Assembly: GCA_026770705.1 (NCBI GenBank)
Contig: JANJGN010000052.1
Coordinates: 1,488,001-1,552,000 of the forward strand
DNA length: 64,000 bases
Direction: 5' to 3'
Source of the DNA: Isurus oxyrinchus
Lineage: Eukaryota
Shown here: piece by piece, positions 1 through 64,000 of the stretch
Position numbering within the stretch: the first letter of the stretch is position 1
How the letters are laid out: every line of letters begins with the position of its first letter
The notes under the pieces: generated by a model
Database searches by the model: none
The model's input: the letters and a program-made list of their open reading frames with translations, nothing else
Told to the model about the DNA's origin: nothing
Position numbers and translations under genes: made by a program

Positions 1-1472
1 CAGAAGAGTGTGATAGAGAGAGATTGTGAGTGTTAGAGAGAGAATGTGTGTGTGTGAGAGAGAGAGAGATAGAGCAGAAGAGTGTGATAGAGAGAGATTG
101 TGAGTGTTAGAGAGAGAATGTGTGTGTGAGCGAGAGAGAGAGATAGAGCAGAAGAGTGCGATAGAGAGAGATTGTGAGTGTTAGAGAGAGAATGTGTGTG
201 TGTGTGAGAGAGATAGAGCAGAAGAGTGTGATAGAGAGAGATTGTGAGTGTTAGAGAGAGAATGTGTGTGTTTGTGAGAGAGAGAGAGAGATAGAGCAGA
301 AGAGTGTGATAGAGATTGTGAGTGTTAGAGAGAGAATGTGTGTGTGTGAGAGAGAGAGATAGAGCAGAAGAGTGCGATAGAGAGAGATTGTGTTTGTTAG
401 AGAGAGAATGTGTGTGTGTGTGAGAGAGAGATGCAGCAGAAGAGTGTGATAGAGAGAGATTGTGAGTGTTAGAGTGAGAATGTGTGTGTGTGAGAGAGAG
501 AGAGATAGAGCAGAAGAGTGTGATAGAGAGAGATTGTGAGTGTTAGAGAGAGAATGTGTGTGTGAGCGAGAGAGAGAGATAGAGCAGAAGAATGCGATAG
601 AGAGAGATTGTGAGTGTTAGAGAGAGAATGTGTGTGTGAAAGAGAGAGAGATAGAGCAGAAGAGTGTGATATAGAGAGATTGTGAGTGTTAGAGAGAAGA
701 TGTGTGTGTGTGTGAGAGAGATAGAGCAGAAGAGTGTGATAGAGAGAGATTGTGAGTGTTAGAGAGAGAATGTGTGTGTGAGAGAGAGATAGAGCAGAAG
801 AGTGTGATAGAGAGAGATTGTGAGTGTTAGAGAGAGAATGTGTGTGTGTGAGAGAGAGAGAGATAGAGCAGAAGAGTGTGATAGAGAGAGATTGTGAGTG
901 TTAGAGAGAGAATGTGTGTGTGAGCGAGAGAGAGAGATAGAGCAGAAGAGTGCGATAGAGAGAGATTGTGAGTGTTAGAGAGAGAATGTGTGTGTGTGTG
1001 AGAGAGATAGAGCAGAAGAGTGTGATAGAGAGAGATTGTGAGTGTTAGAGAGAGAATGTGTGTGTTTGTGAGAGAGAGAGAGAGATAGAGCAGAAGAGTG
1101 TGATAGAGATTGTGAGTGTTAGAGAGAGAATGTGTGTGTGTGAGAGAGAGAGATAGAGCAGAAGAGTGCGATAGAGAGAGATTGTGTTTGTTAGAGAGAG
1201 AATGTGTGTGTGTGTGAGAGAGAGATGCAGCAGAAGAGTGTGATAGAGAGAGATTGTGAGTGTTAGAGAGAGAATGTGTGTGTGTGTGAGAGAGAGATAG
1301 AGCAGAATAGTGCGATAGAGAGAGATTGTGAGTGTTAGAGAGAGTATGTGTGTGTGTGAGAGAGAGATAGAGCAGAAGAGTGTGATAGAGAGAGATTGTG
1401 AGTGTTAGAGAGAGAATGTGTGTGTGTGAGAGAGAGAGATAGAGCAGAAGAGTGTGATAGAGAGAGATTGTG
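1..1472. repeat. Minisatellite, ~62-68 bp unit (gatagagcagaagagtgtgatagagagagattgtgagtgttagagagagaatgtgtgtgtgtgagagaga), about 22 copies, runs off the window start
   Basis: Directly visible tandem repeat. The 827..1486 ORF is only its translation. Confidence 0.97.
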
Positions 1473-1742
1473 AGGGTTAAACACACTGAGAGAAAAAGCT
1501 GGACACCCAGCCCAGGGACTGAGGGACCAATGAATTTTTGTCATGTTTGGTGAATCGATTTGCGATGTCCATTCTGAATCTCTCCTTCCTTGTCTTGACA
1601 TTAGTTTATTCCCAGGAGCTGTTTAATTCCCTGAAATGTGACATTTAAACACAAGTTGTTGTTGTTTGAGGAAGAAACACTGGGGACAATTTCTGAAAAA
1701 GTCTCTGTCTTTATCATTTTCCATTTAGATGAGGAACTGAAG

Positions 1743-1788
1743 ATGGGAGAGGTCGGTCTGATATTGATCTTCATCAGCTTGCTGCAAG
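1743..1788 (+). CDS. Gene A signal-peptide exon MGEVGLILIFISLLQ
   Basis: Acceptor AG at 1727-1728, ATG at 1743, hydrophobic stretch, phase-1 donor CAAG|gtac. Splices in frame to VGLSQEWKG. Confidence 0.8.
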
Positions 1789-4700
1789 GTACAAATTCAT
1801 TACTGATCGGAACTCAGGGAATTGGATTCTTTCCTGGAGTGAGGAAGTGAGGATGTTTCAGAGATAGGGAAGGTTGTAGGGGGGGTTGTAGGAGCTGGAG
1901 GAGGTTACAGAGTTAGGGAGTGTTGCAGGGGCTGGAGGAGGTTACAGAGAGAGGGAGGGGAGTAGGATCTGGAGGAGGTTACAGAGATAGGGAGGGTTGT
2001 AGGGACTGAAGGAGGTTGCAGAGATATGGAGTGGAAAGGGGGTTGGAGGGATTGGGAATTGAGAATGAGAATCTTAAAATCGAGTCGTTGCTTGATTGGG
2101 AGCCGACAAAGGTCAGTGAGTGATGTGGGTGGTGGTTGGGTGGTTAAAGGTTGAGTAGAAGATCAGGAATAACAACTGGGGATGAAGTCTATCCCAATGT
2201 TAGATGTCTGATAGCGATATCCTGAAATGAGTGTCTTTTGCTGATTTTATTCAGAATTTCCCATGAAGACAACACAGCAGCTCCTAGAATAGACAGGCTG
2301 TTCAGTGTCACACTTCCTGTCCATTCTCACCATGCTAGATACTTCAATAAGGGAGCAAGTTAACTGAAAGAGAGAAGGAAGGTAAAGCTGTCCGTGTGTA
2401 AAGGTGTCAATATTCAGTTTGTATATTTGTCTTTCTCTCGACACATGCAGAACTCAGGCTAGAGGCGCTTTGTTAGTGTGTTTCACAGTGTCTGCTGGAG
2501 GAGGGTCAGTGCTGAGCTTGGGGACAAGTCAGTCTACAATGCTGCATCGGAATCAACAATACAACAATATGGTGTTTGGATCAGAAATAATCCCGTAGAC
2601 AATGAGGATCCAAAGAGATTCCTCAGACAATGAGGATCCAAAGAGATTCTTCAGACAATGAAGATACAAAGAGCACCAATCAGATTGAATCAGATTAGCC
2701 AATCAGCTGTGTTGAAGAGCAGACAGGAATGTTAGGCTAATTAGTGATTCATGACGGTGATAATGGGGGGAGTTCTGAGGGCTCCTAATCCATTGTCCTG
2801 TCTTGTAAATCAGCACTGAATGGATCTCAATTGGTGCGTCTTGTAGACAATGTGTTGGGTGGAAGACTGGCTTCACTAAACAGGGTCCTGAGGAACATGA
2901 GCCAATGTAGAATGAACTTGTCCACTCCTGTGTCCAGGATTCTCTTCCATCCATTGTGAAACCTTGGGGAGTTCCTTGTGTATCCTGTAGATGGTCCACA
3001 CTGCAGCCACTGTGCCCCAGTGATGGAGGGAGTGGATATCGAGTCTAGTGGATCTACAAACCATCCAGAGTTAAATATTGATATTTCTCTCCCCAGTTGG
3101 ACTGTCACAAGAGTGGAAAGGTGACACTCCACGAGAGATGACAGCGCAGGAAAGTTTGTGTGTACAGATTCCGTGTCATTACAGTTATCCATCAGAGTTG
3201 GAAAACCAACCGCGAGGTGGAGTCTGGTTTAATAATGAGAAACAGATTCCCTGGGCTCCCATTGCCTTTCACTCCAAGGATCACAGTCACGAGTTACCAC
3301 GGTTCCACCATCGGACCCGGCTGTCTGGAGACCTGAAAGATGGTGACTGTTCTCTGATTATAAACAACATCAGACGGGAAGATGCAGGACCTTATTTTTT
3401 CAGAATAGAATTTGACAATGGTCCGAGCCATAACTATTACCCTGTAACCCAGCTTCACGTTTCTGGTAAGTGCTGTGTTATAATTACTCAACAATTCACA
3501 TTCAACACTCAATGGGAAATAACACAAACTGTGACGTTTACATATTAACACAAAATACAGTTTATTATAACAGACTGTCTGATTCTCAATAACTGGGTGA
3601 TAGCTTCCAGTTCAGTCCTAAAGCAACCTCTAATACTCACTTTAATATCAATGATTAAATGTATTGACTGTGTCCATCAATGTTATCAGGTTATCCACTC
3701 CCATTAGTCTCTCTAATGCTTTTGAAATGTCTAACAATTTGACAAAAGAAGGATGTGCATTCCTATAGCGCCTTACAACACCTCAGCAAACTTCAAATCA
3801 TTTCATAGACAATGAAGAAATTCTTGAAGTATAGTCACTAACGTGGCAGTGAGTTTGTGCACAGGAAGCTCCCACAGAGGGCAATGGGATCAGTGACCCA
3901 GATCTCTGAGAGAATGATGAGCCAGGGTTCCATGAGCTGTGGGCTGCTCCATCACCCACACCCCAGTGTTGTCAATTCAAGGGTCTGGGAGTGAAAGTGT
4001 ATTCAGCTCAGTGACACATTCCCCACCAAGTTTGAAAATAGGTAAGTTGCTGCTGATTGTTGTTACCTCTCAGTTCCCATCTCATCCTTGGAAACCTGCT
4101 TTCAAAATACAAAAGCAAGTCTCACATTTCCATAGCGCCTTTCACCACCTCAGGACGATCCTAAATCAATTCACAGTCAATGAAGTGATTCTTGAAGCAC
4201 ACATTCTCCCCACTCTCTGGTTAAAGAAGTTTCTCCTGAATTCCCCATTGGATTTATTAGTGAGGATCTTATATTGTCAGCCTCTGGTTTTGTTCATTGT
4301 GAGGAATGGAAACACTCTCTCCATGTCTACTCGATCAAAACCTTTCACTACTTCAAAGATCAAATGAGGTCACCCCTCAACCTTCTCTGTTCAAGAGAAC
4401 AGAGACCCAGCCTGTTCAGCCTCTCCTGATAGGTAAAGCCTCACATTGCTGAGATCATCCTTGTGAAGCTTTTTACCACCCTCTCCAGTGTCTCCATATC
4501 CATTTCCAAATGCTGAGTCTGCTCTCCCCGAGCTGTGAGCTGTTCCTCCACCCTCACCCAGTCTGGTCAAATCAAGGGTCACTGAGTGAGAGTGTATTAA
4601 TCTGAGTGACAGAGATTCAACAAGTGTAAAAATAGACAATTCTTAAATGATCATTGTAACCTCTCAGTTCTGATATCATCCTTGTAAAAGTGCTTTCTCT

Positions 4701-7700
4701 TGTGGGACTGTGGTTTCTATTTGAACTGATGCTTCACGTTATATTTCTCTAAAAGGATCCATTCTCTGTGTGTTAGATTTCACAGATAAACCCACGATAT
4801 TCCCTGCTGAAATTATTGCAGGAAAGCGTGTGGATGTAAGCTGCACCTTCAACACAACGTGCAATGGAACAGCAGCACCTGTCTTAACCTGGGACACTCC
4901 CACTGACGTACCTGGATCAGTCTCAAACACTGTAACTCAGCATGGTGTCACTCTGACCTATACTTCTGTTCTGACCCTGATCCCATCACTCAAACACCAC
5001 GGACACACTCTCAGCTGCAGATTGAGATATCCATCTGTTTCATCGAAGCGGACCCTCGTAATGACTGTGCTATGTAAGTACAAACACCCTTCATTCTACA
5101 TTAGCTGGAATAGTATCAAATGTGCACAGCAAGCTCCCACATACTGCACTTTGTTTACCAACAAACCATTGGTGTTTCACTGGTAAAAAGTGACCCCTGA
5201 CAGGCAGTACATCCTTACTACTGACTCTCCGACAGTGCATCATGGACTCATAGACTCATAGACACATAGACAGAAGGAGGCCATTTAGCCCATCATGTCC
5301 ATGCTGGTCAGCAACTCCCTCCCCAAGTGCATCACCTCACACTTTTCCAGGTTGAATTCCATTTGCGTCGTGATCATTCCCCCTATATTTAATTCCAATT
5401 CATTTATATACACCACAAACAGCAAGTGCCCCAGCACTGAGCCCTGTGGAACCCCACTGGAAACAGACATCCAGTCACAGAAACATCCCTCCACCATCAC
5501 CCTCTTCTTCCTGCCTCAGCCAATATTGGATCCAACGTGCCACTTTGCCTTGGATCCCATGGGCTCTTACTTTCTTGGCCTCTCTGCCAAGAGGCACCTG
5601 ATCAAAAGCCTTCCTCAGCCCATGTCGACCACATCAAAGGCATTACTCTCATCAACACTCCTGGTTACCTCCTCAAAAGATTTGATCAGGTTTGTCAAAC
5701 ATGACCTTCCCTTAACAAATCCATGCTGAATATCCCAGATTAATCCTTGTCTCTCCCAGTGCAGATTCATTCTGTCCTTCAGAATTCTTACTAGTAACTT
5801 CCCCACCACCGAGGTTAGACTGACTGGCCTGTAATTTCCTGATCTATCCCTTCCTCCCTTTTTTAATAATGGGACAACATTAGCCATCCTCCAGTCCTCT
5901 GGCACCTCACCTGTGGCCAGAGAGGATTTGAAAATTACTGCCAGGGCCCCTGATATCTCTTCCCTTTCCTCCCTCAACAGCTTTGGATTCATCTCATCCA
6001 GGCTTGTGGATTTATCCACTTTTCAGGCCATTAAACCCACTAGTACCTCCTCTCTCTATGTTAATTTCCTCTCATATTTCACTGTCCTCCACCCTGATGT
6101 TATACCTGCATCATCCTTTTCCATTGTGAAGACTGATGCAAAGTATTCATTGAGGACTGTACCCACGTCTTCCAGGTCCACACACACATTACCTCGATGG
6201 TCCCTAATCAGCCCCACTCTTTCCCGAGTTATTCTGCTGCTCTTTACATATTTAAAAAAACCCTCTGGATTTTGCTTTATTCTACCCACCTGTGTTTTCT
6301 CATGCACTCTCTTATCTTTCCTAATGTCCTTTTTCAGTTCCCCTCTGCACTATTTATACTCCTCTAGGGACTCTGCTGTATTGAGCCCTCAGTATCTGCC
6401 ATAAGCTTCTCTTTTTTCTCAATCCTAACCTTTATGTTCCTTGTCTTCCAGGGTTCTCCAGACTTGGTCTCCCTCTTTGTCTTTACAGGAAGATATCTGC
6501 TCTGTACTCTCGCTATTCCCTCCTTGAATGCCTCCCACTGCTCTGATACAGTTTTATCTGCAAAGAGCTTCTCCCAGTCCACTTGGGCCCAATCATATCT
6601 CATCTTAGTAAAATTAGCCTTTCCCCAGTTTAGAATTTTTATTCCCAGCACAAACTTATCCTTCTCCATAACTGTCCTAAATCCAATTGAGTTACAGTCA
6701 CCATCTCCCCTACTGATACGCTTTCCACCTTCCCCGGCGCTTTTCCATATATTACGTCCAGAACTGTCCCCTCCCTTGTTGAGCTTTCTATGCACAGGCT
6801 AAAAATCTTCTCCTGGATGCAACTTCAGAATTTTTCTCCCTCCCTACCTTGCTCACTAAAGCTGTCCCAATTAATATTTGGGTAGTTAAAATCCCTGAGT
6901 ATTACTGCTTTATTATTCTTACACATCTCTGAAATGTGATCACATGTTGGATTGTCCATCTCTCCCTGACTGTTTGTTGGTTTTATATCTTGAGTCTATG
7001 AGTTCACTGGTTGATTAAACTCGAATTGCACTCCTTCATATACACTTGTTAGTTGATAAAAACAAAAAAAATCAACTCTTTTCTTCTCCCCCGATGCTGC
7101 CAGACCTGTTGAGTTATTCTTAGCTGATGCTCGCTATCAATAACCAAGAGAGACCAACATTAGAACAAGCTGATTATTTATTGTAACAGAGGGCAGAGCA
7201 CTAAATCCTTGCCTGCTCCCACCGCCACCTCCAGCTCTAGACTTACAGTTAACCAGTGGCCCACACTGTCCAGTGATTGGTCAGTACTGTCACATGGTTT
7301 ATCCACTTGTATTCTCTTAAAGGTACCTGGCACTCCACATTATCACAGGAGGCCTATAGTACACACATAACAGCGTGTTTGCCTCCTCAGCACTGACCCG
7401 TCTACAGTGCAGCATTTCCCTCATTACTGACTCTCTAACAGTGTAATGATCCCTCAGTAGTGCTCCTCCAACATTGCACTGGTCAATCAGAACTGACGCT
7501 CTGACTGTGCAGTTTTACCTCAGCAGTAACCCTCCTACAGTGCAGCGCTCCCACAGTACTGTCCCTCCTACAGTGCAGCACTCCCTCAGGACTGACCCTC
7601 CTACAGTGCAGCACTCCCTCAGAAGCGAACATTTGACAGTGCAGCACTACTTCAGTACTGACCCTCCAACAGTGCAGATCTCCCTCACTACTGACCCTCC

Positions 7701-10049
7701 GACAGTGCAGCACCCCCTCAGGACTGACCCTCTGACAGTGCAGCACGCCCTCAGTACTGACCCTCTGACAGTGCAGCACGCCCTCAATACTGAACTGAAG
7801 TGTCTGCCTGGATTACGGGCTATGTGGTGAAAGAGCTTACATTGACATCACACCTTTCACATTCTCAGTGTCTTTCAAAGTGCTTCACAGTCAGTGTAAG
7901 TTAACTGATCTGTATTTGTTTTTAGATGCTCCACGGAATCTCTCAATTACTTCTCCAGATATGATTAACGCTTCATCGATCAATATAATTGAGGGGAATT
8001 CTGCAGTGATAATCTGCTCTGTCGAGAGCTTCCCAGCTTCTAACCTGATGTGGCGACATCTTAATGTCCCAATGAACAGAACAAGTTCCAACAATGAGCT
8101 GTGGTTGGTGATTCCTCACGTTACATCCAGGGATACTGGAGAATATCAGTGTGTGGCAGAGAATGAACATGGAGCAGTGGAGGGGTTCCTAACCATTACT
8201 GTGGAACGTGAGTGTACACAGACTTTAATATTTCTCTCATCTCCGAACACATATACTCAGATGCTCTCCCACACACACACAAGCACTCACAAATGTACAG
8301 ACCCAAAGTGCATGCACACACACAATCCCACACTCATGAGCACACAGAAAGACACACTCACACACAAACACAGTAGTACACACTTCCCTGTGAGTTACCT
8401 GACCTCCCTCAGTACTGCACTGGAGAGTTCTCCTGGATTCTGGGATATGTGTTCCCATTCATATTTATCGAAGAATATCCAAATTACAAAGTCTATTCCA
8501 GAAACTCACATGCACAAAGATTCCAACAGATACTCCCCACCTCTCCGTGTATCTCTCTCCTCCTTTAAGAAGCTTCCTAATCCCTAACTCTTGCCTGTCC
8601 TAACTCCTCCTTATAATGCCCTGTGTCAAATATTTTGTGTATCTGAGAGAAAGGGAGAGATAAGGAAGTTTAGGAAGGGATTTCCTGTTAGTGAAGAGCT
8701 TACTTCTTTTTCTCACCTTTCCAGTGTTCAGTTTTGCCATCATGTCCAATGACCCTGTTTATAATGGGGGCCTCCTATGTAAACGTCACACTGTCTTTAC
8801 ATCCTCCCACCAGTGGTGGCACTGTGGTGCTTAACCTTGCACCTCCCAGCTTTTCAGCCAACGTCACTTCCCAATTTGCTACACATGCTGTAAGTTCATC
8901 AAAATTAACTTATATATCAAATGGTAGATGTGATAATTCATTTTATTGAAAGGTTCATCCGCGCTCTGGGAAAGGTTTGCACTCTCCAGGAAGCAGGAAT
9001 AGGCTGGATGTTGGGGAGTTCATCTTTTCCCAGAGAGTAGGGATCCTCGGGAATGTGCTGTCAGTGGGTGTGGTGGTTGCTGTCTCTCTGTTGCCTTCAA
9101 GAGGGATCTGGAGTGGTTACTGACTGGGGGAGAGATCATGGAAGCAGAGAATGATACAGCACAGGAGGAGGCCATTCAGCCCATTGTGCATGTGCCAGGT
9201 CTTTCAATGTTCTATCCAATCAGATCCACTAACCACCACTCCACTTTGCCCCCATCTTCTTCCTTCAAGTGTTTATCCAATTTCCCTTTTGAAAGTTCCT
9301 ATTGAATCTGCTTCCACCGCCCTTTCAGGCAGCACCTTCCAGATCACAACAACTCGCTCTGTCAAAACAAATTCTCCTCATCTCCCCCTCCAGTTCGTCA
9401 ATCTGTGTCCCTCTGGTTACCGACCCTCCTGCCCCTTAAATACATCGATCCTGTTCACCTCAACCACTCCCTGTGGGAGCGAGTTCCACATTCTCCCCTC
9501 TCTCTGGGTAAAGATTGGAACTGTTTATTAAGCGGGGGGTGTAAGTCCGTGGGGGAGTCCATCTCGATCCTGCCCGATTCGCACACGCGTCCGAGATGGA
9601 TTTCCACCCTGCACTAAACGTTTCCAGAATTTTCTACAGCACAATCCTGTACACAGCGATGGAGAGAAACATTGGACAGGGAGTCCAACAGCACAATGAT
9701 CCATTCTCACCAATGTTCCACGCTAAGGGGAAAGTTCCGATTGTCCACTCTTAGAGTGTTTACAATGAAAACATTCATTCCACATTGAATCCCAGTGGAT
9801 GGGTCAATATTACAGCAAATGTTGCAGTGATATGAAGCTTGATTGTTCAGCCAGAGTGAGAGATTGAAAGCAGAGAGTCAGTGATGATTTCTTTCTGTGT
9901 GTTCTCTAGACAGTGGAGGAGAGATTCTGCACGTGATCCTGATCCTGGGAATACGAGCTGTGATATTCCTTGTGGCTGTGGTTATCACTATCGCTGGAGT
10001 CTGTGTCTGGGAGAGACAAACAGTGAAAGGAAGTCGACAGACTGTTTGA
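1743..10049 (+). CDS. Gene A: Siglec-like receptor, activating type (leader, V-set, 2 C2-set, TM with Arg, short tail); exons 1743-1788, 3097-3465, 4777-5073, 7926-8207, 9910-10049; ~377 aa
   Basis: All introns are GT..AG and phase 1. Exon lengths sum to 1134 nt, open to TGA at 10047-10049. Siglec V-set hallmarks are present (CVQIPC, DCSL, YFFR). Confidence 0.88.
1850..2060. repeat. ~37-bp purine-rich tandem repeat (gagatagggagggttgtaggggctggaggaggttaca); inverse array at ~13690-14010
   Basis: Visible degenerate tandem copies. Confidence 0.75.
3097..3465 (+). CDS. Gene A V-set Ig exon (sialic-acid-binding domain)
   Basis: cccag|TTGGA acceptor, TCTG|gtaag donor. N-terminal Trp, CVQIPCHYSYP, GDCSL, GPYFFR with the essential Arg at 3402-3404, as in CD33/MAG/sialoadhesin V domains. 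Confidence 0.95.
4190..4505 (-). mobile_element. CR1-like LINE 3' fragment
   Basis: Similar to the CR1 3' ends at 10150-10770 and 57400-57910. Confidence 0.55.
4777..5073 (+). CDS. Gene A C2-set domain 2 exon
   Basis: ttag|ATTTC ... CTAT|gtaag, 297 nt. SCTFNTTCNG..PVLTW carries the extra Cys used for the V-C2 interdomain disulfide in Siglecs. Confidence 0.93.
5245..6978 (-). mobile_element. Degenerate CR1 LINE ORF2 (reverse transcriptase region)
   Basis: Minus ORFs contain WRMANVVPLLKKG..GNYRPVSLTSVVGKLL, QHGFVKGRSCLTNL and SGVPQGSVLG. Confidence 0.92.
6980..7347 (-). mobile_element. Solo LTR of the Gypsy-like element found at 18503-20488
   Basis: Matches both LTRs of the gene B element and sits at the same position inside the shared CR1. 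Confidence 0.75.
7385..7795. repeat. 33-bp minisatellite (cagtgcagcactccctcagtactgaccctccga)
   Basis: Tandem copies; they produce the spurious TVQHSLSTDPP ORFs. Confidence 0.92.
7926..8207 (+). CDS. Gene A membrane-proximal C2/I-set exon
   Basis: ttttag|ATGCT ... GAAC|gtgag, 282 nt. IICSVESFP..W..DTGEYQCVAEN.HG. Confidence 0.93.
9910..10049 (+). CDS. Gene A terminal TM exon HSGGEILHVILILGIRAVIFLVAVVITIAGVCVWERQTVKGSRQTV*
   Basis: Pyrimidine tract plus ctctag acceptor (9908-9909). The phase-1 reading gives a hydrophobic helix with Arg (CGA 9954-9956) and a stop at 10047. Absent from the ORF track, which shows a different frame. Confidence 0.85.
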
Positions 10050-10149
10050 AGCTTTGTACAGCAACAATCTGGTCAGTCAGTGCGGACAAATAACGTGTGA
10101 TGTTGTGTTAAGTTGTAAAGAAACTGGTCAGTGTCCTGGTTAGAATCAC

Positions 10150-10770
10150 CTTCGTATCAGAGAGGCATTCCAGCACAGTGGGAGCCCATTCAGCCCATTG
10201 AGTCTATGCTGTCTCTCTGTAGAGCAATCCAGTCAGTCCCATTCCCCCGCTTTATCCCCGTATCCCTGTGAGTTTATTTCTAAGTGTCCGTCCAATTTCC
10301 TTTTGAAATCATTCATCGTCTCCGCTTCCACCATCCTCGTAGGCAGCGAATTCCAGCTCATTACCACTCGCTGTGTAAAAAAGTTCCTCCTCACATCCCC
10401 CCCCGCCCAAAACCTTCAATCTGTGTCCCCCAGTCCTTGTCCCATCAGCTAATGGCAACAGCTTCTCTTCGTCTACCTGATCTAAACCCATCATCATCTT
10501 GTACACCTCGATCAGATCCCCCCTCAATCTCCTTTGCTCCAAGGAGAACAACCCCAGCTTCTCCAGCCCAACCTTGTAGCTAAAATCCCTCATCCCTGGA
10601 CCCCTTCTGCTCAATCTCCTCCCCACCCTCTCAAGGACCCTCACTTCCTTCCCAAAGTGAGGAGACCAGAACTGGACACAATACTCTAGTTGTGACCTAA
10701 CCAGAGCTTTATAAATGTTCAGCATAACCTCCCTGTGTTTGTTCTCAATCCCTCGATTTATGAAAAGCTT
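10150..10770 (-). mobile_element. CR1 LINE 3' end
   Basis: ORF with YKALVRSQLEYCVQFWSPH and GLFSLEQRRLRGDLIEVYK. Confidence 0.92.
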
Positions 10771-11121
10771 ATTCTTTCCATCAGCACAAACAGCAATTTC
10801 CAAGCTGACTCCCATCAGCAGACAGAGTGCAATGAAACATCGGCATGCCTGCTTCTTAATGTACGGAGAGAAACCTGGAACGAGAGATTCTCCTTCTTCT
10901 CCTCAGCAAGCTGAAACTTTTCCTTATACCTGGTGCTCCCCAGTCCTGCTGTGTGGACACATCATAACCACGGCATTGTCTGGCTGTGTGCAGCCAACAT
11001 GGACGAATAGGAATGAACAGAAATGTGACGTTGCTAAACTCTGTTCTCTGATTGGAATGTGCTTTCTGAATGCTGCACCTTTTTCATGCTGCGATAGATT
11101 GTAAGAAGCATTTGGGTTATG

Positions 11122-11127
11122 AATAAA
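11122..11127 (+). terminator. Candidate polyadenylation signal for gene A
   Basis: AATAAA inside a 3' block shared with genes B and C. Confidence 0.4.
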
Positions 11128-11469
11128 ATTACATTGATTAACTCAAGTGATTAAAATGCTCAGCCTGTTCTGTAGATACTTATGGATTAAAATTCTTATT
11201 TTGCTGCCAGATTCTTGGCTCAAAGACATTACTTCATGTTGTCACTTTTTCCAGTCAGATGAATTCCTGTGCCCATCTTTATAATGGAAATTTTCAATGT
11301 AAACACGTCACATTGCAGCTGCACACAATTGCCAGTGGGTGGTGTGATATCAAAGCTGCCTTGCTGCTCAGAAAAAGAGAGAAATATTCCTGATAAATGC
11401 ATGAACTTCATGTGTGCATCAGACACTGACATCAGATGCAATTTTGTGCAATTTGTGCAATGTATTTTA

Positions 11470-12005
11470 GACAGTGCAGCACTCCCTCAGTTCAGACCCT
11501 CCAACAGTGCAGCACTCCCTCAGTTTAGACCCTCCAGCAGTGCAGCACTCCCTCAGTTCAGGCCCTCCGACAGTGCAGCACTGCGTTAGTTTAGACCCTC
11601 CTACAGTGCAGCAATCCCTCAGTTTATACCTTTCAACAGTGCAGCACTCCCTCAGTTCAGACCCTCCAACAGTGCAGCACTCTCTCAGTTTAGACCCTCC
11701 AACAGTGCAGCACTACCTCAGTTCTGACCGGCCGACAGTGCAGCACTCCCTCAGTTCAGACCCTCCAACACTGCAGCACTCCCTCAGTTCTGACCGGCCG
11801 ACAGTGCAGCACTCCCTCAGTGCCAACACTCTGACAGTGCAGAACTCCCTCAGAGCTGTCCCTCAAACAGAGCAGCACTCCCTCGCTGCTTATCCTCCAT
11901 CAGTGCAGCACACCTCAATACTGACGCGCCAACAGTGCAGCACTCCCTCAGTACTGACCCTCTGACAGGGTAGCACTCCAACAATACTGACCCTCTGACA
12001 GTGCA
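11470..12005. repeat. 33-bp minisatellite array
   Basis: Same unit as 7385-7795. Confidence 0.92.
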
Positions 12006-12179
12006 GAACATGCTTATTATTTATCCTCCAACAGCATTTTTAAATATAAACCCTCAGAGCCATGGTAGAAATTTGAAGTTAACAAACAGCAAACAGAAAG
12101 ATCACAGAGTCATGATGAATTGCCAACAGTTTGATTCTGTTGTAACGCATTGTGAAATTACTCACTCACTCCTACTGCC

Positions 12180-49895: not shown

Positions 49896-52800
49896 CACAC
49901 ACACACGTGTAGGCACACACATGCACACTTATACACACACAGTCATACACGTGCAAACACATACAGAGGAATATATATACACAACTCACACACACACACA
50001 CATTCATGCCCACACATAGACACACACATGCACATTCACTCACTCTTGGACAGACGTAGACACACAGTCATGCGTGCATGCGCACACACAGATACATGTG
50101 TGCATACACACACAAGCACACTCACTTCTGCAGAAACACAAACACACACACACTCACACACATACACAAATGTGAGTTCCCTCTCCTCTCTCAGGGTGCA
50201 CTGGAGTCTCGGTATCAGCTCTGATTCTGTGTTGAAGGAAGGTAAACTCCAGATCAACAAGACCCTGAATTGGATGAGCAACCTCCTGAACAGAGAATGG
50301 TAGATTTACCCCTCAGTGCTCCATCAATCAAACATTGCCTGTCAAGCCCTTGGCGAAATCCTGAGGATATGAAAGCAAGCTTCTTTCATTCTAGATGGAC
50401 AACACCTCTACTGGTGGGAGAATGCAATTGCAGTGTGACAGTTTACATAGGCAGTGTCCATTAAAAATGTGGCATTAGACCTTATCCTGAGGGAAGTTAC
50501 CTGGAAATGCATTCAGACATCAGATACAGAGACATGATGCATGGAGTCTTGCTGTGCACTATGTTTGCTCACGTTAAAATCTTTATATGTTTTTAGATGC
50601 ACCATGGAATCTCTCAGTCAATTCTCTTGATATGATTAACGCTTCATGGATCAATACAATTGAGGGGAATTCTGCAGTGATAATCTGCTCTGTCGAGAGC
50701 TTCCCAGCTTCTAACCTGATGTGGCGACATCTTAATGTCCCAATGAACAGAACCAGTTCCAACAATGAGCTGTGGTTGGTGATTCCTCACGTTACATCCA
50801 GGGACACTGGAGACTATCAGTGTGTGGCAGAGAATGAACATGGAGCAGTGGAGGAGTTCATAACCATCACTGTGGAACGTGAGTTACANNNNNNNNNNNN
50901 NNNNNNNNNNNNNNNNNNNNNNNNNNNNNNNNNNNNNNNNNNNNNNNNNNNNNNNNNNNNNNNNNNNNNNNNNNNNNNNNNNNNNNNNNNNNNNNNNNNN
51001 NNNNNNNNNNNNNNNNNNNNNNNNNNNNNNNNNNNNNNNNNNNNNNNNNNNNNNAATCCCACATGTGCACAGGTGTGTACACCTGCATGCTCACACACAC
51101 AGAAGGAAACATACACAGAATCACACGTGTGCTTGCTCAGACACACACAGACATGTGTGAGTAGTCTGTTCTTGCTGTGCTGCACTGGAGTGTTGCTCCA
51201 GATTCTGCTCTGAAACACTGACGACATCAGCTGAACAAGACCCTGTATTGGACGAGCAGCCCCCTGCACAGAGAATTGTAGGTTTATCACTCAATACCCC
51301 ATTATTCTAAAGCAATTCCTCCACTGTCAAATCCCTGTGAACATCCTGATGATGTGAAAGACATTTTCTTTTCTTCTAGCCCGACAGTGTCTCCTCTGGT
51401 GGAAGGCTGTAATTACAGCGTGACAGTTTACATATCCACATGCAGCAAGAGCTGAACAACACTCAGCTTGGCTGAGAAATGACAATTAATGTTCATGCCA
51501 CACAAGTACCAGGGAGAGCTGTTCCTTGTGTTGACCCTTGGGATTGTTTATCCCAACCTGATAGGGCAGAGGGGGCCCAGGTTGTGACTATCAGTGTGTG
51601 GCAGAGAATGAACATGGAGCAGTGGAGGGGTCCATAACCATCACTGTGGAATGTGAGTGTGGAGAAATATTTGTTTGTTTGTTGTCTCCGTGGTCTCCGT
51701 GGAGCCATTGGGATCGTGTTGTTTTTAATCCAGTTTTCTTCAATCCTCGCTCAGTCCACGTTATCCACACATCCAATTTTTCCTCTCCCTTTCTGTTTTT
51801 GCTCTCAGTTTCTCCTTCAATGGTTGTGAGGACAAGGCTGTCAGGTCTTCGTTTCCAATCTCCGTACTTGACGACCTTTCTCTCTCTAACTGTCCTGAAC
51901 AACCCTTTTAATTGCTGAACTTCTCATTCTTTAATTGATAAATATTATATATAAATGTTACATGGATTACTTTGAAATGCAACACTTGTATTCATAAATT
52001 GCTTAGAAATGACTAAACATTCAACAGCCAATGAAGCATTATCGAAGTAAGCTAACTGTTGTAAAGGAGGAAACACAGGTACTGATGTGTACACAGCAAG
52101 ATCCCACAAACCACCGTGTCTTAATGACCTGATAGGCGATTATTTCAATGAGGTTGGTTTTTTAATGTGTAGAGAGACTACATACCCTTTAGGGAGGGAA
52201 GCATGTCTCGATGTGGATGTGACTCCAGTCTCAGACACCATCATGGTTAAATCACATCTGCCCTCTGAACTGCTCTCCCAGTTTGGGACAAACCAGTGGT
52301 TCAGGAGGAAGACCCCCCACCACCTTCTCAAGGGGAAACTAGGGATGGACAATAAATGTCAGCATTGCCGAGAATGAATATTTAAACACTGAGTGAGTGT
52401 ATCGCTTCTCGAGATACATCGGAGCATCATTGTAAACCTGTAGTGCAGTAATTAATGGCTGTTTTTACAGGTAGAGACTCCAGTAAATGGACAGTAGGAT
52501 TGTTCACGGCTGGGATCATGTTGAGTGTTTTCCTGGCTGGAATCTTCATCTTCATCTGTGTGAGAAAGTAAGTCTGAAGATTTAACTTGATTTTAATATA
52601 AACATTTGCTTCAATGTTCTTTCCTGAAGTCGGTGATTGTTTCCCTTGTGTTAAGCGCCAGATGCCTCTCCCTAACTGGTCTCTTTATCCGTTATGATCC
52701 AGACAGAGTTTTTCATTGCCCGTTATCCAGATGAATAATAATCAGTTGCTGTGATCTGGAAGGTGCTGCCTGAAAGGGCGCTGGAAGCAGATTCAATAGG

Positions 52801-54705
52801 AACTTTCAAAAGGGGAATTGGATAAATACTTGAAGGGGGAACATTTGAAGGGCTATGGGGGGAAGAGCAGGGGTGGAGGGGGGGTCAAAGATATGGCGTG
52901 TCATTATAATGATATTATACCTTGGGCTTATTTACTGTATAAGACAGAAAACACCAATCACTCATAGGGGATTTGGTGAGATTGTTAATGATTTGTTTAT
53001 CAAGACTCGGCACGAGAACAGTTATACATACGGAGAAAGCTTGAAGGTATCAGAGCTGTGTGTGTGTGCTCTGCTCAAAGCAAATGTCAAACTGAGATTG
53101 GATCACATGACACACTTCCATTATAGTGATGTCACGCTGATACCCCTTATTGGAACAAGAGACAGTCCAGTCATTGGTGTAAGGTTACAGTGGGCTCTGT
53201 GTCTGTGCTGCACTGACTCTTTGCTATATGATAACCACAGTGTGATATTGTGTTATTGCAGGAGAAAGACAGCGATGGAGGAGAGAGGTTCAGGGACCAA
53301 TTACATTGCATTGACCCCCAGGTCACTCTCTGTGAAGCACCAGGTACAGGAGCTGTTTACACTCACTCCAAAGCTTCAACCTCAGTCTGTAGACAACACG
53401 TATACCAGATTCTCAACCGGGTTACACACAGATATCTCCCTGTGAAGTCAGCAATGGCTCAGTGGTCAGCACTGTCTCTCGCTCCCTGCCTCTGTCTCCC
53501 TCCATCACTCGCTCTTTGACCAGAAACCTGAACACAATAATGACAAGGCACCTGATGTCAGCAGTGAGGGAGTGCTGCACTGTCAGAGGGTCAGTACTGA
53601 GGGAGTGCTGCACTGTCGGAGTGTCAGTACTGAGAGGGTGCTGCACTGTCGGAGGGTAAGTTGCACTGTCAGAGGATCAGTACAGATGGAGTGCTGCACT
53701 GTCGGAGGGTCAGTACTGAGGGAGTGTTGCACTGTCAGAGTGTCAGTACTGAGGGAGTGCTGCACTGTCAGAGGGTCAGTACTGAGGGAGTGCTGCACTG
53801 TCAGAGGGTCAGTACTGAGGGAGTGCTGGACTGTCGGTGGGTCAGTACTGAGGGAGTGCTGCACTGTCTGATGGTCAGTACTGATGGTGTGCTGGACGTT
53901 CGGAGTATCAGTACTGAGGCAGTGCAGCACTGTCAGAGGGTCAGTACTGAGGGAGTGCTGCACTGTCAGAGGGTCAGTACTGAGGGAGTGCTGCACTGTC
54001 AGAGGGTCAGTACTGAGGGAGTACTGCACTGTCGGAGGGTCAGTAGTGAGGGAGTGCTGCACTGTCAGAGGGTCAGTATTAAGGGAGTGCTGCACTGTCA
54101 GAGGATCAGTACTGAGGGAGTACTGCACTGTCGGAGGGTCAGTATTGAGGGAGTGCTGCACTGTCAGAGGGACAGTATTGAGGGAGTGCTGCATTGTCAG
54201 AGGGTCAGTATTGAGGGAGTGCTGCACTGTCAGAGGGTCAGTATTGAGGGAGTGCTGCACTGTTGGAGTGTGATAGAGATTAAATTATAAAGAGAGAGAG
54301 AGAAAGCGAGAGAGAAAGAGAGACAGAGAAAGAGAGTGAAAAAAAAGGCTTAAACCCACTGAGACACGACTGACAGTAACGAGGCTGCACAATAATTTAA
54401 CCCTATCAGTGCCAGTAAATGATGTGAGGATGTCTTCTGTTTCTATTTCTCTGTAGGATGAACAGAACTTGCTGATTTCTGAGCCCCAGGAAACAACCAG
54501 AGACACAAACAGTGAGGGGGAGACCCCAGCTCCCCGGGATCTCTCTGAAGGTCCAGTGGGAGGCGATGTTGGACATGGGAACCCCGACAAACCAGACGAG
54601 CTTTTCTACGCCAACATCAACTTTTCAAAGCTGCCCGGCGGTGACAGGACTGTGCACAGGAGCGAGGACACGGAATACGCACAGATCAGGTTCCAGAAAA
54701 ACTGA
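36131..54705 (+). CDS. Gene C: long inhibitory Siglec-like receptor (leader, V, C2, 31-aa stub, 9 tandem C2, TM, ITIM tail); ~1253 aa if all exons are used
   Basis: 16 exons with GT..AG and compatible phases, summing to 3762 nt. Tail has TNYIAL, LFYANI and TEYAQI. Confidence 0.87.
39602..39967 (+). CDS. Gene C V-set exon
   Basis: 366 nt, open. CVQIPC, GVWF, DCSL, YFFR (Arg at 39904-39906), SYSY. Confidence 0.95.
40826..41122 (+). CDS. Gene C C2 domain-2 exon
   Basis: 297 nt, AG/GT intact. Confidence 0.93.
41342..41434 (+). CDS. Internally deleted C2 mini-exon (APQNLSFTSLDMINASSINIIEGFITITVE)
   Basis: 93 nt, equal to the 282-nt unit minus 189 nt. Splice sites and frame retained. Confidence 0.6.
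42129..42410 (+). CDS. Gene C tandem C2 repeat exon R1
   Basis: 282 nt, phase 1-1, AG/GT intact. Confidence 0.9.
43092..43373 (+). CDS. Gene C tandem C2 repeat exon R2
   Basis: 282 nt, phase 1-1. Confidence 0.9.
44122..44403 (+). CDS. Gene C tandem C2 repeat exon R3
   Basis: 282 nt, phase 1-1. Confidence 0.9.
45115..45396 (+). CDS. Gene C tandem C2 repeat exon R4 (same peptide as R2)
   Basis: 282 nt, phase 1-1. Confidence 0.87.
46145..46426 (+). CDS. Gene C tandem C2 repeat exon R5 (same peptide as R3)
   Basis: 282 nt, phase 1-1. Confidence 0.87.
47196..47477 (+). CDS. Gene C tandem C2 repeat exon R6
   Basis: 282 nt, phase 1-1. The acceptor is preceded by a (TA)n run, so it may be weaker. 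Confidence 0.85.
48274..48555 (+). CDS. Gene C tandem C2 repeat exon R7
   Basis: 282 nt, phase 1-1. Confidence 0.9.
49536..49817 (+). CDS. Gene C tandem C2 repeat exon R8
   Basis: 282 nt, phase 1-1. Confidence 0.9.
50597..50878 (+). CDS. Gene C tandem C2 repeat exon R9
   Basis: 282 nt, phase 1-1; followed by the N gap 50889-51054. Confidence 0.9.
51581..51652 (+). pseudogene. 3' remnant of a further C2 repeat exon (DYQCVAENEHGAVEGSITITVE)
   Basis: Matches the last quarter of the repeat exon with its donor; the 5' part is deleted. Confidence 0.75.
52471..52567 (+). CDS. Gene C TM exon RDSSKWTVGLFTAGIMLSVFLAGIFIFICVRK
   Basis: tttacag| ... |gtaagt, 97 nt, uncharged hydrophobic helix. Not in the ORF track. 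Confidence 0.9.
53262..53343 (+). CDS. Gene C cytoplasmic exon A (RKTAMEERGSGTNYIALTPRSLSVKHQ)
   Basis: 82 nt, phase 2 to 0; Tyr motif TNYIAL at 53296-53313. Confidence 0.88.
53565..54270. repeat. 33-bp minisatellite, about 20 copies
   Basis: Tandem array; source of several spurious ORFs. Confidence 0.93.
54457..54705 (+). CDS. Gene C terminal exon with ITIM (LFYANI) and distal ITIM-like/ITSM motif (TEYAQI)
   Basis: 249 nt to TGA. Motifs at 54601-54618 and 54670-54687, arranged like the CD33-type proximal ITIM plus distal TEY motif. Confidence 0.92.
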   Translation, partial: DEQNLLISEPQETTRDTNSEGETPAPRDLSEGPVGGDVGHGNPDKPDELFYANINFSKLPGGDRTVHRSEDTEYAQIRFQKN

Positions 54706-54897
54706 GTGTGAAACAGGGAGCGGGACTGTGGGGTGTGTGCAGCCAACATGGCCAAATAGTAATGAACACAAATATGATGTTGCTCAACTTTTTTTTATTG
54801 GTTTTAACTGAGCTTTCTGAATGCTGCACCTTTTTCCATGCTGTAAAAGATTGTGAGAAGCTTATGAATTATGTATAATTTTACATCTGTTAATACA

Positions 54898-56960
54898 AGG
54901 TGAGGTGAGAGTGACTGCCTTTGACATCAAGGCTGCATTTGACCGAGTGTGGCATCTAGGAGCCCGAGTAAAACTGGAGTCAATGGGAATCAGGGGTGGT
55001 ACGAAAGTATAATAATTTGCTTAATATTTTCCTGGTTTGTTGTAAACTAGGTTTATGGGTGTGAGTGTAGATGGGTCTGTCTGTGTAGTTTAATTACATC
55101 TGGAGACAGGTAGACTGCAAGTTTGAGATTATCAAAAGAAGCTAGATGTAGAAATGTACTTGAAATGCTAATGAGAACACATGGAGGTTGCCTTAGCATG
55201 TAAGGTGTGAAGGGGCTGTTTAGATTTCAAAGGGATGTTGGTCTGTTTAGGACAAGCCCAATAAGCAAAGCTAAGGAGTTTTTTTTTTAATTTTACCCAA
55301 ACTTCATTGACAATATTGGCAACATGAAAGTTTATATTATGGGAAAGGTACAGTTCCAAAGAATTTACACATCAAAGAGAGAGAAACATGTATAAAGGAG
55401 AATGAAAGGCTATGTTGGGGGACATGTAAGATCTAACAGGAGTGTGTGAAACAGGCTTGAAGAAGCCTCCAGGCATTTGTGCATAAGTCTGTTATGTTCA
55501 GTAAATAAAGTTGGAGAAACCCATTTAGAATTCCAGTGTCAAGTGTGTGCTGTGTTAACTCGCTGGATTTGTTTTTAATCTAAAATCTTATTTTGGACTG
55601 TTGCCTTAAAAGGGGTATGTAACTGGGAGTCAGGTTAATTAGGAATTTGAGAATATATTTTAGCTGTAACTAACCATGGTATTATGTCTGTGCTTGAAAT
55701 CTTTTATTTTGTTAATAAATATCTTAATTGAATTTTTAAAATCTCTAAAGGTTGTGGTCAACTCATTACTCCTGAATTCAGTGCACGCTTCTTGTAATAA
55801 ATACAAATTGCAAAACTATTGTGATAGCGTGACCAATTTTCCCTTGTGGATTTGGAGCACCAAGCACACATCATCTGCCATGTCATGTCACAGGGAAAAC
55901 TCTCCACTCGTTGGATTCATACCCAGCACAAAGGAAGGTGGTTGTGGTTGTTGGAGGTCAGTCATCTCAGTTCCAGGACATCACTGCAGGAGTTGCTCAG
56001 TGTAGTGTCCTAGGCCCAACCATCTTCAGCTGCTTCATCAATGACATTCATTCTATCAGATGGTCAGAATTATGAAAGGTCGCTGATGATTGCACAACGT
56101 TCAACATCATTCATGACTCATCAGATGCTGAAGCAGTCCATGTCCAAATGCAGCAAGACCTGGACAATATCCAGGCTTGGCCTGACAAGTGGCAAGTAAC
56201 ATTCATGCCACACAAGTGCCAGGCAATGACCATTTCCAACCAGAGAGAATATATCCATCTCCCCTTAATGTCCAATAGCATCACCATTGCTGAATCCCAC
56301 ACTATCAACACTCTGGGGGTTACCAATGACTAGAAACTGAACTGGACTAGCCATATAAACACTGTGACTATAAGAGCAGGCCAGAGCCTGGGAATCCTGT
56401 GGTGAGTAACTCACCTCCTGACTCCCCAAAGCCTGTCCACCAACCTCAAGGCACAGGTCAGAAGTGATGGAATACTCTCCACTTTCTTAGATGAGTGCAG
56501 CTCCAACAACACTCAAGAAGCTCGACACCGTCCAGGACAAAGCAGCCCTGCTTGATTTGCGCCCCGTCCACAAACATTCTCTCCCTCTACAACTGATGCA
56601 CAGTGGCAGCAGTGTGTGTACCATCTACAAGATGCAATGCAGGGAGTCACCAAGCCTCCTTAGACAGCACCTTCCAAACACATGATCACTACCATCTCGA
56701 AGGACAAGGGCAGCAGACACATGGGAACACCACCACCTGGAAGTTCCCCTCCAAGTCACTCACCATCCTGACTTGGAAATATATCACCGTTCCTTCACTG
56801 TCGCTGGGTCAGAATCCTGCAACACCCTCCCAAACAGTTCTGTGGGTGTACCTACACCACAGGGACTGCAGCAGTTCAAGAAGGCAGCTCACCCCCATAT
56901 TCTCAAGGACAATTAGGGATGGGCAATAAATTCTGGCCTAGCCAGTGTCAGTGAATGAAT
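54898..56960 (+). mobile_element. L2/CR1-group LINE RT and 3' end, interrupted by an LTR-like element
   Basis: AFDIKAAFDRVWH-like start at ~54915, resumes at ~55891, then MQQDLDNIQAW.DKWQVTF, and a tgaatgaa tail. Confidence 0.85.
54997..55890. mobile_element. LTR-like element, inverted homolog of 15013-16057
   Basis: Both ends align in reverse complement with the gene B intron element; it splits the LINE. Confidence 0.7.
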
Positions 56961-57399
56961 ACAAAAAAGAAGCAATTAAAATGCCCTGACATTTCTGTAC
57001 ATTTTTATCAAATTAAATACATACTGTAGTGAATAATTCCATTCTCCAAGGCACCACTTCCTGTTGTCACATGTCCTTCTGATTATTTAAATTCCTGTGT
57101 CATTGATAATGGAACATTCCCATGTAAACATGTCACACTGTAATTACAGCCTCCTACCAGTGGTGGTGCTTTAGTGTCCTAGTTTTGCTTCTCAGAGACT
57201 GGAGGAGCTGGAAACGTTGTGTTTACAATATAAGTAACACTCAGGAGTGACCAGGGGGATTCTTTTGGCCAAGTTTACGATGTTGCTAAGATACAATGGC
57301 CCCGTGGGATTTTTCCTACTGCGTTTACAAGGTTGAATTGAAGAGATTTTTGAAGTGTCTGGCACAGTTTTATTAAGATCCCCTCACAACCAATCTGGT

Positions 57400-57910
57400 G
57401 TCACTGATTTCAGTTCTGGGTCCAGCAGCTTAGGAAGGATATATTGTCCTTGGAGGGGCTGCTGTGCAGAGTCACCAGAACGATCCCGGGGCTGAAAGGG
57501 TTAAATCCCGAGGACAGGTTGCACAGACCAGGCTTGTGTTCCCTCGAGTCTCGAAGATTAAGGGGTGATCTAATCGAGGGGTTTAAGATGATTAAAGGCT
57601 TTGTTACGGGCAATAGAGAGAAACTATTTCCTCTGATGGGGTTGAGGTGAGGAGGGTTCAGAACAAGGGGGCAGAACATTAACATTGGAGCCAGGCCGTT
57701 CAGGGGGTGATGTCAGGAAGCACTTCTTCACACAAAGGGGGGGTGGAAATCTGGAACTCACTCCCCCAGAAAAAGCTGTCGAGACTGGGAGGGGTCAATT
57801 GTAAATTTCAAAACTGAGATTGGGAGATTGTTGTTGGGTCGGGGGGTTAAGGGTTACAGAACCGAGGCGGGTGGATGGGGTTAAGATACAGATCGGACGT
57901 GATCCAATCA
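57400..57910 (+). mobile_element. CR1 LINE 3' end
   Basis: GLCSLESRRLRGDLIEGFKMIKG..REKLFPL. Confidence 0.88.
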
Positions 57911-58984
57911 AATGTTAGGACGGTGAGTCTCAGGGAGGCTGGCCCAACCCCAGACGCAGCCGTCTCTGTGACCTGCTTCAACCCTGTTGGTCAGCAATGA
58001 CAACATGAGTTGATGTTAGCCTGATATGTAGTGCATGGAGGGATATTACTCTCCAGGGTGTGTGTGCATCACAGTGCTCATTCACATGTGTTCCATGTGC
58101 ACCTACATCAGCTGTGTAGACATACAAGCCTCAATACTGCATCCGGGGAATGTGCCATGTCTCACACCTTAGCTGCAGCACGACCCTTCCCTTGGAGCTC
58201 TGTGTGCTCGAGACATATTTTGTTATTTTTTCCTGCCGTCTCTGGGACCCCCGACCCGGGAGTGAAAATCCGGCCTTAACTTCCACTTTCTAGTGTCTGA
58301 GACAAGAGGCAATGAGTGAGTGGGCTGACGGTCAGGATTAATGCTGTTAATCTGTGTTTGAGGGGCTGTGAATTCTCGGGGGACTAGTTACTCTCTGAGC
58401 AGCAGCTTCCAAATCCTTATTTGATGCCGTGCATATGGGGTTGTAAGATTTTTTTTAAAACCACAGGCAGTTCACAGAAACCCACAGGAAACCCACAGAG
58501 AGACAGTCACTGAGAAAGTCACTCACTCCTTGTGGTTTCACCTTTTAACCACATCCTGTCTGTGTGGCTTAAATGTTAAACACAGCGGCCACACTCAAGG
58601 AGGTTTCACTCTGTNNNNNNNNNNNNNNNNNNNNNNNNNNNNNNNNNNNNNNNNNNNNNNNNNNNNNNNNNNNNNNNNNNNNNNNNNNNNNNNNNNNNNN
58701 NNNNNNNNNNNNNNNNNNNNNNNNNNNNNNNNNNNNNNNNNNNNNNNNNNNNNNNNNNNNNNNNNNNNNNNNNNNNNNNNNNNNNNNNNNNNNNNNNNNN
58801 NNNNNNNNNNNNNNNNNNNNNNNNNNNNNNNNNNNNNNNNNNNNNNNNNNNNNNNNNNCAGACACAAACACACACATTCACACACACACACACATTCACT
58901 CACACACACACATTCACTCACACACTCACTCACACACACAAACACACACACAAAGACAATATCCCAATGACAACAAACTGCGAT

Positions 58985-64000: not shown

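What the first reader, a model, noticed from the sequence alone, without database searches (positions are those of the whole stretch)
1743..54705. Paired activating/inhibitory Siglec-like receptor cluster in a probable cartilaginous fish
Seen: gene A (TM Arg, Tyr-free short tail) and gene C (neutral TM, ITIM plus two more Tyr motifs) have nearly identical V and C2 ectodomains, both with the essential YFFR arginine. Known: paired Siglecs (human Siglec-5/14 and 11/16) are kept alike by gene conversion and are thought to counter pathogens that mimic sialic acid. The non-mammalian repertoire is usually described as Siglec-1, CD22, MAG and Siglec-15. Inference: this is a paired-Siglec system, either independently evolved or very ancient, that automated annotation would probably label only as MAG-like or sialoadhesin-like.
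Basis: partly seen in the sequence, partly recalled or inferred. Interest (0 to 1): 0.92.

Follow-up and report, generated by a model that had tools for sequence, protein, structure and literature searches.

The report
Shark Siglec-type activating/inhibitory gene cluster
This stretch of shark DNA holds three neighbouring Siglec-type immune-receptor genes (one 'activating', one apparently broken, one 'inhibitory') whose outer parts are kept alike except for the two loops that normally choose the sugar ligand, in an animal group whose Siglec repertoire I found no paper about.

Summary
Three head-to-tail Siglec-type genes lie on the + strand.

- **Gene A (1743-10049):** leader, V, two C2 exons, then a transmembrane exon with a buried Arg and a 14-residue Tyr-free tail.
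TGG>TGA stop in its V exon and three tandem tail cassettes.
- **Gene C (36131-54705):** neutral transmembrane segment, ITIM (LFYANI), TEYAQI and a third Tyr, plus nine intact 282-nt tandem C2 exons.

All N gaps lie in introns or between genes.

Siglec membership holds by sequence and fold: PDB sequence hits, Foldseek ranks 1-47, the YFFR arginine and the Siglec cysteine pattern.

RNA-like contigs show the Arg exon spliced at 9910, but to a C2a-type exon end that differs from gene A's own. The 8207>9910 joint was not seen.

"Nearly identical ectodomains" is half right. C2a is homogenised (dS 0.02). The V framework differs by 4%. However, 27 of 41 V differences fall in the C-C' loop and F-G/G patch, and those loop types recur in other sharks and rays. 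A and C are therefore not a matched Siglec-5/14-type pair.

NCBI already names the relatives CD33-like or Siglec-n. The scan found this family before on other DNA of this genome.

The parts
1743..1788 (+). Gene A leader exon (MGEVGLILIFISLLQ, phase 1, donor GTACAA)
3097..3465 (+). Gene A V-set exon, intact; YFFR Arg; C-C' loop type 'EKQIPWAP', G patch 'DNGPSHNYY'
4777..5073 (+). Gene A C2a exon (CD80-like C2-set; three Cys aligned with Siglec domain 2)
7926..8207 (+). Gene A C2b exon (282 nt, phase 1-1, Ig_3/I-set)
9910..10049 (+). Gene A transmembrane exon with buried Arg (LGIRAV) and 14-residue Tyr-free tail, stop 10047-10049
13427..13466 (+). Gene B leader exon (MIGKSYFLLSLLQ)
14562..14927 (+). 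Gene B V exon with TGG>TGA stop at 14690-14692 in place of the conserved C-strand Trp; extra Cys (PSCLENQ)
15460..15600 (+). Partial duplicate of the 5' part of a C2a exon (gene B intron)
16301..16597 (+). Gene B C2a exon
20842..21123 (+). Gene B C2b exon; donor intact, N gap starts 8 nt later
21636..21732 (+). Gene B TM exon (as gene C's but with Glu in the hydrophobic segment)
21841..30351 (+). Three tandem ~3-kb units. Each holds a SINE-like repeat, a cyt1 exon (22454-22535, 25385-25466, 28464-28545) and a cyt2 exon (23972-24220, 27033-27281, 29916-30164). The tails lack the ITIM and keep TEYAQI.
36131..36170 (+). Gene C leader exon (MIGKSYFLLSLLQ)
39602..39967 (+). Gene C V-set exon, intact; YFFR Arg; C-C' loop 'EEWRTSS', G patch 'DSRNSYSYY'
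40826..41122 (+). Gene C C2a exon
41341..41434 (+). Internally deleted C2b copy (about 31 codons, frame kept)
42129..50878 (+). Nine intact 282-nt C2b exons in tandem, starting at 42129, 43092, 44122, 45115, 46145, 47196, 48274, 49536 and 50597. All have a polypyrimidine-AG acceptor and a GTGAGT donor.
51586..51652 (+). 3' fragment of a C2b exon without acceptor
52471..52567 (+). Gene C TM exon, uncharged, phase 1 in / phase 2 out
53262..53343 (+). Gene C cytoplasmic exon 1 (TNYIAL)
54457..54705 (+). Gene C cytoplasmic exon 2 (ITIM LFYANI, TEYAQI, stop)
21132..21539 (.). N gap, in the intron after gene B's C2b exon
30352..30547 (.). N gap, intergenic (after gene B's last tail cassette)
50889..51054 (.). 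N gap, in the intron after gene C's ninth C2b exon

Best explanation
The window holds one local cluster of a large, elasmobranch-wide family of Siglec-type immunoreceptor genes. The family is built from interchangeable exon modules.

- **Gene A** encodes V-C2a(-C2b), followed by a membrane anchor with a buried arginine and no signalling tail. I infer that it signals through a separate ITAM adaptor (DAP12- or FcR-gamma-like) and activates the cell.
- **Gene C** encodes the same kind of ectodomain, lengthened by up to nine repeated C2 domains. It ends in an ITIM/ITSM tail that I infer recruits SHP-type phosphatases and inhibits.
- **Gene B** is a C-type gene with an ITIM-less tail variant. In this assembly a stop codon in its V exon inactivates it.

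The V domains have every sequence and fold hallmark of sialic-acid-binding Siglecs, so sialylated glycans are the likeliest ligands (inferred). Gene conversion keeps the C2a exon and the V framework alike between the genes. The two loops that set glycan specificity in known Siglecs escape this homogenisation and persist as old, trans-species cassettes. A and C therefore probably read different ligands. The locus is better described as a modular multigene family (binding cassette x stalk length x signalling tail) than as one matched pair.
For: **Architecture and splice phases.** Shown. All Ig exons are phase 1-1, and the TM>cyt1>cyt2 phases fit. NCBI models from other sharks use the same joins: P0004 and P0019 for TM-cyt1-cyt2, and P0006, P0021 and P0167 for Ig>Arg-TM.

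**Siglec identity.**
- Pfam V-set plus Ig_CD22.
- In phmmer against PDB, the 17-18 best distinct sequences are all Siglecs, at 3e-15 to 5e-12. The first non-Siglec hit is at 2e-9 and covers only part of the domain.
- The AlphaFold model has pLDDT 91.7, and Foldseek ranks 1-47 are all Siglec V domains with TM 0.80-0.89.
- The CxxxxC and E-strand Cys, and the three Cys of C2a, align with Siglec-5, MAG and CD33.

**Activating cassette.**
- It is conserved at about 80% in Scyliorhinus torazame (two genes), Chiloscyllium punctatum and one further protein.
- In four RNA-like runs the TM exon is 10-50 times deeper than the flanking intron. Contigs end at, or are spliced at, the predicted acceptor.

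**Conversion versus cassettes.**
- C2a has dS 0.02 while the V exon has dS 0.25. The C2a exon shows 8/298 differences against 80/389 in its flanks, P about 1e-13.
- 27 of 41 V differences fall in 47 nt, binomial P about 4e-15. The remaining 4.3% equals the flanking intron.
- The V framework of A and C is 96/102 identical, closer than to any other species. Gene A's loops match Carcharodon 10/11, Pristiophorus 9/11 and Cetorhinus 9/9, but match gene C only 5/13 and 4/9.

**Repeated C2b exons.** They are 96% identical against 84% for the upstream intron, with dN/dS about 0.55. Long multi-C2 relatives exist in Stegostoma and Mobula.
Against: - No binding, adaptor or phosphatase data exist for any of these proteins.
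- The RNA contigs that join the Arg exon carry a C2a end that differs from gene A's own at several bases. It is one base from gene B's and gene C's C2a. They therefore come from a paralogue or allele, and gene A's own transcript is not shown.
- The 8207>9910 joint was not listed.
- The runs are only guessed to be RNA.
- The V tree is unresolved inside the shark clade. The loop-cassette argument therefore rests on loop identities, not on a supported phylogeny.
- Gene B's stop is a single base and could be an allele or a sequencing error.
- The copy number of C2b exons is uncertain, because there are two intronic gaps and two pairs of exons are 100% identical.
Confidence: 0.75

Rival explanations
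1. Strict paired receptors. Under this reading A and C see the same sialylated ligand, and gene conversion keeps them matched so that the activating member counters pathogens that exploit the inhibitory one (the Siglec-5/14 model).
For: - The two genes are adjacent and carry opposite signalling modules.
- The C2a exon and the V framework are homogenised.
- The essential Arg is kept in both.
Against: - The C-C' loop and the F-G/G patch are unrelated between A and C (5/13 and 4/9 identical). In known Siglecs these are the specificity determinants.
- Each of these loops matches loops in other species instead.
- Gene A's loop type occurs on ITSM-tailed receptors in Carcharodon (P0156). A truer partner for A may therefore lie elsewhere in the genome.
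Confidence: 0.2
2. These are Siglec-fold receptors that no longer bind sialic acid, or never did. They would instead recognise protein or other ligands, and the Arg would be kept for structural reasons.
For: - Binding is untested.
- The V domain is about equally distant from CD33-related Siglecs and from MAG.
- Some mammalian Siglecs have lost the Arg or bind non-sialylated ligands (my own knowledge).
Against: - The Arg is nearly invariant across 20 aligned shark, ray and teleost relatives.
- The Siglec cysteine pattern is kept.
- The top 47 structural neighbours are all sialic-acid-binding V domains.
Confidence: 0.15
3. Gene A is an untranscribed or decaying copy. The activating reading would then apply only to paralogues elsewhere in the genome.
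For: - The spliced contigs carry a C2a end that is not gene A's.
- Gene A's leader differs from the family's usual MIGKSYF leader.
- Neighbouring gene B is already broken.
Against: - All five gene A exons are open, with good splice sites.
- In run X15 the TM exon matches the window at the positions that differ in the other organism's runs (table 3).
Confidence: 0.15
4. Assembly artefact. A, B and C, or the C2b array, would be mis-joined haplotypes or collapsed and expanded repeats.
For: - The assembly has N gaps inside the array.
- Two pairs of C2b exons are 100% identical.
Against: - A, B and C differ by 3-14% in their exons and by up to 25% or more in their introns, and they have different exon sets and tails.
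- The 2-kb higher-order repeat is 96% identical, not 100%.
- Multi-C2 relatives exist in other species.
Confidence: 0.03

Closest known systems
Human Siglec-5 / Siglec-14 (and Siglec-11/16) paired receptors
   Same: - A Siglec V domain with the essential Arg.
- An inhibitory ITIM plus ITIM-like tail in one gene.
- A basic transmembrane residue with a short tail in a neighbouring gene.
- Gene-conversion signal between the ectodomain exons.
   Different: - In the human pairs the ligand-binding domains are almost identical. Here the two specificity loops differ completely.
- The Arg-TM cassette gave no match in a search of solved-structure (PDB) sequences.
- The family has many members rather than one pair.
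- An origin separate from the primate pairs is likely but was not tested.
CD33-related Siglecs of mammals
   Same: - The best PDB sequence hits for gene A's V domain are Siglec-5, -8, -7 and CD33.
- V plus C2 architecture.
- The tail is split over two exons, with an LxYxxI ITIM and a distal TEYxxI motif.
- Rapid, clustered evolution.
   Different: - MAG scores about equally well.
- No tree or synteny links these genes to the mammalian cluster.
- Gene C carries up to nine tandem copies of one C2 exon.
- The held teleost literature states that fish lack this subgroup (PMC7226832). That paper does not mention sharks or cartilaginous fish.
Sialoadhesin (Siglec-1) and CD22
   Same: Long ectodomains made of many C2-set domains behind a Siglec V domain.
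   Different: - Here the length comes from recent tandem amplification of a single exon, with copies 94-100% identical.
- V similarity to CD22 is weak (E 1e-5 to 9e-4).
- Sialoadhesin has no ITIM tail (my own knowledge).
Other paired immunoreceptor families (KIR, LILR, PILR, SIRP; teleost NITR/LITR)
   Same: - Clustered genes with shared ectodomains.
- Either ITIM tails or a charged transmembrane residue for adaptor coupling.
- Birth-and-death evolution with pseudogenes.
   Different: Different V-domain family. PILR scores only E 4e-6 to 1e-3 against these V domains.

Membership tests
Siglec (I-type lectin) family | N-terminal V-set domain with the conserved sialic-acid-binding Arg on strand F | tested here: met
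   - YFFR is present in A, B and C.
- The Arg aligns with that of Siglec-5.
- It lies on predicted strand 97-105 of the model.
- It is nearly invariant in 20 relatives.
Siglec (I-type lectin) family | Siglec cysteine pattern: CxxxxC in strand B, a Cys in strand E, and an extra Cys in domain 2 for the interdomain bond | tested here: met
   - The V cysteines align with those of Siglec-5.
- The three C2a cysteines align with those of MAG and CD33 domain 2.
- The bonds themselves are inferred.
Siglec (I-type lectin) family | V domain closer to Siglec V domains than to other V-set families | tested here: met
   - In the phmmer search of PDB, all top distinct hits are Siglecs.
- Foldseek ranks 1-47 are all Siglecs, and the first other family appears at rank 48.
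- The protein atlas's nearest named clusters are CD22-like, SIG10 and CD33-like.
Siglec (I-type lectin) family | Binds sialic acid in an Arg-dependent way | not testable with these tools
   This needs V-Fc proteins on sialoside arrays, with Arg>Ala controls.
CD33-related Siglec subgroup | Cytoplasmic ITIM plus membrane-distal ITIM-like/ITSM motif | tested here: met
   - Gene C has LFYANI and TEYAQI.
- Gene B's tail copies keep only TEYAQI.
CD33-related Siglec subgroup | Groups with mammalian CD33-related Siglecs rather than with MAG, CD22, Siglec-1 or Siglec-15 | tested here: inconclusive
   - PDB E-values: CD33-related Siglecs 3e-15 to 5e-12, MAG 4e-15 to 4e-13, sialoadhesin 3e-13 to 4e-10, Siglec-15 8e-9 to 2e-6, CD22 1e-5 to 9e-4.
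- No reference Siglec sequences could be brought into a tree.
CD33-related Siglec subgroup | Lies in the syntenic CD33-related Siglec cluster | not testable with these tools
   - The window holds only the three Siglec-type genes and repeats.
Paired activating/inhibitory Siglecs (Siglec-5/14 type) | Activating member with a basic transmembrane residue and a short tail without Tyr, next to an ITIM member | tested here: met
   Gene A against gene C.
Paired activating/inhibitory Siglecs (Siglec-5/14 type) | Ligand-binding domains kept near-identical between the two members | tested here: not met
   - The framework is 96/102 identical.
- The C-C' loop is 5/13 identical and the G patch 4/9.
- 27 of 41 nucleotide differences fall in these 47 nt.
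Paired activating/inhibitory Siglecs (Siglec-5/14 type) | Activating member associates with an ITAM adaptor (DAP12 or FcR-gamma) | not testable with these tools
   No adaptor sequence from this species was in hand. Earlier scan notes mention an FcR-gamma-like gene elsewhere in the genome, which I did not check.
Paired activating/inhibitory Siglecs (Siglec-5/14 type) | Both members are expressed as spliced mRNAs | tested here: inconclusive
   - The Arg-TM exon is enriched and spliced at 9910 in RNA-like contigs. Its upstream partner is a paralogue- or allele-type C2a end.

The most novel reading that the evidence does not exclude
Elasmobranchs run a CD33-type, fast-evolving Siglec system of their own. 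A small set of ancient binding-loop cassettes is combined with activating, inhibitory and other tails. Some cassettes are shared by galeomorph and squalomorph sharks, and one also by a ray. Selection would preserve them against continual gene-conversion homogenisation of the rest of the ectodomain. That would place the sialic-acid self/non-self arms race, and the paired-receptor answer to it, at or near the base of jawed vertebrates, or show a striking convergence with primates.
Probability: 0.3. Interest if true: 0.75.

Novelty: new member of a known kind. Interest (0 to 1): 0.55.

Why it matters
- **Gap in the literature.** Textbook and teleost-based accounts give fish only Siglec-1, CD22, MAG and Siglec-15, and state that fish lack CD33-related Siglecs (PMC7226832). 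Shark and ray genomes clearly hold many CD33-like Siglec genes with activating and inhibitory versions. These exist so far only as automatic gene models. I found no paper on them in the held library.
- **A testable pattern.** The mosaic seen here, with the framework homogenised and the specificity loops kept as trans-species cassettes, suggests how a lectin receptor family can keep several ligand specificities while swapping signalling outputs.
- **Limits.** Each component is of a known kind: Siglecs, paired receptors, gene conversion and exon amplification. Function is entirely inferred.

Tried and rejected
- **Leader scans.** The first leader-exon scans missed the leaders of genes B and C because the hydrophobicity filter was too strict. 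A motif scan found them.
- **Shared block upstream of B and C.** The 500-nt block at 12179-12676 and 35538-36015 looked like a promoter or leader, but it is a SINE-like repeat.
- **Membrane-proximal Ig domain.** The 'CVCVANSNPPG' Ig domain seen in relatives is absent from the window.
- **Searches with the Arg-TM segment.** Searching it within P0006 found only one further protein, because of the length window of the search. Searching it against PDB and NCBIfam found nothing.
- **V-domain tree.** It supports a shark clade (98/95), but its inner branches are unresolved. It could not decide between orthology and concerted evolution.
- **Haplotype misassembly.** Rejected on divergence and structure.
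- **Reference tree.** No tree with reference mammalian Siglecs was made, because no tool supplied those sequences as usable ids.
- **Rest of the window.** Pfam scans of other ORFs found only LINE reverse-transcriptase fragments.
Full report
**What is in the sequence**

The window is vertebrate DNA, rich in repeats, with eight N gaps.
- three V exons, at about 3.1, 14.6 and 39.6 kb;
- three full C2a exons plus one fragment;
- thirteen C2b-type copies.

Reading the frames and splice sites gives three head-to-tail genes.

Gene A has five exons:
- leader 1743-1788;
- V 3097-3465;
- C2a 4777-5073;
- C2b 7926-8207;
- last exon 9910-10049. It encodes a hydrophobic segment with a single Arg (..LGIRAV..) and a 14-residue tail without Tyr.

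- leader 13427-13466;
- V 14562-14927;
- C2a 16301-16597;
- C2b 20842-21123;
- TM 21636-21732;
- three tandem ~3-kb units, each carrying the two cytoplasmic exons.

Gene C has:
- leader 36131-36170;
- V 39602-39967;
- C2a 40826-41122;
- an internally deleted C2b copy;
- nine intact C2b exons between 42129 and 50878;
- a 3' C2b fragment;
- TM 52471-52567;
- cyt1 53262-53343;
- cyt2 54457-54705.

All Ig exons are phase 1-1. The TM exon of B and C ends in phase 2, and cyt1 begins with the matching single base. NCBI gene models from other sharks use the same joins: P0004 and P0019 for TM>cyt1>cyt2, and P0006, P0021 and P0167 for Ig>Arg-TM.

**Gaps**

None of the three gaps in the finding interrupts an exon.
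- 21132-21539 starts 8 nt after the donor of gene B's C2b exon.
- 50889-51054 starts 10 nt after the donor of gene C's ninth C2b exon.
- 30352-30547 lies behind gene B's last stop.

The two intronic gaps may hide further C2b units, so the exon count is a minimum.

**Check of the observation**

The activating signature of gene A is present as described: Arg in the membrane segment and a short Tyr-free tail. So is the inhibitory signature of gene C: an uncharged membrane segment, TNYIAL, the canonical ITIM LFYANI, and TEYAQI. Both V exons carry YFFR.

'Nearly identical ectodomains' needs qualification. Between A and C:
- C2a exons are 97.3% identical in DNA;
- C2b exons are 94-96.5% identical;
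- V exons are 89.6% identical in DNA and 88% in protein.

Gene B has TGA in place of the conserved C-strand Trp codon (TGG in A and C) at 14690-14692. It also has a Glu in its membrane segment. Its three tail copies have lost the ITIM (FLYANP, LLYANT) but keep TEYAQI. A Carcharodon model (P0019) has the same tail variant, so the variant itself is probably functional. Gene B as assembled is most simply a pseudogene, or a null allele.

**Host**

Every close relative of the V exon comes from sharks or rays. The 1.8-billion-protein HMMER scan gave 36 hits below 1e-30. The best identities are 82% to Carcharodon carcharias and 79% to Cetorhinus maximus and Mustelus asterias. Further relatives occur in:
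- sharks: Scyliorhinus, Chiloscyllium, Hemiscyllium, Stegostoma, Rhincodon and Pristiophorus;
- rays: Pristis, Hemitrygon, Hypanus, Rhinoraja, Mobula and Narcine.

Teleost relatives (Scleropages, Arapaima, Clarias) are 35-44% identical. The window is therefore from an elasmobranch, probably a shark close to the lamniforms. The run names were coded, so the species itself was not identified.

**Siglec membership**
- Pfam finds V-set plus the CD22-type first Ig domain.
- In phmmer against all PDB sequences, the top 17-18 distinct hits for both V exons are Siglecs: Siglec-5, -8, -7, CD33, MAG, Siglec-10 and sialoadhesin, at 3e-15 to 4e-10. The first other family, pIgR, scores 2e-9 or weaker over only part of the domain.
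- In those alignments the Arg of YFFR, the CxxxxC pair and the E-strand Cys coincide with those of Siglec-5.
- The three cysteines of C2a align with those of MAG and CD33 domain 2, including the extra one that makes the interdomain bond in Siglecs.
- An AlphaFold model of gene A's V domain has pLDDT 91.7. Searched against the PDB, it returns only Siglec V domains at ranks 1-47 (TM 0.80-0.89), and the first other fold is at rank 48.

Sialic-acid binding itself cannot be tested here. Assignment to a subgroup is open. CD33-related Siglecs and MAG score about equally, Siglec-15 and CD22 much worse, and the tail layout is CD33-like.

**Expression**

I laid 7830-10600 on the contigs of four runs flagged as possible RNA.
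- Depth is exon-shaped. In X17-X19 the Arg exon bins hold 120-234, against 0-7 in the intron before them. In X15 they hold about 6,800-12,000 against about 970.
- Contigs of X18 and X19 end exactly at the predicted acceptor.
- Contigs of X15 and X17 continue upstream of 9908 into 27 and 56 letters that are the end of a C2a-type exon. This shows a C2a>Arg-TM splice, phase 1, at acceptor 9910.
- That C2a end differs by one base from gene B's and from gene C's C2a, and by several bases from gene A's. These contigs therefore come from a paralogue or another allele.
- An S. torazame model (P0167) has the same C2a>TM join.
Contigs cannot prove absence.

The cassette is thus shown to be transcribed and spliced. 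Gene A's own mRNA is not shown.

**How alike are A and C, and why**

The C2a exon has dS 0.02 between A and C, while its flanking introns are 17-25% diverged and the V exon has dS 0.25. The exon shows 8/298 differences against 80/389 in the flanks, P about 1e-13. Purifying selection cannot remove synonymous differences to that degree, so this indicates exon-centred gene conversion.

Around the V exon, a 750-nt tract (2884-3633) is only about 4.4% diverged in exon and intron alike. Identity falls sharply outside it.

Inside the V exon, 27 of the 41 differences lie in two patches totalling 47 nt (binomial P about 4e-15):
- 3240-3263, which is the C-C' loop (residues 48-55 of the model);
- 3418-3440, which is the F-G turn and the start of strand G.

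In solved Siglecs the ligand sits on the G-F-C-C' face, and the C-C' loop sets glycan specificity (my own knowledge of the Siglec-7 and sialoadhesin structures).

The loops are not random divergence.
- Gene A's C-C' loop matches Carcharodon 10/11, Pristiophorus 9/11 and Pristis 7/11.
- Gene A's G patch matches Cetorhinus 9/9 and S. torazame 8/9.
- Gene C's G patch matches Cetorhinus V1 and Stegostoma 7/9.
- Against each other, A and C match only 5/13 and 4/9.
- The frameworks of A and C (96/102) are closer to each other than to any other species.
- All three genes in the window have different C-C' loops.

The picture is a homogenised framework with old, trans-species loop cassettes. The V tree alone could not confirm this. 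The shark clade is supported at 98/95, but it is unresolved inside.

**Gene C's exon array**

The nine C2b exons are each exactly 282 nt, open, and have good acceptors and GTGAGT donors. They are 96% identical on average, against 84% for the 200 nt upstream of them, and dN/dS is about 0.55. This suggests they are used. Two exon pairs are 100% identical, but they belong to a 2-kb higher-order repeat that is 96% identical overall, so this is a real recent duplication rather than a duplicated assembly block. Long V-C2a-(C2b)n relatives are predicted in Stegostoma (1,463 aa, named 'hemicentin-1-like') and Mobula.

**Most likely mechanism**

Shown:
- the exon modules;
- the Siglec-type V domain;
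- the two opposite tail types;
- the conservation and transcription of the Arg cassette;
- the conversion and cassette mosaic.

Inferred:
- sialoglycan ligands;
- coupling of gene A to an ITAM adaptor through the buried Arg;
- phosphatase recruitment by gene C's ITIM/ITSM;
- different ligand preference of A and C;
- a variable stalk length in gene C.

The locus behaves as one node of a modular multigene family, not as a single matched pair.

**Comparison with what is known**

The closest known system is the primate Siglec-5/14 and 11/16 pairs, together with the CD33-related Siglecs in general. The defining feature of a matched pair, near-identical binding domains, was tested and is not met for A and C. 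I therefore file the cluster under 'Siglec family, with activating and inhibitory members', not under 'Siglec-5/14-type pair'.

The held literature on fish Siglecs is teleost-based. It states that fish lack CD33-related Siglecs (PMC7226832). I found no paper on shark or ray Siglecs. NCBI's pipeline already names the relatives CD33-like or Siglec-8/10/11/12/13/14, so the genes are not hidden from annotation.

**Earlier notes of this scan**

Other windows of the same genome carry the same family. Some lie 0.9-1.4 Mb from this one on the same piece. Follow-up agents have already described a large family with activating and inhibitory versions and the Arg-TM cassette. I used these notes as leads only. 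The points I rely on were re-derived here.

**Verdict**

This is a real, well-defined Siglec-type cluster with an activating-type gene, an apparently broken gene and an inhibitory gene. The 'pair kept alike' reading is only half right. The novelty is that of a new, undescribed lineage of a known kind of receptor system, and all function is still inferred.

Noticed in passing
window 1-1479: A 74-nt satellite (about 20 copies, 90% matches, strong GC skew) lies directly upstream of gene A's leader exon.
   Followed up: partly
window 7385-7793, 11471-12006, 20260-20697, 23592-23826, 26678-26912, 29571-29769, 53662-54263, 61579-61865: A 33-nt minisatellite recurs in both orientations in introns and between genes of the cluster. 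It produces long spurious ORFs ('PTVQHSLSTD' repeats).
   Followed up: partly
window 4704-7056 and 16229-18580: The C2a exon and the following intron, which holds a LINE reverse-transcriptase fragment on the minus strand, are 97.5% identical between genes A and B. That is far more than their V regions (91%). It points to a recent conversion or duplication tract of about 2.3 kb.
   Followed up: partly
window 21841-30351: Three tandem ~3-kb copies of [SINE-like repeat + cyt1 exon + cyt2 exon] lie behind gene B. All six exons are open. They could be alternative 3' ends or leftovers of unequal crossing-over.
   Followed up: partly
window 14562-14927 (gene B V exon): Gene B's V domain carries an extra Cys (PSCLENQ) where A has Glu and C has His. 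Multi-V gene models of other sharks have the same Cys in their second or third V domain. An earlier scan note links this Cys to stacked V domains.
   Followed up: no
window 21636-21732: Gene B's transmembrane exon has Glu where gene C has Gly (GGA>GAA), giving an acidic residue in the membrane segment of an otherwise inhibitory-type gene.
   Followed up: no
relatives P0014 (Pristis pectinata); P0007, P0011, P0025, P0027, P0041: Some ray and shark relatives end in other tails. One has a canonical ITAM (YQEL-x7-YSEL), which may be a merged gene model. Several have paired YxN motifs. The family therefore has more than two signalling outputs.
   Followed up: no
window 9132-9596 and 10198-10452: A repeat inside gene A's last intron and downstream of its stop has very high depth and many odd joints in all four runs. 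It is probably a transcribed or high-copy interspersed element and is unrelated to the gene.
   Followed up: no
window 12179-12676 and 35538-36015: A SINE-like element, 90% identical between the two copies, sits upstream of the leader exons of both gene B and gene C.
   Followed up: partly

Follow-up and report, generated by a model that had tools for sequence, protein, structure and literature searches.

Gene A lies on the plus strand of the window, the whole 64-kb stretch of DNA that was analyzed, with genes B and C as its neighbours. Its exons were searched one by one, not as a spliced protein. A candidate leader exon encoding the signal peptide (1743 to 1788, MGEVGLILIFISLLQ), predicted from the sequence, has a phase-1 donor (AAG/GTACAA), and its end, ...SLLQ followed by (V)GLSQEW, matches the start of the S. 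canicula proteins P0012 and P0013, MIGKSYFLLSLLQVGLSQEW. The V-set exon (3097 to 3465) is of Siglec type, with hits to Pfam V-set and Ig_CD22, and its best relatives in the PDB were Siglec-5/8/7, CD33 and MAG, with E-values of 6e-15 to 1e-12. It contains the motif YFFRIE, whose Arg aligns with that of YFFRVE in Siglec-5, the sialic-acid Arg motif. The first C2-set exon (4777 to 5073) is in phase 1 at both ends, ends with ...GTGCTAT, and matched C2-set_2 with an E-value of 4e-9 (4779 to 5072). The third Ig exon (7926 to 8207; Ig_3/I-set at 7928 to 8206) is open and has canonical splice sites, with the donor AAC/GTGAGT. A Siglec/CD22-type N-terminal V-set domain with the strand-F Arg, followed by C2-set domain(s), supports a Siglec-type, CD33-related-like ectodomain for the predicted product of gene A, with putative binding to sialic acid.

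Downstream of the Ig exons, a pyrimidine tract (TTTCTTTCTGTGTGTTCTCTAG) and an AG acceptor (together 9888 to 9909, AG at 9908 to 9909) precede an exon at 9910 to 10071, and contigs from four runs begin at 9908/9910. The exon is coding from 9910 to 10046, and 22 nt of 3'UTR lie between its stop codon and the donor. Read from 9912, it gives SGGEILHVILILGIRAVIFLVAVVITIAGVCVWERQTVKGSRQTV and then the stop at 10047 to 10049 (TGA); the peptide consists of SGGEILHVILILGIRAVIFLVAVVITIAGVCVW and ERQTVKGSRQTV, the latter being a tail of 12 residues without Tyr. The codon CGA at 9954 to 9956 encodes an intramembrane Arg within ILGIR, which was invariant in 11 of 11 shark proteins bearing the same segment, hereafter the cassette. 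Since the V, C2 and third Ig exons of gene A all end in phase 1, the frame that holds the helix is the frame needed. The helix was the sole Kyte-Doolittle peak on the plus strand from 8207 to 14500. Its 21-aa mean, 2.95, was reached by none of 300 dinucleotide shuffles of 8208 to 14500 (largest, 2.90). No other transmembrane (TM) candidate was found on the plus strand between 8207 and 14500, no second copy of the exon elsewhere in the 64-kb window, and no Pfam family for its peptide. The helix is flanked by acidic sequence outside (SGGE) and basic sequence inside (ERQTVKGSRQ), and the Arg in ILGIRAVIF is the single basic residue inside this type I membrane helix. The tail lacks the tyrosines of an ITIM, ITSM or ITAM. 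The Arg lies some five residues deep in the conserved hydrophobic core of the helix; with the semi-polar HVIL taken as membrane and Val-8 of the exon peptide as the starting point, its depth becomes 8 residues.

The earlier note had proposed a phase-1 TM exon after this AG, and the acceptor, the upstream phases and the frame of the RNA-type contigs bear it out. The outer position of the Arg in the helix and the short Tyr-free tail that it described agree with the sequence, and the exon is indeed unlike the TM exon of genes B and C, with no BLASTP match at E≤100. The exon was also said to be missed by the ORF track, which is true but trivial, since an internal phase-1 exon has no long ORF. The coding part ends at the 10049 stop as proposed; the exon, however, extends to 10071 and is not the terminal one, as a 3'UTR intron and a last exon come behind it. 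The segment at 9910 to 10071 is a genuine coding exon and represents a copy of the 'ILGIRA' TM cassette conserved in sharks.

The RNA evidence comprised contigs, not reads, from four runs (X1, X5, X6 and X7) of four studies, presumed to be RNA. Contigs aligned to the Arg-TM exon covered 9908 to 10071 in X5 and X6 and 9908 to 10070 in X7 (0 mismatches). In the X1 and X6 contigs, ...CGGACCCTCGTACTAACTGTGCA plus AG directly precedes ACAGTGG, giving ...TLVLTVQ-D-SGGE. The exon upstream of the TM exon in these contigs is of the C2 Ig type, is in phase 1 and ends with ...CTAACTGTGCAAG, and its junction with the acceptor in two contigs confirms the reading frame of the TM exon. This C2 end was unlike those of all three C2 exons of the window (genes A, B and C); among the final 16 bases, 4 differed from gene A. 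A splice joint of 8207 to 9910, as proposed earlier, was absent among the contig joints and loose ends listed for the four runs, and the acceptor was instead joined to a C2-type exon foreign to gene A. The transcripts with the TM exon may therefore stem from paralogues. The contigs over the third Ig exon all carry C at 8134 and 8143, and the letters of gene A itself (T8134 and A8143) were absent from all contigs of the four runs. All four runs had coverage in the TM-exon bin, and the adjacent upstream intron bins were low in depth in X1, X5 and X6 and empty in X7. Gene A itself presumably uses the TM exon.

Behind the TM exon, a joint in X7 defined a 3'UTR intron with GT and AG ends (10072 to 10784); matching loose ends lay before 10780 in X5 and behind 10071 in X6. 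The last, non-coding exon (10785 to 11209) has polyA signals at 11122, 11150 and 11186, and contigs end at 11174 to 11229. A loose end of X5 showed that the stop codon is retained as TAA in a second organism. The region 10971 to 11147 is homologous to the 3'UTR just after the stop of gene C, with the homology starting about 15 nt past that stop, and 10930 to 11344 is homologous to the 3'UTR of gene B. We searched the last exon of gene A for a decayed ITIM exon and found none. The 3'UTR intron also contains a retroelement fragment, with an RT-like ORF on the minus strand (10309 to 10815).

The ectodomain exons of gene A have close relatives next to them. The amino acid identity between genes C and A is 85% for V, 96% for C2 and 88 to 95% for Ig3, and the tail of gene C comprises LFYANI and TEYAQI. 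Gene B is 97.5% identical to gene A over 2.35 kb, with 96% amino acid identity in C2, and its tails have TEYAQI. Runs of N follow the Ig3 exons of genes B and C. Gene A is thus closely linked to a gene whose ectodomain is highly similar and whose tail bears an ITIM, and the layout of A and C supports a putative paired activating/inhibitory arrangement.

A search for the cassette among 1.84 billion protein representatives gave 10 matches, all from sharks, in which it was C-terminal except in the repetitive P0008 and the chimeric model P0010. NCBI models from six species of shark terminate in the cassette with its invariant Arg. They are Siglec/CD33-like, CD22-like, single-V and SLAM-like, and include "Siglec 14 isoform X2" of S. 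canicula; the name 'lectin 14' was assigned automatically by NCBI. The tails of the cassette-bearing relatives have 3 to 11 residues and no Tyr, and their ends vary between species (-QTV, -RTV, -KGS and -TNS). S. canicula P0012 and P0013 are built as leader-V-C2-TM(Arg), and in S. torazame P0002 and C. punctatum P0003 an Ig3-type exon is joined to the cassette, the arrangement envisaged for gene A. Between the Siglec-like and the CD22-like proteins the cassette alone aligns, with 75% identity over 36 residues as opposed to at most 27% elsewhere, and the TM identity is 65 to 90% between proteins from unrelated ectodomain families and from two orders of sharks. A polar Q or H lies directly before ILGIR in the SLAM-like copies and in the second organism, which places the Arg at position 5. 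Region-restricted searches from P0001 and P0002 yielded 2 and 1 further proteins, respectively, and no annotated product of gene A was among the matches of these searches. No paper on the Arg-TM exon was found in the literature. The cassette is already present in the automatic annotation of other sharks, and what is new here is another copy. Its presence in both CD22-like and SLAM-like genes of sharks argues for a presumably independent origin within sharks relative to mammalian Siglec-14. The shark pair, having presumably arisen within sharks, would thus not be orthologous to the human Siglec-14/Siglec-5 pair.

We favor, with a probability of about 0.68, the reading that a Siglec-like gene acquired a genuine TM exon by cassette replacement and that the Arg pairs with an ITAM adaptor to give an activating signal. 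The 9910 exon would close the frame of a Siglec-like receptor consisting of a leader, V, C2, a possible third Ig domain and TM. The ancestor of gene A would have been an inhibitory-type Siglec gene like its neighbour C, with LFYANI and TEYAQI. A segment of about 2.5 kb with the cassette may then have replaced the TM and cytoplasmic exons, the old 3'UTR being retained as the last non-coding exon. In the membrane, the buried Arg would pair with the two aspartates of an ITAM adaptor dimer. This pairing would allow surface expression, and binding of sialic acid (or a mimic) would elicit an activating signal, opposite to that of genes B and C. We infer both the activating nature of gene A and the identity of the adaptor. 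Given the position of the Arg in the top third of the helix, the likeliest partner would be of the zeta/FcR-gamma type ('RDD' assembly), followed by one of the DAP12/DAP10 type; an Arg at the top of the helix is the signature of the zeta/gamma dimer (PMC13107469). FcR-gamma was not found in cartilaginous fish in data of 2014, and a 'shark FcR-gamma' is thus not to be presumed (PMC4016189). The depth of 8 residues, with HVIL counted, is between the typical gamma/zeta and DAP12 positions and counts against the proposal. Beyond this locus, we consider the odds to be even that one Arg-TM exon was copied among at least three unrelated IgSF architectures in galeomorph sharks, serving one adaptor hub and giving rise to activating counterparts by cassette replacement. 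The architectures concerned are the Siglec/CD33-like one, with multi-V forms among its members, the CD22-like C2 chains and the SLAM-like one; a single-V form comes in addition.

The contigs would also be expected if the cassette were real but gene A were a silent or decaying copy, with the whole RNA signal at 9910 to 11209 coming from near-identical paralogues (V-C2-TM genes with the 'D' junction). All contigs at the acceptor start at 9908, implying an AG from an exon that ends with ...GCAAG, not with the ...GCTAT or ...GGAAC of gene A; every contig over Ig3 has the paralogue letters at 8134 and 8143, and a 648-nt intron contig showed 97% identity only. However, each of the four exons of gene A has an open frame and canonical phase-1 splice sites, the X7 contig shows 100% identity across the 163 nt from 9908 to 10070, and an unspliced X1 contig (9609 to 9918) has 1 mismatch in 310. 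In addition, rare variants are dropped in contigs, and the loose ends listed are only part of the total. We regard a silent gene A as rather unlikely.

Two further alternatives concern the partner of the helix. To our knowledge, all known activating Siglecs of mammals are coupled to DAP12, and the Arg of gene A, if counted from Val-8, is 8 residues deep. The partner may accordingly be of the DAP12 or DAP10 type (a DxxxT/S module), like that of Siglec-14/-15/-16, and not a zeta/FcR-gamma dimer; we consider this unlikely. FcR-gamma was not found in sharks (PMC4016189), and Arg serves for pairing with DAP10 in NKG2D; as opposed to this, an upper-helix Arg is the zeta/gamma signature (PMC13107469), a central Lys is normal for DAP12-type assembly, and the Q or H before ILGIR sets the Arg at position 5. 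It is very improbable that the helix recruits no signalling adaptor and that the product is a decoy, or a retained or shed form competing with inhibitory Siglecs for the ligand. The very short tail, with its end differing between species, is consistent with such a role. However, the 65 to 90% TM identity over unrelated ectodomain families points to a conserved helix-helix partner, and an unpaired buried Arg usually results in ER retention and degradation (PMC13107469).

We found no paper in the literature on paired Siglecs in cartilaginous fish. In mammals, paired activating and inhibitory Siglecs have been described as the product of an arms race between host and pathogen. If sharks built the same paired design from a reusable Arg-TM cassette, the design would be either ancient or evolved repeatedly by exon replacement. 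If the exon-copying reading is true, paired CD33-like Siglecs with an ITIM and a TEY-x-x-I tail would predate, or be independent of, the mammalian ones. The invariant ILGIRA helix would also offer a handle for finding the ITAM adaptor of sharks, given that FcR-gamma was reported missing in 2014. The gain from the gene A locus alone is modest, as it adds another copy of an exon already in public annotation.

Several known systems resemble gene A in part. The paired IgSF families of teleosts and skates (NITR, LITR and the MDIR of skates) are multigene clusters that mix ITIM-bearing members with members having a charged TM; they belong to different ectodomain families from gene A. CD89/FcalphaRI, NKp46, NKp30, LILRA, GPVI and OSCAR resemble the shark exon in that the upper third of their type I helix holds one Arg and their tail is very short. 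The shark sequence I-R-A-x-I/V-F/A-x-V presumably recalls the L-I-R-M-A-V-A of these FcR-gamma/zeta-coupled receptors. Their ectodomain family is different. The S. canicula models P0013 ('sialic acid-binding Ig-like lectin 14 isoform X2') and P0012 ('lectin 13') have the cassette, a leader-V-C2(-Ig3)-TM build and a Tyr-free tail as in gene A, and the same applies to XP_072325011 and XP_072326180 of S. torazame and XP_072409577 of C. punctatum. Their cassettes are 84 to 89% identical to the exon in the window; however, they are from other species or are paralogues, their V identity as judged by eye is partial, and the S. canicula tails stop after ERRTV, unlike that of the window's exon. No papers describing these models were found. 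Human Siglec-14/Siglec-5 (also Siglec-16/-11) are, like A and C, neighbouring genes with highly similar Siglec ectodomains. As in the shark pair, one member has an ITIM plus ITIM-like tail and the other a basic TM residue with a short tail. In both cases gene conversion would keep the copies alike, as the 97.5% identity of genes A and B suggests for the shark. The TM exon in sharks differs in being a cassette common to non-Siglec receptors. The activating Siglecs of mammals use DAP12.

The putative transmembrane exon of gene A, the Siglec-like gene at the start of the window, is preceded by a pyrimidine-rich tract and the AG at 9908-9909, directly before ACAGTGGAGG. As claimed in the earlier note, reading from 9912 gives a transmembrane helix with an intramembrane arginine (CGA, 9954-9956) and a tail of 12 residues past the tryptophan, none of them tyrosine; the translation is SGGEILHVILILGIRAVIFLVAVVITIAGVCVWERQTVKGSRQTV, with a TGA stop at 10047-10049. 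Acidic residues lie outside and basic residues inside, as in a type I helix with one buried arginine and no signalling tyrosine. A six-frame hydropathy scan from 8207 to the next gene showed no other membrane-span-like stretch on the plus strand, and when 8208-14500 was shuffled 300 times with dinucleotides preserved, no shuffle attained the 21-residue mean hydropathy of the helix (2.95). BLASTP gave no alignment with the transmembrane exon (GRDSSKWTVGLFTAGIMLSV...ICVRK) of the neighbouring ITIM-type genes B and C, so the two exon types are indeed unrelated, and neither blastn nor tblastn found a further copy of the arginine exon in the window. The predicted protein ends in -RQTV (10035-10046), like the Scyliorhinus torazame models, and the S. 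canicula models end in -RRTV. These ends match the class I PDZ-ligand pattern (T-x-V), which is not conserved, because the orectolobiform versions end in -KGS.

The V (3097-3465), C2 (4777-5073) and third Ig (Ig3, 7926-8207) exons of gene A, all on the plus strand, were re-derived from the sequence and are bounded by AG and GT in phase 1. The helix frame would therefore be used whichever Ig exon joins 9910, with a predicted junction codon for tyrosine after 5073 or histidine after 8207. The end of the likely leader exon (1743-1788, plus strand), ...SLLQ, matches catshark model leaders. By its sequence, the V exon is of Siglec type: Pfam assigned V-set and Ig_CD22 domains, the best solved relatives were Siglec-5, -8, -7, CD33 and MAG (E values of 6e-15 to 1e-12), and YFFRIE aligns with YFFRVE, the motif of Siglec-5 that holds its sialic-acid-binding arginine.

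We compared 7800-11460 with Logan contigs of four runs from four studies, tentatively taken to be RNA; such contigs carry no information on expression level, strand or absence. Contigs starting at 9908/9910 and spanning the arginine exon were present in all four runs, with no mismatch in 163 nt in run X7, and the intron directly upstream was represented by low-depth contigs only. A GT..AG splice joint from 10071 to 10785 was found in three runs, inside an 850-nt contig in X7 and as matching loose ends in X5 and X6. The arginine exon is therefore 9910-10071 and not terminal, and its stop codon lies 22 nt upstream of the last joint. The 3'UTR intron (10072-10784, plus strand) is followed by the last exon, from 10785 to about 11174-11229 on the same strand, with polyA signals at 11122, 11150 and 11186. 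The second organism, represented by X5 and X6, has a TAA stop in place of TGA (position 10048), and glutamine replaces leucine at 9939-9941 (position 9940), the same glutamine as in SVQILGIR of the Mustelus SLAMF9-like protein. The X5 and X6 contigs also carry one additional T behind 10052.

Two contigs included an upstream partner exon, GGAGCGGACCCTCGTACTAACTGTGCA in X1 and ...GTGGACCCTCGTACTAACTGTGCA in X6, each followed by AG and ACAGTGG. The partner reads in frame as the closing part of a C2-type exon (...RTLVLTVQ), and the phase-1 joint yields Asp-Ser-Gly-Gly-Glu, which confirms the phase-1 reading from the AG at 9908-9909 proposed earlier. However, no gene of the window shares this exon end, ...CTCGTACTAACTGTGCAAG: of the three, gene A has ...CTCGTAATGACTGTGCTAT, gene B ends in ...GCAAT and gene C has CTCATAC. 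Of the gene A architecture proposed in the earlier note, the exon class and frame occur in RNA-type contigs, whereas the 8207>9910 joint was not among the joints listed for the four runs. In the X7 contig, the 296 letters upstream of the arginine exon do not match Ig3 of gene A, and all contigs on Ig3 in the four runs had C at 8134 and 8143, where gene A has T and A. The change A8143C would turn GEYQC of gene A into GDYQC, as in the paralogues; no contig of the four runs showed the Ig3 version of gene A itself. Most simply, the abundant arginine-exon transcripts come from V-C2-TM paralogues or divergent alleles; use of the exon by gene A itself is inferred. An X7 contig joined an Ig3-type exon end back to an Ig3-type exon start (8207>7926), the signature of spliced tandem Ig3 exons (compare the gene C array at 42131-50877).

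An exhaustive protein search with the 45-residue exon peptide gave 10 matches at E≤0.001, all from sharks, with the cassette C-terminal in all except the repetitive protein P0008 and the chimeric model P0010. The matches included a CD33-like V-C2-TM protein (84% identical) and a V-V-Ig3-Ig3-TM "Siglec 12" of S. torazame, a V-C2-Ig3 x n-TM "Siglec 13" of C. punctatum, CD22-like chains of C. punctatum and H. ocellatum, a "sialoadhesin-like" R. typus protein with a single V domain, and SLAM-like proteins of S. torazame and Mustelus asterias. Three further proteins came from region-restricted word searches, namely "Siglec 13" (272 aa) and "Siglec 14 isoform X2" (273 aa) of S. canicula, both leader-V-C2-TM, and a multi-V model of S. 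torazame. The core ILGIRAxIF...G.CV was kept in 11 of 11 proteins, with the arginine invariant and tyrosine-free tails of 3-11 residues. When a Siglec-like protein was compared with a CD22-like one, the cassette alone aligned (75% over 36 residues; ≤27% elsewhere); the SLAM-like comparison was much alike, with a single 192-residue alignment of 26% identity, with identities densest in the cassette. The shark models include C2>TM junctions, with D or Y as the junction residue, as well as Ig3>TM junctions, so the proposed architecture of gene A is plausible. That the helix is kept in two shark orders and on unrelated ectodomains points to a conserved membrane partner.

In mammals, the known activating Siglecs use DAP12 or DAP10. 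The buried arginine would bind the paired aspartates of a signalling dimer. An arginine close to the helix top (TCR-alpha, CD89, NKp46, NKp30) engages zeta-zeta or FcR-gamma dimers, a central lysine engages DxxxT/S modules such as DAP12, and the central arginine of NKG2D engages DAP10 (PMC13107469). The conserved hydrophobic core begins at ILGIR, with a polar Q or H directly before it in the SLAM-like copies and the second organism, which places the arginine at about position 5 of 23; this position favours a putative zeta/gamma-type partner. FcR-gamma was not found in shark data of 2014 (PMC4016189), so candidates for the partner are zeta, a gamma-like chain not yet recognised as such, and DAP12/DAP10.

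The Ig exons of gene A are close in amino acid identity to those of gene C (V 85%, C2 96%, Ig3 88-95%) and gene B (80%, with a stop in B; 96%; 92%). LFYANI ... TEYAQI closes gene C, and the tail cassettes of gene B retain TEYAQI. DNA homology of gene A to both spans the Ig3 exon, ends at about 8220-8380, and restarts at 10930-11344 with the B 3'UTR and at 10971-11147 with the C 3'UTR, about 15 nt past the gene C stop codon; the partly homologous stretches are 30813-31232 (B) and 54721-54899 (C). Because homology breaks and then resumes in the 3'UTR, gene A looks like an inhibitory-type gene whose transmembrane and cytoplasmic exons were swapped for a segment of about 2.5 kb carrying the arginine exon, with the old 3'UTR retained. 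N runs at 21132-21539 and 50889-51054 begin within about 10 nt past Ig3 of gene B and the last Ig3 of gene C, and cover the place where homology to the gene A intron would mark the start of the replacement.

Retroelement fragments with RT-like ORFs on the minus strand are found at 5285-6800, within the C2-Ig3 intron, and at 10309-10815, within the 3'UTR intron. The former falls within a 2.35 kb block common to genes A and B (4705-7056 = 16229-18580), whose 97.5% identity suggests recent gene conversion or duplication. Satellite arrays of about 33 bp (PPTVQHSL in one frame) occur in both orientations in introns and intergenic DNA across the whole cluster (7385-7793, 11470-12034, 20508-20713, 23572-23832, 26658-26918, 29551-29787, 53557-54271 and 61578-61868). 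The transmembrane helix of gene B has glutamate (LLAEIFIF, 21636-21735) in place of the glycine of gene C (FLAGIFIF, 52500-52562); an acidic helix residue is unusual for a receptor with an ITIM-like tail.

Cassette-type proteins are already in public automatic annotation. Our literature search found no paper describing Siglec pairs or the arginine cassette in cartilaginous fish, and a 2025 review of sialoglycan-binding proteins makes no mention of sharks. Among known systems, the nearest functional parallels are the Siglec-5/-14 and -11/-16 pairs of primates; in the helix, the closest are the gamma/zeta-coupled arginine receptors. Gene A is probably not orthologous to Siglec-14.
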